A program made the position numbers and the translations under genes. Of a stretch of 64,000 bases of DNA, positions 1 to 64,000 are shown one piece after another (position 1 is the stretch's first letter; the number at the start of each line of letters is the position of its first letter). The notes below the pieces were generated by a model. The model had not been told where the DNA came from. It worked only from the letters and a program-made list of their open reading frames with translations, and made no database searches. The stretch comes from Cyanobacteriota bacterium (GTDB lineage Bacteria > Cyanobacteriota > Cyanobacteriia > Cyanobacteriales > Nostocaceae). The stretch covers positions 64,001 to 128,000 of the forward strand of contig JBJOKS010000007.1 in assembly GCA_046045965.1 (NCBI GenBank), given 5' to 3'.

Positions 1-413
1 TACCAGCAAATAGAAACACCATATTTCTGTTTATTGCCACATTTCCAGTAATTTTAAACACTATATTTAAATATTGGATTTTCCGTTATCTCAGTCGTTT
101 GTCTCCTTCAGCATTAGCAACATTAAAAGAAATGGATGAATAATTGAGAATTTTTAGGAGTGAGGAGTGAGGAGTGAGGATAATTGTAAAATTAGTATCA
201 GTTATTAATAATTTTGTCAAGATCCCAATAATTTTTCATGAATTCCTAGAAAGATTTAGTGCAGAATTTCAGGTTATCTGCTAATAATTAGGGTTAATAA
301 TTGCTTTTGTGGTGAAAGATAAAAGTGATTACTAATACAGATGGGTGATGCAATATTAAGCATTACCTCTAGGATAAAAATCAATTTAGAAGTTTAGTTC
401 CCGACTTAGGCTT

Positions 414-1613
414 ATGAGTATCTTATTCAATCGTAAATTTCAAATTTCAACAGGTCTTGTTACCTTCTTTCTGGTTATTTTAGCTCATCAACATCTATAT
501 GCACAACCAGAAACTCAGCAACTAATCACGCAACAACAAATTACACAAACTCAACCTCAGAAACAAGCTACATCTATATTCTATTCTGTCATTGATGAAT
601 GGCAAAAATATAAATATAGTGTCAATGGCAAACACGTTTTAAAATCTGTGAAATTGCCAAATGCTAAAGTTAATTTTAATCAAGCTGATTTATTAACAGT
701 TCTCACTAATACGAGGAAATATTTTCAAGATCACAATCAAAATGACCCTACTATCGCCAGAAATGGACTGCTATTAAGTCAAGGAGTTACAGTAGAAGAC
801 GTTCTCAAAACCTTGGATTTTATGATTACTGTCTTAGAGGAGGATATTAGCAATAATAGACCTACGCGGTTACAAGATCCTAATTTTATCAATGCTAATT
901 TTCGAGTAATTAAATGGACTGCCTCTAATCCTGATCAACCAAAACAAAAACAACTTAGAATTACAAAATATGCTGTTTTTATTCATACTGGTTCTCGTAC
1001 CAAAACATCTAAATACAATATACCAATTTATAGCTTAAAAGACGATTTAGCTGGGGATAAATTCTACACCAAATACACAAAACAAGATGTTTTGTCAGGT
1101 ATTTATGAACCTGGTGGTAAAGAATTTGGTAAAGTCGAACCTTTGGCTTATCTCACCCGTGCAGGTTTAGAAGAAGCATTATTGCAGGGAACAATCTTGA
1201 TTAATTTTACAGATGGTACAAAAGCATTTTTTAATGTAGATAGAAACAATGGAATATCTTATGTAAGAGGAGTAAAAGCTACAGCACAAAAGCGTTATTG
1301 GTATTTTAGACAAGTTGATCAAATTAAAGGTTATGGACATAAAATAGATGCGAAAATTTCTATTAAACCAGGTGTAACTTTTGCTGGGGATGTCCTAAAT
1401 ATTGGTTTAGGAAGAGTGATACTAATGGAATATAATCAAGGTGGAAGTAAGCGCCTACAAATGGGGGTAATGGCAGATACAGGAGGCGCTTTTTTACCAA
1501 ATTTACATCAATTAGATTACTTAGCAGGTATTTTTCAGAATCAAAAAGAATTTAGGCAGTATATCCAAAAATTACCTGAATATGCTAACGCTTATATTTT
1601 GGTGAAGAAGTGA
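414..1613 (+). CDS. Secreted MltA/3D-domain-like murein transglycosylase-related protein
   Basis: N-terminal signal peptide and Q-rich linker; C-terminal 'TFAGD...ADTGGAF...LDYLAG' resembles the three-Asp 3D domain. Confidence 0.55.
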   Translation: MSILFNRKFQISTGLVTFFLVILAHQHLYAQPETQQLITQQQITQTQPQKQATSIFYSVIDEWQKYKYSVNGKHVLKSVKLPNAKVNFNQADLLTVLTNTRKYFQDHNQNDPTIARNGLLLSQGVTVEDVLKTLDFMITVLEEDISNNRPTRLQDPNFINANFRVIKWTASNPDQPKQKQLRITKYAVFIHTGSRTKTSKYNIPIYSLKDDLAGDKFYTKYTKQDVLSGIYEPGGKEFGKVEPLAYLTRAGLEEALLQGTILINFTDGTKAFFNVDRNNGISYVRGVKATAQKRYWYFRQVDQIKGYGHKIDAKISIKPGVTFAGDVLNIGLGRVILMEYNQGGSKRLQMGVMADTGGAFLPNLHQLDYLAGIFQNQKEFRQYIQKLPEYANAYILVKK

Positions 1614-1628
1614 AAATTATTTAAGAAT

Positions 1629-1660
<32 letters not shown>

Positions 1661-1689
1661 AAAAGAATAACGCAAGGTAACTATATTGC

Positions 1690-2055
1690 TTATTCACGGG
1701 TTAAAAGTTCCAAATTATGACCGTCAATGTCATAAAAATAAAAGCCACGTCCTCCGTTTCTATGGTTAATTTGACCTTTATTTTCGTGCATGGGGTCGCT
1801 ACTGTATTCTAAACCAGCTTGTTTTACCCGTGCAAAAATTTCATCAAATTCTTGATCACTGACATGGAACGCATAATGATGTGATTCAAAATTTTCTCTA
1901 TCAGCAAAATCTAAAGTCAGTTTATCGTTAACATGAACAGCAGCAAAGTGACCAATGGGAGACTCAACTTTTAGTCCAAAAATCTCCGCAAAGAAACGTG
2001 CTGCTGCTTCTTTGTCTTGTGCGGGTACTATGGTATGATTGAGGGTAATTGTCAT
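1690..2055 (-). CDS. VOC (glyoxalase/bleomycin resistance) family protein
   Basis: LNHTIV...HYAFHV...YFYDIDGHNLELLT motifs; GGAGG RBS upstream. Confidence 0.9.
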   Translation of the reverse strand: MTITLNHTIVPAQDKEAAARFFAEIFGLKVESPIGHFAAVHVNDKLTLDFADRENFESHHYAFHVSDQEFDEIFARVKQAGLEYSSDPMHENKGQINHRNGGRGFYFYDIDGHNLELLTRE

Positions 2056-2178
2056 TTCAAACCTCCGTTTTCAATTACTAAACTAGGTTTTGAGGCTGGA
2101 AGTTGTTATTTGAAAAAGAGAAAAATTTAAAAGGTTAATGATGTAAAAACCGCAGATTAAAATGCGGCTTTCACTCCT

Positions 2179-2204
2179 GTACGGGCGAACGGCCGTTCGC
2201 CCCT
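2179..2204. repeat. REP/SDR-like palindrome
   Basis: Perfect palindrome GGGCGAACGGCCGTTCGCCC; related palindromes at about 24365, 26383, 33442, 39542, 42035 and 60385. Confidence 0.7.
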
Positions 2205-2235
2205 CCTGACTCCTGAATTCTACTTTTATGTTAAT

Positions 2236-2607
2236 TCATTCTTCCAGTGATTTGGCTGTAACTTCAATTGCTGTTACATCAATTGTACCTTCTGGTGCGA
2301 AACGGCTAAATTGACTATTTTTTACTAATAGCTGTTCTCCGCAATTTTGACACTGCAATTGGCTATTATTTAAACCTGTTGATTCAAATCCACAAACGGG
2401 ACACTTATCAGTAACTAAGTTGCGTTGTAGCCACCAGCGAAATCCGAAAAATGCAATAATTGGTATTATTAACAACAGCCCAAAAATAATTAGCAAGGAA
2501 TTCACTAACCAGCCTAAGCCTAATGATGCTAATAACCAAGCTACTGCTAATAGAGTCAGCCAAGGACGGAGTTTATCAAGATTAATTTGCAAGTTATTAA
2601 GGCTCAT
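2236..2607 (-). CDS. Small membrane protein with CxxC...CxxC zinc ribbon
   Basis: Two TM helices followed by CPVCG...CQNCG. Confidence 0.75.
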   Translation of the reverse strand: MSLNNLQINLDKLRPWLTLLAVAWLLASLGLGWLVNSLLIIFGLLLIIPIIAFFGFRWWLQRNLVTDKCPVCGFESTGLNNSQLQCQNCGEQLLVKNSQFSRFAPEGTIDVTAIEVTAKSLEE

Positions 2608-2742
2608 TTCTCAAATTTTTTCTACTCTATTTTTATTTTAGTTATTATTTGTCAGTTATCAGTGGTAACAGGTAACAGGGAAAAATTAAGTCAAAAGTCA
2701 AAATTAATAACTTCTGCATCCTGACTCCTGACTCCTGACTCC

Positions 2743-3855
2743 TCACAATTGCAACATTTGTTGTAGACGTTGTTGAAAAGCTTCTATTCCAAAAATAGCG
2801 ATCGCTTGTTCTCGCAACCATTTACCATCACAACGTTGATCATTACCTTGGAGAATTTCTATACAAGCTGCTGCGACTGCATCGGGGTTGCGGTGTGGTA
2901 CTCTCCATCCTAGTTTACCATCTTGCAAGGGGTCAGCTGAACCATCATCATCACCAGATAATACTGGGACACCACAGGCCATTGCTTCTAGGTAAACAAT
3001 GCCAAAACCTTCTTGAGAAGGCATAATATAGGCATCAGCTAAACGGTAGTGTAACATCAATGCTTCCGTAGGCACAAACCCAGCAAAGATCACGCGATCG
3101 CTCACACCTAAATCTTCTGCTAATTGTGCTAATCTCGGTTGGTCATCTCCACGACCAATTACTAAATATTTGACTTCTGGAAACACCTGGATAATTTGCG
3201 GTAAAGCTCTAATTGTGACATCTACACCTTTATAAATATCCCCAGACCACAACCGCGCTACAGTCATTAATACCTTGGCATTATTTAAGCCATATTTCTC
3301 CATCAGTTCCGGTGCTTTATCTCCAGGAGTAAATTTATTCCCATCAATAGCACAAGGTAACATTTGTACTTTTTTCGGGTCAATACCATTAGCAGCACAA
3401 GCTTGATCTCGACTATAACGGCTAATTGTCCAAATTTTAGCAGCTGAAGCTAAAGCACGTCTTTCTGAATTTTTTAGTGGTTCCCAGACTTCTTTACCAT
3501 AAGTTAGCACAGTATAAGGAATCCCCAAAAGCTGACAAAAGGTTTGTATCAGTCCTGCTAATTTAATATGACCACAAAAAACTCTTTGCGGTCGTTTTTG
3601 CAGCAGATATCGAAGTAAAGCTAAAGCCATTTTCACCCTACCTATTTTGGCAGAGTTGCTTTTAAAATAATGAAATTTTAAATTTTCTGATGCAAAAGGA
3701 TTAACACAATTAGGACTATCCCGCAACAAAAATACATCCGCTTTGCAGGTTCCGTTTAATCCTAAATAGGCGCGAAAAATATCCTTAACATAGGATTGAA
3801 TTCCACCTTCAAGGGTAAAAATTTCTAAGAATACAAATAAATGATTATTAGCCAC
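2743..3855 (-). CDS. Glycosyltransferase family 4
   Basis: KGVD and EGFGIVYLEAMACG motifs. Start moved to GTG at 3855 because the ORF-track extension is translated STRR repeat. Confidence 0.88.
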   Translation of the reverse strand: MANNHLFVFLEIFTLEGGIQSYVKDIFRAYLGLNGTCKADVFLLRDSPNCVNPFASENLKFHYFKSNSAKIGRVKMALALLRYLLQKRPQRVFCGHIKLAGLIQTFCQLLGIPYTVLTYGKEVWEPLKNSERRALASAAKIWTISRYSRDQACAANGIDPKKVQMLPCAIDGNKFTPGDKAPELMEKYGLNNAKVLMTVARLWSGDIYKGVDVTIRALPQIIQVFPEVKYLVIGRGDDQPRLAQLAEDLGVSDRVIFAGFVPTEALMLHYRLADAYIMPSQEGFGIVYLEAMACGVPVLSGDDDGSADPLQDGKLGWRVPHRNPDAVAAACIEILQGNDQRCDGKWLREQAIAIFGIEAFQQRLQQMLQL

Positions 3856-3933
3856 TTTAGTAATGTAAATTTCTAGATGGGGGACTGGGGACTGGGAATA
3901 AAGCAGGGGAAGCAGGGGAAGAATAACTAATGA

Positions 3934-3999
3934 CCAATTACCAATTACCAATTACCAATTACCAATTACCTATTACCTATTACCTATTACCTATTACCT
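3934..3999. repeat. STRR heptamer array (CCAATTA/CCTATTA)n
   Basis: Seen directly. Similar arrays at about 156-180, 1629-1660, 2720-2742, 16726-16771, 22413-22444, 33829-33875, 45915-46011, 46808-46845 and 53101-53221. Confidence 0.9.
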
Positions 4000-4000
4000 G

Positions 4001-4963
4001 TTAACTGTTTAAATATTCCAAATCTGTTTTTACCATGTTTTCCAAAAGTTGCTCAAAACTAACTTGCGGTTCCCAACCCAGATTATTTTTGGCTTTACTG
4101 GGGTTAGCTACTAATTGAAAATGTTCATCGGCTCGTAATAAATTAGTATTAACAATTACATATTTTTCCCAGTCCAGTCCTACAGAATCAAAAGCTGTAG
4201 CGATTAATTCCTTAACACTGTGAAGTTTACCCGTACCAATCACGTATTCTTCTGGTTCATCAGCTTGCAACATTCGCCACATAGCATTAACATGATCTCC
4301 AGCAAAACCCCAATCACGTTTAGCATCTAAGTTACCCATTTCTAGGGTTGCTGCTAAACCCAATTTAATTGATGCTACCGCTAAAGAAACTTTGCGGGTA
4401 ACAAACTGAGGCGGACGCAAAGGCGATTCATGGTTATATAAAATACCACTACAAGCAAATAGACCATAACGCTGTCGGTGATGTACCATCGTCCAATGAG
4501 CGTGTAATTTTGCTGCTGCATAGGGATTTTTGGGACGGAAGGGAGTTTCTTCATCCTGGGGAGCAGTAGTCACATCACCGAACATTTCCGAACTGCTGGC
4601 TTGATAAAACCTTGTAGATAAACCAACTTGGCGAATTGCATCTAATAATCTTGTAGCAGTACCTGTGATCAGATCCAGAGTTCCCAGAGGATCATTCCAA
4701 GAGTCGGGAACAAAACTAGGAGCAGCTAAATTATAAATTTCCTGGGGTTGTAGCTGTTCGACAACAGTTAATAAACCCGCACTATCTCTTAAATCAACGG
4801 TGTAAATTTTTACTTTATCTCTTAAAATTCCCAGTTTTGACAAGTTAGGTTGTCGGTGGGGAGATACCAAGCCTACAACTCGGTAATGTTGACTAAGTAA
4901 TAAATGGCTGAGATAGTAACCATCTTGACCTGTAATACCTGTGATTAAAGCTGTTTTTGCCAT
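4001..4963 (-). CDS. gmd: GDP-mannose 4,6-dehydratase
   Basis: ALITGITGQDG, YQASSSE, YAAAK, NHESP, RDWG; start at MAKTALITG. Confidence 0.92.
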   Translation of the reverse strand: MAKTALITGITGQDGYYLSHLLLSQHYRVVGLVSPHRQPNLSKLGILRDKVKIYTVDLRDSAGLLTVVEQLQPQEIYNLAAPSFVPDSWNDPLGTLDLITGTATRLLDAIRQVGLSTRFYQASSSEMFGDVTTAPQDEETPFRPKNPYAAAKLHAHWTMVHHRQRYGLFACSGILYNHESPLRPPQFVTRKVSLAVASIKLGLAATLEMGNLDAKRDWGFAGDHVNAMWRMLQADEPEEYVIGTGKLHSVKELIATAFDSVGLDWEKYVIVNTNLLRADEHFQLVANPSKAKNNLGWEPQVSFEQLLENMVKTDLEYLNS

Positions 4964-5288
4964 AAAATACTGCCGTATACTTACATATTCCGCATCTTGG
5001 AGAAGTATTTTCGAGAAGTTTCCAGAATTTACCCAAGAGGTTCTCCTTTGTAAATTGGAAACATCCCAATCAGGGATAGTTGAAGATGATATTACACCTA
5101 TCACAAACTAAAATAGACAATTATAGCAGTATGCAATTCAGATATCCTCATTGCTGGCAATTTTGCCGTTAATTAACCCTACTGGTAGCGTATCTTAAAA
5201 TCATGGTGCTTGGTGCTAGAAATTTATGTTTTTAATCTTACTTCATACTCACAGCAATAACAGTATCTCTAATTGATGGCTTTTATTT

Positions 5289-8200
5289 ATGGTATTAGTC
5301 ACTTTACAGGAAATGACTCGGCTGGGGGAGGTAATCATAAACTCTCCCTTAACTGTTTCATCAGATGCAACCGTCACTGAGGCGATATTGCAGATGAGTA
5401 CAGCACGGGCAAGCTGTTCCTTAACAGATGATACAGATGATATTGATGCAGATAGCAATCTGTTTTTAGCAGAAGCTCGTGCCAGTTGCGTTCTAGTGGT
5501 AGATAGAACTAAGGTTTTAGGAATTTTTACTGAAAGGGATGTTATCCATCTCAGAGCCAATGGTTATCAACTGACACAGACAACCATTACTAATGTCATG
5601 ACTCAACCAGTAATCACATTGCGGCAATCGGACTTTACTGATATATTTGCTGCACTCAACCTGTTACAACAACATCACATCCGTCATTTGCCCATAGTTG
5701 ATGACAATGACCAATTGATCGGGCTTGTCACCCATGAAAGCCTACGTCAGATGCTGCGTCCAATTGATTTACTGCGGTTGCGTCTGGTGTCAGAAATAAT
5801 GAATACAGATGTGATTTGTGCAGCACCAGAAACATCAGTATTAGACCTGACCAGGTTAATGGCAGAACATCGGGTTAGTTCAGTGGTAATTGTCGCAGCG
5901 GATGATGATACTCGTGCCATTGGGATAGTCACTGAAAGAGATATTGTTCAATTTCATGCCTTAGATTTGTCATTTGACAAAATTAAAGCCTTAGAGGTGA
6001 TGAGTAGTCCTCTGTTTACCGTCAGTCCTGATGATTCCCTGTGGGAAGCGCGATCGCTCATGCAGGAAAAACAATTAAATCGGGTGGTAGTCACAGACAA
6101 TCACGGACAATTATTGGGTATTGTGACACAAACTACACTGTTGCAAGCCTTGAACCCAGTGGAAATTTACAAGTTAGTAGAAACCCTAGAGCAGAAACTG
6201 TGCCGACTAGAAAAAGAAAAGCTGGAATTGCTGGAAAACCGCAATGCTGAATTAGAGCAGGAGGTAGAGAAACGGACAGCAGAACTGAGAAACCAGGCAG
6301 AAAAGGAAAAATTATTGAGTTCCATCGCTAGTCGCATCAGGTCTTCCTTAGACTTACAGCAGACACTAAATGCCATTGTTAACGAAGTGCGGACATTTTT
6401 GCAGTGCGATCGCGTTTTTATCTATCAGTTTAACCTAGATTGGACTGGTATAATTGTTGCCGAATCAGTAATTGAAAATCATGAATCTTTCCTCAACCAA
6501 GTCATTCACGACCCTTGTTTTGCAGCCAATTGGATAGATCCTTATCTTAATGGAAGAGTTCGGGTAGTAACTGATATTTATCAAGCTAACTTGGCTCCCT
6601 GTCATATTGAACTATTAGAACAAATCAAAACCCGTGCTAAAATCCTTGTCCCCATTGTTCAAGAAAGACAACTTTGGGGGTTATTAAGTGCCACCCAAAA
6701 AGATCATCCACGAGACTGGCAAGAGTTAGAAGTAAATCTCCTCCAACAGCTTGCCACACAAATAGGCATCTCTATCCAGCAAGCCGATATTTACAGACAG
6801 CTGAAAACCGAACTAGCAGAACGCAAACAAGCACAAGCTGATCTCCAGGCTTTGGTGGAAGGTGCAGCCGCAGTCACAGGTAAGGACTTTTTCAGCTTAT
6901 TACTGGAGTACATTACCACCTTCTTGGGCTATCGCTACGGTCTCATCGCCACAAAAAACGGTGAATATTACCAAACTGCGGCATTTTGGGTCAACGGAAA
7001 CATCCAAACTAATATCTCTGGCTTGTTAGAAGGGATGCCTTGTAATTTGACCATAAAACAAGGTAATTTTTGCTGTATCTGCGACCTCCAGCAACATTTC
7101 CCCAACGAAACTTTCAAAGAATTGGCAGCCGAGAGTTACGTGGGTGTAGCGATCAAGTCCACAGAAGGAGAGACTTTAGGTAGCCTTTGTGTATTAGATG
7201 ATAAACCCTTGGTAGATGCTTCTAGAGCGATCGCTATCTTACAAGTATTTGCAGCACGAGTTGGGGCAGAATTAGAGCGTCAGCAGGCAATGACCGCACT
7301 CGAACAACTTAACCAGGAATTAGAACTCAAAGTTGAGGAACGCACAGCCGAACTGCGCCAAAGTCAAGAACGCTGGGAACTGGCACTACGAGGTAGTAAT
7401 GACGGCATTTGGGATTGGAACATCAAAACCAATCAAGTTTTCTATTCCACCCGCTGGAAACAAATGCGAGGATTTGCGGATGATGAAATCGGCTCTCATC
7501 TGCAAGAATGGTCAAATCTGATTCATGGTGATGATTATGACCGGGTAATGATCGCCCTTGCAGATCACCTGGCTCACAAAACTCCCTTCTTCCAAGAAGA
7601 ATATCGAGTACAGCGCAAAGATGGCTCCTATATGTGGGTGCTAGATCGCAGACAAGCTTGGTGGGATGAACAAGGTAATATCCTTCGTATGGTGGGTTCA
7701 GAAAGCGATATTACCAGTCGCAAACAAGCTGAAGCTGAATTACTTGCTATCACCAGTCTGCAACAAGCAATTTTCAATGGTATTGACTATTCCGTGATCT
7801 TCACCAACCCAGAAGGTATCATCCAAACCTTTAATGCCGCTGCGGAAAAGATGTTAGGCTACACCGCAAAAGAGGTAATTGGTAAATTTAGTCCCCTACA
7901 GTTTCATGACCAAGACGAATTGCAACAGCAAGCAGCCACTATCTCAGAAATATGGGGTAGGAATATCACGCCAGGTATGGGAGTTTTTCTCACCACAGCT
8001 ATACAAGGAATTCCTCACGAACAAGAATGGACTTATATTCGTAAAGATGGCTCCCGGTTTCCGGTGTTGCTTTCTGTGACAACTCTCTACGACGATCAAC
8101 AACAAATTATCGGCTTTGTCGGTATTGCTAAAGATATTACCGCTAAAAAACAAGCAGATGAAAAACTGCGCCGGACTATCAAAGAATTATCAGATTTTAA

Positions 8201-11200
8201 ATATGCCTTGGACCAAGCGGCCATTGTGGCTATTACCGACTCTGAGGGTACTATTACCTATGCCAACGAAAAATTTAGCCAGATTTCCCAATATTCTCCC
8301 ACGGAATTAATTGGTCACACCCATAAACTTGTAAATTCTGGCTATCACTCCAGGGAATTCTTTGCTGAACTTTGGTCTACTATTTCTAGCGGTAATGTGT
8401 GGCGGGGTGAAGTTAAAAATCGCAGCAAGGATGGGAGTTACTACTGGGTAGACACTACCATAGTTCCCTTTCTCAATGACCAAGGAAAACCTGTACAGTA
8501 TTTAGCCATCCGCACTGATATCACGGCTCGCAAACAAGCAGAAATTGCTTTGCAAGAAAGCCAGCGTTTTGCTCAAAGTATTGCTGACAGTTCCCCTAAT
8601 ATCCTCTATATCCACGATTTTATCACTCAGCAAAACCTCTACATTAACCGGGAAATAACAACCATCCTGGGTTACACACCAGCGGATCTGCTGCGAATGG
8701 GGTTTGAGGTGTTACAACAAACATTTCATCCAGAGGACTTGATAGCTTACTTTGCACACCAACAGCAATTACAAACCGCAGCTGATGATGAAATTTTAGA
8801 AATTGAGTACCGTGTCCGTAATGTTGATGGTAAATGGCGCTGGCTTTCTGCCCGTGATGCCGTTTTTAAGAGAGATGTCCAAGGGCAGGTGATTCAATAT
8901 ATTGGTGTAGCACAAGATATTACTGAACGCAAAGAAGCGACAGCAGCTTTAGAGAAGTATGCACGGGAAGTTGAGGATCTCTACAATAATGCTCCCTGTG
9001 GTTATTATTCCCTGGACTCTGAAGGAATCATCACTGGGATTAATAATACTCAGTTGCAATGGTTGGGTTACACCCGCGAGGAAATCGTGGGACGAAAATA
9101 CATTGATTTTCTCACCCAAGAAGGTCGTCAAATCTTTAATGAAAACTATCCAAAATTTAAAGAGATCGGCTTTATTAAAGATTTAGAGTATTCTCTGATA
9201 CGTAAAGATGGCACGGTGTTACCAGTCCTCATCAATGCTACTGCTGTCAACAGTGCTGATGGAACTTATCTACATAGTCGCTCCACTGTTTTTGATATTA
9301 CTGACCGTAGAGAAGCTGAGAAAAAACTAAAACACCAATTAACTGTGATCGAGGCCGCTGTGGATGGGATCGCTATCCTGGAAAATAATATCTTTACTTA
9401 TGTCAACCAAGCACATTTGCAACTTTTTGGGTATGAACATTCCGCAGAATTACTCGGTAAAAATTGGCAACAATTATTATATTCTCTAGAAGAAAGCAGC
9501 CGCTTTGAGCAGGAAGTTTTTCCCATCTTAATGCAGCAGCGTCATTGGCAGGGGGAAGCGATCGCCACCCGTAAAGATGGTAGCACTTTCCATGAGGGAT
9601 TATCTTTAACACTGACAGAAGGAGGAACTTTGATTTGTGTTTGCCGAGATATTTCTGATGTTAAAAAAGCGGAACAGGAATTACGAACAATTAATGAAAG
9701 ATTAACTCTTACCAATGCCGAATTAGAACGTGCCACACGCTTGAAAGATGAGTTTTTGGCAAATATGAGTCATGAATTGCGAACGCCGCTAAATGCGATT
9801 TTAGGAATGTCTGAAGGTTTACAGGAAGAGGTATTTGGTTCTATTAACCCAGGACAACGTAAAGCGATCGCTACTATTGAACGCAGCGGTAGACACTTAC
9901 TAGAGTTAATCAACGATATCCTTGACCTGTCTAAGATTGAGTCTGGTAAGCTGGAACTGCAATTGTCATCTGTGCCAGTCAAAAACTTGACTGATACTAG
10001 TTTGCCTTTTGTCCGCCAACAAGCTATTAAGAAAAACATTCGCTTAACTGTTAGCATCCCCGATCATCTGGGTGAAATTGTTGTTGATGAACTTCGCATT
10101 TGTCAGGTATTAATTAACCTACTCAATAATGCCATTAAATTCACCCATGAAGGTGGTAATATCCGATTAGAAATTAAGTTAGAAGGTGCTTACCTGGTTA
10201 TTTCGGTAATTGATACAGGTATTGGTATTGCCTCAGATGATGCCAGTAAACTATTTAAACCCTTTGTGCAAGTAGATAGCAAATTAAGCCGTCAGTATAG
10301 TGGCACTGGTTTAGGACTGGCTCTAGTACGTCGCTTGGTTGAGCTACACGATGGCACAGTTGGGGTGACAAGTGAGCTTGGTAAAGGTAGTTGTTTTACC
10401 GTCAAGCTACCCTATCTTCAGCCTAGCAAGCCGGAAATGACCCATCCTACTGTCTTCCCTCAATGTAGTTTATCACCAGAAAATACAAAGGTATTAATTA
10501 TAGAGGATACGCCTACAGCGGCAGAACAGGTGAAACGCTACTTAGATGAGATAGGTATGGAGGGGGTAGTTTATCCCCAAGGTGAAGGAGCGATCGCGCA
10601 AATTCTCGCACACCAACCAGCATTCATAATTCTCGATATTCAACTTCCTCATCGGTCTGGTTGGGAAGTATTACAACTAATTAAGGCTCATCCAGAAACC
10701 CAAACTATTCCTGTAATTATCTTTTCAGTAGTGGATGAGCGATCGCGCGGTATCGAATTGGGGGCGGCTGAATATTTGATCAAACCTATTATTCGTCAAC
10801 AATTCCATCAGGTGATTAACCAACTGCGCCAACCTTCTATCACTACTACAAATCCAGAAAATATCACTGTTGAGGAGGTATCACCACCAAATAAACAATC
10901 ACCTGTAATTTTGATAGCGGAAGATAACGAGGCTAATATTGATACCATATCGAATTATTTAGAAAGTCGTGGTTATCGTCTACTGGTGGCGCAAAACGGA
11001 CAGGAAGCCATTAAATTAGCTAAAACTCATGCTCCTGATTTGATCTTAATGGATATTCAAATGCCACATATGGACGGTCTAGAAGCTACTCGTTTGATTC
11101 GTGCGGATCAAGATTTAGCTAACATTCCCATTATTGCTTTGACTGGTTTAGCCATGCCTAGCGATCAGGAAAAATGCCTTCAGGCAGGAGCTAATGAATA

Positions 11201-11264
11201 TCTCACCAAACCTGTAAGATTAAAACAACTTACAGAAATAATTCACAATTTATTAAATAAATAA
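5289..11264 (+). CDS. Hybrid sensor histidine kinase: 4xCBS - DXCF cyanobacteriochrome GAF - GAF - about 6 PAS/PAC - HisKA/HATPase - 2 REC
   Basis: GIFTERD/GIVTERD CBS motifs; DPCF...PCH GAF; repeated DIT.RK PAC ends; MSHELRTPLN H-box; DTGIG and GTGLGL; two receivers (ILDIQLP, LMDIQMP). Confidence 0.93.
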   Translation: MVLVTLQEMTRLGEVIINSPLTVSSDATVTEAILQMSTARASCSLTDDTDDIDADSNLFLAEARASCVLVVDRTKVLGIFTERDVIHLRANGYQLTQTTITNVMTQPVITLRQSDFTDIFAALNLLQQHHIRHLPIVDDNDQLIGLVTHESLRQMLRPIDLLRLRLVSEIMNTDVICAAPETSVLDLTRLMAEHRVSSVVIVAADDDTRAIGIVTERDIVQFHALDLSFDKIKALEVMSSPLFTVSPDDSLWEARSLMQEKQLNRVVVTDNHGQLLGIVTQTTLLQALNPVEIYKLVETLEQKLCRLEKEKLELLENRNAELEQEVEKRTAELRNQAEKEKLLSSIASRIRSSLDLQQTLNAIVNEVRTFLQCDRVFIYQFNLDWTGIIVAESVIENHESFLNQVIHDPCFAANWIDPYLNGRVRVVTDIYQANLAPCHIELLEQIKTRAKILVPIVQERQLWGLLSATQKDHPRDWQELEVNLLQQLATQIGISIQQADIYRQLKTELAERKQAQADLQALVEGAAAVTGKDFFSLLLEYITTFLGYRYGLIATKNGEYYQTAAFWVNGNIQTNISGLLEGMPCNLTIKQGNFCCICDLQQHFPNETFKELAAESYVGVAIKSTEGETLGSLCVLDDKPLVDASRAIAILQVFAARVGAELERQQAMTALEQLNQELELKVEERTAELRQSQERWELALRGSNDGIWDWNIKTNQVFYSTRWKQMRGFADDEIGSHLQEWSNLIHGDDYDRVMIALADHLAHKTPFFQEEYRVQRKDGSYMWVLDRRQAWWDEQGNILRMVGSESDITSRKQAEAELLAITSLQQAIFNGIDYSVIFTNPEGIIQTFNAAAEKMLGYTAKEVIGKFSPLQFHDQDELQQQAATISEIWGRNITPGMGVFLTTAIQGIPHEQEWTYIRKDGSRFPVLLSVTTLYDDQQQIIGFVGIAKDITAKKQADEKLRRTIKELSDFKYALDQAAIVAITDSEGTITYANEKFSQISQYSPTELIGHTHKLVNSGYHSREFFAELWSTISSGNVWRGEVKNRSKDGSYYWVDTTIVPFLNDQGKPVQYLAIRTDITARKQAEIALQESQRFAQSIADSSPNILYIHDFITQQNLYINREITTILGYTPADLLRMGFEVLQQTFHPEDLIAYFAHQQQLQTAADDEILEIEYRVRNVDGKWRWLSARDAVFKRDVQGQVIQYIGVAQDITERKEATAALEKYAREVEDLYNNAPCGYYSLDSEGIITGINNTQLQWLGYTREEIVGRKYIDFLTQEGRQIFNENYPKFKEIGFIKDLEYSLIRKDGTVLPVLINATAVNSADGTYLHSRSTVFDITDRREAEKKLKHQLTVIEAAVDGIAILENNIFTYVNQAHLQLFGYEHSAELLGKNWQQLLYSLEESSRFEQEVFPILMQQRHWQGEAIATRKDGSTFHEGLSLTLTEGGTLICVCRDISDVKKAEQELRTINERLTLTNAELERATRLKDEFLANMSHELRTPLNAILGMSEGLQEEVFGSINPGQRKAIATIERSGRHLLELINDILDLSKIESGKLELQLSSVPVKNLTDTSLPFVRQQAIKKNIRLTVSIPDHLGEIVVDELRICQVLINLLNNAIKFTHEGGNIRLEIKLEGAYLVISVIDTGIGIASDDASKLFKPFVQVDSKLSRQYSGTGLGLALVRRLVELHDGTVGVTSELGKGSCFTVKLPYLQPSKPEMTHPTVFPQCSLSPENTKVLIIEDTPTAAEQVKRYLDEIGMEGVVYPQGEGAIAQILAHQPAFIILDIQLPHRSGWEVLQLIKAHPETQTIPVIIFSVVDERSRGIELGAAEYLIKPIIRQQFHQVINQLRQPSITTTNPENITVEEVSPPNKQSPVILIAEDNEANIDTISNYLESRGYRLLVAQNGQEAIKLAKTHAPDLILMDIQMPHMDGLEATRLIRADQDLANIPIIALTGLAMPSDQEKCLQAGANEYLTKPVRLKQLTEIIHNLLNK

Positions 11265-11278
11265 AAAATACCTATAAT

Positions 11279-12367
11279 ATGAAAACTTCTTCTATTCTCA
11301 TTGTCGATGATGAACCTAATAACTTTGATGTAATTGAAACTTTTCTTTACAACGAAAATTATCAATTGTACTACGCTCAAAATGGACACAAAGCCATCAA
11401 TTCTTTAGAAAGAGTTCAACCAGATGTGATTTTAATGGATGTCATGATGCCAGAAATGGATGGACTCGAAACCTGTCAGCTAATTAAGCAAAGCGCCCGT
11501 TGGCAGCCTGTTCCTATTATTATGGTTACAGCTCTGACTTCCAAAGAAGATTTAGCTCGATGTCTGAGCGCAGGAGCTGATGATTTTATTAGTAAACCTA
11601 TACATGGTATGGAATTACGGTCTAGGATTCATTCCATGTTACGGATTAAACACCAATACGATCAGGTGCAGGAATTACTAAAGTGGCGAGAAGATATGGT
11701 CAATATGATGGTACACGACCTGCGGAATTCTCTCACCAGTATGGTTTTATCGGCGCATATACTCAGATATCCCAATTTACCTCCAGAAAAACAACAAATC
11801 AAAGTTAATCAGATTATTACTGCTGGAGAAGAATTACAGTCAATGATTGACGGTCTGTTGATGATGGCAAAATTAGAATCAGGGAAAATGGTTCTCAATT
11901 ATTCGGAAGTAGACCTTTATAATTTGTGTCATTCAGTCCTGGAAGAATTTGCAGCGATCGCAGAAAATAAAAATATCGAATTCATCAGCGATTTACCAAA
12001 ACCAGGTGGTAGTCTGAAGTTAGACTTGGCTATCTTCCGTCGCATCATCAATAATCTTGTCTCTAATGCCATTAAGTTTTCTCCTGTTAACAGTAAAATT
12101 ATTTTACGTGCCAATTATCTAGAATCTGGATCGGCAAAAGTGGAGGTTGCTGACTTTGGACCCGGAGTTAAAGAAGAACTGCGAGAGAAAATTTTTGACA
12201 AATATGAAACAGGAACTATTATTAGTAATACCAATCAAACAGGTTTAGGATTGGCATTTTGCAAAATGGCTATCGAAGCTCATGGAGGCAAAATTACATT
12301 GCAGGATAATCATCCTCAAGGCTCTATTTTTACAGTTGAAGTCTCAGAAGTTGCTACAGCTGGTTAA
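11279..12367 (+). CDS. REC-HisKA-HATPase hybrid response regulator/kinase
   Basis: ILIVDD...LMDVMMP, VHDLRN, NAIKF, GLGL; starts 14 bp after the large kinase. Confidence 0.92.
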   Translation: MKTSSILIVDDEPNNFDVIETFLYNENYQLYYAQNGHKAINSLERVQPDVILMDVMMPEMDGLETCQLIKQSARWQPVPIIMVTALTSKEDLARCLSAGADDFISKPIHGMELRSRIHSMLRIKHQYDQVQELLKWREDMVNMMVHDLRNSLTSMVLSAHILRYPNLPPEKQQIKVNQIITAGEELQSMIDGLLMMAKLESGKMVLNYSEVDLYNLCHSVLEEFAAIAENKNIEFISDLPKPGGSLKLDLAIFRRIINNLVSNAIKFSPVNSKIILRANYLESGSAKVEVADFGPGVKEELREKIFDKYETGTIISNTNQTGLGLAFCKMAIEAHGGKITLQDNHPQGSIFTVEVSEVATAG

Positions 12368-12579
12368 AAAAAGGTTTGACAGAAAAAATATAATATATTC
12401 ACCATTTCAGTTTTATAATGATCCTGAAGCAGCTAACAATAAGGGTAATTAAAGATGGGATGACACAGGTTTTATGAACCGATCTAAAGATTTTATAAAT
12501 CCTTTAGATGTTACTTTATCTACCCTAGATTACAAGTCTGTTTTTCCTATAAAAATCACTTCGCAGACACCTACAAATT

Positions 12580-13293
12580 ATGGATTTGTCAAATTTTACA
12601 ACACTAAACAACTTAGAAGCAGCTTTCGGTGGTGAATCGATGGCAAATCGCAAATACTTGTTTTTTGCAAATGTGGCGCGTAAACTGGGTTTTTCAGACT
12701 TAGCAAAACTTTTTAAGGAAACAGCAGATCAAGAAACCGAACACGCTTTTGCACATTTTGAGTTATTACATCCAGAGCTAGTTGTCAAAGATGCAGCTAG
12801 TTTAACTGATGAACAAAAACGGGAAATTATATCTCGCTGTTTGTCTTTAGCAATTGAAGGTGAAACCTATGAATACACTACCATGTATCCTGAATTTGCT
12901 GCTGCTGCTCAACAAGACAGAGACAACCCCGCAGCCGAAGAATTTCTTAAACAAGCGCAAGAATCTGGTGAACACGCTAACACATTCCGCGCCGCAGCAC
13001 ACCGTTTTGGGTTGCTAAAATTCATCGAAAATTATCATGCAGATCGTTACACCGAAGCTTTGGAAGTATTAAATGGAGGACAAGCTGTAACCAGAGTAGC
13101 AGGTGAAGATCCCCAAACTCAAAAATGGATTTGTAGACAATGCAGCATGATTTATGATCCTGTTGTTGGTGATCCTGATTCGGGAATTGCACCTGGTACA
13201 CCTTTTGCAGCAATTCCTGATGATTGGAGTTGTCCTATTTGCGGTGCTACTAAAAAGACTTTTAAACCGCTTGAGGAAAAAGTTGCAGCTTAA
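12580..13293 (+). CDS. Rubrerythrin with C-terminal rubredoxin domain
   Basis: AFGGES, ETEH/ESGEH diiron ligands; WICRQC...WSCPICG rubredoxin. Confidence 0.92.
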   Translation: MDLSNFTTLNNLEAAFGGESMANRKYLFFANVARKLGFSDLAKLFKETADQETEHAFAHFELLHPELVVKDAASLTDEQKREIISRCLSLAIEGETYEYTTMYPEFAAAAQQDRDNPAAEEFLKQAQESGEHANTFRAAAHRFGLLKFIENYHADRYTEALEVLNGGQAVTRVAGEDPQTQKWICRQCSMIYDPVVGDPDSGIAPGTPFAAIPDDWSCPICGATKKTFKPLEEKVAA

Positions 13294-13413
13294 AACAATA
13301 GGTAATAAATAGCAGTCAGGAGTCAGGAGAAAGAATGAATTTTTTTCCTCTCCCCTGCTCCCTATTCCTGCCCTCACAAATATGATAACTAATCAAACAG
13401 ACATGATATAAAT

Positions 13414-13908
13414 ATGCAGCTAAAAATTAGAAAAATATACAGACTTGAAGAATATTCAACACCAGATATATTCTATCATTCTTTTATTCCTACCTTGGGA
13501 ATATTATTATCTATATTTGCTGGATGGGAAATAATCTGGTTTTGTTTTATATTGGGTTCATTTATTAGTATTTTAATTTTAGATATTGATAATTGCTATG
13601 AATTAATAACCTGCCATTTTAATTCCTCACTTGGTCGAATTACCTTGAAACAACGAAACATATTCGCTCAAGGAGTGATTGAACTACCACTTAATGAAAT
13701 CGAAACTGTACTAATTAATTCCCATAGTTCATCTCTGACAGTAAAAAATAGATTTGGTAAAAATGTGGAAGTTGATAACCAAGTATATTGGATTGTTTTA
13801 GTGTTATATTCTGGTGAACATCGCCGATTGACTTATTATGAAACTTCTCTTTTTAGTAACAAGCAAAAAATGGTTGATTATATTTTATTTTTGAAAGAAA
13901 ATACATAA
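13414..13908 (+). CDS. Hypothetical membrane protein
   Basis: 164-aa ORF with two hydrophobic segments. Confidence 0.6.
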   Translation: MQLKIRKIYRLEEYSTPDIFYHSFIPTLGILLSIFAGWEIIWFCFILGSFISILILDIDNCYELITCHFNSSLGRITLKQRNIFAQGVIELPLNEIETVLINSHSSSLTVKNRFGKNVEVDNQVYWIVLVLYSGEHRRLTYYETSLFSNKQKMVDYILFLKENT

Positions 13909-13943
13909 AATTAATCAGCTAATAATATTGCAGATTAAAAGTA

Positions 13944-14065
13944 ATACCATTTCTTCATGAGGCTGCGCCGAATTTCCTAACCTTGTCTTTCCTTGTCTTT
14001 CCTTCTCTGCGTCTCTGCGGTTAGTTTATCTTTAAATTGAGCGCATCTTTATACAGAATTGGTAT
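13944..14065. mobile_element. MITE-like element, 122 bp
   Basis: Imperfect 25-bp terminal inverted repeats (ATACCATTTCT.../...AGAATTGGTAT, 19/25 by hand) flanked by AAGTA direct repeats. Confidence 0.65.
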
Positions 14066-14127
14066 AAGTAATCATCTACAGATTCATCCGTTTTCATATA
14101 TTTAGACTACACTATAAATTTACCCCC

Positions 14128-14177
14128 AAAAAAGAGAGTGGGAGGAGGCATTATCAAGCGCCATTCTCTCCCACTCT
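14128..14177 (-). terminator. Rho-independent terminator
   Basis: 10-bp stem AGAGTGGGAG/CTCCCACTCT followed by a U-tract on the minus strand. Confidence 0.75.
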
Positions 14178-14465
14178 ACTATTTGCTGCTGAAGCGATTC
14201 AGGAATACACACATAACGCCAATCGTTAATTAGGGGGGTAATTTAAAATTAAACGATAAGGTTTCTACTGAGTGAGTATTCCTATTGCAGCAAACGATCA
14301 TTTTATTTAATTGTCCGACAAACTTAACAAGAACTTTAAGCTAATTTGTTTAACTTCTTAGCAACTACCTTGCTTTCGTTTGTCTAATTTAATTTAACTT
14401 GCTTCTTGAGCCTGTGGTTGCCAACTTGGCATTTTTCTGAAATTTTTTTGATTGTTCATTGCTAA
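14128..14465 (-). ncRNA. Candidate structured ncRNA or small-ORF transcript (about 340 nt)
   Basis: TATAAT at 14477-14472, two long bulged hairpins and a terminator; no long ORF. Confidence 0.5.
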
Positions 14466-15005
14466 CATTTGATTATAGGGACTTCTGTTAATACAACTGG
14501 TATAAGTGCCAGGTAAAAACAAAGAGACTGTTAGTAAAGCAGTAGGGGGTAAGACCCGTCAACCGCATTTACATTTGATGGCAGTGGCTTTTAACCCAGT
14601 TGATTTGTGAGTTGATAACTTATTTCCAAATCAGTTTACCATGCAACATAAATTGTTTTGTATGAGGGGTTTAACCCTTTCTTAATCAACTATAGCAGTA
14701 TGCAGTTGAATGAGATACAAAATTATCTGGGAAATCTATACACTAAGAGACTTTCAACTCTGTTCCTTGTTAAGAGTTCCCTGTTCCCTGCCTCCACGAC
14801 AAGACTTTTATGTTTAACGGTACGCGTTAGCGAAGCTCCACGGAGTGGCACAGCAAGCCCTATTTATTTAATTTTAAATTGTTAAGTTTTAATTACCCAC
14901 CGGGTTATATCGTGTGTTCAGTTACAGTTCTATTTGCAGAAATCAGGCAACAATAGAGATTCATAACTGATATGCAGATTTGTTTGTAAATGATGCTGCT
15001 GTTTC

Positions 15006-16691
15006 ATGAAACCTCGAATTATTGTTTGCGGCTTAGGACGTACCGGATATAAAATATTTCGTCTGCTGAGACAGCAGGGGGCTTGGGTTGTTGGTATTCA
15101 TCGCAAACCCATTGCTGGAGAAACTACAGGAGATGTAATTATTGGGGAATTATGTGCAGCTTCTACCTTGCAAGCAGCAGGAATTGAAAAGGCACATACT
15201 TTAGTAATTGCTGGTTCTGATGATGCCATAAATTTGTCAATTATGATGCAAGCGCGAGTTTTGAATCCCCAAATTCGCATTATCAACCGTTTTTATAATA
15301 CAAATTTAGGTGAACGTCTTGATCACACTCTCATAGATCATTTAAGTATGAGTGTTGTCGGTTTGGCAGCACCAGTATTTACTTTTGCAGCTTTGGGAAA
15401 TCAAGCAATTGGACAAATCAAATTATTTGATCAGACTTGGCCAATTCAGGAAGAATATATCCATGAAGATCATAACTGGAGAGGTAGAAAAATCAGTGAT
15501 TTGTGGGAAGATAAATCAAGAATGCTGATTTATTATTTACCTGTGATTGGCAAGATAAATTTAGTCACAGCAGTGTTAGCAGAACAACGTTTAAAAGTAG
15601 GCGATCGCCTAATTATTGGCACTCAACCCCGCATCAATAATACCCGCAAATCATGGGCAAGAAAATTACTTAAAATTTTCACAAGTATCCGGCAATTTCA
15701 GAAACACGCCAGATCAGTCCTAGCAATGGCTATGGCAGTGATAGTAATTATTTTAATCGCTACATTTACTTATGTTTCTACAAAATTAAATATATCATTT
15801 GTTGATGCCTTATATTTTGCTGTGGGCATGATTACAGGTGCTGGTGGTAATGACAAAGTAGTAGAAAATGCACCCAATAGTATTAAATTATTTACCGTTT
15901 TCATGATGCTGGCAGGAGCAGTAGTCTTTGGTATTTGGTATGCTATGCTTACAGATTTTGTGTTAGGAACTCGTCTCAAACAATTTTGGGATGCTGCCAG
16001 AATTCCCCAACGTAATCATTATATTGTCTGTGGTTTAAGTGGTATTGGCATTAAAATTGTTCAGCAACTTCATACTAGTGGACATGAAGTAGTAGTCATT
16101 GAAACAGATCCTAATAATAGATTTGTGAACACTGCTAGGGGAATGAGTATTCCTGTAATTCTGGCAGATGCGAGTTTTCGCACAACTTTACAAACCAGTA
16201 ATATAGATACCGCGTCCGCAGTTTTAGCTGTTACTAATAACGATGCTATTAATTTAGAAATTGCTCTCAAAGCCAAAAGTTTAACATCAAAAATTCCGGT
16301 AATTGTTCACTATGCTGATCCTGATTTTGCCAGGATAGCACAACAGGTATTTGATTTTGAAGCTGTATTAAGTCCCGCAGAATTAGCTGCACCGGCTTTT
16401 GCTGCTGCTGCTTTGGGAGGGAGAATTATTGGTAATGGAATTATAGGTGATAATTTATGGGTTGCTTTTGCAACTTTGATTACTCCTAATCATCCTTTTT
16501 GTGGTCAATGGGTGAAAGATGTAGCTAGATATGCAGATTTTGTGCCTTTATATGTAGAGACAAATCACCAAACTTTACACGGTTGGGATTTATTGGAAAC
16601 TAATTTAAGTGCGGGTGATATTTTGTATTTAACAATTCCGGCAAATCGGTTATATCAATTATGGCGTGAAGAGCAAGAAATGGTAAGTTAG
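15006..16691 (+). CDS. TrkA-N (RCK)-containing potassium channel family protein
   Basis: Two Rossmann motifs (IIVCGLGRTG, IVCGLSGIG) flanking a 2-TM pore region (DALYFAVGMITGAGG). Confidence 0.88.
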   Translation: MKPRIIVCGLGRTGYKIFRLLRQQGAWVVGIHRKPIAGETTGDVIIGELCAASTLQAAGIEKAHTLVIAGSDDAINLSIMMQARVLNPQIRIINRFYNTNLGERLDHTLIDHLSMSVVGLAAPVFTFAALGNQAIGQIKLFDQTWPIQEEYIHEDHNWRGRKISDLWEDKSRMLIYYLPVIGKINLVTAVLAEQRLKVGDRLIIGTQPRINNTRKSWARKLLKIFTSIRQFQKHARSVLAMAMAVIVIILIATFTYVSTKLNISFVDALYFAVGMITGAGGNDKVVENAPNSIKLFTVFMMLAGAVVFGIWYAMLTDFVLGTRLKQFWDAARIPQRNHYIVCGLSGIGIKIVQQLHTSGHEVVVIETDPNNRFVNTARGMSIPVILADASFRTTLQTSNIDTASAVLAVTNNDAINLEIALKAKSLTSKIPVIVHYADPDFARIAQQVFDFEAVLSPAELAAPAFAAAALGGRIIGNGIIGDNLWVAFATLITPNHPFCGQWVKDVARYADFVPLYVETNHQTLHGWDLLETNLSAGDILYLTIPANRLYQLWREEQEMVS

Positions 16692-16782
16692 ACTGGGTAC
16701 TGGTGACTGGGAAGATTTATAATCTAATTACCAATTACCAATTACCAATTACCCATTACCCATTACCAATTGCATGGTAATA

Positions 16783-17532
16783 TTACCAGCTAACTAAACC
16801 ATAATAGGAGAGAATTACATAAACTATGAATGCAAAAAAGACGAGATGTTCTATGAAAAAAAGAGGTGATGAAATCAATAGAGAAACTGGATTGTAAGGA
16901 GGTTTGTGCTGGGTCCACCAATATCCTAGAGGTGCTTTAGCTTGGAAATATCCTAAGTTCTCTAGTTGTTGACGATGGTATTGATCATAACGAGGAAATT
17001 GGCTAAAAGGTAACTCTCCTCTACTATGTTGAGCAATAATTCTTCGCCGTTGATAGGGAACAGTATTATCACCAAAATTGCTTTGAAATTCTTCACTGTT
17101 GAGGAGTGCATCAATGAAACCTTGTCTTCCTTTTGTACCCAGAATTATAGACCAGGCCATTGTTTCTTGTTTACTGTAAACATTCCGTCCTAAAACTCTT
17201 TGGATACACATTTCTACGAAGCGGTAATTGTTGTTTGTGTCGTAGTTGCGTAAGCGGAATGTTTCAGATAATAACAATCCCCGAATAAAATCCCTAACAG
17301 TAATACTTTTGTGTTTTAATTGAGATTCTAGGGTTAACTGACGGTTGCTAACCAGAATTTGTTGTTCGTTAAAAATTTGACGATATGCAGCCCAAATTAA
17401 CTGATCAATTTCTGCGGTGTCAGGTGTTCCTTCTGTGGTGTAAATTCTGGGTTGTTCGTCTCCAGGAATTTCAAAACTTTTAACTCTTTGGTTTTGACTG
17501 GATGGAGCGTATTTTAGTAGAGGAAGAGTCAT
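16783..17532 (-). CDS. cpcL: Phycobilisome rod linker CpcG family with hydrophobic C-terminal tail (CpcL type)
   Basis: PLLKYAPSSQNQRV, AAYRQIF, RVLGR, VPYQRRR linker domain; hydrophobic C-terminus LFFIEHLVFFAFIVYVIL. Confidence 0.82.
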   Translation of the reverse strand: MTLPLLKYAPSSQNQRVKSFEIPGDEQPRIYTTEGTPDTAEIDQLIWAAYRQIFNEQQILVSNRQLTLESQLKHKSITVRDFIRGLLLSETFRLRNYDTNNNYRFVEMCIQRVLGRNVYSKQETMAWSIILGTKGRQGFIDALLNSEEFQSNFGDNTVPYQRRRIIAQHSRGELPFSQFPRYDQYHRQQLENLGYFQAKAPLGYWWTQHKPPYNPVSLLISSPLFFIEHLVFFAFIVYVILSYYGLVSW

Positions 17533-17930
17533 AGTTATCCTGTTGAAGTTGTAAAAATGATGAGTTCAGGATTTACGCAATAACTTTGATTTGTAAGGTT
17601 AGTTGGTATATCTGCACTTACCAACTTTTGTTAAATCTCAAAGTTAAAATTCTGATTCAATATTGAAAATTATGATCTACTTTTACAACTAAATAATTGT
17701 TAAGAAATCAAAAGTGGCAGAAAAAATTAAATAATAATGATCATGGTTGTTTTCCTAACCACAAAGTAGCATAATATCTAATTGGATGCTCTTCTGTATC
17801 TAAAGTAGCTGTAGGATTGAAAAAGTATTAATGATTGATTAAAAAATAAAAAATCCCCTACTTTTGGCAGAAGTTGGGGATCTCATATTCTTGAATTTAT
17901 GTGAACAATGTGAACACATTTAAAACAAAT

Positions 17931-18650
17931 TTAATCAGAAATGCCAGCATCTCGCAGACGTTTTTCTAATTCTTCAAGGCGTTTTAATGCGGCTTCTTTT
18001 TCTTGTCGTTCTTGTTGCACTAACTCAGAACCCCAAAGCAGCAAATTACCATCTTGATCCCACCAGCGTAACCAGTAACCTTGACGGTTTTCACGCTTTC
18101 CTTGCCATACACCTATAAATAATTGCATTTCCACTAACCAATAATGCTGATTTTCGTTATCTGAGCGTAATTTATATTGTCCTTTATCTAGTTGATGTAC
18201 TTCTAATTCCCCGGTTTCTGGTTGAAAAATGATGTAGTTAGGAACTTGTAAAACTTGTTCATAAAAAAACCATTTTCCTGGGGGATAGGTGCGTTTACTG
18301 GAATATTCATTTCCTTCTGTATCGGAAAGAAATTCCATTACCACTGTAGGAATTTGTCCCTGTTTGTGGGGGGTGTAGCTACGTTGAATTTGCTCTCTAG
18401 GTACGGTAATTTGCGGCACGAAAGCCCAATCAGGTGCTTTGATGACAAATTTGTCATTAAGTGTGGCACAAATGCCGTAATTGGTAGTAGCAAGGGTAGT
18501 TTCTGGTAGTTTACCAGCGAGTTCTAAACTTTCTGTGAGTGCTGCTGCTAGACTGGGTTGGTTGACATTATCCACAGGTTCATTGTCTAAAATGAAGTCT
18601 TCGGGTAGGAGTTCCCAGGTGATCTTGGTAGTCGAAGTAGTAACAACCAT
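17931..18650 (-). CDS. Uma2 family endonuclease-like protein
   Basis: KAPDW...VVMEFLS...K..FYEQVLQVPNY...WLRWWD and C-terminal coiled coil. Confidence 0.9.
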   Translation of the reverse strand: MVVTTSTTKITWELLPEDFILDNEPVDNVNQPSLAAALTESLELAGKLPETTLATTNYGICATLNDKFVIKAPDWAFVPQITVPREQIQRSYTPHKQGQIPTVVMEFLSDTEGNEYSSKRTYPPGKWFFYEQVLQVPNYIIFQPETGELEVHQLDKGQYKLRSDNENQHYWLVEMQLFIGVWQGKRENRQGYWLRWWDQDGNLLLWGSELVQQERQEKEAALKRLEELEKRLRDAGISD

Positions 18651-18713
18651 AAATGTTCAGATCAGGGGGTGTAAGTTTAAGTATAGCTGGTGGTGGATAT
18701 AAGGATTTTTTAA

Positions 18714-19229
18714 TTAGTTTTGGTTTTCACACTTGCAATTTGGGCTGTTAGGTGCTAAAGCTTTACAGCCTAAAGTCTCTAAATGATTTAAAACTTCCAT
18801 TGTATTTTTCTTTTTACAACGCTTTGCTTCTCTATTTTTTGACATAATATTTTCACATAATTTGCCAGCAACATTTGTGTCAAGAGAAGCATTAAAATGT
18901 AGTTTTTGGGAATGTAAACAATTTCCTTCTATAACTAATTCATAGTTTATTCCAACTTCTTGTAATTCTTCTTCAGTTATCCAGATAAAATCAAAATTCT
19001 GATCTTTTGGATTTCTATTAGCACTTATAGCAACTATTGTGGAATAAAAGTCTTCATTTGATTTAACTAAATAAAGACTATTAACACCATCGTCAAATAT
19101 ATTTACAGCAGCTTTTTGTGCGCGTTCCTGTTGACTATTACAATATTCTGGATGCCAATGTGTGAGCTTATTTATTTTTCTGATATATGCAGGAGTTTGT
19201 ACACCAAAATCTTCAAGAGTTGGAAGCAT
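18714..19229 (-). CDS. Hypothetical protein, candidate ADP-ribosyltransferase-fold toxin
   Basis: YIRKI..W, NSLY, FDFIWI.EEEL..VGI, G..., LHFN pattern; Cys-rich tail; last gene of an AT-rich operon. The function is inference. Confidence 0.5.
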   Translation of the reverse strand: MLPTLEDFGVQTPAYIRKINKLTHWHPEYCNSQQERAQKAAVNIFDDGVNSLYLVKSNEDFYSTIVAISANRNPKDQNFDFIWITEEELQEVGINYELVIEGNCLHSQKLHFNASLDTNVAGKLCENIMSKNREAKRCKKKNTMEVLNHLETLGCKALAPNSPNCKCENQN

Positions 19230-19248
19230 TATTTAAAGTTGTCAACTC

Positions 19249-20028
19249 CTACATATCTTCTATCGCTTCTTTGGCATATTTCTTCACATATTCATCATGC
19301 TCAGAATCTGACAAAAAATATTCTAACTGACTTTTGATAGATTCAACATCTACCTCATCTTCCATTATTAACAAAGCATCTATAATAGCAGTTCTCACTG
19401 AGCGTCTGTTGCTATCTGGAATCAATTTAACGATTGTATTAAATCTCCTTTGAACAGGAATATTAGAGGTACAAGCAATACTTGTAATTAGGATTTCCCA
19501 TTTTTTTTCTAAAACTAATAAATTCTTATTATCTGGGCTAGGTTTTGGTAGATGGTTGAGAGTAGAAATAATTACGTTTCCACACTCTGCTAACAGCATA
19601 ACTGTAGCATCAAAACCTTCACGAATTTTTCTGGAAGTACCCAAATCTAATACTTCCAATACTAATTTAACAGATGTTATCTGTTTAGCAACCTTTTGAG
19701 CTAATGCTTTTCTGTTATTTGGATGAGATTGGAAATAATCTTTGATTAAGATTGAACCAAAAAATTCACCAGCAGAAGAAGTAATTAAGGTTCTATCAAC
19801 ATAATTATTTTGATTTGAAATATTGTAATTTCCTGTTGAGAATAAAAACCGCCCAGTAGCTAAATTAATTGCTTTTCTGGTAGACCGAGGTTTAAATCTA
19901 TTGACTTTTTTTATTCTGGTTTCAGAAAATTTGGAAAATCGCAATTCGTCAATATTATCTTGACCTTTACTTTTCTTAGAAGATTGTAAATTTTCAATTT
20001 GAGAATGACTAGCATATTTAGTAATCAT
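19249..20028 (-). CDS. Hypothetical protein with disordered N-terminus and HEAT-like C-terminus (candidate antitoxin)
   Basis: G-rich RBS; overlaps the upstream gene by 11 nt; 'VRTAIIDAL...DEYVKKYAKEAI' HEAT-like helices. Confidence 0.55.
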   Translation of the reverse strand: MITKYASHSQIENLQSSKKSKGQDNIDELRFSKFSETRIKKVNRFKPRSTRKAINLATGRFLFSTGNYNISNQNNYVDRTLITSSAGEFFGSILIKDYFQSHPNNRKALAQKVAKQITSVKLVLEVLDLGTSRKIREGFDATVMLLAECGNVIISTLNHLPKPSPDNKNLLVLEKKWEILITSIACTSNIPVQRRFNTIVKLIPDSNRRSVRTAIIDALLIMEDEVDVESIKSQLEYFLSDSEHDEYVKKYAKEAIEDM

Positions 20029-20785
20029 AACCCCCCCATAATTTTTGAGCATCTTCTTTTGTTAGTTCCAAAAAAGCTTTTACTATGTAATCATGAGCAG
20101 ATATAAACCAGTCTGTTGTAGGAATAGTATTATCATAACTTTTTGCAATCAGTTCAAAAGATAATAAATTCTCTGAATGTGCTTCTGTATCTTCATCAGT
20201 GGATGTGGATAATTGGTCTATTTTAACAGATAATATTCCAAAATTATTAGGTAATAAGAAATTAATTTGAAAATCTAATGAATCTGGAACATTGAGGAAG
20301 CCACTCCATTCTGTTGTTATAAAATTAAATATTTTGCCATGATCTTTAGCATTTCTCCAACCCATATTTCTATCAATTTCATTTAAATAAGCCAAAGCAT
20401 AATCATTAACTTGTATAGGCTCTAATGAAATACTCAACCACCATTCTTGTAGATGATTCCAATGACTAATAAATTCTTGAAAAATATATTCAAAATTAGG
20501 ATATACATCTTGGTGATCATAAATCCAGTTAAATATAAATAGATTTTCTTGAAGCTGAATTATTTTTCTTCTGTCATTTGATATAAACCCCACTCTACGT
20601 AGAGGTGTTGTAGTATTTTCATGTTCTTCTAAGATAATTGGTTCGCTATCTTGTTGCAATGGAAAGTAGGAACGAATTGATTCCCAATAAAGTCCGAAAT
20701 GAATAGAAGAAAAACCAGGCGCAACAAATTCTACAGAAAAAACAATCTCAATTAGCGGGGGCTGTGTAAAGCTTACTGAAGCCAT
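20018..20785 (-). CDS. TIGR04255-like sporadically distributed protein
   Basis: N-terminal PPLIEIVFSVEF, QLQ...FIFNW..YP.F, LAYLNEI, C-terminal WF..AH..I...FLELT...LW pattern. Confidence 0.75.
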   Translation of the reverse strand: MASVSFTQPPLIEIVFSVEFVAPGFSSIHFGLYWESIRSYFPLQQDSEPIILEEHENTTTPLRRVGFISNDRRKIIQLQENLFIFNWIYDHQDVYPNFEYIFQEFISHWNHLQEWWLSISLEPIQVNDYALAYLNEIDRNMGWRNAKDHGKIFNFITTEWSGFLNVPDSLDFQINFLLPNNFGILSVKIDQLSTSTDEDTEAHSENLLSFELIAKSYDNTIPTTDWFISAHDYIVKAFLELTKEDAQKLWGGYDY

Positions 20786-21076
20786 TAGTCTGGGTGATGA
20801 TTATATTAATCATTTAGCAATACACAATAATATTAGCATTCATATAGATAGTAAAACTAGACCTATTTCATGGACTGGAAAGGCTGAGTTTTGGTATAAC
20901 GTTTTGATTGATCTGACAAATTTCCTGTAAATCAATGCTCAAAGTCTGTTAAAATGCAGTGCTGCGGCTTATGCTTTCAGTCTTGGTGCTATTTGCCCAT
21001 GCAGCCCTTCAAACCCACATTCCGCCTAAGACTGACGCTGTAATGAGCGACAGGCCGATGTTATTTACGGAGTTCT

Positions 21077-22408
21077 ATGTCTTTTTCTAATCTCGGCTTG
21101 TCCAATGAAATTATTCGCGCAGTCACAGAACTAGGGTACACCAAACCCACACCAATTCAAACACAGGCGATTCCCGCAGTATTAGCGGGTGGTGATTTAC
21201 TAGCGGGCGCTCAAACTGGTACGGGAAAAACCGCGAGTTTCACTTTGCCACTTCTGCATAAGTTGTCATCAAATCAGAACGCTAATAACAATCCTACAGG
21301 ATGGATGCCGATCCGGGCGTTAATTCTCACTCCTACACGGGAACTCGCCGCTCAGATACAGGAAAACGTGCATGATTATGGTAAGTACCTGAAACTGAAA
21401 TCAACGGTGATATTCGGTGGGGTGAGTATAAATCCGCAAAAACGACAGTTGAAAAGTGGTGTAGATATTCTGGTTGCTACTCCTGGAAGACTGCTAGACC
21501 ATCTGGAACAGGGAACGGTGAACCTATCACGGGTTGAGGTTTTGGTGTTGGATGAAGCTGATCGAATGCTGGATATGGGCTTTATTCGTGATATCCGGCG
21601 TATTCTCTCAATTTTGCCTAAGCAGCGTCAAAATTTGTTATTCTTTGCTACCTTTTCTGATAAAATCAAGGAATTAGCCGCAGGTTTGCTGAATCACCCG
21701 ACGATGATTGAGGTAGCACGCCGCAACGTTACCGCTGATACAATAGCACAAAGAGCCTATCAGGTAGACCGTGATAAAAAGCGTCACTTACTTGCTCACT
21801 TAATTAAACAAGATGATTGGTATCAAGTTCTAGTGTTTACTCGGACTAAATACGGTGCTGATCGTCTGGTGAAGCAGTTGAATGATGACCGTATTCAAGC
21901 ACTGGCAATTCACGGGAATAAAAGCCAGGGGGCGCGTACCCACGCTTTAGCAAAGTTTAAGGATGGTAAGTTACAGGTGCTGGTGGCTACGGATATTGCT
22001 GCTAGGGGTCTGGATATCAGTGAATTACCCCATGTTGTCAATTTTGATTTACCCAATGTACCAGAAGATTATGTGCATCGGATTGGTCGTACAGGCCGCG
22101 CTGGTGCAAAAGGTGAAGCGGTATCTTTGGTGTGTGTTGATGAGTTGCATTTGTTGGCAGATATCGAAAAACTGATCAAGCAGCCGTTGTCATTGGAAGT
22201 GGTTGCTGGCTTTGGAATTAACCCCGATATTAAGCCGGAACCAATTCAAAATGGACGCAGACAAAAACCCCAAGCTGGACAGGATCAGGAGACGGCTGGT
22301 TCTACTGCTAAACGGAAAACAGCACCCCGGAGATCGGGTTATAAGGCAGCAAAAAAGTCTGGTGATAGTTCGTCTACATCACACTATGGGAAAAAACGCG
22401 ATCGCTAG
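21077..22408 (+). CDS. crhC: Cold-induced DEAD-box RNA helicase (RhlE-like)
   Basis: [26 protein letters not shown]; motif III is FAT rather than SAT, the hallmark of Anabaena CrhC. Confidence 0.88.
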
Positions 22409-22473
22409 GATAACAGGTGACAGGTGACAGGTGACAGGTGACAGTATTAGATTTAAAAAAATCGCTAGGATAA

Positions 22474-23442
22474 TTACCGCATAACATCCAAACCCAAAGC
22501 CACAGCCCCCCACAATGGGGCTTCATCCCCCAACAACGCCCGCACAACTTCAAAATTCACTTCTGGTAATGCGGTTTCGTGGGCTACTTTGCGTACTATT
22601 GCCCAAAAATTATCCCCGGCTTTGGTGACTCCACCACCTAAAACAAAGCGTTGGGGGTTCATCAAGTTAGCCACATTACCAATACCTACACCCAGCGCCC
22701 AAGCAGCTTTATATAAGACTTCTTTGGCTAACTCATCCCCATGTCCTGCCGCTACACTTACTATTTGTCCGGTAATTAGGTTTAAATCATTATTTACTAA
22801 ATACTTCAGTATTTCTCCTCTGGTGCTGGTTGGGGAATTATGCGCTTCTTTCTCCAACAGTTCTCGTGCATTTTGTGCTATGTAGGGACCAGAAGCTAAA
22901 CGTTCTACACATCCGCGTTTTCCACATAAGCACACTGGACCTGTGGGATCTACCACTATATGGCCAATTTCCCCAGCCATACCTCCTGCACCCTGCCAAG
23001 GTTTGCCGTTAAGTATCCAACCTCCGCCTACGCCTGTACTGATGGTAATATAAAATAAGCTGTCGTATCCCTGTCCAGCACCAAATCTATGTTCACCAAT
23101 AGCAGCAACGTTAGCATCATTGTCTACACTGACAGGAGCATTATATTCTTCTTCTAGCAGTTGTTTGAGGGGAATATTTTCCCAACCGGGGACGTGATGA
23201 GACAGTCGGACGAGTCCGGTGGCTGCGTCTACTGGTCCGCCAAAACTCACACCAATAGCATCTGGTTTGCGTCTGTCTAATACAGATTCAATGAGCGATC
23301 GCATAATTTCTACATCACTCAAAGCATCCGCATTTGCAGGTGAAAGACGATTTTCATAACGCAACCACTCCCGAGAACCAGCTTCCACTGTCGCTGCTGC
23401 TAATTTAGTTCCACCAAAATCAAGAGCTAATATTAATGTCAT
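22474..23442 (-). CDS. ROK family sugar kinase
   Basis: ALDFGGTK, DNDANVAAIGE, GEIGH, CLCGKRGCVE. Confidence 0.92.
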   Translation of the reverse strand: MTLILALDFGGTKLAAATVEAGSREWLRYENRLSPANADALSDVEIMRSLIESVLDRRKPDAIGVSFGGPVDAATGLVRLSHHVPGWENIPLKQLLEEEYNAPVSVDNDANVAAIGEHRFGAGQGYDSLFYITISTGVGGGWILNGKPWQGAGGMAGEIGHIVVDPTGPVCLCGKRGCVERLASGPYIAQNARELLEKEAHNSPTSTRGEILKYLVNNDLNLITGQIVSVAAGHGDELAKEVLYKAAWALGVGIGNVANLMNPQRFVLGGGVTKAGDNFWAIVRKVAHETALPEVNFEVVRALLGDEAPLWGAVALGLDVMR

Positions 23443-23499
23443 AATTGGTAATTGATAATTGGTAATTGGTGATAGAAAAACAGTTTGACTCATTACCGA

Positions 23500-24249
23500 T
23501 TAACTATAACCATTCCCCATTATCTCGTTAATAAAATTTTGCAGTCGTGTATAGTGTGACCCTTTCCAATAAATTTGGGTGCAGTCTTGACAGCGATGAA
23601 ATTCATTGATCTGTAACTCTATATTTGCTGGTAATTGATCAATCACAGCTTCTTTTTTAACAGATGTCAATAACCCATTACAACGCAAACATCTTTTAAA
23701 AGGTGATACTACTGTAAATAAATCAAACCGTCGCATAACTTCCACAATTTGCTGTTGCGGTTGGGTATTCCTGACATAATAGCCATGAGTCACCAAACTT
23801 CGCATCAAAAGACCTTTATCACGAGTTAATAAAATTCTCTCTTGGTGAGAAGATATTACTGCTAATTGTTCATCCCCATAGTCCTCATTACGATACAAAG
23901 TATCAAAACCTAACAATCTTAAAGATGTCGCTAACTTACCCAAATGAATATCTAGTACAAAGCGGATAACACTGGGTGCTTTTGGTCTTAGGGAAATGCT
24001 TGATCTATTCAAACCAGCAGAAATGGGATAGACATGAATATTATCTTCATCCTGAATTATATAAGAAAAATTGACATATTCCCCATTAACTTCTATAAAA
24101 TCAACTTCTGTATGAGGAACTCCAAAAGATTCTATTGTATCTTTAATAGAATTTCTTTCCTCAAAATAATGGGCTATTTTTACCTGCTTTTGATGTTTGG
24201 GTAAAAAATAATTTAGTTCAGCATGAAAACAGAAATATGCAACAGCCAT
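23500..24249 (-). CDS. Mut7-C RNase (PIN) domain protein with N-terminal ubiquitin-like domain
   Basis: KDTIESFGVPHTEVD; FVLDIHLGKLA..LRLLGFD; LLTRD; RCLRCNG...CQDC..IYWKGSH. Confidence 0.9.
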   Translation of the reverse strand: MAVAYFCFHAELNYFLPKHQKQVKIAHYFEERNSIKDTIESFGVPHTEVDFIEVNGEYVNFSYIIQDEDNIHVYPISAGLNRSSISLRPKAPSVIRFVLDIHLGKLATSLRLLGFDTLYRNEDYGDEQLAVISSHQERILLTRDKGLLMRSLVTHGYYVRNTQPQQQIVEVMRRFDLFTVVSPFKRCLRCNGLLTSVKKEAVIDQLPANIELQINEFHRCQDCTQIYWKGSHYTRLQNFINEIMGNGYS

Positions 24250-24518
24250 AGTTAGTAAGTAAATGTTTTCAATAAAATGCAATATTTCGTAATAAGTAGA
24301 ACAACATAACTAGATACAGTATATTGTCGGTAAATGAAGTACAAATATTAATAGTATAAGTCTTGTGGGGTGGGCATCTTGCCCGCCCTTGTGTACCTCA
24401 TTATCATCAAATTTGCTGTAGATCCCCAACTGCTCAAAGAAGTCGGGGATCTGGGTATTACGTTTTTGCAGTCGAATCTCTGTATAGCTTTTTGCCTATT
24501 TATTGGATTGGAAACTCT

Positions 24519-24838
24519 AATGATTATTGTAATCAATAATGATTAGACTCATGTAATCTAGATATAATGAGAAAGATTAGCAAAAATGAGAGATTTTTTC
24601 AATTACTTGCTTTTCTGATTAAATTCTGTTACTGTTGATACAGATTGTCAAAAATCCAGCATAATGACACTTTCAGCATCTTCGTGGCTGATGAACTTTG
24701 AGTACAGCACCACAGATGAAAGTTCTTATCCCTCCTGCCATCTACCTTTAGGCTGATAAGTTCAATTTCTGATGAGTTCTCCTGGGATAGCTTTATAGTT
24801 TATATTTTTTTAGTAAGCAGTTGAGAAATATTATCAAT
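24519..24838. promoter_or_regulatory. Cluster of Fur-box-like 19-mers
   Basis: AATGATTATTGTAATCAAT (24519), AATGAGAAAGATTAGCAAA (24566), AATGAGAGATTTTTTCAAT (24585), GTTGAGAAATATTATCAAT (24820); upstream of an iron-associated gene. Confidence 0.55.
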
Positions 24839-25279
24839 ATGTCTACATCAATTGATACAATTCAACCTTGTCAAACTATGTCCTTAGATATAGAGACAAC
24901 AGCTATTGAGAAGGATATAGATAATCTAGGTTTAAGCAAAACTTCACAAATTAACCTTGCGGTGGGCAATATCGAAGCTTGTACTATTAATTACATTAAG
25001 GTAAAGTATAAGTCCAGGGCTAATTGGTGTGACTCGACTGCAACAAAGTTTAATTTATTTACCAAAAGCATAAAATCTAGTTTGATAAAAATCAATTTCC
25101 AGCAGGTAAAATTTTCTGAATGGCTTAATAAAATCGTATACCTAATAACAGTGTTTACTACGGAAGTAATCATCCTATTGATGCTGAGATTTGTAAATAG
25201 AGGATTTATTAACCGGAAATACTTGCAAAAACCAGAAGCTTATAAAGTGGAAAGTTGTTTTTACTTGTTTAATTTATGA
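24839..25279 (+). CDS. Hypothetical protein (uncertain)
   Basis: 146-codon ORF in AT-rich DNA directly behind a Fur-like box; no recognisable motif. Confidence 0.35.
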   Translation: MSTSIDTIQPCQTMSLDIETTAIEKDIDNLGLSKTSQINLAVGNIEACTINYIKVKYKSRANWCDSTATKFNLFTKSIKSSLIKINFQQVKFSEWLNKIVYLITVFTTEVIILLMLRFVNRGFINRKYLQKPEAYKVESCFYLFNL

Positions 25280-25359
25280 ACATCGACAGTAGTAGCTAGA
25301 AACACAATTTTACTTTTTCTTTATCTTTGTCTATAAAATCAATTGTTGAGAAAATTAAT

Positions 25360-26343
25360 ATGAATACATTTTTCTGTTCTGACTATTCCCGACAAGTAGG
25401 AGAAGAAATTATTGGTAGTGCTACAAACTACCAAACTTATATTTTAGTAGAATGTCCTACACCTTGGATGTCAGAAGCATTTCAATCTAAATGGGTTCCT
25501 GATAATTTGCGGGTTTTAGTTGAAGAAGTAAAACGGAGTAAATTACCGATTAGATTTTTGTTAATTGCTAATGATGAATCACATCGAGTAGAACAAACTA
25601 CATTATTGATTTATCAAAAACAAGAAGGTTTAAGTAATGGCTACCGCAAGCAAGAATTCAAGTTACCAAATATTGAACAAGTAGCGGGAGTTGTGCGGAA
25701 ATGGTTATCAGGTGGAAATGCTGATTATCAAATAGAAAATAATATAACTAGAGATATTTTAGTTTGTACACATGGTAGCCATGATCAATGTTGTGCAAGA
25801 TATGGAAATCCTTTTTATTTTCATGCTAAAAATACTATTTCTGATTTGCAATTTGATCATGTAAGAATTTGGAGATCCAGCCATTTTGGCGGACATCGTT
25901 TTGCACCGACAGCCATAGATTTACCAGAAGCAAGATATTATGGAGTATTGGATCAAGAATCTTTCAGATCAATTTTAACTCGGACTGGTGATATACAATT
26001 TTTAAATAAAGTCTATCGGGGTTGGGGAATTTTGCCCCCGGTACTACAGGTTTTGGAAAGAGAAATAATTTTTAGTCAAGGATGGAATTGGTTTAATAAT
26101 AAAGTAGCAGGTAAAATTTTAGAGCAAAGCATGGATAATAATACAATGTTAGCAGAGCTAACTTTTGAAAATCCTGCTGGTTCTCTTTATACTTATCAAG
26201 CTAAACTTGTGAAAGATGCAGTGAAAACGCGAGTTTTAAAGAGTTCTTGTCATGCGACACAAGAGTGTTTGGTTGTTAAATATGCTGTAGATAATCTTGC
26301 TTTAGTTGATAGGAAAGTGGTTAGTTATGCCAATAATTATTAG
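25360..26343 (+). CDS. Sucrase/ferredoxin-like (thioredoxin-like 2Fe-2S) protein
   Basis: LVCTHGSHDQCCARYG and SSHFGGHRFAPT motifs. Confidence 0.9.
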   Translation: MNTFFCSDYSRQVGEEIIGSATNYQTYILVECPTPWMSEAFQSKWVPDNLRVLVEEVKRSKLPIRFLLIANDESHRVEQTTLLIYQKQEGLSNGYRKQEFKLPNIEQVAGVVRKWLSGGNADYQIENNITRDILVCTHGSHDQCCARYGNPFYFHAKNTISDLQFDHVRIWRSSHFGGHRFAPTAIDLPEARYYGVLDQESFRSILTRTGDIQFLNKVYRGWGILPPVLQVLEREIIFSQGWNWFNNKVAGKILEQSMDNNTMLAELTFENPAGSLYTYQAKLVKDAVKTRVLKSSCHATQECLVVKYAVDNLALVDRKVVSYANNY

Positions 26344-26569
26344 TGCAAGAAGGTAAAAAGTAGGAAGAAAAAAGTTTATTTTGGTAGGGGTTTAGCATTG
26401 CTAAACCTCTATTTTTTAAATCAAACGATTAAGCATTTTTCCAAAGGTTAATTTTTTAGCCGCTTTAAGTACAGCCGACAGAGGAATTTTAGCAAAATTT
26501 GACAAAAAACAGAATAAAGACCAGTAAGTATGTATATTATCTAATAGATAACCTCTTGCTGACGCGATT

Positions 26570-28669
26570 ATGCCGCCTGACTACTCCGGTCAAAATCTCC
26601 GAGGGCGCTCTTTTAAAGGTCAAAACCTGACAGGAGCTAACTTTAGCAAAGCCGATATTAGAGGGGCAGATTTTACCAACGCTATCCTTAAAGGTGCTAA
26701 TTTTAGCAAAGCCGATATTAGAGGAACAAATTTTACCAACGCTATCCTCAAAAATGCTGGTTTTAATGATGCTACGGCTGGACTAGTAGAAGTTGGCGAA
26801 ATTGGGCTAAAGATTTTAGTGATGCTACTGTTAGCACTATCAGGAGTTTTTTTAACGTTCATTAATTCAGTGATAAGATTGGCTCTTGATAACAAAAGCT
26901 CTACACATTTTATTAGTGGCATAGTTGTCCTAGTCATTGTGATAGTCTTTTTTATTGTCACTATTCGGAAGGGTTTAATAGCCGGAGTCTTAGCCGTAAT
27001 CGGAGCCGGAGCCTTAGCCGTAACTGTAGCTATAGTCATAGACTTAGACAGAGCAGAATTCAAAGCCGTAAGTGTAGCCAAAACCGTAGCCGTAACCGTA
27101 GAATTAGCCGTAACCGTAGCCGTAACCGTAGCCGTAACCGTAGCTATAGCAATAGTCATAGCCGGAACCAGAGTCTCAGCCATAGCCTCAGACATAGCCG
27201 TAGCTTTAGATAGAAACGTATACGGAATCTTAGGCGTAACGATAACCATAAGCATACTCGTAGCCTTAGATGGAGTCTTAGATGGAGCCTTAGTCTTAGG
27301 CGGAGTTTTCGGGCTTTTTAGTGCTTACATTGGCTGTCTTAGTTTGGCTGGAGATAAAAGAAATTCTTGGATTCGCTCATTTGCTATAGCTTTTGCAGCT
27401 ACAGGTGGAACAAGTTTTCGTGGTGCTGATTTAACTGATGCTGATTTTACTGGTGCAACCCTAGAAAACACAGATTTCAGAACAAAAAATCTAACGCGGA
27501 CTCGTTTTTATGAAGCTAAAAATCTTGATTTTGCTAGACTAGGTGATAGTATATTAAGTAACCCCTCTGTTCTATACTTGCTTGTTAATTCCGACACGGG
27601 AAGAAATTCCTATGTTGGTGCTAACCTCAGAGGTGCAAACCTGACAAATGCAAATTTGAAAAAGGCTAATTTAGAAAATGCTGATATTAGTGAAGCCATT
27701 TTACAAAATGCTTGTTTACAAGAGGCAAATTTGACTGGTGCTAACCTCAGAGGCGCAAACCTGACAAATGCAGATTTGGAAAAAGCTAATTTAAAAAATG
27801 CTAATATTAGTGAAGCCACTTTCCAAGACGCTTGTTTAAAAAGGGCAAACCTGACTCTTACTCAAGCTGTCGGTACTAATTTCACCAAAGCTCAAATGAC
27901 AGGCTCTTGTGTGGAAGCTTGGAATATTGACAGATCCACTAAGTTAGACAATGTTACTTGTGACTTTGTCTATCTTCTAGATGAACTCAAACTGGGAACC
28001 AATTATCGTGAACGTCGTCCTAGTAGTGGGGAATTTGAACAAAAAGAATTTACCAAATTATTTGAAGAAGTTTTAAACACTGTTGATTTAATTTTTCGTA
28101 ATGGAGTTGACTGGAAAAATCTTTCTAATCCTAGTGAGTTTGAAGTTGAAGATGAACTTACAAGTAGAAAATTAGAAATCCGGAGTACTGAAAATAAAAG
28201 GTATGGGGTAGTCCTTATTAAGGTTGCTATTCCTCAACTTGCTGTTTTCGTAGCCAATAATAATAATGTTCAAGTTGATAACAAAGTGGATAATAAAAAT
28301 ATGAATAACAGTAATGATTCCAGCCGTAATGTCGAAGTAGAGATGAATATTAAAGAAGCTACAGGAGTAGCAGGTAAGGTTATGGGAAATCAGATTATTA
28401 ATCCCAAGCAAAACCTAGCGGACTCTGCTAGTGAGATTCAACAATTACTTCAAATTCTCAATCAATCCTATCCTGCTGATATACCTACAGATACTCAAGC
28501 AGAAATTGACGTGGCGGTTAAGGGTATCAATAAAAATCCAGAACTAAAGGAACGGGTAATAGGTTCATTAAAAGCGGGTGGTATTGAAGCAATTAAAGAA
28601 CTTGCTGATAATCTTTATGTAAATGTTCTCATTGCTGCTTATGACGGATGGAAAAACCCCCAATCATAA
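26570..28669 (+). CDS. Pentapeptide-repeat membrane protein
   Basis: Two A(D/N)LxX pentapeptide blocks flanking a hydrophobic low-complexity region; RERRP motif; C-terminal QNLA..A.EIQQLL helical domain. Confidence 0.9.
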   Translation: MPPDYSGQNLRGRSFKGQNLTGANFSKADIRGADFTNAILKGANFSKADIRGTNFTNAILKNAGFNDATAGLVEVGEIGLKILVMLLLALSGVFLTFINSVIRLALDNKSSTHFISGIVVLVIVIVFFIVTIRKGLIAGVLAVIGAGALAVTVAIVIDLDRAEFKAVSVAKTVAVTVELAVTVAVTVAVTVAIAIVIAGTRVSAIASDIAVALDRNVYGILGVTITISILVALDGVLDGALVLGGVFGLFSAYIGCLSLAGDKRNSWIRSFAIAFAATGGTSFRGADLTDADFTGATLENTDFRTKNLTRTRFYEAKNLDFARLGDSILSNPSVLYLLVNSDTGRNSYVGANLRGANLTNANLKKANLENADISEAILQNACLQEANLTGANLRGANLTNADLEKANLKNANISEATFQDACLKRANLTLTQAVGTNFTKAQMTGSCVEAWNIDRSTKLDNVTCDFVYLLDELKLGTNYRERRPSSGEFEQKEFTKLFEEVLNTVDLIFRNGVDWKNLSNPSEFEVEDELTSRKLEIRSTENKRYGVVLIKVAIPQLAVFVANNNNVQVDNKVDNKNMNNSNDSSRNVEVEMNIKEATGVAGKVMGNQIINPKQNLADSASEIQQLLQILNQSYPADIPTDTQAEIDVAVKGINKNPELKERVIGSLKAGGIEAIKELADNLYVNVLIAAYDGWKNPQS
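26981..27304 (+). repeat. In-frame degenerate hexamer array, 54 units, consensus GCCGTA
   Basis: Manual parse: position 6 is A in 54/54 units and position 3 is C in 42/54. Confidence 0.9.
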
Positions 28670-28834
28670 ACTTTTACCACTAATTTCTGGTTTTTTTGGT
28701 TTAGGTTAAAAGTGCCGATATGATGGGAGGTAGAACCTCCTAGAAGGCATTCCCAGTCGGAGACTGGGAACAAGAGAAATTACTCAAAGTCCCCCTTTTT
28801 AAGGGGGATTTAGGGGGATCTATTTTCTATTCTA

Positions 28835-29701
28835 TTAATAACTACCTGCCAATTCTCTTTCTATTTTTAGCAAGGCTTCCACACGCATTTCAGTTGCAGG
28901 ATGACTAGAAAACAAATTACCTAAAAATTGCCCAGAAATGGGATGAATAATTAATAATGGTTCAAAGGCGGGATTAGCATTTAAAGGCATTTGCCTAGCA
29001 GTTGCTTCTAATCTTTGTAAAGCCTTAGCTAAAGCGCGGGGATTACCTGTTAATTTGGCAGCACCAGCATCAGCAGAAAATTCTCTGGTGCGGGAAATTG
29101 CTAATTGAATAATTGTGGCGGCTATAGGTGCAAGCATCACTGTTACTAGCACTCCCAAAGGATTTCCACCTCTTTCATTATCTCTTGAACCACCGCCAAA
29201 CCATAGGCTATAACTTAACATTTGTGCCAGGAAAGAAATCGCACCGGCGACAGTAGCAGCAACGGCTTGGGTTAAGGTATCACGATTAATAATGTGGGTG
29301 AGTTCGTGGGCAATTACCCCTTCTAATTCTTCCTCTGGTAAGATGTTTAAAATGCCTTCAGTAACGGCAACAGCAGCGTGTTCTGGGTCTCTTCCTGTAG
29401 CGAAAGCATTGGCAGTTTGTCCAGGAACAATGTACACTCCAGGCATGGGAATATTAGCACGGTTTGACAGTCTTTTTACCATGCGATAAAGTTCTGGTGC
29501 TTGGGCTTCGCTGACAGGTTGTGCTTGATAAACTGCCAAGGCAATTTTATCAGATTGATACCAGGAAAATAGGTTGGTAACTGCTGCTAATCCAATACCG
29601 ATAATTAAACCGCTAGTACCACCAATTACCCAATAACTAATTGCAATTAATAAGCCACTCAGTGCTGCCAATAAAGCAGCAGTTTTGAATTGATTTCCCA
29701 T
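28835..29701 (-). CDS. htpX: M48 zinc metalloprotease HtpX
   Basis: NAFATG, HELTH, SRTREFSAD, FSSHP. Confidence 0.93.
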   Translation of the reverse strand: MGNQFKTAALLAALSGLLIAISYWVIGGTSGLIIGIGLAAVTNLFSWYQSDKIALAVYQAQPVSEAQAPELYRMVKRLSNRANIPMPGVYIVPGQTANAFATGRDPEHAAVAVTEGILNILPEEELEGVIAHELTHIINRDTLTQAVAATVAGAISFLAQMLSYSLWFGGGSRDNERGGNPLGVLVTVMLAPIAATIIQLAISRTREFSADAGAAKLTGNPRALAKALQRLEATARQMPLNANPAFEPLLIIHPISGQFLGNLFSSHPATEMRVEALLKIERELAGSY

Positions 29702-29885
29702 AGTTATCTCCTGCTAATGCTGCATAATTTTGTTTGATTTTGACTAAATAACAGCATTAGTTTAGTTATGTTTTTATTGTATAGACTTCGACTTTGAGGT
29801 ACAGTGATGAAAACCTGTGATCATAGTACGGTTTTCCGATTAAATTGCCAAAATACAATCAGGTTATGCCGTTTATATCTCTAAT

Positions 29886-30284
29886 ATGCTGCAAGATCCT
29901 AATTTGCGCCAAGCGTTAGCTATTAGTTTAGGTGCGATCGCTGGTGCTTTAAGTCGCTATTATTTAACTTTGTTGTTTGCTGCCAGATTTGGTACAAATT
30001 TTCCCTATGGCACGTTTTTTATCAATGTCAGTGGTTGTTTAGGGATGGGATTTTTTGCAACTTTGGCAGTAGAAAAAGTAGCTTTTATTTCCCCAGAATT
30101 AAGGTTAATGGTAACAACCGGTTTTTTAGGTGCATACACAACTTTTTCTACTTACGGTTTAGAATCTCTGGCTTTAATGCGGAGTGGTAATGTTTTAACT
30201 ACTACTGGTTATTGGCTTGGTAGTGCTATTTTAGGAGTTTTCTGCGTGCAGTTAGGTGTAATTTTTGCAAAGTTTTGCAGGTAA
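29886..30284 (+). CDS. crcB: Fluoride efflux channel Fluc/CrcB
   Basis: GAIAGALSRY, FPYGTF, TGFLGAYTTFST. Confidence 0.95.
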   Translation: MLQDPNLRQALAISLGAIAGALSRYYLTLLFAARFGTNFPYGTFFINVSGCLGMGFFATLAVEKVAFISPELRLMVTTGFLGAYTTFSTYGLESLALMRSGNVLTTTGYWLGSAILGVFCVQLGVIFAKFCR

Positions 30285-30289
30285 ATTGA

Positions 30290-31894
30290 TTAATAACCAG
30301 AAGTATCTCCAGCAATGGGAAAAGCATAATCTGAAAACAGGGCATAATTATTATGCTCGCCACAGGTTTCTTGATCAAGAACTTTAACAACTTTGTTATA
30401 AATGTCTTCTGCTTGTTGGGGAGAATCACCAATACTTGTTAATCCCAATTTACCAAACTGAGAAAGACAACCCATAAGATGAAATACTGTCCCGGTTTCA
30501 GTTCCGCTATCAAAATGTAATCGGTGATGAGCAATAATATCCATTAAATCATTGGGTAATAATCCCCGATAGCGGTCTTTTTGTAAGTTGTCTGTAGCAA
30601 CGTAATATTTAGCTTTTCCTTGCTGACTGTAAAATAAACCGGTGGACAAGTCATAACGTCCATTAGTTAATAATTTCAAGGTCATGAAAGGGTGAGTTGT
30701 ACCACCTTTGCGGAGGTTAATTTCTATGGCTTGAATATCCCATTTACCATTACCTTGATCAACAGCGACAAAATCAACACCGAATCTTTCTAATGTGCCT
30801 TTTTCTGCGAGTTTTTTACCTACTTGTAAACCTAATGTCTGTAATTCTAATCTATACTTTTCATCCGCAGGAAAGCGACAACCGAGATAAATTTGTCCGT
30901 CTGGACCGCCGAGAATTTGGTCATGGGTGGAGAGAATTTCTACTTCTCCATCGGGTGTAATGCGTCCTTGGACACTGGGAGAAAATTTGATTTCACCTTC
31001 AATAAATGATTCTACTATTGCGCCTAATTCTGGGATACGTTGAGAAAAATTAGCCCAGGTTTCTTTTGTGGCTTGAAAACGTAGATTTGAGAAGTTATTA
31101 ATGATTGCTGATATTCTTTCACTATGAGAACTTTTCCCAGGTGCAACATCTATCAAGGGGCGGAGATCAAAAAGTGCATTTCCTTCCCCAGAAATGCCTT
31201 CATTCAGTTTAACAACCATCCGTTTTAATGTTGGTTGACGTTCCCATAAATCAGCCGCTGCTGTTGCTAAATCTGCGGAATTCTTCACTAATTCGCTACC
31301 ATCAGGATGGGGTACACTGCTTTGAGCAAAAATTTGCCGACTACCGCTTTTTGTTCCCCAAATCTGTAAATCTGGAGCAGCAGCATACAAAGGTACATTC
31401 AATTTCAGTGATAATTCTGCTTCCCAAAAGGTGGAATTGTAACAAGCCATAAAAGCTTTATCTAACCGCAAAGCTTGACGAATTCTTTCTAGTAAGCGGG
31501 GACGTTCTAAAATCTTTTGACTGAGGGGTTTAAGGGAAGAATCATAGGTAGAAAGTAGCAATAAACGATGACGAGCATGGGAAAATGGAATTCCGGGTAG
31601 TAGTTGTAAATAGTAATCAATAATGCTGGGATGTAGTGGCATTGATGTTACATAAATTAATCTAGTGCGGGGATTTCGCAACCGGATTAAAGAAAATAGT
31701 AATCTTTCTTCATAATGTTCACACCCTTCTATTTTTTGCAGTTCCCGTTGGTCGATGCTCAAAGAAGGGATGATTAAAATATCGGCTTCGCTGTTGTCAA
31801 ATAACTCGCTTGTTTTCCAGCGATCGCGTAAAGTTAATTGTAAACTGCGAAACTTATCAATTTGCTCTAACTCGGAAATATTCATTGTCACCAT
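30290..31894 (-). CDS. PGM1-related pre-ATP-grasp/ATP-grasp peptide ligase-like protein
   Basis: YEERLLF, KLNEGISGEGN, SPSVQ, STHDQIL, EINLRKGGTTHP. Confidence 0.75.
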   Translation of the reverse strand: MVTMNISELEQIDKFRSLQLTLRDRWKTSELFDNSEADILIIPSLSIDQRELQKIEGCEHYEERLLFSLIRLRNPRTRLIYVTSMPLHPSIIDYYLQLLPGIPFSHARHRLLLLSTYDSSLKPLSQKILERPRLLERIRQALRLDKAFMACYNSTFWEAELSLKLNVPLYAAAPDLQIWGTKSGSRQIFAQSSVPHPDGSELVKNSADLATAAADLWERQPTLKRMVVKLNEGISGEGNALFDLRPLIDVAPGKSSHSERISAIINNFSNLRFQATKETWANFSQRIPELGAIVESFIEGEIKFSPSVQGRITPDGEVEILSTHDQILGGPDGQIYLGCRFPADEKYRLELQTLGLQVGKKLAEKGTLERFGVDFVAVDQGNGKWDIQAIEINLRKGGTTHPFMTLKLLTNGRYDLSTGLFYSQQGKAKYYVATDNLQKDRYRGLLPNDLMDIIAHHRLHFDSGTETGTVFHLMGCLSQFGKLGLTSIGDSPQQAEDIYNKVVKVLDQETCGEHNNYALFSDYAFPIAGDTSGY

Positions 31895-32428
31895 AACCCA
31901 TACCCCAAATATCTTCCAATTTGGCCTCACTATCTTAGGTATATCCCAAGGAAGACAGAAGAAACTGATTTTTTGTGTATCTTTTTGTGAATTTAGTAAA
32001 TAAGTTAAGATGGCAATTTTAGCTGTGATCGGTGGAGATATTACCCAAAATTAGTTTTTCTATCTATTATATAAATTCTCAAATCTGCGAAATTATCCAT
32101 ATTAGTCATCATGCAAAATCCATAATTAACACTGAATTGTAACTACATCTTAAGGTTGATAAAATTGACATTTTGTTTATTTCTAGAGAGCGATAAATAA
32201 CCGATAAATAATAGTTAAATTAAGAGCAGATGTTAAGGATAAATCCTGCATCAAAAGAGAGTTGTGTACTTGTTTTCAGTGGTTGGATTAAGAGCGTGTG
32301 AGATGTGAGGAGGAAGCTGAAAAAGCCGCGCACATTTGCCATAATTTAGTGCGGCTAATATCCGGGGTATCAAAAGTCTGAACTTGCATCTGCACTTGCA
32401 AATGTCTAGTGGGAGCCAAAGCAAAAAG

Positions 32429-32468
32429 TAAACCTTGGATCGAAAATTTCAATCCAAGGTTTATTTTT
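32429..32468 (+). terminator. Terminator-like hairpin upstream of the SDR gene
   Basis: TAAACCTTGGAT/ATCCAAGGTTTA 12-bp stem followed by TTTTT. Confidence 0.55.
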
Positions 32469-32528
32469 AATAATTGGTAATTGGTGATGGAGTATGAGGT
32501 TTTAAATCTTCGCATTTAGGAGTTAATT

Positions 32529-33386
32529 ATGCCACAAAAAACGAAATTACAACCGCCACAAACACAGGAAGCACCTGGTTTAGAATCAGAAATGAAACCA
32601 AAACCCAAAGCCGATGATGAACAATATCGGGGTAGTGGTAAATTAAAAGATAAAACTGCCTTAATTACCGGTGGAGATAGTGGTATTGGTCGTGCTGTAG
32701 CGATCGCATTTGCTAAAGAAGGTGCAGATGTAGCGATAGTTTACCTGCAAGAACATCAAGATGCTAACGAAACCAAAAATTTAGTCGCACAACATGGACG
32801 CAAAGCAGTATCTATTGTTGGTGATATTACTGATGAAAAGTTTTGTCAGCAAGCTGTAGAAAGAACAGTAGATGAGTTTGGTAAACTCGATATTCTCGTC
32901 AATAATGCTGCTGAACAACACCCGAAAAGTAACATTGAAGAAATTAGTCAAGAGCAATTAGAACGCACTTTTAGGACTAATATTTTCTCAATGTTTTACC
33001 TCACTAAAGCCGCGATGAAGTATTTGCATCAAGGAAGTGCGATCATCAATACAACATCGGTAACAGCTTATAAAGGTAATTCCCAACTATTAGATTATTC
33101 CTCGACTAAAGGTGCTATCGTTGCCTTTACTCGTTCCCTTTCACAAAATTTAGTTTCTAAGGGAATTCGTGTCAATGCTGTAGCACCTGGTCCAATTTGG
33201 ACACCTTTAATTCCTTCAACTTTTCCAGAAGAAAAAGTAGAAAGTTTTGGCGCACAAGTACCAATGGGAAGAGCGGGACAACCGGAAGAAGTAGCACCAA
33301 GTTTTGTGTTTTTAGCTGCTGATGACTCTTCCTATATGTCTGGTCAAGTTTTACATCCTAATGGTGGAGAAATAGTGAATGGGTAA
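32529..33386 (+). CDS. Short-chain dehydrogenase, general-stress YhxC/YghA-like
   Basis: ITGGDSGIGRA, NNAA, YSSTK, VAPGPIWTPL. Confidence 0.93.
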   Translation: MPQKTKLQPPQTQEAPGLESEMKPKPKADDEQYRGSGKLKDKTALITGGDSGIGRAVAIAFAKEGADVAIVYLQEHQDANETKNLVAQHGRKAVSIVGDITDEKFCQQAVERTVDEFGKLDILVNNAAEQHPKSNIEEISQEQLERTFRTNIFSMFYLTKAAMKYLHQGSAIINTTSVTAYKGNSQLLDYSSTKGAIVAFTRSLSQNLVSKGIRVNAVAPGPIWTPLIPSTFPEEKVESFGAQVPMGRAGQPEEVAPSFVFLAADDSSYMSGQVLHPNGGEIVNG

Positions 33387-33565
33387 GATATAGAAGTCTG
33401 AATATTTGTCAAGTAAAATTAGACAGGAATTATCCCAATTTGTGGGATGGGCATCCTGCCCGTCCTTTATTTTTTATATTATTTCCTCCATTAGAGGGAT
33501 GATTTAAATTGCAAGGACTGATAATCTATCTACGGAACAAAGTATAATCAAAAATAACTATATCT

Positions 33566-33823
33566 ATGGTATCACCAACACAATTACATGGTACAGAATT
33601 AGTAGATTGTGCTAGAGCAAATGCTAAACAAGGAATTACAATTGCTGCTTATCAATGTGGCTATGGTGATGATGTGAAAACATTTGCTGAAGAATTACGC
33701 TTAGCTTGTGAACTGATGAATCTAAAAGTTAAAGAACTTAGCGAACTGATTACCGACCAGGATATGATCTTAACAATGGGTACTGGGGAAATTATCGCTC
33801 CTGAGACGGCATCAGAACTTTAA
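33566..33823 (+). CDS. Small conserved-looking hypothetical protein
   Basis: 85-aa ORF, LVDCARANA...CGYG. Confidence 0.7.
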   Translation: MVSPTQLHGTELVDCARANAKQGITIAAYQCGYGDDVKTFAEELRLACELMNLKVKELSELITDQDMILTMGTGEIIAPETASEL

Positions 33824-33828
33824 AAAGA

Positions 33829-33876
<48 letters not shown>

Positions 33877-33930
33877 AATAATTTGAAGATCAGGAATTAA
33901 AATAGATGCTCCTGATGAAATTTCTATTCA

Positions 33931-34056
33931 TATCAAGTCCGGCCAATTACTTACGATATAACTCGTTGATTAGTAATTGTCTTTTCCCAATTACCAATTA
34001 CCAATTACCAATTACCAGCCTCAACAGATATGATAAGTATTCCACCGGACATAATA
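33931..34056. mobile_element. MITE-like element with internal CCAATTA STRR
   Basis: Imperfect inverted ends TATCAAGTCCGG...TACTTA / TAAGTA...CCGGACATAATA. Confidence 0.5.
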
Positions 34057-34104
34057 TCATTAATTATTACCAATCTTGAAAATTTAGAACAAGATCAATT
34101 CAGA

Positions 34105-34288
34105 AGGAACAGGGAACGGGCAACTCTTAACAGAAAAAACTCATGTTTCAAAACATGAGATTGAAATAATGACACTGTTTTTTTCGTGCTACGCATCTTG
34201 TAAAAACATCTTTTTTTGACTGAGATTTAAACTCAGAACTAAAGTTTCTTATCTGTTCCCTGTTCCCTGTTCCCTGTTCCCTGTTCCC
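34105..34288. repeat. Dispersed element bounded by inverted GGGAACA/TGTTCCC STRRs
   Basis: GGAACAGGGAAC at the left end and (CTGTTCC)n at the right; internal hairpins CTCATGTTT/AAACATGAG and CTGAG/CTCAG. Confidence 0.45.
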
Positions 34289-34298
34289 TTTTTTGTAA

Positions 34299-35846
34299 TT
34301 AGGAGAATTTTGTTAAAAATTTCAAAAGTTGCTTAGTTCTTGATGTGAGTAGTGTGCGTCGATAAGCATCCGCCGCTTTTTTAATTGCTTCTGCTTGAGT
34401 TGGGTAAGGATGAATTACACTGCTTAATTTACTCAAACCAATTTTATTCACAATGGCAGTTGTAATTTCTGAAATCATCTCCCCTGCATGACTAGCAACA
34501 ATGGTTGCACCGAGAATTTCATCAGATCCTTTTTTGTGGTGAATCTTCAAAAATCCTGATTCTTCACTATCAGCGATCGCTCGATCTACATTATTAAAAC
34601 CAATTTTGATGGTACTTATTTCCATACCCATCTTTTCCGCTTCCTCTGCATACATTCCCACATGAGCAATTTCTGGATCAGTATATGTCACCCAAGGCAT
34701 TACTAACTTACTCAGTTGAGAACGCCCCAAACCAAAAGGCGAAAATAACGTATTTTTAATTACTATTCGCGCTGCTGCATCAGCCGCATGGGTAAACTTC
34801 CAATTCATGCAGATATCACCAGCTGCATAAATATTAGGGTTGGTAGTTTGGAGATAATCATTTACCTTCACACCATGCTTTTGATCATACTCTACACCCA
34901 CCGCTTCTAAATTCAAACCTTGCACATTTGGCGCTCGTCCCGCACCTACTAAAATTTCATTGACAGTCACTGAATCTCGATTACCATTTGATGAAAAATA
35001 AAGTCGTTTTCCTTCAGTTACTGTCACCACTTCTTCTAACTGACAATTTAGCACTAAACGAATACCTTCATCAGTTAAAACCCGTTGTAAAATTTCCGCC
35101 GCTTCCCGATCTTCTTTATTCAAAATGTGAGAACTATTATGAAATAATGTCACTTCACAACCCAAACGCTGGAAAGCTTGCGCCAATTCACAACCAATTG
35201 GACCGCCACCAATTACCGCTAATTTTTCTGGTTTTTGAATCAGTGAAAAAACAGTTTCATTCGTTAAATAACCCGCAGCTTCAATACCGCGAATTTCTGG
35301 TTTAACTGCTCTTGCACCTGTGGCAATTACCGCTTTTCTAAACTTGAGAATTTGACCGTTAACTGCTATAGTATTATTACTAGCAAATTTACCACCACCC
35401 AAAAAAACATCAACTCCGATATTTTTAAATCTTGCAGCAGAATCATGATGACTAATACCTGCTCTAATTTTACGTAACCTAGCCATAACTGTGGCAAAAT
35501 CAACATCCATAAGTTGGGAAATATTCACACCTAAATCTTTAGCTTTCCATATTTCACCAACTACACGAGCAGAGCGAATTAGAGATTTAGATGGTACACA
35601 ACCGACATTTAAACAATCTCCACCCATGAGATGTTTTTCAATTAATGCTACTTTTAAACCCAAACCTAAACCCGCAGCACCCGCAGCTACAACTAATCCT
35701 GCTGTACCCGCACCAATTACTACTAAATCATAACAATCAGCAGGTTTGGGATTCACCCAATTTTCTGGATGAACGTTAGCTACCAATCTTTGATTATATT
35801 CATCCATTGGTAGAACTGTGATTCTTTCAAATTCTAAATTAGACAT
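34299..35846 (-). CDS. Mercuric-reductase-like pyridine nucleotide-disulfide oxidoreductase
   Basis: GAGTAG, GGDCLNVGCVPSK, GGGPIG, HPYPT; lacks the C-terminal Cys-Cys pair of true MerA. Confidence 0.88.
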   Translation of the reverse strand: MSNLEFERITVLPMDEYNQRLVANVHPENWVNPKPADCYDLVVIGAGTAGLVVAAGAAGLGLGLKVALIEKHLMGGDCLNVGCVPSKSLIRSARVVGEIWKAKDLGVNISQLMDVDFATVMARLRKIRAGISHHDSAARFKNIGVDVFLGGGKFASNNTIAVNGQILKFRKAVIATGARAVKPEIRGIEAAGYLTNETVFSLIQKPEKLAVIGGGPIGCELAQAFQRLGCEVTLFHNSSHILNKEDREAAEILQRVLTDEGIRLVLNCQLEEVVTVTEGKRLYFSSNGNRDSVTVNEILVGAGRAPNVQGLNLEAVGVEYDQKHGVKVNDYLQTTNPNIYAAGDICMNWKFTHAADAAARIVIKNTLFSPFGLGRSQLSKLVMPWVTYTDPEIAHVGMYAEEAEKMGMEISTIKIGFNNVDRAIADSEESGFLKIHHKKGSDEILGATIVASHAGEMISEITTAIVNKIGLSKLSSVIHPYPTQAEAIKKAADAYRRTLLTSRTKQLLKFLTKFS

Positions 35847-36051
35847 TAGTATTACCTCTAAATTATGAAGTATAAATTATTTTGTGATCGTCGTTTTGAG
35901 TGAATCTGGTGTTTTCTTTACAATACATATACCCTCAAGAAGATTTTGTCAGTTTTATATTTAACAGTTTCTTTATATAAAACTCTTTATTAGGAAAAAT
36001 ATTAAAATGATGATGATTACTCCTGACTCCTGACTCCTGAATTCTTACATT

Positions 36052-36840
36052 TTATGATACTTCTTCATCTAAAGCTTTCTTGGCTATCTTAGTGACATAA
36101 ATTGTCACTGCAACAGTGGCGATAAAACCAACAATTCTAATTATCCATGTTAGAGTAGGATTGGTAGGTTGATTTTCAGTTCCAATTAAGGCTAAATTAC
36201 CAGCTAGAGAACCGATATAAACATACATAATTGTACCAGGAATCATCCCCACACAACCGAGAAAATAATCTTTTAAAGAAACTGCTGTCACCCCAAAAGC
36301 ATAGTTTAATAAATTGAAGGGGAATATGGGAGAAAGTCTCGTTAACAAAACAATTTTTAATCCTTCTCTACCTACAGCTTGATCAATAGCAGCAAATTTT
36401 TTATTATCTGCTATTTTGCTATTCACCCAATTTCTTGCTAAATAACGTCCTACTAAAAATGCTGCTGTTGCACCTAAAGTTGCACCGATAAATACATACA
36501 AAGAACCCAAAGCAACCCCAAAGACAACTCCTGCACCTAAAGTTAAAATCGAACCTGGTAAAAACGCAATAGTCGCAATAATATAGATAGCAATAAAGGC
36601 TATTGCTCCCACAGTACCAAGGCTATCAATCCATTGTAAAGCATCTCTTAAAATAGCTTGGGGATTGAAAGAAGATATATTCACAGTTTCCTGTGCTAAA
36701 ACTAAATCTGTTTGCAATATCAAAACCATAGTTATTGCTAATAACGTTAATACTATTGTTCTTGAAAATTGATACATACGATTTTTACTAATGTACCGTT
36801 TGCATGGGTTTTGGATGAACCTAATTTTTGACAACATCAT
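36052..36840 (-). CDS. TVP38/TMEM64 (DedA/SNARE-associated) membrane protein
   Basis: PGSILTL, AFLVGRY, RLSPIFPFNLLNYAFG. Confidence 0.9.
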   Translation of the reverse strand: MMLSKIRFIQNPCKRYISKNRMYQFSRTIVLTLLAITMVLILQTDLVLAQETVNISSFNPQAILRDALQWIDSLGTVGAIAFIAIYIIATIAFLPGSILTLGAGVVFGVALGSLYVFIGATLGATAAFLVGRYLARNWVNSKIADNKKFAAIDQAVGREGLKIVLLTRLSPIFPFNLLNYAFGVTAVSLKDYFLGCVGMIPGTIMYVYIGSLAGNLALIGTENQPTNPTLTWIIRIVGFIATVAVTIYVTKIAKKALDEEVS

Positions 36841-36842
36841 AA

Positions 36843-37601
36843 TTATTTATCTACTGTTTCCACACTTTCTTTGAGAGATTTTTGAGCAATTTTGGTAATG
36901 TACACACTAACAAGAATTGTCGCCATTAAACCTACTATTTGTAGAACAAGTTGCCAAATTTGGCTTTCTGGATTAGTTGGTTGATTAGGTGTTGACATCA
37001 TGGCTAAATTAGTGCTTAGGGAACCAATATAAACGTACATGACAGTTCCCGGAATTATGCCGAATGAACCTAAAATATAATCTTTAAGAGAAACATTTGT
37101 CACCCCAAAAGCATAATTTAATAAATTGAAAGGAAACAGGGGAGAAAGACGAGTTAATAATACAATTTTCCATCCTTCTTTGGCAACTGCTTGATCAATT
37201 GCTGTAAATTTAGGATGTTTTTCTAACTTTTGACAAATCCAATCTCGTGAACAATAACGTCCTATTAAAAATGCGAAAACTGCTCCAATAAGAGCAGCAA
37301 TTAACACATATATAGAACCCCAAAATAAACCAAATAAGCAACCACCTTTTAAGGTTAATAATGAACCAGGAATAAATAATAATGTTGCCAAATTGTAGAT
37401 GATAATAAACGCAATCGGTCCCCAAACACCGAGACTTTGTACCCAAATAATTGATATTTGCAAAAGTTGTTGAATGTTAACAAATTTGGTAGTAATTATC
37501 AGGATAACAACTAGGCAAGTTAAAAATAATAATTGGAGTTTGCTGTTTAATCGGGATTTGTGCTTTGGCATCATGGAATTAACCTGATTTTTAGCAATCA
37601 T
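36843..37601 (-). CDS. TVP38/TMEM64 membrane protein (tandem paralog)
   Basis: RLSPLFPFNLLNYAFG; clearly similar to the downstream copy. Confidence 0.9.
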   Translation of the reverse strand: MIAKNQVNSMMPKHKSRLNSKLQLLFLTCLVVILIITTKFVNIQQLLQISIIWVQSLGVWGPIAFIIIYNLATLLFIPGSLLTLKGGCLFGLFWGSIYVLIAALIGAVFAFLIGRYCSRDWICQKLEKHPKFTAIDQAVAKEGWKIVLLTRLSPLFPFNLLNYAFGVTNVSLKDYILGSFGIIPGTVMYVYIGSLSTNLAMMSTPNQPTNPESQIWQLVLQIVGLMATILVSVYITKIAQKSLKESVETVDK

Positions 37602-37644
37602 TACTTATTATCTGCCGAAAGAGGGGAATTAAATGAGAAATAGC

Positions 37645-38358
37645 TTAAATTCTCCTGAATTTTTCTCCACGATACCATTTACGGATGCGTTCTGGTGAAA
37701 CACCAAATAAATAGGCAATGACTATGATTTGATTAAGTATGGTAGTCATGAAAATTCCCTTTTTTAACCATCTGCGGGGTGATGTAATTACAGGAACTCC
37801 AATAATAGCGATTTTACTTACACGTTTTAACCTGCTAATCAGTTCAAAGTCTTCCATAATAGGCATTTGGGAAAAATTGCCAATTTCCGTAAATGCTTTA
37901 TGGGTTAAAAAAATAGCTTGGTCGCCATAGGGCATTTGCCAAAGGTGCGATCGCAATTTTACTCCCCACTCTACCAAACGCAAACCCCAATGAGGTGAAT
38001 CTATCTTTAAAGCAAAAGCACCTGCTATAGTTCGTGGTTGTTGTAATGCTGTACGAATCATCTCATCAAAACCAATAGGTAAGCGGGTATCCGCATGAAG
38101 AAACAATAAAATTTCACCACTAGCCATTGCTGCACCTGTATTCATTTGTATAGCACGACTGGGAGCAGAAGAGATCACCGTTACACCTAAAGATTGAGCA
38201 ATAGCAGGTGTACCATCATTTGAACCACCATCAACAACTATTACTTCTACATTTGTACCTGATTGCGTGCTGGTAATTGCAGCTTTAATATTATTTGCTT
38301 CATTGAGAGTGGGAATAATAATAGAAATGCGGGCAGTGTTAATATCTTGATGCACCAT
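37645..38358 (-). CDS. GT2 glycosyltransferase, TIGR04283-like (arsenosugar/rSAM-associated)
   Basis: ISIIIPTLNE, VVDGGS, R.IQMN.GA, LFLHAD, PYGDQAIF, PIMED, TSPRRW. Confidence 0.85.
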   Translation of the reverse strand: MVHQDINTARISIIIPTLNEANNIKAAITSTQSGTNVEVIVVDGGSNDGTPAIAQSLGVTVISSAPSRAIQMNTGAAMASGEILLFLHADTRLPIGFDEMIRTALQQPRTIAGAFALKIDSPHWGLRLVEWGVKLRSHLWQMPYGDQAIFLTHKAFTEIGNFSQMPIMEDFELISRLKRVSKIAIIGVPVITSPRRWLKKGIFMTTILNQIIVIAYLFGVSPERIRKWYRGEKFRRI

Positions 38359-38455
38359 AATCGAAAAATGAAAACTTAAAAATTTTTGGAAAACATTAAT
38401 TTTAACAGTCATTCATCAGGATGATAGAAAATATATGCAGATATTTTAATGAACC

Positions 38456-39466
38456 ATGCTGCTATTCTTTCAAGTTATTGTGTGCATTGCTTTAGTCATT
38501 GCAGTGGGAACATGGCTTTCCCAAAGTGCTGATATTTTGGCAGAAAAAACCGGACTGGGGCGGACTTGGGTAGGTACAATTTTATTAGCCGGTGTCACCT
38601 CTTTGCCAGAGTTAGCCACAGGCACAAGTGCCATAGTCATGTTTAACTCTCCAGACCTAGCTGTGGGAGGCATCTTGGGCAGTTGTCTCTTCAATTTGCT
38701 AATTTTAGCATTACTCGATATTTACAACGGTCCTGACCCCTTATTGAAGGGAGCGCAAATTAGTCACGGACTAGCAGCAAGTTTAGGTTGTGGAATGCTG
38801 GGTGTTGCTGCTGCGGGAATGCTGTTAGCAAAAACAGGTACTAATTTAACCGTGGGATGGGTGGGTATTCCCAGCATTATTCTACTGTTACTCTACTTTG
38901 TTAGCGCCCGGACGATTGCCCAGTTTGAAACCAGAAGACGTGCAGAAGTATTAGAAGAAGAAATAGAGGCTTTTCAATATCAACACATTACAACTGTGCA
39001 AGCATATCGCAGATTTATTATCCTTTCAGTGATGATTGTGATTTTGGGTGTGTGGTTGGCGTTTTTAGGCGATCGCGTTGCAGCAGTTACAGGATTAGGA
39101 CAAAGCTTTGTGGGTGCTTTACTTTTAGCCACAGCCACATCATTACCGGAAGTAGTAGCATCCCTAGCAGCAGTTAAACTTAATGCCGTAGATTTAGCAG
39201 TATCTAACGTTTTTGGTTCCAATATCACCAATTTAGCAATTTTGGGCTTTTTTGATTTCGTATATTTACAGGGTAGCCTGTGGTCAAACATCAGTCAAAT
39301 ACATATTTTCACTACTGTTATAGCCATGATTATGACTTCCGTCGCCATCACAGGATTGATTTATCATGCTGTTAGTCGTTCCCGTATGTATCTCACTTGG
39401 GATGGATTAGCTCTGATTATCCTTTATATTGGCGGTATGTACGTTATTTACCGCAATCTATTTTGA
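38456..39466 (+). CDS. Sodium:calcium antiporter family
   Basis: Two alpha repeats, TSLPE...GS(C/N). Confidence 0.9.
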   Translation: MLLFFQVIVCIALVIAVGTWLSQSADILAEKTGLGRTWVGTILLAGVTSLPELATGTSAIVMFNSPDLAVGGILGSCLFNLLILALLDIYNGPDPLLKGAQISHGLAASLGCGMLGVAAAGMLLAKTGTNLTVGWVGIPSIILLLLYFVSARTIAQFETRRRAEVLEEEIEAFQYQHITTVQAYRRFIILSVMIVILGVWLAFLGDRVAAVTGLGQSFVGALLLATATSLPEVVASLAAVKLNAVDLAVSNVFGSNITNLAILGFFDFVYLQGSLWSNISQIHIFTTVIAMIMTSVAITGLIYHAVSRSRMYLTWDGLALIILYIGGMYVIYRNLF

Positions 39467-39618
39467 ATTTTTGCCTTGGAAGTAATGGGTTAGTGTAGCG
39501 ATATGATAAAGTTAATTTTTGAAAGTAGAAACTGATTTAGGTAGAGGGAAATCTTATCTCTCCCCCTACAAATGCTTTGCGTCAGCATCAGCTTTTGAAG
39601 TTTGGGTAAAACTTTAGA

Positions 39619-40359
39619 TTAAACAATTGCACTTGCATGCTTGGTATTATTGCTATTCTTGCGTTTTTTGGTGACTCCAAAGGCTGCAAGACCAGTCAGT
39701 AATAGTGCGCCTGTTGTGGTGGGTTCAGGTACGCTTGTAACAGGTGGTTGTGGTGGTACGGTGCTTAGTGGATTATTTACAAAGGCTTCAGAACCACCAC
39801 CGGCAAAACCTTGGACGTGAAAACCAACGCGCAAATCGCCACTGCTTAAATCATCAAAAACATTCTGTAAAGTTTTTCCTGGAGCTAAGTTAAAGAGAAC
39901 GCTAACCCATTCCCCTGGATTGACACCGTTTGGTTGTACTGGGTTATTAGGCTTCACACCAAATTCTTCTGTAAAGTTAACATTGGGATCATTTCCGCTT
40001 GGCAGGTTTAGATTTCCTGTAGCAACTGAAAAGCTTACCCCTGCACCACTGTCAATAATTGGGGTAACAATACTTGATAAACTATCCAACAAATCCTCAA
40101 AGTAAATTTGTGTGATTGAGGATGCTGCTGGACCTACATTACTAAACCTAAATAAGGCTTGGTTAGATGTGAGGGTTTCGCCACCAGTAGCATCTGTGAC
40201 ATCTAAGAACAACTGAGTTTCTCCCACCAAGGCGTCGGCCGCGTTATTACCACTGATATTATCAAATGTTAACTGCACAGCTTTAGCTGGTGCAGCAATT
40301 AAAGCAGAACCGATAGAAACAGCAGTCAATAGGATAGAAGAAGCAATAATGTTTTTCAT
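39619..40359 (-). CDS. PEP-CTERM sorting domain protein
   Basis: Signal peptide; C-terminal VPEP, TM helix, KKRK. Confidence 0.9.
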   Translation of the reverse strand: MKNIIASSILLTAVSIGSALIAAPAKAVQLTFDNISGNNAADALVGETQLFLDVTDATGGETLTSNQALFRFSNVGPAASSITQIYFEDLLDSLSSIVTPIIDSGAGVSFSVATGNLNLPSGNDPNVNFTEEFGVKPNNPVQPNGVNPGEWVSVLFNLAPGKTLQNVFDDLSSGDLRVGFHVQGFAGGGSEAFVNNPLSTVPPQPPVTSVPEPTTTGALLLTGLAAFGVTKKRKNSNNTKHASAIV

Positions 40360-40542
40360 TGTTTGGGTGTTATTACTCTGTATATAATTACCATAAACCA
40401 AAGTTAGTGAGATTTCTTTTAAGATTTAGTGAAGTAACGAATTTAATCATGAAATTTCCGTGTTTTTATCGGTAGGGATTTTGTCGCTTGGTAATTTTTG
40501 CACGGTTGTCAATGTTACTAATGGCCTTTAGACTAAACAGAA

Positions 40543-40752
40543 GTGCGTTTTTTTCTGTTAGCAGTGCCAGATAAATTTTACTTGTGGAAAGAGATAGGGT
40601 TATCCACTGAAGAAATAGAACCAGATTATGAAATTAATCCAGAACCTTTCCTCAAACCTTATCACCGCAAAGCTTATGAACCAGATGATGATATTAGCAA
40701 CCCAGCTTCAGGAGCAGCAGGAGAGTTGTCAACAATTATTGGCATTGTCTAA
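40543..40752 (+). pseudogene. Probable fragment of a cyanobacterial hypothetical gene
   Basis: FFLLAVPDKFYLWK...[14 protein letters not shown] reads like an internal piece of a longer protein, followed by an unrelated tail. Confidence 0.35.
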
Positions 40753-40792
40753 TTACAGTAAGCTATTTGAGTGCGTTTCTTCAAAATCTAAG

Positions 40793-42028
40793 ATGGCTAC
40801 TGTTAACGACAACTACCTCAAACTAAAAGCTGGTTATTTATTCCCGGAAATTGCTAGACGGGTAAATGCTTTCGCGCAAGCTAACCCCGATGCGAAAATC
40901 ATCCGTTTGGGTATTGGGGATGTCACCGAACCCTTGCCAGAAGCTTGCCGGACTGCCATGATTAAGGCAGTAGAAGAAATGGGCGATCGCTCAACTTTCA
41001 AAGGATATGGACCAGAACAGGGTTATGCTTGGTTACGGGAAAAAATCGCTGCTCAAGATTTCCAAGCTAGAGGCGCGAATATAGAAGCTGATGAAATCTT
41101 TATCTCTGATGGTTCTAAATGCGATACAGGCAACATTTTAGAGATTTTTGGCAAAAATAACGTTATCGCTGTTACTGACCCTGTATATCCCGTTTACGTT
41201 GATACCAACGTCATGGCGGGTAATACCGGAGAAGCTAACGAAAAAGGCGAATATGGCGGTTTAGTTTATCTCCCTGTGACTGCGGAAAACAACTTTACCG
41301 CAGAAATACCCAAAGAGAAAGTAGATTTAATTTATCTCTGCTTTCCCAACAACCCCACCGGTGCAACTGCAACCAAGGAACATTTACAAGCCTGGGTAAA
41401 TTACGCAAAAGCTAATAATTCAATTATTTTCTTTGATGCTGCTTACGAAGCGTACATTACCGATCCTACCCTTCCCCATTCTATCTATGAAATTGAAGGC
41501 GCTAGAGATTGTGCCATTGAATTTCGCTCTTTCTCCAAAAACGCAGGTTTCACCGGAACTCGTTGCGCTTTAACCGTCGTTCCCAAAAACCTGACTGCAA
41601 AAGCCGCAGATGGTTCTGATGTAGAATTGTGGAAATTATGGAATCGTCGTCAGTCTACCAAATTTAACGGTGTTTCCTACATTGTACAGCGTGGTGCGGA
41701 AGCGGTTTATTCTGAGGAAGGACAAGCACAAACCAAAGCTTTGGTAAGTTTCTATTTAGAAAACGCGAAAATTATCCGTGAACAACTCACCAACGCAGGT
41801 TTATCGGTTTATGGTGGAGTCAATGCACCTTACGTATGGGTGAAAACACCTAATGGTTTATCGAGTTGGGAATTTTTCGATAAATTATTACAAACCGTCA
41901 ACGTTGTAGGAACACCAGGATCAGGTTTTGGTGCTGCGGGTGAAGGTTATTTCCGCATTTCTGCGTTTAACAGTAGGGAAAATGTCGAAGAAGCAATGAA
42001 ACGCATTACCGAGAAGTTTAAGGTTTAG
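40793..42028 (+). CDS. dapL: LL-diaminopimelate aminotransferase
   Basis: [29 protein letters not shown]; start at MATVNDNY. Confidence 0.96.
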
Positions 42029-42203
42029 TATGTTGTGGTGGGCAATGCCCACCCTACTTTTGTTAGACTTGATCTATCAAAAAAAATAGTAGATGAAAAG
42101 ATAGCGCATTATAGATAAAATTAGGATAGTTTTATTTTGACTCAAATACTCTGTGAGTATTGTTACAAAAAATATGACTCAATCAATTTAGAGGTGAATT
42201 TAT

Positions 42204-43691
42204 ATGAAATTGATCATAAAAAATTTGGGTCCCATTAAAAATAATACTCAAGCCATTGATTTATCCAAAGATTTTTTTGTGTTTGTTGGACGCAATAATA
42301 GTGGTAAAAGTTATGTAGCTCAATTATTATGGGCAATTTTTAATCAAGATATAATTCATCAATTCGCACGTAAGAATTTAGAAATAATTGATACCCCAAT
42401 GATTGAAAATGTCAATGATGTGGAAGTTAATTCTGAATTACTGGGGAAAATTTTGAACAGTTATAGTTTATTTTTGCAAGAGGAAACACAAAAAGAGATA
42501 TTTAATACGGGTAAACAATCAAAAATATTGAATAATATTGTGATTAAGTTTGATTATGAAATATCTGAATTAAAGGAACAGTCAATTAAAGCAGCTGTAA
42601 AAATAACACATGATGAAGACGATACATTAGAGTATATAGAAGTCAAAAAAGATCAAGGTCATTTAATATATAGATTTGAAGAAAAACAATTACCAGAGAC
42701 TCTTAAAGAAATAATTCCTAAAAAATATTTAGACAGAGATTTACTAGATAAAAAAAAGTTGCTTCTAATTTCGACAATAATTAGAACAATGTTAAAACAT
42801 TATCATGAGACTTTTTTCTTACCAGCTAGTAGGATTTTCTTTCCTACCTTCTATCGTTATATTTATGAAGTTGATAGAAAACAACGTGAACAAGATATCA
42901 AAAAACTTGTAGATTTACTGGAAAATCGTCGGAAAAAAGGTAAAATTGAATTATCGGATGTTGAAGAATTAGATGTTTTTAAAAGAAAATATACAGAACC
43001 GATGAATAAGGTTTTTGAAAAACTTTTTTCTCTAAATCTTGAAGAAAACATTGAAGAACATTATACCAATCTTGTCCAACAGTTACAAGAAATTATTGGA
43101 GGTGAAATAAAACCTATTAGTATGAAAGGAATTAGTCTGATAGAATTTTATTTTAAAATAGATTCTATTGATGAACCTTTACCTATGTATTTAGCTTCTT
43201 CATCTGTAAATCAATTAACACTGATTTATTTATATCTAAAATATTGGGCAGCAGAAAAAGACAATTTTTTAATGATAGATGAACCAGAGGTTAATTTACA
43301 TCCCGAAAATCAGATTAAATTATTAAATATCTTGATACAGTTCATCCAAAACGAAACCAGAAATAAAGTATTAATCACAACCCATAGTTCAATTTTAGCT
43401 AATGCTATTAATAACTACATATATCTGGATGTGCTGAAAAATCAACATGGTGTTAATGTAGAAAAAATTATCGAAGATAATCAATTGTACTATATTGATT
43501 CATCTGTATCTATAGCGAAGGAAAAAGTCGGTGTTTATTTCTTCACAGGTGATAAAATTATAGACTATGAAAGCGGTGATTCTGGTATTTATTTTAGGAA
43601 CTTTAGAGAAGTTGAAAATAATTTAGATAAATCACTTCGCATTCTGACTGATTATATCTACACTCAAGAAAATGAGGTAGATGATGAGTAA
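42204..43691 (+). CDS. AAA_15/AAA_21-like ABC-type ATPase
   Basis: GRNNSGKS Walker A, LASSSV signature-like, IDEPEVNLHP Walker B, ITTHS. Confidence 0.88.
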   Translation: MKLIIKNLGPIKNNTQAIDLSKDFFVFVGRNNSGKSYVAQLLWAIFNQDIIHQFARKNLEIIDTPMIENVNDVEVNSELLGKILNSYSLFLQEETQKEIFNTGKQSKILNNIVIKFDYEISELKEQSIKAAVKITHDEDDTLEYIEVKKDQGHLIYRFEEKQLPETLKEIIPKKYLDRDLLDKKKLLLISTIIRTMLKHYHETFFLPASRIFFPTFYRYIYEVDRKQREQDIKKLVDLLENRRKKGKIELSDVEELDVFKRKYTEPMNKVFEKLFSLNLEENIEEHYTNLVQQLQEIIGGEIKPISMKGISLIEFYFKIDSIDEPLPMYLASSSVNQLTLIYLYLKYWAAEKDNFLMIDEPEVNLHPENQIKLLNILIQFIQNETRNKVLITTHSSILANAINNYIYLDVLKNQHGVNVEKIIEDNQLYYIDSSVSIAKEKVGVYFFTGDKIIDYESGDSGIYFRNFREVENNLDKSLRILTDYIYTQENEVDDE

Positions 43692-44406
43692 AACTAATAA
43701 GGGTAAGTATTTTTTAAATCACCCTAACAATACAAATGTTAATTTGTTAAGGGATGAATTACATAAAGCTTTATCTCAACAAGAATTTATTATTGAAATT
43801 CCTGTGAGTGAAAATGAGAATCTTGAAATTACAGAAAAAAATACTAATGCAAAACTGAAAAAGGTACGTATTCAAAAATTAAACTACTGTGATGAAACGT
43901 CAAAAGTAGAAAGAATTTGGAAAATTAACTTAGAAAAAGATATACCCGGTATCTCAACTAGCAGCAGAACTCCTGAATGTGCTATTTTAGTTTTACAAAA
44001 GTATGAAAGTAGTTATAGGTTAAATATTATTTTAATTGAATTAAAATCTAGCATAGATAATAAGGCATTAAAGAACATTGAAGAAAAGTTTAGTTCTGCA
44101 ATGTCAAGAATATATATGTTACTCGTTCTCAATAATCACTTAAATCTCAAGCAAGGTTATAAAGAAGAAGAAATATATGTAGATTTTAAAGGAATTTTAT
44201 TTTATAAAACATTTTCTGAAAAAAGGAAATCTGAAGGTGAAAATGATAGCCAACTGTATTCAATTTTATATGATCCTAAAAAATCAGGAACATTAACTTT
44301 TCAGACAATTTTAAGAGAACAAGATAAAATCAAAGTTAAGTGTTTTTGTCATCAAGATAATGGTTTAGAAGAAATAACAGTAGATTTACAAGCCTTGTTG
44401 TTATAG
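43684..44406 (+). CDS. Hypothetical protein, possible PD-(D/E)xK nuclease fold
   Basis: PECAIL...IILIELKS; overlaps the ATPase stop codon, RBS GAGG. Confidence 0.55.
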   Translation: MSKTNKGKYFLNHPNNTNVNLLRDELHKALSQQEFIIEIPVSENENLEITEKNTNAKLKKVRIQKLNYCDETSKVERIWKINLEKDIPGISTSSRTPECAILVLQKYESSYRLNIILIELKSSIDNKALKNIEEKFSSAMSRIYMLLVLNNHLNLKQGYKEEEIYVDFKGILFYKTFSEKRKSEGENDSQLYSILYDPKKSGTLTFQTILREQDKIKVKCFCHQDNGLEEITVDLQALLL

Positions 44407-44494
44407 ATAATAAATACTTAGTATAAGTGATGAGAACAACTGCTTAAATTATCATCAATTAGGTAATTATTCAGCTATGAAATTTCAGCAAGCC

Positions 44495-45853
44495 CTACTT
44501 AAAAATTAAATCTAACCGTTGCTGCGCTGCTTTCAAGGCTTGTTCTGGGGAAGCTTTACCCAATAAAACCGCTTCAATTGCCCTTCCCAAACTGTCAGAA
44601 ATGCGAGTATAACCAGGAAAAATGGGACGAGAACGCCCATGTTTAGCTTGTTCTAAAAATACCTGAAGTTGTGGTTGTGCTTGTACAAATTCTTGATATT
44701 TCTGACTTTGACGTGATTTAATATTTACAGGTAAATAACCTGTTCCTAAAGCTAATTCTGTTTGGAAGTCTGCACTTAAAGTATATTCAGCAAATTTGAA
44801 AGCGGCTTGTTCTCGTTTTGATGTAGTTTTAAACAAAAACAGATTTTCACCACCAATAACTGTAGCAGGTTTTTGATTAACAGGAATGGGAAATACATCA
44901 AAATCTACACCACTCTGTTTAAATTCTCCCAAACTCCACGGTCCTGTTACCTGCATGGCTACTTTACCATTTACCAAGCTTTCTACCTCATAACCCCGTT
45001 CCAGTCCAGATAGAACTGCGGTATTATTTTTAAGTAAATTTTGCCATAGTTGCAAAGCTGCGATCGCTCCTTCATTACCAGCTAGAACCACATCTGCGGG
45101 ACTTTGTGCATCACCTTTCACCAATTTACCGCCACCACTCCACATAAAAGGCAACCAAGTAAACACCGTAAATTCACCTTTACCAGCAGGTAGCAAAATT
45201 CCATATTGATTGATTTCGCCATCCCCATTAGTATCACGAGTCAATTGTTTAGCAGCTTGCTGTAACTCTTCCCAAGTCTGCGGTACATCAGTAATTCCTG
45301 CGGCTTTGAATAAACTTGGTCTGTAATAAACACCAACATTATTTGTAGCGAACGGAACTGACCAAATTTTACCTTTGTATGCCATTGATGTATACAAAGC
45401 AGGGTCAATTTCTGCTTTAACTGGAGAATTAGCTAATTGATCATCTAAAGGTATTAAAGCACCCAGTTCCACTAATTGACCAGTGATTGTGGGATTATAC
45501 CATAATAAATCAGGTGGCGAATTTCCCACCACTGCTGCTAAAATTTTCGGCATTTGCTGATCTTGCTGACCAACATAAATAGATTCAACTTGGATATCTG
45601 GATGATTTTGATTAAATTTATCTACCAGCTTTTGTAATATATCTCGATTTGCTGGAGGATTCACACCATGCCAGAGAGTAATGTGAATAACTTTGTGAGA
45701 TTTTATAGCTTGACATCCACCTAAAACCAGCATACCCATCAGCAGAACTAGCAGTAAACTACTTAGGTAAAATGGTCGTTTCTTGGATTTAGTGCGAAAA
45801 TTAGAGATAATGAAAAGCTGATACAGATGATTAACCAATTTACGCAATTTCAT
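44495..45853 (-). CDS. ABC transporter sugar-type substrate-binding lipoprotein
   Basis: LGGC lipobox, ITLWHG, YYRPSLF, GGENL. Confidence 0.9.
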   Translation of the reverse strand: MKLRKLVNHLYQLFIISNFRTKSKKRPFYLSSLLLVLLMGMLVLGGCQAIKSHKVIHITLWHGVNPPANRDILQKLVDKFNQNHPDIQVESIYVGQQDQQMPKILAAVVGNSPPDLLWYNPTITGQLVELGALIPLDDQLANSPVKAEIDPALYTSMAYKGKIWSVPFATNNVGVYYRPSLFKAAGITDVPQTWEELQQAAKQLTRDTNGDGEINQYGILLPAGKGEFTVFTWLPFMWSGGGKLVKGDAQSPADVVLAGNEGAIAALQLWQNLLKNNTAVLSGLERGYEVESLVNGKVAMQVTGPWSLGEFKQSGVDFDVFPIPVNQKPATVIGGENLFLFKTTSKREQAAFKFAEYTLSADFQTELALGTGYLPVNIKSRQSQKYQEFVQAQPQLQVFLEQAKHGRSRPIFPGYTRISDSLGRAIEAVLLGKASPEQALKAAQQRLDLIFK

Positions 45854-46062
45854 CTTTAAAGCTTGATAACTTGCACAATTATCTTATAGCAGGGAATGGT
45901 GAATGCGGAGAATCAAGTCAAAAGTCAAAAGTCAAAAGTCAAAAATTCTGTTCCCTGTTCCCTGTTCCCTGTTCCCTGTTCCCTGTTCCCTTCTTTCCCA
46001 ATTACCAATTACCTGCGACGTTATATTCTATCTTGGAATAGATTGTTAATATTTTTCAAGTT

Positions 46063-46815
46063 ATGGCAGGACATAGTAAATGGGCAAATATTAAACGTCA
46101 GAAAGCGGTAGTAGATGCAAAAAGGGGAAATGTCTTTACCCAGCTATCGCGGGCGATTATAGTTGCTGCTAGAAATGGTATACCAGATCCGGCGGGAAAT
46201 TTTCAACTGCGGACAGCCATTGATAAAGCGAAAGCTGCGGGGATTCCCAATGATAATATTGAAAGAGCGATTGCTAAAGGTGCAGGTACTTTTGGCGGTG
46301 ATAACAACAATTTAGAAGAAATTCGCTATGAAGGTTATGGACCCGGTGGAGTAGCGATTTTAATTGAAGCCCTCACAGATAATCGTAATCGCACAGCGGC
46401 TGATTTGCGAGTAGCTTTTAGCAAAAATGGCGGAAATTTGGGTGAAACAGGTTGTGTGAGTTGGATGTTTTCCCAAAAAGGTGTTTGTACGGTAGAGGGT
46501 GTGGTTGATGAAGAACAGCTTTTAGAAGCTTCTCTAGAAGGTGATGCTGAGTCCTATGAAATGATTGCAGAAGAAACGGCTGAGGTTTTTACTGAGGTGA
46601 TAAACTTAGAGAAACTGACTCAGGTATTGAAAGCAAACAGCTTTAATGTTACAGATGTAGAATTACGCTGGATTCCTGGTAATCTGATGGAAGTAACAGA
46701 TACAGATCAGGCTAAATCTCTTCTGAAGTTAATTGATACCTTGGAAGGATTAGATGATGTGCAGAATGTGACAGCTAATTTTGACATGACAGAAAATCTG
46801 ATGACCTGGGAATAG
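46063..46815 (+). CDS. yebC: YebC/PmpR family protein
   Basis: [32 protein letters not shown]. Confidence 0.95.
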
Positions 46816-46998
46816 GGAATAGGGAATAGGGAATAGGAAATAGGAAAAAGTTGATTATTTTTACCCTACTTCCTGACTCCTGATTCCGGCTATATTTGGT
46901 GAAGTTTTTGTTACATTCAATACTAAAGCTCAGGGAATAGGGAATAATTAAGAAAGAGTTAAGCTCTGAAACTGAGTGGAGTGGGTAAAATAACTGAT

Positions 46999-49900
46999 AT
47001 GACAAATCAATATCCTTCTCAGCAAGCAGCGTCTCAAGGCAACCTGCTCAGTCATATCACTGATCGCATTTCTCAAACCTTAGAACTGCCAGATATTTTA
47101 GCGACAACGGCGGCGGAAATACGTAGTTTTCTAAGTATAGATAGAGTCAAAATTTATCGTTTTGATGCAGATGGTAGTGGTGAAGTAGTAGCCGAGTCCA
47201 TCAATGGCGATCGCTTACCATCATTATTAGGATTACACTTTCCCGCCAGCGACATACCCCCCCAAGCCAGAGAACTATTTATCACAGCCCGTCAACGGAT
47301 TATTGTAGACGTAGCATCAGGAAGAAAAACCACCAGCCGCATCAAGTCACCAGGAACTCTTTCCAGTCATAACCAAGAAGATATTCGCTACACACCGGTA
47401 GACACCTGTCACCTCCAATATCTGAAAACAATGGGTGTTACCGCTTCCCTGGCGATGCCAATTTTGTATCAAAATCAACTGTGGGGATTGATGGTAGCGC
47501 ACCACACCCAACCTAGACCCTTTACAGAACAAGAATTACAGATTGTACAGCTTTTAGTAGACCAGTTATTAATTGCGATCGCTCAATCAAACCTATTTGC
47601 ACAAGCCCGACAACAAGCACTGCAAGAAGCAGCAATTAGCCAAATGAAAAACTGGCTTGGCGCTTCCTTAGACAAAGAAGAGATCCGGCTATCCGTCCTT
47701 AAACACATAGTCACCACCTTGGGAGCGAACGGAGGTAGACTCTACATCACGGCTGATATGGCAGAACGGCCAGCGCAGATATACAGATGGGGAGAACAGC
47801 CAAATTACAACTTAATCGAAGAAAGCAAAGTTTGGCAAAACTTAATGGGATGGCAAGGTGTACTCGCAGTCAGTCACCGTCAACCCTCAGAAGTGATGAG
47901 AACCTGGGAAAAAACCGAGTGTTCCATAACTCAACCTGGTGCAGTTTATTCCTACAGCATTGCCGACTTCTGCCAAGATAAACGACTCAAAGCCCTAGTT
48001 ACTGCCTTTGAACATACTAAAATTAAATCCTTACTGATTATACCCCTGCAATATCAGCAGCAGTATTTGGGTTGCCTGACAGTTTTCCGCCCTGAAATTG
48101 AAACAGAAACCCTGTGGGCAGGGCGTTCTCACCCAGATGACCGGAATTTGCGTCCCCGTGAGTCCTTTGCAGCTTGGCGAGAAATTAAAACCGGACAAGC
48201 ACAACCTTGGACCCAAAGCGAAATCAAATTAGCCCAGTCCTTTGGACTACATTTGTATATTGCCGTCATGCAGCAAAGGGTAGAAAATTTACTGCGTCAT
48301 CATACCTCCTGCGATTTACTCACAGGTTTACCAAATCGGCTATTATTTGACGAACTGCTGGCCTTGTCCTTAGTGAATATTCACCAACGGGGCGGGATGT
48401 TGGCAGTGTTATGTTTAGATTTGGATCGATTCAAAAGAATTAATGATAGCTTAGGTCATGCCGTGGGCGATCGCCTCTTACAAACCGTAGCCGAACGCAT
48501 CAAAAGCTGTCTGCGGCCAGGAGATACAGTAGCCCGTTGGGGAGATGACGAATTTACCTTACTACTACCACAAATTAGCTGTGCAGAAGACGCTACCCAA
48601 ATCGCCCAAAAACTGTTAGATGTTATTGCCCAACCCTTGCAGATAGACAAACAAGAACTGCATATCACTGCTAGTATTGGCATTGCCCTAGCACCCTATG
48701 ACGGCGAAGAAGCCGAAACTCTCCTCAAACACGCAGATACTACCCTCAACCGCGCCAAACAACAGGGAAAAAATAATTACCTCTTGTATACAGCTACCAT
48801 GAATGCCACCTCCTTCGAGCGATTGGTATTGGGAAATAACCTTTACAAAGCCCTGGGCAGACAAGAATTACTTCTGCACTACCAACCACAAATAGACCTG
48901 AAAACCGGTCAAATTACAGGCATGGAAGCCTTACTGCGCTGGCATCATCCAGACATGGGGCTAGTTTCCCCCGCCCAATTTATCCCCCTAGCCGAAGAAA
49001 CCGGATTAATCTGTGATATTGGTGAATGGGTATTACGCACCGCTTGTAAACAAAACCGCCTCTGGCAACTAGCCGGACTCCCACCGCTGCGGGTAGCTGT
49101 GAATCTTTCTGCGCGTCAGTTCCAACAACCCAACTTAGTCAAAACCATTACCAAAATTTTACAGGAAACAGAACTAGAACCCCAATATCTAGAACTGGAA
49201 ATTACAGAAACTTTGTTAATGCAAGACGTAGACTTTACCGTTGCGGCTTTACGGGAACTCCAGGCTTTGGGAATTCACATTTCTATGGATGACTTTGGCA
49301 CGGGTTATTCCTCCCTGAGCTTGTTAATGTATTTTCCGCTGAGTAGTTTGAAAATAGATCAGTCTTTCATCCGCAACTTAAGCAAAAGTTCCAGCAACGC
49401 CGCCATTATTACCTCTGTAATTTCCTTGGGACACGGACTGAATTTAACCTTGGTGGCTGAAGGAGTAGAAACTTTAGAAGAATTAGAATTTCTGCGTCTG
49501 GCTAACTGCGATACTGTCCAAGGTTATCTATTAAGTAAACCCCTAAGTGCGGAAGCTGCGACAAAATTCCTCTTAGAAAAATTCCCCCAAGATAGCAAAC
49601 ATCTCCTCAGTCCCAGCGTTGAATCTCCTCCAGTTAACCCCCTCCCCGCCAATGAACCGCAACGGTTAGCCGCACTGCAAAAATATCAAATTCTGGATAC
49701 AGCTGAAGATGCCACCTTTGATGCTCTCACTCGGTTGTCAGCGCGGTTGTGTCAAACTCCTATTGCTTTTATCAGTTTGATAGATGAAAAAAGACAATGG
49801 TTTAAGTCCAAATTGGGTTTAACTATTACAGAAACTCCCAGGGAAATCGCTTTTTGCGCCCACACCATCTGTCAAAATGAGTTGTTAATAGTTGCCGATG

Positions 49901-51762
49901 CTTTAGCTGATCCGCGATTTGCAACTAATCCCCTAGTAACATCTCATCCCAAATTGCGTTTTTATGCCGGTGCGCCCTTGGTGACAAATGATGGTTGGGT
50001 TTTGGGTACTCTCTGTGTGGCAGATTATATACCCAGGGAATTAAACCCGGAACAGCAAGAAACACTGAAAATTCTCGCGGGTCAGGTGATGACTAAGTTG
50101 GAATTACGCCGTCACCAAATTGAAAAACGCCATTTAAAAAAGCAGTTACATCACGTTCATGAATTGAAAGGGCGGCAGCAAGAACTAGCAAACACAATCA
50201 CTGTATATCAACATAAAGAACAGGAATTGGTTGAGCGTGTCAACTTAGCCCAGTTAGCTTCTCATATTGCTGGTATTCTCGGTCAACATCAAAAGTTATC
50301 TGTGTTGCTGCAAAAGTGTACAGCCATCCTGACGCAACATTTGGATATTGCTTATGCAGGAATCTGGTTACAAAATCCAGTCAGCAAGAAAATGGATTTA
50401 GCCGCTAGTGCGGGATCATCTGTATATTTTTATGCGGCTAATTCCTCCGATCATCTTCCTATCAGTGAGTTTAAGGTCAGTTGGATTGCCCAAAATTCTC
50501 AGTTATTCCAAACTAATCAAATCCTGAATGAAGCAGATTTGAACGATAGAGAATGGGTGCAACGAGAACAGTTACAGGCTTTTGCTGGCTATCCTTTAGT
50601 CCTGGATCATTCTGTAGTCGGGGTGATGACAGTATTTAGCCGTCAACCGCTATCCCAGGGGGCTATAGCTCAATTTGTTGCTATTGCTGATGATGTTGCC
50701 CGTTGTGTAGAACACAAACAAACAGAGGAGTTAGTGAAACTGCAAACTCAACGGGAAAGATTAGTTGCCAGTATTACCCAACGCATTCTTCAGTCTTTGG
50801 ATCTCGACGAGATTATGAAGACGACGGTGAAGGAAGTCAGGCAATTTCTGCACACTGACCGGGTAATTATTTACCGCTTTAAGCCAGACTGGACTGGTGT
50901 GGTAGCAATGGAATCTGTGGGTAATGGCTTTAAGCCAATTCTTCGTAGTTTGATTGATGAACCATGTTTTAGAAATGTTTATGTGCCTCAGTATCGCCAA
51001 GGTAGAGTGAGAGCGATTGATGATATTTATACTGCGGGTATAGGTCAGTGTCACTTAGATTTATTGGCTGAGTTTCAGGTCAGAGCTAATTTGGTAGTAC
51101 CGATCATTCAAGGTGAAGAGTTATGGGGTTTGTTAATTGCCCATCATTGTAGTTGTCCGCGTCATTGGCGACAATTGGAAGTTAGCTTGTTGAGTCAGTT
51201 GGCTACGCAAGTGGCGATCGCAATTAAACAATCTGAATTATATCAACAGGTGCAACGTCAGGCTACAGTCGATGGCTTAACCCAAATTCCCAACCGTCGC
51301 CGCTTTGATGAATACTTCCAGCAAGTTTGGCAACAGATGGAGGCTATACAAGCACCTCTATCAATCATTCTCTGCGATATCGACTTTTTCAAATTTTACA
51401 ATGATACCTATGGACATCCGGCTGGGGATGATTGTTTGCGACAAGTAGCCGCTGCTATTAACAAAGCCGGAAATCGTCCAGGTGATTTAGTGGCTCGTTA
51501 TGGCGGTGAGGAGTTTGTCATTGTGCTGCCAAATACATCTGCATTAGGGGCTGTACAAGTAGCAGAACGCATTCGCGCTGAGGTGAAAGCTTTAGAAATT
51601 TCTCACGAAAAGTCTCTTGTGAGTCAGTATGTGACTCTCAGTTTAGGAGTTGCTAGTCTTATTCCTGCTGCTAATTCATCTCCTGCTGCTTTAATTGCAT
51701 CTGCTGATGATGCTCTTTATCAGGCTAAAGCTCAAGGACGTGATTGTTTACGGTTGGGTTGA
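46999..51762 (+). CDS. Cph2-like photoreceptor: GAF-PHY - GGDEF* - EAL - GAF - GAF - CBCR GAF - GGDEF
   Basis: FPASDIP...CH, PRESF tongue, WGDDEF, EAL and DDFGTG, EPCF...CH GAF, RPGD and GGEEF. Confidence 0.88.
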   Translation: MTNQYPSQQAASQGNLLSHITDRISQTLELPDILATTAAEIRSFLSIDRVKIYRFDADGSGEVVAESINGDRLPSLLGLHFPASDIPPQARELFITARQRIIVDVASGRKTTSRIKSPGTLSSHNQEDIRYTPVDTCHLQYLKTMGVTASLAMPILYQNQLWGLMVAHHTQPRPFTEQELQIVQLLVDQLLIAIAQSNLFAQARQQALQEAAISQMKNWLGASLDKEEIRLSVLKHIVTTLGANGGRLYITADMAERPAQIYRWGEQPNYNLIEESKVWQNLMGWQGVLAVSHRQPSEVMRTWEKTECSITQPGAVYSYSIADFCQDKRLKALVTAFEHTKIKSLLIIPLQYQQQYLGCLTVFRPEIETETLWAGRSHPDDRNLRPRESFAAWREIKTGQAQPWTQSEIKLAQSFGLHLYIAVMQQRVENLLRHHTSCDLLTGLPNRLLFDELLALSLVNIHQRGGMLAVLCLDLDRFKRINDSLGHAVGDRLLQTVAERIKSCLRPGDTVARWGDDEFTLLLPQISCAEDATQIAQKLLDVIAQPLQIDKQELHITASIGIALAPYDGEEAETLLKHADTTLNRAKQQGKNNYLLYTATMNATSFERLVLGNNLYKALGRQELLLHYQPQIDLKTGQITGMEALLRWHHPDMGLVSPAQFIPLAEETGLICDIGEWVLRTACKQNRLWQLAGLPPLRVAVNLSARQFQQPNLVKTITKILQETELEPQYLELEITETLLMQDVDFTVAALRELQALGIHISMDDFGTGYSSLSLLMYFPLSSLKIDQSFIRNLSKSSSNAAIITSVISLGHGLNLTLVAEGVETLEELEFLRLANCDTVQGYLLSKPLSAEAATKFLLEKFPQDSKHLLSPSVESPPVNPLPANEPQRLAALQKYQILDTAEDATFDALTRLSARLCQTPIAFISLIDEKRQWFKSKLGLTITETPREIAFCAHTICQNELLIVADALADPRFATNPLVTSHPKLRFYAGAPLVTNDGWVLGTLCVADYIPRELNPEQQETLKILAGQVMTKLELRRHQIEKRHLKKQLHHVHELKGRQQELANTITVYQHKEQELVERVNLAQLASHIAGILGQHQKLSVLLQKCTAILTQHLDIAYAGIWLQNPVSKKMDLAASAGSSVYFYAANSSDHLPISEFKVSWIAQNSQLFQTNQILNEADLNDREWVQREQLQAFAGYPLVLDHSVVGVMTVFSRQPLSQGAIAQFVAIADDVARCVEHKQTEELVKLQTQRERLVASITQRILQSLDLDEIMKTTVKEVRQFLHTDRVIIYRFKPDWTGVVAMESVGNGFKPILRSLIDEPCFRNVYVPQYRQGRVRAIDDIYTAGIGQCHLDLLAEFQVRANLVVPIIQGEELWGLLIAHHCSCPRHWRQLEVSLLSQLATQVAIAIKQSELYQQVQRQATVDGLTQIPNRRRFDEYFQQVWQQMEAIQAPLSIILCDIDFFKFYNDTYGHPAGDDCLRQVAAAINKAGNRPGDLVARYGGEEFVIVLPNTSALGAVQVAERIRAEVKALEISHEKSLVSQYVTLSLGVASLIPAANSSPAALIASADDALYQAKAQGRDCLRLG

Positions 51763-51765
51763 GGT

Positions 51766-51925
51766 GCAGGAGGCAGGGGAGCAGGGGAGCAGGGGAGCAG
51801 GGGACGCAGGGGAAGCAGGGGACGCAGGGGAAGCAGGGGACGCAGGGGAGGCAGGGGGAGGTTAATAACCCAATGACCAATGACCAATTACCAATGACCA
51901 ATTACCAATTATCAATTACCATTAA
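51766..51925. repeat. Composite STRR tract (GCAGGGGA 8/9-mers, then CCAATGA/CCAATTA)
   Basis: Seen directly between convergent genes. Confidence 0.9.
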
Positions 51926-52716
51926 TTACCTGTGAGTTTAACTAAACCAATACCACCAAAATAAAGCCCTAAAACTGCTCCCGCTAACAGACTTTGAGTT
52001 AAAGGGTCAGTAGAAGGAGTGAGAACTGCTCCCAAAACCACTGCAAACATAATTACAAACCGCCAACCAGCCAGCATTTGTGCTGAAGAAACAATACCTA
52101 AACTACTTAACAATAATTGAATCACTGGAACTTGAAATGCTAACCCAGTGCTAAATAACAACAACAACACAAATTCAAAATATTTTTCAATTGACCACAG
52201 TTGTTCTACCACATCTGCACCGTAGCTGATGAAGAATTGCAACGCTGCGGGAATCAGGAGAAAATAAGCAAATACTAACCCACCCAAAAACAGCACGCTC
52301 GAACCCAAAACCACAGGACCCAACAAACGACGTTCACGACGAGTCAAACCGGGAAGTACAAACTGAGCAATTTGGTAAAGAATAAAAGGACTGGAAAGCA
52401 CTAAACCACTGTAACCAGCTACTTTGAAAGAGACAAAGAAATATTCTCCCGGTGCTAGTTGCAGGAATTTTATACCATGCGCGGGGATTTCCAGTAACTG
52501 CACAAGAGGTTTAACGACAATAAAACAACCGATCACACCCACCGCTACAGCAATTAAAGAATAAAAAATCCGCCATCGCAATTCTTCCAGGTGGTCAGAT
52601 AAGGACATTTCTACCTCATCTGGTAACTCATCAAGGTTATCAACTGCTGAGTTACCGTATCCTTCCCTTTCAATATCGGGAGAATTGATAGTCTCTATGT
52701 CTGGTAAAGGTGTCAT
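51922..52716 (-). CDS. tatC: Twin-arginine translocase subunit TatC
   Basis: HLEELR, PGEYF, FVLPGL...ERR, FQVP, LTPSTDP. Confidence 0.96.
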
Positions 52717-52803
52717 GAGTCAATTTTTAGGCAACATTCCTTAACTATTTTATCTGCCAGCGGACTAGCAATAGAGCTTTTTTTGGCTTTGGGGGATTTT
52801 TCC

Positions 52804-52950
52804 TTACTGTCGTGTCAGGTAATTAGCTGCCTCTTCTAAGGTTTGAATTAAATTTTCTAGCGTATAAATAGATTTATCTTGGTCAGAATTACTGACTTCA
52901 GTAGAAACTTGTGTTGAGTTCTGGGCTAAACTCTGGCTAATAGTTTGCAT
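52804..52950 (-). CDS. Unannotated 48-aa small protein
   Basis: MQTISQSLAQNSTQVSTEVSNSDQDKSIYTLENLIQTLEEAANYLTRQ; AAGGG RBS-like sequence; alternative start at 52971. Confidence 0.5.
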   Translation of the reverse strand: MQTISQSLAQNSTQVSTEVSNSDQDKSIYTLENLIQTLEEAANYLTRQ

Positions 52951-53222
52951 TGTCTTTTTACCCTTAGTCATTAATATAGGAACTGGTCGAACACTATGGA
53001 ATTACTATAAATGATATACGGATAAAAATACGGAGATTCTCTGATGTTTCATGTAATTTTTAACAGATAACCCCGTGTCTTCACTGTTGCTTTAAAATTA
53101 TGGTAATGGGTAATGGGTAATGGGTAATGGGTAATGGGTAATTTTTATTAACCTCCCCCTGCTTCCCCTGCTCCCCCTGCTTCCCCTGCTTCCCCTGCTT
53201 TCTTAAGAGTCCCCAGTCCCCA

Positions 53223-55412
53223 TCACTGCTGCGGTAATTTGGGCTGTTCGGCTGAGTATTGAGCGACTAAGGCAGAAATAGACGGGTTATATAACCGCAG
53301 ATAATTCCAGTAGTTACCAAATACTTGACGGACATAATTTTTGGTTTCACCGAAAGGAATTTCTTCTACAAACTCATCTGGGTCTTGTTTAGGTATGGTT
53401 CGCAGCCATTTGGCAACGTTACCAGGACCTGCATTGTAACTAGCGATCGCTAACATGGAATTATTGCCATATTGCTGATGGGTATGATCCAAATACCACG
53501 TACCCAGCATGATGCTATCATTAGGGTTTTCCAAATTAATGGTTTTTATATCTACATTGATTTGTGGTGCTATCCATGCTGCTGTACTGGGCATTACCTG
53601 CATTAAACCAGTCGCACCGACTATAGATTTAATCTTTGGTTGAAACATTGACTCTTGCCGCATCAAAGCCGTAACTAGCAGGGGATTAAGTTGGCGTGTA
53701 GTAGACCATTTTTGGATCTCTTGGAAATAAGGAAACGGATAACGCGCTTGCCAATAGGTGATCTGTTGACTTAAAGCGGCAAATTCTGCTTGTTCTTCTG
53801 GTGTTTCCCGATCTTCCAATTTAGATATCTTGGCAATACCAATCAGATTTTCACCCTTTGCTAACCGCATCAACCCTTCCGTAAATTGTTCAGCTACGCT
53901 AGGCTGACTGTTATTTTTAAATCCTGTTTCCCACTCATACCAAGCATCTCGATCTTGTCCCAGCAAATACAATTCTTTAAAAGCATCAGAACCCGCTGGA
54001 GGTACAGAACGTTGAGGGGGGATAATTTCTGGATTCATCAACCGTAGGTTATTAAAATCACCTACATTCAAACCCAAAATACTGGCAGAACGCCAAGCAT
54101 AATAAGACTGGGGAAATTGACTCAATACATACTTGTAGGCAGTCCGTGCTTCTTCCTGTTTTCCTAGTATAGCTGCCCATTTACCTACCCAAAACCCTGC
54201 TCTGGGAGCCAAAATACTGTTAGGATTTTCTGTAGCAATTGGTTGCGCCCATTGCCATGCACCTACGTAATCTCCGGCTTTAGCTTTACTCAGAGCGGTT
54301 GTCCAGCGATATTCTGCCGCTTCCCCAGAATTGCTATACTTACCTAACAGTAATTTCCTTGCTGCTGTAGCTGACTGACTATCTTGAAGGGTTTCTAATA
54401 GTTTGGCTTTTTGTACCAGTGCGGTAGGTGCTTGTTTAGGAAACTTATTAATTATTTGGTCAAGATAAGGTATTGCAGCTTTACCAGGAGTGATTTCTGC
54501 TAATCTTAGTAGGGCTGTTCCCGTTTCTTCGGCTGTGGGAAATTGCTGTATCTGTTGTTTATAGATCGCAACCGCCTGATCTCGCTTTTTATCTATTTGT
54601 AACCCTCTAGCGGTGCGGTAGAGATTTTGGGCTGTTTTCGGTGCTTTAGCATAAGCAGTAGCAGCTTTGGCAAATTGATTATTATCCCAATATGCTGAAC
54701 CAATTAATTCCCAGTCTGCGGGTGTGAGTTGAGGCTGTTTCACCAACTGATCTAAAATACCAATAATTCCAGGCTCATCAGCGGCATATTTTACCAAAGT
54801 TAATTGTAACTTGGGTTGATTGGGATTTTCTCTTAAACGTTTACGGATAATTTCCCAAGTGAGGGGATGGGAAGGAAATTGTGCGATCGCTTGCTCATGC
54901 AGTTTTGGCAACCCTATCAAGTATATAGCCTTAACTACCGCTGGGTCGTCAGCATAATCTTTCACCACTTTTTGCCGCAGATCGGAAGCCTTACCCTTTT
55001 CACCCACAATATCTTGCGCCTGGGCTTGTTTGAGTAAAATATACGGTGCTAAAACCGGATAGTCTTTCTCTAACCCTTCTAGGAGACTCAGGGCTTTTTT
55101 CCCTTGATCAGTTTCAATATAGTCACTGGCCAACAGATAACGCGCTCTGTGCCGATCTGGTGAAGCGCCTTTTTCCGCAATTTCCGCTAGTTTTGCTGCC
55201 CGTTCTGGTAAAGATTTTGATACCCAATTAAATACAATTGACTGGTATTTATTAGCTTCAGATAATTTTTCAGGCTGACTCTGACTCAAGTTCAACCATT
55301 TACTTAGGGTTTTTCCAGCTTGTGGGGCTGATACCATACCCCCAACTAAAAAGGCACATAGTCCAGCCCCAGCGATCAGATAAATTTGCTTGTTTTGTAG
55401 TTTCTTCAGCAT
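53223..55412 (-). CDS. Soluble lytic transglycosylase (Slt70-like) with TPRs
   Basis: RQES, GATGLMQVMP, ASYNAGPG, ETKNYV. Confidence 0.93.
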   Translation of the reverse strand: MLKKLQNKQIYLIAGAGLCAFLVGGMVSAPQAGKTLSKWLNLSQSQPEKLSEANKYQSIVFNWVSKSLPERAAKLAEIAEKGASPDRHRARYLLASDYIETDQGKKALSLLEGLEKDYPVLAPYILLKQAQAQDIVGEKGKASDLRQKVVKDYADDPAVVKAIYLIGLPKLHEQAIAQFPSHPLTWEIIRKRLRENPNQPKLQLTLVKYAADEPGIIGILDQLVKQPQLTPADWELIGSAYWDNNQFAKAATAYAKAPKTAQNLYRTARGLQIDKKRDQAVAIYKQQIQQFPTAEETGTALLRLAEITPGKAAIPYLDQIINKFPKQAPTALVQKAKLLETLQDSQSATAARKLLLGKYSNSGEAAEYRWTTALSKAKAGDYVGAWQWAQPIATENPNSILAPRAGFWVGKWAAILGKQEEARTAYKYVLSQFPQSYYAWRSASILGLNVGDFNNLRLMNPEIIPPQRSVPPAGSDAFKELYLLGQDRDAWYEWETGFKNNSQPSVAEQFTEGLMRLAKGENLIGIAKISKLEDRETPEEQAEFAALSQQITYWQARYPFPYFQEIQKWSTTRQLNPLLVTALMRQESMFQPKIKSIVGATGLMQVMPSTAAWIAPQINVDIKTINLENPNDSIMLGTWYLDHTHQQYGNNSMLAIASYNAGPGNVAKWLRTIPKQDPDEFVEEIPFGETKNYVRQVFGNYWNYLRLYNPSISALVAQYSAEQPKLPQQ

Positions 55413-55503
55413 GGATACCCGCTTTTAGCCTAGCGTCTGGAAAATAAAGATTCCGATCAGTTTCTTGCCACTTTAACACTACTGGCGGGAAATGTTATCA
55501 CTT

Positions 55504-55983
55504 TTAAGTTGCATCAGGGAGCTTTCTTGAGAGGTTTTTTTGGTGCTGTGGCGGATAAAAAAGAATATCGCGGTTCAAAACTTGCAAATGTCTGAACAAT
55601 ACCCCTATGGGATTGATACCTTGAGCGATTAACCAAATTGACCAAGCAATCAGTTTTAGTGTATTGAAAAATGATGTGCGTGTCAACCATTCATGAAAAG
55701 CAACACGAGCCTCATCTAAAAGAGGATCATATTCTTTTATGATATATTTATCATGGAACATTGGTGAATTAATACCGTGAATTCCACTTACCTGATGTTT
55801 TCCCATTTTAATTCTTGGTAAACAGGAAACTTCCAGGTGATATAGGTCATGATAACATAGCCAATCATCGTGTATTTGGATAAAATTGTCTCCTATTTTT
55901 ACACGGTCTTTACTAATACAACCAAGCATTTTTTTGATTGATAAATCAATCCAAATTTCTGAAGGAGGAAGAATTTTGTCCAT
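55504..55983 (-). CDS. Hypothetical protein
   Basis: 159-aa ORF. Confidence 0.55.
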   Translation of the reverse strand: MDKILPPSEIWIDLSIKKMLGCISKDRVKIGDNFIQIHDDWLCYHDLYHLEVSCLPRIKMGKHQVSGIHGINSPMFHDKYIIKEYDPLLDEARVAFHEWLTRTSFFNTLKLIAWSIWLIAQGINPIGVLFRHLQVLNRDILFYPPQHQKNLSRKLPDAT

Positions 55984-56186
55984 AGGGTGATGACAAATTA
56001 TGTGAATTTGGTTAGTAAGCAGGTGTTTCGGGTTGTTAAGCTATACATGAAGGGTTAAGTTAACAGCAACAAGTGTGGGTTAAACAATAAAATTAATTCC
56101 CAATTTAGATGCTGTCAAGTCTATATACAACATCAAATAAAATGGATGTTAAATGTCAATAGCAATAATCAAAAATCCGATGACGA

Positions 56187-56771
56187 CTATTTTGCTAATA
56201 ACTTAAAAGAGTCGCAAAAACCACTGATACTTTTAGTTAAATATTTTTGCTTCTGTATGGTAGTTTCTGCACTAACTTGATACAACCTTCTTCCCACCAA
56301 AAATATTCTCTGTTTGATAATTTTGTCACCTGGTTTAGTATAGTTAACTTCTTTGCCTAAATAATCACCTAAACTAATTTTTTCTTCACTTATTAAAGTG
56401 CCTTTTGCATTCTGTAAAGCTGTTTTTTTACCCGCGTCTATAGCCTGTTCTACCATATTATTACGTTTTAATATATCAATATATTCTTCTGGATAATCAA
56501 TATAAGCAACTGTGTATTTCACCTCTTCTTGTTGGCGTTCGACTGTAAATATATGGACTTCCACAGTTCCGTCTTTAGTATTAACTTTTTGTTTTGCTAC
56601 TGTGGGTGTACCTGGCATTAAAATACTAAAGCCACCTTCTGGATCAGAAAATATTTTCCAGATAGACTGGGCTATTATTAGTGGCTGATTAGCTGATACA
56701 GTTTGGGTGATGGTGTATCCACTGCCTAAAAAAAAGATTGCCAGGGAGTAAGGGATAATTTGGAATTTCAT
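56187..56771 (-). CDS. Secreted hypothetical protein (PsbP/DcrB-like fold possible)
   Basis: Signal peptide; W..F...G.FSILMPGTP; RLYQV; F.DSFKL end. Confidence 0.65.
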   Translation of the reverse strand: MKFQIIPYSLAIFFLGSGYTITQTVSANQPLIIAQSIWKIFSDPEGGFSILMPGTPTVAKQKVNTKDGTVEVHIFTVERQQEEVKYTVAYIDYPEEYIDILKRNNMVEQAIDAGKKTALQNAKGTLISEEKISLGDYLGKEVNYTKPGDKIIKQRIFLVGRRLYQVSAETTIQKQKYLTKSISGFCDSFKLLAK

Positions 56772-56844
56772 ATCTCAAATGAGAGTCAACACTTCTGGAT
56801 GTTAACACCAGGTTGAGAAATTGGTAAATTTTAGTTAGCAAAAT

Positions 56845-58104
56845 TCATAGTTTCCCTAATTCGGGAGTTTTCCCTTTTAAACCAATCATCAATTTGAGTG
56901 TAAATATTTTCAACATTGGCACTCTTTGCATCAACCATAAACCCAAACGGCGGATGATGACAACTGGTAAGATGTTATTAGAAAATACTCGATCTAATAA
57001 ATCAGTGAAACCTAAAATTGCTAAATTTTCTTTTTTTCGCCACTGTTCATATTTTTTGAGAACTGCAATTTTACCAATATCTGCACCGGCTTGGTGTGCT
57101 GTTTGGATAACTTCTGCTAAAGCTGCTGCGTCACGAATACCTAAATTTAAACCTTGTCCACCAACGGGATGACAGTTGTGTGCTGCATCACCAACTAAAG
57201 CTAAACGGGGGAGAACATAGCGATCGCTCTGCATGAGTTGTACCTGAAAAATAAAGCGATCGCCTAATAATTCTAATTTACCCATCTGCTCACCATAACG
57301 TTTAGTTAATTCTGCCAAAAATTCCTCATCGCTTAAAGCACACAAAGCTTTTGCTTCTTCATGGGGTGCGGTCCAAACAATTCGGCAACGGTTCCCAGGT
57401 AAAGGTAAAATTGCAAAAGGTCCACTTGTCCAAAATTTCTCATAAGCTGTATAGTTATGAGATTTTTCTGGTCTGACAAAAGCCACTATACAAGATTGCC
57501 AATATTTCCAACCTTTAGTTTTAATACCCGCAGCTTGACGAATTGGTGAGCGTGAACCATCAGCAGCTACTAACAATTTACTGCGAATCGTCCGATTTTC
57601 ACCATCAACTTGAATATTAACAGTAACTATATCTTGTTCATTCTGGGTATTTACCACTTCTGCTGGACACAGATAGGTGACATTTTTACAACTCTGCACA
57701 AATTCCTGTAAAGGTTCTAACAGTGCATAATGTTCCGCTACATAACCTAATTCTTGTGTGTCTAAATCAGAAGTTTGAAATTTTACCACATCGGGATAGT
57801 CAGCGTCAGATAAAAACACCTGTCTATATTTAGCGATATTAGGTAGTATTTTATCCCAAATGCCAATTCCTTGGAAAATGCGGGCTGACAGCATATGTAC
57901 AGCATAAGCTTGGCCTTTAGCCACTGCTGCTGATGTCTCTCTAGCTTCAATTAGCAGTATACTTAAGCCAGAGTCTTTTAAAGCCGCAGCCAGAGTTAAA
58001 CCAACAATACCACCACCGACAATTACCAAATCATAATCATATCCCCGGTTGTCTGTGGCTATGGGTTGAGGGGTAAGGGTTTGAGTAAGCTGGGTGAGTG
58101 ACAT
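56845..58104 (-). CDS. FAD-dependent hydroxylase, UbiH/UbiF/VisC/COQ6 family
   Basis: IVGGGIVG, AADGSRS, GDAAH..HPVGGQGLNLGIRD. Confidence 0.92.
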   Translation of the reverse strand: MSLTQLTQTLTPQPIATDNRGYDYDLVIVGGGIVGLTLAAALKDSGLSILLIEARETSAAVAKGQAYAVHMLSARIFQGIGIWDKILPNIAKYRQVFLSDADYPDVVKFQTSDLDTQELGYVAEHYALLEPLQEFVQSCKNVTYLCPAEVVNTQNEQDIVTVNIQVDGENRTIRSKLLVAADGSRSPIRQAAGIKTKGWKYWQSCIVAFVRPEKSHNYTAYEKFWTSGPFAILPLPGNRCRIVWTAPHEEAKALCALSDEEFLAELTKRYGEQMGKLELLGDRFIFQVQLMQSDRYVLPRLALVGDAAHNCHPVGGQGLNLGIRDAAALAEVIQTAHQAGADIGKIAVLKKYEQWRKKENLAILGFTDLLDRVFSNNILPVVIIRRLGLWLMQRVPMLKIFTLKLMIGLKGKTPELGKL

Positions 58105-58284
58105 TGTGAAGATAGATGATGGCGTTTTACTTATTATTTTTACGCAAGTCCTTTCATAGAGCAAGGTGAGGCGGAAAATTACTTTTTACAGACAGAAGTA
58201 AAAACTATTGATACGCAATTTCCCCCTAACTAGTTGTATCAGGGATAAAATAAGATGAAGTGAGAAAAAATCAACTTTCTCTTT

Positions 58285-58420
58285 CAATACTTTTCGGTTA
58301 AGCCCAAAAAATATCATGATGTAGGTTGGGTTGACGATAGGAAACCCAACATTTACAAGGGTTTGTTGGGTTTCACTTTGTTCAACCCAACCTACGAAAA
58401 CTCTTAACCGAACAGTATTG
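58285..58420. mobile_element. MITE, 136 bp, 18-bp TIRs, 10-bp target-site duplication
   Basis: CAATACTTTTCGGTTAAG / CTTAACCGAACAGTATTG (17/18); CTTTCTCTTT on both sides. Confidence 0.88.
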
Positions 58421-58450
58421 CTTTCTCTTTTGTGATTCTTATTAAAAAAA

Positions 58451-58523
58451 CGAGCGCGGAGGGACTCGAACCCCCGACCCACAGGACCGGAACCTGTTGC
58501 TCTATCCACTGAGCCACGCGCCC
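58451..58523 (-). tRNA. trnR-CCG: tRNA-Arg (anticodon CCG)
   Basis: Cloverleaf: acceptor GGGCGCG/CGCGCTC, D-arm GCTC/GAGC, anticodon stem ACAGG/CCTGT with loop TTCCGGT, TTCGAGT T-loop; CCA not encoded. Confidence 0.96.
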
Positions 58524-58575
58524 TTACATATACAACTAAAAGTATAACATACTTTTTGAATTTAATCAGATTAAA

Positions 58576-59790
58576 TTATAAATAATCTGCGGGGTTAACA
58601 GGTGAACCATTGCGTCTGACTTCAAAGTGCAGGTGGGGACCTGTGGATAAACCTGTAGAACCGACAGCAGCGATCGCTTGTCCTTTTTGTACAGATTGCC
58701 CTTCACTCACATACAATTCACTACAATGGGCATATAGGGTGGTAATTCCTTTACCATGATCAATAATTAGGGATCTACCATAACCACCATACCAACCCGC
58801 AAAAATAACTGTTCCTGAATCTGCGGCTCTAATTGTACTACCATAACTAGCGGCAAAATCCAAACCGGCATGAAAACGCCGATAACCGAGTATAGGGTGT
58901 ATTCTCCAACCAAAAGGACTGCTGGTGGGTGCATCGCTGGGAAATGCAAAGATCCCAGTACCACGAATCCAAATTTTACTGTTAGCTTTTGCGCGTGCTG
59001 CTTGGAGTGCTTCTCTTTCTTCCCTGGCTTTTTGTTCAGCGATTTTTTGTTGAATTAAACCCGTTAAGTTTTCTGAGTCTTGTTCTAACTGCTTTTGTGC
59101 GGCTGCTAAAGCTAGGCGATCGCTATTTAAACGTTGAATTAATTCTCCCTGAGCTTCCGCTTGAGCTTGAAAATCAGCTTTTTGGGCTAATAACTGCTCT
59201 CTAATTATAGCAATCACGTTTTTTTGTCTTTCTACTTCCGTTCTCTGCTGAATTAAGAAATTAGCTTGTTCTGCAAGTTTAGATAAAATCCGCTGGTCTG
59301 CCTGATAAACTAACTTTAACTGATGACGACGACTGATAAAATCACTTAAATTTCGGCTTTGTAACAAAACAGCCAAACCTTGAGAATTTTGCGATCGCTG
59401 TAAAAATCGTAACCGCGCCACCGTTGCAACTTGCCTTTCTTCATAATTACGCTCTGTTACAGATAAAGCCGCTTCTAATTCTTGGAGGCTTTCCGTAGCC
59501 AATTTTAACCGAGTTTCACTATCTTGGATTTGACTATTAGTAGTTTGTAAATTTTGTGTAATGCCAGTTAAGTGTTTTTGCGCTTCTGTTTGCAGATTTG
59601 TTAAGCGGTTCTTTTCCTGAATTACATTTTGACGCTGCTGCTGGATTTGTTGCTGTTGTTGTTTTAGAGTATCAATTGTTTGTGAGTAAGCTGCATCTAG
59701 TGGTAAAAATACTGAAATACACCAGACAACACAAAAAAATGTCAGCAACAACCACCAGATTCTAATTTTGGGGAAAGATACCGTTTTCAT
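58576..59790 (-). CDS. EnvC-like coiled-coil M23 peptidase
   Basis: Signal peptide, long coiled coil, HAGLD, YAH, STGPHLHFE. Confidence 0.92.
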   Translation of the reverse strand: MKTVSFPKIRIWWLLLTFFCVVWCISVFLPLDAAYSQTIDTLKQQQQQIQQQRQNVIQEKNRLTNLQTEAQKHLTGITQNLQTTNSQIQDSETRLKLATESLQELEAALSVTERNYEERQVATVARLRFLQRSQNSQGLAVLLQSRNLSDFISRRHQLKLVYQADQRILSKLAEQANFLIQQRTEVERQKNVIAIIREQLLAQKADFQAQAEAQGELIQRLNSDRLALAAAQKQLEQDSENLTGLIQQKIAEQKAREEREALQAARAKANSKIWIRGTGIFAFPSDAPTSSPFGWRIHPILGYRRFHAGLDFAASYGSTIRAADSGTVIFAGWYGGYGRSLIIDHGKGITTLYAHCSELYVSEGQSVQKGQAIAAVGSTGLSTGPHLHFEVRRNGSPVNPADYL

Positions 59791-59973
59791 CCCGTGATAT
59801 CAGCCAAAGAAGTACAAGCATAAACAGTATTATGCCCAAAGTTTGGCAAAAATTAACACCCATAACTATTACTGATGATTTGAATATGAAAACAGGTTCA
59901 GGCATTCTGGTTTTAACCTGAGTCTTACCTGGTTAATGTAAAATTATCACCATTACTCTTAACATTAAAGGTA

Positions 59974-60270
59974 ATGATGAAGACACGCCCAAGAATTTTA
60001 TTATTTACTTTAGTTCTCCCTGGTTTTTCGGTAGTATTAATATCGCTGTATTTTTTTGTTTTAGACTATTCTGCACTGATCAAAGCTGAAAACTATGTAG
60101 AACAATTAGCAAAAGATAAAACTGCTAATGAAAGAAGTCTACAATTTGCTTATCATCGAGCTTTAGCCCATCGAATTAATGTTTTTGCAGATGCTACTTG
60201 GGGATTATTAGGTGGTGTAATTACAGCCATAGGTATTCATGGTTTAGTAATATCAAAAGAGAAGGAATAA
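59974..60270 (+). CDS. Small 2-TM hypothetical protein
   Basis: 98-aa ORF; HRINVFADATW. Confidence 0.65.
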   Translation: MMKTRPRILLFTLVLPGFSVVLISLYFFVLDYSALIKAENYVEQLAKDKTANERSLQFAYHRALAHRINVFADATWGLLGGVITAIGIHGLVISKEKE

Positions 60271-60428
60271 AGAGTGATTTCTGGGAATTTGCCGCAGTCA
60301 ATTAAAATCCTGTAAATCCTCAAATCCTGGACATCCTGATTCTGACAAAATTCAATTATATAACATTGTAACTTTATCAGGAAAAGCGGGCAAGATGCCC
60401 GCACTACAGAAGATTTAGCTAAGAAGAT

Positions 60429-61748
60429 TTAATTATAAAATGCAGTTTTCCAACTGGCTAAATCTGCTAAGGATCTATCTCGATAACGTCCATATTTTTC
60501 GGGTTTACTTTTAATTTTCACACCCAAATCTGGGACAATTCCAAAATTAGGTGGCATGGGTTGAAAGTGCTTAGGAGCAGCGGAACTAATAAACTCAAAT
60601 AATGCCCCCATCATGGTAGTATTAGGTAACATTAAAGGTTCTTTTCCTAAAGCAATTCTCGCTGCATTTGTTCCCGCTAACCAACCACCGGCAGATGCAG
60701 CAGTATAACCTTCTGTTCCTATTAATTGTCCTGCTGCTAATAAAGTATGACGTTCCTTAAATTGCAAACTTGGTAACATTAACTGGGGTGCATTTAAAAA
60801 AGTATTACGGTGCATAACTCCTAATCTGACAAACTCAGCTTTTTCCAAACCAGGAATCATTTGAAAAACTCGTTTTTGTTCACCCCAACGCAAATTAGTT
60901 TGAAAACCAACCATATTCCAAAGTTGACCTGCTTTATCTTCTTGACGCAATTGAATTACCGCATAGTTACGTTCTCCCGTGCGCGGATCAGATAAACCCA
61001 CTGGTTTCAGGGGACCATATCGCATGGTATCTTCTCCCCGTCTTGCCATTTCTTCAATTGGTAAACAAGCTTCAAAAAATTTCGCGGTTTCTCTTTCAAA
61101 GTCTTTTAATTCTGTTTGTTCAGCTTCACAAAGTGCCTGTCTAAATTGTAAATACTGTTCTTTATTCATGGGACAATTGAGATAAGCTGCTTCACCTTTG
61201 TCATAGCGGGAAGCCATAAAAGCAATATCTTTATTAATAGAATCACCGCTAATTATCGGACTAGCTGCATCAAAAAAGTTCAGATATTCCATCCCGGTAA
61301 AACGCTGTAAATCTGCGGATAAATCGGGACTGGTTAACGGTCCAGAAGCTAACACTACAATACCTTCAGGAATTTCTTTAACTTCACCTCTGCGGAAATC
61401 AATTAAAGGATGATTTGCTAAAGTTTGGGTTAAGTCTTCCCCGAATACTCCCCTATCAACTGCTAAAGCGCCTCCTGCGGGTACTGCGTGTTCATCAGCT
61501 TTAGAGATGATAATAGAACCGAGTTGACGGAGTTCTTCGTGTAATAAACCGGCTGCGCGATCGCTCGCCATAGCCCCGAAAGAGTTACTACAGACCAATT
61601 CAGCCAAATTTTCGGTATGATGGGCAGGGCTGAACCTTTTAGGGCGCATCTCGTGGAGAATTACAGGAACGCCGGCTTGTGCTATTTGCCATGCTGCTTC
61701 TGTTCCTGCAAGTCCGCCGCCAATTACTTGTATGGGTTGTTGTGTCAT
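60429..61748 (-). CDS. trmFO: Folate/FAD-dependent tRNA m5U54 methyltransferase
   Basis: [43 protein letters not shown]. Confidence 0.96.
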
Positions 61749-61831
61749 AGTTGTTTTTTTAATTACTTGGTTTGGTTAAATATATTTTAAATGTGTTGAA
61801 AAAGCCGCTGCATGGGCATTTTAAGCTTACC

Positions 61832-62182
61832 TCAAAGGGGTAGTTTTGCAATCCGATTAAGCCACTCCTCTGCACTGGATACTGCCCAAATCAGCAATAG
61901 TTCGTCAATAATGACTTCAAGCGGTAATTTACGAGAAACAATGATAACGCCTGTACTTTGCTTGTTGGTAATAAACTGTGCAAACTCTGATGGCATTGTT
62001 TTACGATCATGGCTGACAAGGATACGCCCCTGCTGTGCAGCAATATTCAATACTTCCGGATCTTTTACACCTTCTAAGCCAGCAACAAAGGCGCTTTGAA
62101 AATCAATGCTGGGTTCTCGTCGCAGAACTCCCGTTACAATAGACTGATTCAAATCAGCATCGGCTTGATAGCGAATATTCAC
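61832..62182 (-). CDS. DUF5615 PIN-like toxin
   Basis: YQADADL, DPEVL..A....RILVSHD; 4-nt overlap with DUF433. Confidence 0.85.
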   Translation of the reverse strand: MNIRYQADADLNQSIVTGVLRREPSIDFQSAFVAGLEGVKDPEVLNIAAQQGRILVSHDRKTMPSEFAQFITNKQSTGVIIVSRKLPLEVIIDELLLIWAVSSAEEWLNRIAKLPL

Positions 62183-62508
62183 AATCTCACCTGCTGCCTT
62201 GCTGTTTTCGCTGCCTTGAGTTTGTCATATAAAATAGGATCACTGGTTTCTAGTGGTTGAGGCATAGCATCAAAAGCCGCTTCCTCATCTGCTAAGTAAG
62301 TATCAATCTCAGCGCGGTTAGCTAGATAAAACGTGATTCCTCCATAAACCTGTTCTAGCGTTAGCAGCGGAAAAGATTGAACGATACTTTCAGGTGATAA
62401 GCCTTTTCGGAAAGCATAGACAATCGAATCTAGAGAAATCCGTGTTCCTTCCACCCAATACCCATCGTTCCGATACTCTACGTAAGTTTTAGCTGCTATA
62501 ACTGACAT
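62179..62508 (-). CDS. DUF433 antitoxin
   Basis: GTRISL...G.SPESI..SFP.LTLEQV...ITFY. Confidence 0.88.
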   Translation of the reverse strand: MSVIAAKTYVEYRNDGYWVEGTRISLDSIVYAFRKGLSPESIVQSFPLLTLEQVYGGITFYLANRAEIDTYLADEEAAFDAMPQPLETSDPILYDKLKAAKTARQQVRL

Positions 62509-62700
62509 AAATTTACTCGCTTGTCTAGCTATTTATAATCATAAACTGTTTTCTTAACTCTGATTTTGTCAAGTCTTTGTTTTTCTATTTTTTTGATTCT
62601 CTCAAATATACAGAATCAATGATTTATTTTCTGAAACTTTCGGAAATATATTTTATGTAGATACAACAATTTAATAACACTGTACATCATCTATTCTGAA

Positions 62701-63036
62701 TTAAAAAACTGCGTATTCTGAATGTTGTCTCAGTGAAGGATAATGAAAACCAATGACAATCTCTTTTTTAGCAATTCCCATTTCTTCTAGTTCTTCACCA
62801 ACATCAATATCTGTGTTATTTTCCTGAAGCCAGATTTTTCCATCTTTGATATCAAAATGGAATATACAGGAATGAATTCGGCGTTTTTTATCCCAACCAG
62901 TCCGCAATAATAGATAATGATCATTTTCTGTATCAAAGATCAATTGGGTTTCCATATTTTGATCTTTTGAGCCATATTTTGCGTATTGGGTGAGAAATTC
63001 TCGCAAACATTGGCGATAGTAATTTAGTCTATCCAT
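62701..63036 (-). CDS. xisI: XisI family protein
   Basis: FD.ENDHYLL...GW...HFDIKDGKIWLQ.N.T...GI.K.EIVIGF. Confidence 0.93.
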   Translation of the reverse strand: MDRLNYYRQCLREFLTQYAKYGSKDQNMETQLIFDTENDHYLLLRTGWDKKRRIHSCIFHFDIKDGKIWLQENNTDIDVGEELEEMGIAKKEIVIGFHYPSLRQHSEYAVF

Positions 63037-63068
63037 AATTTTATTACCTCTGTTACTTCATCATTTTA

Positions 63069-64000
63069 TTATTTACCATATCTCTGTTTTATATATTTAA
63101 TCTCCTCCCTTAAACCATTAGCATGAATTAACCCAACGTAACCGCGAAATTGACATTTATTTTGTGCATCATAAATAGAAACATGAGGAGTTTGAGCGAG
63201 ATTATCTCTGAATCTTAATCTTCCACTTCCATCTACAAATCTAAAATTTTCCGTGATTGGATCAATAGGATTCAAGATTTTCCAAATATTTTGTGTACCT
63301 GGAATAGTTGTTTGTATACTTTCTGTAACTCCATGAACAAGAGTTGTCATACCCGGAACTTTTTCCAATCGCTTAACTACCAAATTAATAATTTTTTCCT
63401 CATTACCTAAAATATGATCTGTAATCATTTTAGCCGTTTGGGGACAATTCCAATAACCAATATGAGCGTCTGCTGCACCAGCAGCAACAGCACCTAAATC
63501 AAGAACTTTATTAATAGATGTGATATCACTTACTGTTTTAATACCAGGAAAATTCGCTATTTGACGCACATAACTTTCTAAATTATTTGCATTGTCAATA
63601 ATAAATTTATCTGTAACGCTAATATTAGAATCTTCTTTAATTTCCAAGCTAGAACTAATCGGATAAGCAATCATATCTGAGGAATGAATAATATTTAACC
63701 ACCGCAAAGGATATTTAAATGATTGACACTTCAACTTCACTTGTTCAGCAGGAATATCTAAAAGCATATTAAATAAAATTACTGGTGAACCCATTGTAGT
63801 AATGCTTTTGAGTTGTACCTGATTATTAATTAATTCTCTAAACTGAAAAGCTGGATCATTATTTTCAAAGTTATCTGAAAACAACATATCCCATAAAATT
63901 ACAGTTCCCATTGAATGGGCAATTATATGTAACTCTTTTTCTTGTGAGTGATTTGTGATCAAATCTTCTAAATGTTCAGCTATGGATTGTCTAATTTTTT
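63069..64000 (-). CDS. Alpha/beta-hydrolase-like protein (5' end beyond the window)
   Basis: IIAHSMG nucleophile elbow, TMGSP, WLNI...D..AYP, AH.GYW; the frame stays open to the window edge. Confidence 0.7.
   Translation of the reverse strand, partial: KIRQSIAEHLEDLITNHSQEKELHIIAHSMGTVILWDMLFSDNFENNDPAFQFRELINNQVQLKSITTMGSPVILFNMLLDIPAEQVKLKCQSFKYPLRWLNIIHSSDMIAYPISSSLEIKEDSNISVTDKFIIDNANNLESYVRQIANFPGIKTVSDITSINKVLDLGAVAAGAADAHIGYWNCPQTAKMITDHILGNEEKIINLVVKRLEKVPGMTTLVHGVTESIQTTIPGTQNIWKILNPIDPITENFRFVDGSGRLRFRDNLAQTPHVSIYDAQNKCQFRGYVGLIHANGLREEIKYIKQRYGK

What the first reader, a model, noticed from the sequence alone, without database searches (positions are those of the whole stretch)
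18714..20785. Three-gene AT-rich island resembling a CmdTAC-type ADP-ribosyltransferase toxin-antitoxin-chaperone anti-phage module
Seen: three co-oriented, tightly coupled genes (11-nt overlap, then a 19-nt gap with AGGAG), visibly more AT-rich than crhC next door, with no HIP1 site found. They sit between a Uma2 gene and crhC. Gene 1 is TIGR04255-like. Gene 2 has a low-complexity N-terminus and HEAT-like C-terminal helices. Gene 3 (171 aa) has an N-terminal strand YIRKI, a second strand NSLY, then D.IWI.EE.L...GI, G and LHFN. Known: R-S-type ART folds use an Arg on strand 1 and a Ser on strand 2, and CmdTAC is an E. coli defence system with an mRNA ART toxin, an antitoxin and a SecB-like chaperone. 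Inference, from my recollection of the family pattern: gene 3 is a CmdT-like ART, gene 2 its antitoxin, and the TIGR04255 protein the chaperone or phage sensor. That would assign a function to an uncharacterised family in cyanobacteria. The toxin's Cys-rich tail (C..GC...CKC) may bind metal.
Basis: partly seen in the sequence, partly recalled or inferred. Interest (0 to 1): 0.85.

Follow-up and report, generated by a model that had tools for sequence, protein, structure and literature searches.

The report
Three-gene toxin module with swappable toxins
Three linked genes in a cyanobacterium look like a toxin, its antidote and a shared helper protein, and the same helper gene leads many similar trios carrying different toxins, pointing to a widespread and untested family of probable anti-virus switches rather than a copy of the known CmdTAC system.

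Summary
The three genes are real, AT-rich (30.6% vs 38.1% GC) and travel together: all 12 distinct other loci with a close gene-3 relative keep the order 1-2-3. Gene 3 folds confidently; 45 of 50 listed structural neighbours are ADP-ribosyltransferase (ART)-fold proteins, though best Z is only 4.7. Its conserved triad is R17-S51-H111 plus four cysteines, not CmdT's H-Y-[EDQ]. It is not CmdTAC: no PD-T4-9 match, reversed gene order, variable tail at the antitoxin's N- rather than C-terminus; SecB was not among gene 1's listed matches (inconclusive). The wider result: 48 of 50 TIGR04255 genes examined head an intact three-gene operon whose last gene varies (QGD-motif, R-S-H ART-like, HEPN, PIN, MBL; zeta toxin on a plasmid; also in a P2-like phage), with a Ser/Thr/Asn-rich N-terminal half on the middle gene. 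Best reading: a mirror-image, TAC-like toxin-antitoxin platform, probably anti-phage. TIGR04255 was absent from the main texts searched; DefensePredictor's supplement lists it only as predicted defence. Binding, toxicity, target and defence are untested.

The parts
20018..20785 (-). Gene 1: TIGR04255 family protein, 255 aa; two-lobed curved beta-sheet with helices; shared first gene of many three-gene operons; candidate stabiliser/sensor
   Evidence: NCBIfam TIGR04255 E 2.4e-19; AF2 pLDDT 90; nearest folds guanido-kinase/McsB domain, TBP-like, Med20, Z up to 8.9, rmsd 4.2 over 182 residues; operon survey
19249..20028 (-). Gene 2: 259 aa (267 from ATG 20052); hypervariable S/T/N/K-rich N-terminal ~90 aa plus conserved, acidic C-terminal ~170 aa domain; candidate cognate antitoxin
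   Evidence: Alignment A5 of 13 relatives; identity to window 4-70% in residues 1-90 vs 32-86% in 91-259; no significant family hit; not folded on its own
18714..19229 (-). Gene 3: 171 aa ART-fold protein, R17-S51-H111 triad, C104/C155/C165/C167 probable zinc site; candidate toxin
   Evidence: 130 relatives at E<=0.001; S51, C104, H111, C155 in 116/116, R17 110/116, C165 115/116, C167 111/116; AF2 pLDDT 97; 45 of 50 VIA rows ART-fold, best Z 4.7
17931..18650 (-). Uma2 gene, flanking; not part of the module
   Evidence: PF05685; directly downstream of gene 3 in only 1 of the 7 loci L001-L007; present at the empty site in G041
21077..22408 (+). DEAD-box RNA helicase (crhC/RhlE-type), flanking; not part of the module
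   Evidence: no match in any of the 7 loci L001-L007 (L001 holds only 323 bases upstream of gene 1)

Best explanation
A three-component toxin-antitoxin module that works like a TAC system laid out in mirror image. Gene 3 is an NAD+-using ART-fold toxin (R-S-H active site, zinc-stapled C-terminus; transferase or NADase, substrate unknown). Gene 2's conserved C-terminal domain binds and neutralises it. Gene 2's variable, Ser/Thr/Asn-rich N-terminal tail makes it depend on gene 1, the TIGR04255 protein, whose concave beta-sheet holds or protects that tail. A trigger, most likely a phage protein or infection-driven loss of synthesis, displaces or exhausts gene 1; the antitoxin fails and the toxin stops the cell (abortive infection). 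Shown here: operon, conservation, mobility, fold class of gene 3, interchange of toxins behind TIGR04255, tail composition. Inferred: toxicity (~0.75), antitoxin role (~0.75), anti-phage role (~0.65), chaperone/sensor role of gene 1 (~0.45), mRNA as target (~0.15).
For: Order 1-2-3 in 7 of 7 genome loci and in L009, L010, L011, L012, L047 (L046 repeats L010), plus 5 loci of a distant subfamily (L013, L029, L031, L067, L081; hhalign 96%). Gene-3 family in 6 of 401 phylum genomes, TIGR04255 in 48 of 401: patchy. The slot is empty in G041, holds other cargo in G107, a gene-3 remnant in G160; G402 keeps gene 2's C-domain beside a toxin remnant. 48 of 50 TIGR04255 loci have two coupled downstream ORFs; last gene: 26 QGD-motif, 12 LYR/SV/H-type, 4 gene-3 relatives, 3 HEPN (2 over Pfam cut-off), 1 PIN, 1 MBL, 1 unassigned. 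Middle genes form separate clusters that mostly track the last gene's type and are richer in S+T+N in the first half in 47 of 49 (last genes 30 of 48). All 4 plasmid/phage hits show the same plan, incl. an annotated zeta toxin and a Peduoviridae phage. DefensePredictor Table S4 lists 8 TIGR04255 proteins as predicted novel defence genes, log-odds 4.7-9.3.
Against: No experiment. ART match is weak per pair (best Z 4.7, rmsd 3.4, 102 aligned; Foldseek found nothing at E<=0.001) and strand 5 has His where canonical R-S-E enzymes have Glu. Gene 1's best folds are guanido-kinase and TBP-like, and SecB is not listed. The window's flanks (uma2, crhC, ROK kinase, cpcG, TrkA-type gene) are not a defence island or prophage, and the cassette sits near the same ROK/TrkA genes in several Nostocales, compatible with long residence. 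No gene-3 relative in viral contigs or plasmids; no gene-1 match in phages or plasmids with the window's own protein. Surveyed genomes are kin, so counts are not independent; 26 of the last genes have no family label; A7 was aligned by me from motif likeness and does not match A2 by profile (0.5%). Middle-gene clusters do not track perfectly: one 11-member cluster sits before both QGD and LYR-type genes.
Confidence: 0.55

Rival explanations
1. Genes 2-3 are a toxin-antitoxin pair, but gene 1 is not a tail-binding chaperone: it is a nucleic-acid-binding sensor/regulator (TBP-like saddle) or a modifying enzyme derived from the guanido-kinase/McsB fold that controls the pair.
For: Whole-length structural matches are McsB/arginine/creatine kinases (Z 7.6-8.9, ~180 residues, rmsd ~4), TBP and RepD. 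The wider family conserves R-x-G-L-R-Y-I-N and L/F-D-x-D strands.
Against: Z under 8-9 may be a common arrangement (tool note). Conserved positions over 50 sequences are mainly Pro/aromatic/hydrophobic; the window's protein lacks the family Arg (A132) and no acidic catalytic motif like the kinases' NEED (recalled) is conserved. Does not explain the S/T/N-rich tail on unrelated middle genes.
Confidence: 0.22
2. The same toxin-antitoxin-helper mechanism, but a stress-response or addiction module without a role against phage.
For: Chromosomal, non-island setting; several relatives share the neighbourhood; TIGR04255 trios also occur on plasmids.
Against: Rapid effector swapping, patchy gain and loss, a copy in a P2-like phage, an Avs1a-like MBL effector (below cut-off) and the DefensePredictor scores all lean to defence.
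Confidence: 0.13
3. A true, highly diverged CmdTAC member: mRNA ART, CmdA-like antitoxin, SecB-like chaperone.
For: ART fold; three genes; the C-terminal half of gene 1 has the element order b-a-b-b-b-a-a, which by my recall is SecB's.
Against: R-S-H vs H-Y-[EDQ]; no PD-T4-9 hit although E. coli SecB does hit PD-T4-9_C; hhalign of A2 with a weak CmdT-like protein from the phylum 1.7%; A4 vs E. coli SecB 0.1% (single sequence); reversed order and tail position.
Confidence: 0.04
4. Gene 3 is an ART-fold protein without toxic activity (binding module or NADase of mild effect) and the operon does something else.
For: No catalytic Glu on strand 5; low Z scores.
Against: R, S, H retained at about 17-30% identity; occupies the same slot as PIN, HEPN and zeta toxins.
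Confidence: 0.06

Closest known systems
CmdTAC / PD-T4-9 (PMC11618068, passages read; bioRxiv 10.1101/2024.02.24.581848, abstract, section 5 and passages read)
   Same: Three genes; ART-fold toxin; middle gene with a folded part and a low-complexity part; third partner reused with different toxins in TAC systems.
   Different: CmdT is H-Y-[EDQ] (Y41), gene 3 is R-S-H with four conserved Cys; order toxin-antitoxin-chaperone vs helper-antitoxin-toxin; CmdA has N-terminal helices and an unstructured C-terminus ending Ala-Ala, gene 2 has a variable N-terminus and conserved C-terminus ending Glu-Asp-Met; CmdC model is 135 positions and SecB-like, gene 1 is 255 aa with no SecB match found.
TAC systems in general (HigBAC, MqsRAC, M. 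tuberculosis TAC)
   Same: One conserved third component paired with interchangeable toxin-antitoxin units.
   Different: Defined by a SecB-like chaperone and a C-terminal ChAD; neither shown here. Pfam SecB reached its cut-off in 0 of 401 phylum genomes whereas TIGR04255 did in 48 of 401.
Small bacterial ART-fold toxins: RES (VPA0770, MbcT, ParT, NatT), Tse2, DarT, TreX, RhsP2, Tpt1
   Same: Nearest structures of gene 3 (Z 3-4.7). Tse2 (row 2) has, by my recall only, an R-S-H triad.
   Different: No sequence match to any Pfam family or PDB chain; extra helices and Cys4 tail; not in an Xre-RES, DarTG or T6SS context.
ATP:guanido phosphotransferase / McsB catalytic domain; TBP-like folds
   Same: Best whole-length fold matches of gene 1.
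   Different: 4-12% identity, rmsd about 4 A or more, catalytic motifs not conserved (motifs recalled).

Membership tests
CmdTAC (PD-T4-9) | Toxin has ART fold | tested here: met
   45 of 50 VIA rows ART-fold by title or recalled family, top 23 all; best Z 4.7; Foldseek no hit at E<=0.001
CmdTAC (PD-T4-9) | H-Y-[E,D,Q] catalytic triad (PMC11618068) | tested here: not met
   Conserved R17 (110/116), S51 (116/116), H111 (116/116); no conserved His-Tyr pair
CmdTAC (PD-T4-9) | Sequence homology to PD-T4-9 A/B/C profiles | tested here: not met
   No PADLOC hit for genes 1-3 at E<=1 or PD-T4-9 hit for 116 family members at E<=0.05; own genome has no match to two A models at E<=1 or the B model tried (no control rang); positive control SecB hits C at 1.1e-4
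CmdTAC / TAC | SecB-like chaperone | tested here: inconclusive
CmdTAC / TAC | Gene order toxin, antitoxin, chaperone | tested here: not met
   TIGR04255 first, toxin last, in the window and every intact locus
CmdTAC / TAC | Unstructured C-terminal ChAD on the antitoxin, ClpX-type aliphatic end in CmdA | tested here: not met
   Gene 2's C-terminus is the conserved part and ends EDM; the variable low-complexity part is N-terminal
CmdTAC (PD-T4-9) | ADP-ribosylation of mRNA; phage-triggered abortive infection | not testable with these tools
   Needs bench work
ART superfamily, R-[ST]-E clade | Arg on strand 1, Ser/Thr on strand 2 (PMC13617354) | tested here: met
   R17 in strand 14-19, S51 in strand 48-55 of the model; strand numbering inferred from element order
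ART superfamily, R-[ST]-E clade | Glu on strand 5 | tested here: not met
   Invariant His111 opens strand 111-116; E101 only 40/116
Tse2-like R-S-H ARTs | R-S-H triad and homology to Tse2 | tested here: inconclusive
   Tse2 is VIA row 2 (Z 4.0, rmsd 3.6, 95 aligned); its triad is recalled, not found in papers read; no Pfam or PDB sequence hit
TIGR04255 family | HMM score above cut-off | tested here: met
   70.1 bits vs 30
Guanido kinase / McsB | Conserved catalytic Arg/Glu motifs (recalled) | tested here: not met
   No conserved NEED-like acidic motif; window lacks the family Arg at 132; fold likeness only

The most novel reading that the evidence does not exclude
TIGR04255 is the sensor-chaperone of a second, SecB-independent toxin-antitoxin-chaperone superfamily built in mirror image (helper-antitoxin-toxin, N-terminal addiction tail), which plugs one phage-sensing platform into at least six toxin chemistries across phyla, plasmids and P2-like phages; this locus carries an undescribed zinc-bound R-S-H ADP-ribosyltransferase as its warhead.
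Probability: 0.35. Interest if true: 0.88.

Novelty: new variant of a known kind. Interest (0 to 1): 0.7.

Why it matters
It gives a testable role to TIGR04255, an uncharacterised family found in 48 of 401 phylum genomes sampled and beyond, as the common component of modular toxin operons, and points to several unnamed toxin families (R-S-H ART-like, QGD-motif) that current Pfam, NCBIfam and PADLOC scans miss. If gene 1 is a non-SecB chaperone-sensor, TAC-style phage sensing arose twice, and cyanobacteria, where Pfam SecB was not found in the sample, use this version. The R-S-H/Cys4 ART would also be a new active-site class to assay for its substrate.

Tried and rejected
Complex prediction of all three proteins, gene 1 scored: no answer, score 0.00 twice, no controls run; neither for nor against binding. 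Foldseek of gene 3 against PDB and viral models: nothing at E<=0.001. Sequence/profile searches of PDB with A1, A2, A4, A7: nothing significant. SecB absent from the listed rows for gene 1: recorded as inconclusive; halves could not be refolded. No internal repeat between gene 1's halves by hhalign (0.1%). ESM Atlas: unnamed clusters; nearest named DUF6098 at 0.92 with 163 shared features, a lead only; gene 1 returns TIGR04255 clusters. A2 vs A7 profile 0.5%: the LYR/SV/H family shares the motif pattern but kinship is not shown. HIP1 absence and the AGGAG rejected as evidence. Promoter/terminator counts equal shuffles (15 vs 15.9; 2 vs 1.9); no terminal repeats marking insertion. Contigs from two RNA libraries cover parts of the cassette, but also intergenic DNA, and DNA is not excluded, so expression is not shown. 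Viral contigs with A2 could not be searched; with A1 none. Genomic context and taxonomy of the distant (20-30%) gene-3 relatives were not obtained: cluster look-up unavailable, P0048 had no plasmid match. Literature: 'TIGR04255' 0 papers in main texts; searches found no description of this operon plan; 58, 67, 120 did not yield the Tse2 triad. Passages read: PMC11618068, 10.1101/2024.02.24.581848, 10.64898/2026.10.19.760177, PMC13617354, PMC13092281, PMC13069673, PMC3710099, PMC12872787, PMC4899435, PMC10281587, 10.1101/2022.09.14.507963; supplements searched for PMC13092281 (hits; Table S4 cut when stored) and PMC13069673 (none). Most subscription journals and bioRxiv supplements (e.g. the FlaGs dataset of Mets et al.) were not seen and may bear on novelty.

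Full report
Observation. The three ORFs are as described: gene 1 20018-20785 (255 aa), gene 2 19249-20028 (259 aa; 267 from the upstream ATG), gene 3 18714-19229 (171 aa), all on the minus strand, between a Uma2 gene and a DEAD-box helicase. The island is 30.6% GC against 38.1% for the genome; 1.2% of 2,498 equal bins are as low. HIP1 absence is uninformative, since 37% of such bins lack it, and the AGGAG overlaps the stop of gene 2, 16 nt before gene 3. Each gene is single-copy in the genome. Gene 1 is TIGR04255; genes 2 and 3 have no significant hit in Pfam, NCBIfam or PADLOC.

Gene 3. A search of 1.84 billion representatives gave 130 relatives. In an alignment of the query and 115 near-full-length relatives chosen (fragments, long forms and near-duplicates left out), S51, C104, H111 and C155 are invariant and R17, W25, F45, R72, R133, C165, C167 are in 90% or more. 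AlphaFold gives pLDDT 97. Foldseek found nothing significant, but the exhaustive aligner returned ART-fold chains in 45 of 50 rows, including the top 23 (RES toxins, Tse2, SidE mART, Tpt1, DarT, MbcT, RhsP2; assignment by title or recalled family), best Z 4.7. Each match is weak; their agreement is the evidence. ART catalytic residues lie on strands 1, 2 and 5 (PMC13617354); R17 and S51 sit on the first two strands and His111 opens the strand I infer to be the fifth. So gene 3 is an R-S-H ART-fold protein, outside the three canonical triads, with four cysteines that probably bind zinc (inference). That Tse2 has an R-S-H triad is my recall; the papers read state only NAD-dependent toxicity.

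Not CmdT. CmdT is a diphtheria-type H-Y-[EDQ] enzyme with essential Y41; CmdA has N-terminal helices and an unstructured C-terminus; CmdC is SecB-like (PMC11618068), and TAC operons run toxin, antitoxin, chaperone. PADLOC holds the PD-T4-9 models (E. coli SecB hits C), yet none matches genes 1-3, 116 family members or the genome. The best CmdT-like hit among 301 phylum genomes (E 3.9e-7) has a YHG...GIYFWE pattern and does not align with the gene-3 profile (1.7%).

Gene 2. Across 13 relatives the first ~30-110 residues vary in length and sequence and are rich in S/T/N, usually basic, whereas the last ~170 are conserved and mostly acidic. This is CmdA's layout reversed.

Gene 1. The model (pLDDT 90) is a two-lobed alpha/beta protein. 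Best matches are guanido-kinase/McsB domains over the whole length (Z up to 8.9, rmsd ~4), TBP-like, Med20 and helix-grip folds for the N-half. SecB is not listed, and the profile does not align with E. coli SecB, but the halves could not be tested alone, and the C-half's element order fits SecB by my recall: inconclusive. Conserved positions over 50 diverse members are mostly structural; kinase motifs (recalled) are not kept.

Linkage and mobility. All 7 genome loci and L009-L012 and L047 keep order 1-2-3: 12 of 12 distinct loci with a close relative (L046 repeats L010; L012's gene 3 is split over two contigs). A distant subfamily (hhalign 96%) is also third behind a TIGR04255 gene in 5 loci. 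The family occurs in 6 of 401 phylum genomes. At the same slot, G041 is empty, G107 holds other cargo, G160 only a 3' remnant of gene 3; G402 has gene 2's C-domain intact beside a gene-3 remnant, one case of the toxin-lost-first pattern. Against pure mobility, several Nostocales carry it near the same ROK and TrkA-type genes, and the window shows no defence island here.

The wider pattern. TIGR04255 passes its cut-off in 48 of 401 genomes (57 matches). I examined 50 matches (30, 20); five more are the gene-3 loci above or the window, one is the second piece of a broken gene, and one (G052:C140) is among the 30. In 48 of 50, two co-oriented ORFs follow at once; the exceptions are an operon split by a transposase-like gene (L060) and a broken gene (L068). 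Third genes: 26 with QG[DE]..[ST]Q.CD motifs (no family hit), 12 that I grouped by an R..S..H pattern, 4 gene-3 relatives, 3 HEPN, 1 PIN/VapC, 1 MBL hydrolase (Avs1a-like, below cut-off), 1 unassigned. Middle genes fall into unrelated clusters that mostly follow the third gene's type, some with Xre-like HTH hints, and are S+T+N-richer in their first half in 47 of 49 (third genes 30 of 48; ORF starts were mechanical and kin are not independent). Outside this sample all 4 hits keep the plan: a Peduoviridae phage (R-S-H type), a Thermus plasmid (HEPN-like), a plasmid with an annotated zeta toxin, a Crinalium plasmid (gene-3 relative). An earlier AI note (e1-6629034) reported a TIGR04255 trio ending in an MBL hydrolase; L062 is such a case.

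Mechanism. The simplest account is a toxin-antitoxin pair whose antitoxin carries an N-terminal low-complexity tail tying it to a shared helper, as ChAD ties TAC antitoxins to SecB, in mirror image; a phage cue would release the toxin. Operon, fold class, swapping and tail composition are shown; toxicity, binding, trigger and target are inferred. The complex prediction gave no answer and is not used. Main rival: gene 1 is a nucleic-acid-binding or enzymatic regulator.

Novelty. 'TIGR04255' is in 0 main texts of the library and six further searches showed no description of this operon plan; the library lacks most subscription journals and bioRxiv supplements were not seen. DefensePredictor's supplement lists 8 TIGR04255 proteins as predicted novel defence genes with no homology or Foldseek hit (table cut when stored), so a defence role has been predicted but not explained. 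Verdict: not a CmdTAC member; a new variant of the three-component toxin-antitoxin kind, possibly an independent superfamily. Interest 0.7.

Noticed in passing
L016-L028, L030, L032, L034-L037, L039, L042, L044, L054, L058, L059, L070 (third genes): The commonest effector behind TIGR04255 (26 of 49 third genes) is a family with QG[DE] and [ST]Q.CD motifs; members scanned had no meaningful Pfam, NCBIfam or PADLOC hit. Fold not tested.
   Followed up: partly
L078:194-2061: Complete TIGR04255-middle-R/S/H operon, lower GC than its flanks, near the end of an unannotated Peduoviridae (P2-like) phage record.
   Followed up: partly
L071:928-2796 (G107): In a same-genus genome the slot between a truncated uma2 and crhC holds a 447-aa ORF of no known family and a short ORF resembling a HolA fragment (recalled likeness) instead of the cassette.
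   Followed up: partly
L075:2116-2806 (G402): Gene 2's C-terminal domain survives as an intact 191-aa ORF next to a 24-codon remnant of gene 3; no gene 1 match nearby.
   Followed up: partly
window 16691-16772 and 22410-22445: Short intergenic repeats: the first has many dispersed copies in this and related genomes; the second draws very high depth and loose ends from other places.
   Followed up: no
L055:2055-2717: Third gene of a TIGR04255 operon with His and Cys motifs suggestive of a permuted papain-like fold (recalled pattern); no family hit.
   Followed up: no
L060:3476-4582: A transposase-like ORF on the opposite strand separates the middle gene from a QGD-family-like third gene.
   Followed up: no
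L048:1444-2094 (G076): Weak CmdT-like (PD-T4-9_A, E 3.9e-7) gene at a contig end in an incomplete genome; the only plausible CmdT relative among 301 phylum genomes.
   Followed up: partly
window 5289-11264 and 46981-51762: Two very long ORFs (1991 and 1593 aa) elsewhere in the window, not examined.
   Followed up: no

Follow-up and report, generated by a model that had tools for sequence, protein, structure and literature searches.

Gene organization at the locus

The window, that is, the whole 64,000-nucleotide stretch of DNA analyzed here, comes from a contig of a cyanobacterium of the family Nostocaceae. Its forward strand carries a gene for a pentapeptide-repeat membrane protein of 699 aa (26570..28669), defined by its open reading frame, its Pfam matches, and the syntenic orthologs present in two same-genus genomes. 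The gene is flanked upstream by a sucrase/ferredoxin-like gene (25327..26343, forward strand) and downstream by a peptidase M48 gene (28835..29701, reverse strand), both of which served as synteny markers and lie outside the mechanism considered below. PF00805 matched the protein in five stretches (E = 4.5e-47) with at least eight tandem pentapeptide repeats, and all of its Pfam matches were to pentapeptide-type families. From 5ʹ to 3ʹ on the forward strand, the gene contains a 60-bp tandem duplication in the N-terminal pentapeptide block (26632..26752), which was absent from seven of the eight aligned relatives; two non-repetitive, fast-evolving hydrophobic helices recognized by hydropathy (26801..26962); the hexamer array (26981..27304, codons 138–245); a 120-bp tandem duplication in the second pentapeptide block (27616..27856), which was absent from all eight relatives; and a C-terminal part found by alignment to be diverged (28130..28669). 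This last part is about 50 residues shorter than that of the orthologs and has a different helical tail at its end, and a Pfam search of it returned no family above the cut-off.

For the Ala-X copolymer that the array encodes, hydropathy predicts membrane segments with polar loops. The polar residues were clustered in the window array (p = 0.047) and in 32 of 44 arrays, with 12 arrays at p below 0.05. As these residues cluster rather than scatter, the hydrophobic stretches are probably still maintained. The architecture of the protein leads us to guess that it might be a variable membrane sensor or recognition protein. It resembles HglK, a protein of about 700 aa and largely unknown function with pentapeptide repeats and several predicted membrane helices (PMC8145042). 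HglK, as described in the accessible part of that source, has four membrane regions toward its N-terminus and 36 repeats toward its C-terminus, whereas repeats flank the membrane part on both sides in the window protein; the same description, on which this comparison is based, includes no Ala-X array.

Downstream of the gene, a short dispersed repeat is located at 28760–28830, where many contigs end loosely in all four runs compared. The window also contains many heptamer and nonamer tandem repeats (e.g., 3929–3998, 33829–33876, and 51773–51921), which we take to be of the kind typical of heterocystous cyanobacteria.

Composition of the hexamer array

Counts, codon words, and hydropathy identify the array as a decayed (GCC-X)54 repeat. 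Upon recounting the 54 in-frame hexamers from 26981 by script, we found G at position 1 in 37, C at position 2 in 31, C at position 3 in 42, G at position 4 in 27, T at position 5 in 38, and A at position 6 in all 54 units, reproducing every figure of an earlier reading made from the sequence alone (hereafter, the sequence-only reading); the frame is stop-free, as that reading had stated. An A is found at every sixth base 55 times in a row from 26980, which makes this the longest invariant period-6 column in the 5.29-Mb assembly; the next longest, of 44, lies within a Pro/Thr linker.

The 54 units are not independent decays of GCC GTA, since 46 of the second codons are words of intact relatives (GTA 18, TTA 10, ATA 10, and GGA 8; the other eight fall outside that set) and two 12-mers recur, three and four times. 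Most of the variation at positions 4 and 5 is thus inherited vocabulary rather than substitution. With a purity of 0.05, the window allele belongs to the interrupted arrays. Its C2 was changed in 23 and its C3 in 12 of the 54 units, a gap that was reached in 1–25% of simulation runs, and 52 of 162 G/C sites were changed in the array versus 49 of 233 in the flanks.

A constraint imposed by an antisense reading frame was considered and rejected: the 211-aa antisense ORF shares its wobble positions with the gene, the antisense Gly-X frame across the array is closed by 12 stops (10 TAA and 2 TGA), and family-wide G1 is no more variable than C2 or C3. When we scanned the same genome for further arrays of this type, only two other stretches were found, neither of them Ala-X; in the entropy scan, the signal was swamped by ordinary AT-rich third positions.

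A family of Ala-X arrays in cyanobacteria

Similar DNA was found in 45 of the 61 genomes searched, including the genome of the window. Scanning genome contigs with a profile yielded 549 confirmed relatives, 80 of which were kept; from the loci fetched, 108 arrays in 86 clusters were extracted. The named relatives were all Cyanobacteriota, one being a Caenarcanales genome. The Ala-X copolymer sits between the second helix and a conserved YIGW motif and is mostly 80–130 codons long. In pure copies (e.g., loci L056, L020, L122, and L144), each residue is encoded by one codon, GCC alternating with GTA, GGA, TTC, and some TTA, ATA, GTC, and ATC, and the window copy retains a trace of this usage. 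Most pattern matches had one array per genome, and nearly all of the 90%-identity clusters were singletons. A metagenome scan returned only distant relatives (seven), and a search of viral contigs only weak pentapeptide matches. A fixed word order, as a sign of a template, was also considered and rejected, as bigram counts in 18 pure arrays revealed mild preferences only. Our literature search, which mostly covered openly accessible papers, found no description of the array; the family is apparently undescribed and widespread in cyanobacteria.

Two variants stood apart. In four Moorena loci (L103, L111, L112, and L156), two family genes lie in tandem and the array takes an Ala-Ser-Ala-Ile form. 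In the Caenarcanales genome (L146), the gene is present with a decayed GCC array and was probably acquired by horizontal transfer.

Live and frozen arrays

In five Nostoc loci with a downstream pS of 0.07–0.15, the pure arrays were 34, 60, 100, 100, and 102 codons long and their word orders differed. Among alleles with near-identical flanks from bloom-forming genera, the Ala-X segments ranged from 25 to 95 aa in three clusters, and the interrupted alleles of two clusters were all 91 aa with point differences; members were counted only where both anchor motifs matched, and short nested alleles may be artifacts of repeat collapse in metagenome assembly. The re-ordering and resizing of pure, “live” arrays between close strains is therefore real. 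Interrupted, “frozen” arrays change by point mutation, as shown in close pairs, where the array pS was 0.05–0.15 and the pN 0.04–0.05, not faster than the flanks; the figures for live and frozen pairs apply to the pairs listed. In some pairs, the helices were more diverged than the downstream flank. The repeat expansion proposed in the sequence-only reading, and with it turnover, is supported. Length and order are polymorphic among close relatives, a polymorphism not seen for the allele of the window itself.

Contig pieces from three other studies matched the window without any difference (26819–27288, 27115–27426, and 26617–27041) in a check of 4 of 11 sequencing runs, among the matches listed, that used contigs only, in which rare variants are dropped. 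A further run covered just 15 bases of the array. One of the three studies is an RNA library, from which transcription is not demonstrable with contigs alone. As the flanks in these contigs were identical too, the identity of the array indicates stability in one lineage only. “Hypervariable” therefore describes the array correctly between lineages, no such variation having been seen within the lineage of the window, and near-identity in close relatives was found at the clone level only.

Codon conservation and selection

The array had been described as showing inverted codon conservation, with the synonymous third positions varying least. Across 50 arrays, G1, C2, and C3 of the GCC codon were changed in 468, 487, and 484 of 2332 codons (20%, 21%, and 21%), and these rates were alike (Wilcoxon p = 0.41 and 0.72); the 50 arrays were those of 86 cluster representatives that passed a phased-GCC filter, which would if anything favor a conserved C3. 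The inversion thus mostly dissolves, and for the GCC codon there is none, the synonymous C3 varying as much as G1 and C2 family-wide. T-to-C changes were also present in the arrays. Both results speak against the localized G:C-directed or diversity-generating retroelement (DGR)-like mutagenesis that had been suggested.

The high rate of amino-acid change was upheld: compared with the two same-genus orthologs, the window gene had pN/pS values of 1.4 and 1.8 in the array, where alignments are unreliable, and of 0.1–0.5 in the pentapeptide parts. Among same-genus copies, the pN/pS of the non-repetitive helices (26801..26962) was 1.1–1.4. In a quick tree, the terminal branch of the window gene was 0.81, compared with 0.14–0.17 for its sisters. 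Outside the array, the first and second codon positions of the window gene changed about as often as the third, and the conserved sites changed were 21 of 206 for A, 15 of 195 for T, 17 of 92 for C, and 32 of 141 for G. The long terminal branch, the first and second positions changing as fast as the third, the two duplications, and the different C-terminus point to relaxed selection on the window gene.

Basis of the invariant A

The first reason for the A at every position 6 of the window allele is the absence of the TTC word from it. A comparison with a same-genus genome over 207 shared genes (27,776 four-fold sites) showed differences at 20% of A sites and 30–32% of C sites. Neutral decay with the genome-wide spectrum predicted 6–11 changed A, and 54 of 54 A was obtained in 0–1 of 400 runs; with word avoidance added, this outcome was obtained in 0–7 of 400 runs, and with avoidance and slippage in 0.5–13% of runs. 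Plain neutral decay alone thus fails to explain the column, and AT-biased decay, named in the sequence-only reading as a possible refutation, reproduces it only as a tail outcome (at most 13%) when avoidance and slippage are included.

In 29 other arrays, the third A was changed in 35 of 873 words and the third C of Ala in 145 of 929 (ratio 0.26). At synonymous sites genome-wide, the corresponding values were 15% for A before GCC (n = 241) and 44% for GCC before G (n = 427), a ratio of 0.35. The family arrays spare A 1.3–1.5 times beyond the prediction of the context model. At the family rate, about three changed A would be expected in the window array and none was seen (P about 0.04, a value lowered by the exclusion of Phe words and their neighbors before the count), and several other family arrays had 0 or 1 changed A in 45–48 words. 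Within the family pattern, the window array thus falls in the tail, and a residual 1.3–1.5-fold sparing of A remains. The sparing is close to that at genome-wide synonymous sites of the same context, which speaks against the undescribed mutagenic process suggested in the sequence-only reading.

GGCC is the most depleted 4-mer in the genome, at 0.42 of expectation; GGTGCC and GGGCC are at 0.12 and 0.2 of expectation, and GGCGCC occurs four times. Before GCC, Gly is encoded by GGA in 73% of 114 cases versus 29% overall. The depletion of avoided words recurs in the same-genus genome and in pooled flanks, and we presume that these words belong to particular restriction or methylation enzymes. Many 6-bp restriction-type words are extremely depleted on both strands of the 5.3 Mb (GTCGAC 0, GACGTC 2, TGCGCA 4, and GGCGCC 4 occurrences). 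A depletion of the target sites of methyltransferases has been described for cyanobacteria (PMC4390886). Among 16 vocabularies, GTA plus GGA with the GCC spacer was the least or second least folded in the three arrays tested and one of three vocabularies free of avoided words, and A-to-G changes in pure arrays would convert the repeat into a strong hairpin. Ordinary decay together with the avoidance of restriction-type sites is the most likely reason for the invariant A, with no new mutator involved.

Two other candidates were rejected. Hairpin-driven expansion did not agree with folding, as 9 of 10 arrays folded less stably on the coding strand than base shuffles did. As for a general GC-biased conversion of coding repeats, the other coding repeats listed for the genome are, by eye, A/T-ending.

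Search for a template and a reverse transcriptase

A DGR comprises a template repeat, a DGR-type reverse transcriptase (RT), and adenine-directed variation. DGR targets vary at codon positions 1 and 2 with position 3 fixed, as the window array appears to do. Apart from self-overlaps, a blastn search with dust off against the same genome (assembly 92% complete) returned no match longer than 50 nt and no template repeat, and no DGR-clade RT was found in this assembly. The single RVT_1 match lies on another contig, and its best matches are all retron models. The template search called for in the sequence-only reading was thus negative. Adenine, the variable base of DGRs, is the invariant base of the array, and the one A column of the complementary strand does not vary the most. 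With no template copy and no DGR-type RT found in this assembly, and with adenine fixed, a DGR was rejected. The target in the window is also not a lectin fold; cyanobacterial FGS targets are treated in PMC7159879.

Behind the retron-type RT of this genome (L078:1297–3481, contig C75) lies a 335-aa ORF for which PADLOC gave no match; the pair is possibly a retron with an uncharacterized effector.

The GCC spacer and phage Gly-X repeats

Of 20 pure arrays, 18 have GCC as the spacer, although this codon makes up 15% of the Ala codons elsewhere in the array genes. The words are shared even by genes that differ at 63% of their flanking four-fold sites, saturation being 68%; the figure comes from pairwise counts, which are not independent. 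Of the 34 far-side protein-search loci in the tree, 24 used GCC more than any other Ala codon. GCC-containing queries recovered several of the deep pure arrays, and GCT-based pure arrays exist.

Phage genes with Gly-(Tyr/Ser/Asp) repeats contain the array words in reverse-complement form. We found 80 viral loci with GCC plus GTA/GGA/GTC arrays, a circular count because these words were used for the search. A codon-neutral pattern revealed GGC as the Gly codon in 13 of 16 AT-rich phage loci, drawn from 80 of at least 120 matches, versus 23% in the flanks. In these phage Gly-X arrays (viral loci L183–L262 and L305–L384), each residue has a single codon, GGC is retained even in AT-rich phages, and the third base is common to all X words of an array. 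TTC, a main cyanobacterial word, is rare in them. Like the cyanobacterial arrays, they have about 20–60 units in mixed order and an unvarying GGC/GCC spacer, and their words are the same once the opposite strand is read; they differ in being translated from that other strand as a hydrophilic polymer, the corresponding frame of the window array being closed by its stops.

A cyanobacterial CRISPR spacer (L067:1482–1522, genome G096) is a Gly-Ser/Asp-type hexamer repeat, the reverse complement of array words; a search against viral contigs gave no exact match. The DUF6948 partner gene of the phage module was found in 1 of 301 cyanobacterial genomes, and a search of the genome of the window gave no match; nor is the antisense Gly-X frame of the window array open, as is the frame behind an Sm-like gene in the phage module. 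The only DUF6948 plus Gly-X module in the 301 genomes lies on a 1.6-kb contig of 38% GC (L304, genome G529), which may be a contaminant or a phage fragment. A direct phage source for the arrays is weakly supported and was set aside, given the partner gene in a single genome and the spacer lacking an exact viral match.

Interpretation and alternative explanations

We consider it probable that the window array is an interrupted copy of a family-wide, GCC-anchored coding hexamer repeat, now frozen and decaying by ordinary point mutation under relaxed selection. Pure arrays would turn over by in-register slippage or by unequal recombination at the shared GCC spacer; such events would homogenize synonymous sites, and selection would retain the hydrophobic mix. 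Once enough interruptions had accumulated, turnover would halt, and alleles would then differ by point changes. In the window copy, the A would be retained for several reasons together: all inherited words end in A, the TTC word being missing; A is slower to change than C or G; an A-to-G change before GCC would create GGCC, every other Gly codon likewise producing an avoided site; and partly decayed units would have been duplicated. This explanation leaves the persistence of GCC in AT-rich genomes unaccounted for; a GC-rich spacer may anneal better during slippage.

Positive selection on the membrane segment, for instance in a receptor escaping phages or a self/non-self protein, would agree with pN/pS above 1 in the array and the non-repetitive helices, with C2 being changed twice as often as C3 in the window array, with the differing C-terminal parts of homologs, including a CHAT domain, and with the predominance of singleton clusters. 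We regard it as unlikely, because the non-synonymous bases of GCC are no faster family-wide than the synonymous one, the acceleration of the lineage spans the whole gene as relaxation predicts, frozen alleles show pN below pS, and the invariant A is not explained by selection alone. A local G:C-directed damage or conversion process, such as cytosine deamination in slipped single strands, would raise G/C change and spare A. It would account for the sparing of A left over after context correction and for the more frequent G/C change in the window array than in its flanks; C-to-G and G-to-C changes in the arrays (about 3–5%) also exceed A-to-T changes (about 1%), whereas genome-wide these two classes are similar. 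The residual is only 1.3–1.5 fold, however, the array pS of frozen close pairs is not above the flank pS, the array is identical in other samples, and some G/C variants are duplicated units, so that we hold such a process to be quite unlikely.

A shared source from which pure arrays would be written or refreshed, whether through a dedicated template-directed enzyme, exchange between distant paralogs, or capture of reversed phage Gly-(Tyr/Ser/Asp) repeats, is in our estimate very unlikely. The common words across nearly saturated flanks, the prevalence of GCC in the far-side protein-search loci, the viral loci, circular as their search was, with GGC kept in AT-rich phages, and the repeat-like CRISPR spacer of G096 would fit such a source. 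Against it stand the missing second copy in the same genome, the single array per genome in most pattern matches, the unlinked retron-type RT as the only RT found, the phage partner gene confined to one short contig, the spacer without an exact viral match, the rarity of TTC in phage arrays, the existence of GCT-based pure arrays, and the recovery of several deep pure arrays by GCC-containing queries. A bolder version, which we think improbable, is a combinatorial diversifier in which dedicated templated or GCC-anchored recombination would rewrite the array wholesale from a phylum-wide, phage-shared vocabulary, the window allele having dropped out of the process.

For the window array, a new mutator need not be invoked. 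What remains is a contingency-like locus, widespread and apparently undescribed in filamentous and bloom-forming cyanobacteria, in which the same gene encodes either a reshuffling random Ala-X membrane polymer or a fixed, loop-containing descendant. Such a locus provides a natural series in which to study the origin of membrane helices from simple repeats and the way in which synonymous codons become locked by restriction-site avoidance. Should the GCC spacer reflect a dedicated mechanism, it would represent a new route of protein diversification in bacteria and phages.

Comparison with known repeat systems

The pure arrays resemble the HIC arrays of fungal NLRs such as Podospora HNWD, which, according to the accessible part of the source, have near-identical DNA units, length polymorphism and reshuffling between strains, and related genes with and without homogeneity, with possible exchange between paralogs (PMC13449251). 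In the Ala-X family, too, the units of pure copies were homogeneous at synonymous sites, and length and order were polymorphic among close relatives. The words shared across saturated flanks, and the pairs whose helices have diverged further than the flank downstream, would fit unit exchange between paralogs or distant alleles. The systems differ in that the HIC unit is, in that account, a fold of 33–42 residues, whereas the unit here is two codons within a predicted membrane segment. HIC NLRs further have an NTPase and fixed hypervariable positions under diversifying selection, neither of which was seen here; no NACHT or NB-ARC NTPase was among the Pfam matches of the window protein.

The live and frozen alleles match the biphasic model of repeat evolution, with fast divergence among copies under strongly relaxed selection, followed by the fixation and conservation of each copy (Persi, Wolf and Koonin, PMC5120217). 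The abstract of that work deals with longer periodic repeats, and a phylum-wide synonymous vocabulary lies outside it.

In the TRADD-N and ternary conflict systems, a TRADD-N or effector-associated domain stands beside variable effector domains, as the accessible parts of PMC7159879 and PMC8195603 describe. No Pfam match to TRADD-N or effector-associated domains was found in the window protein or in two homologs, one of which has a C-terminal CHAT domain (L020, 1059–3260). Another family member (L032) has a long N-terminal extension. The CHAT domain and this extension suggest that a constant pentapeptide-membrane core may carry variable partner domains.
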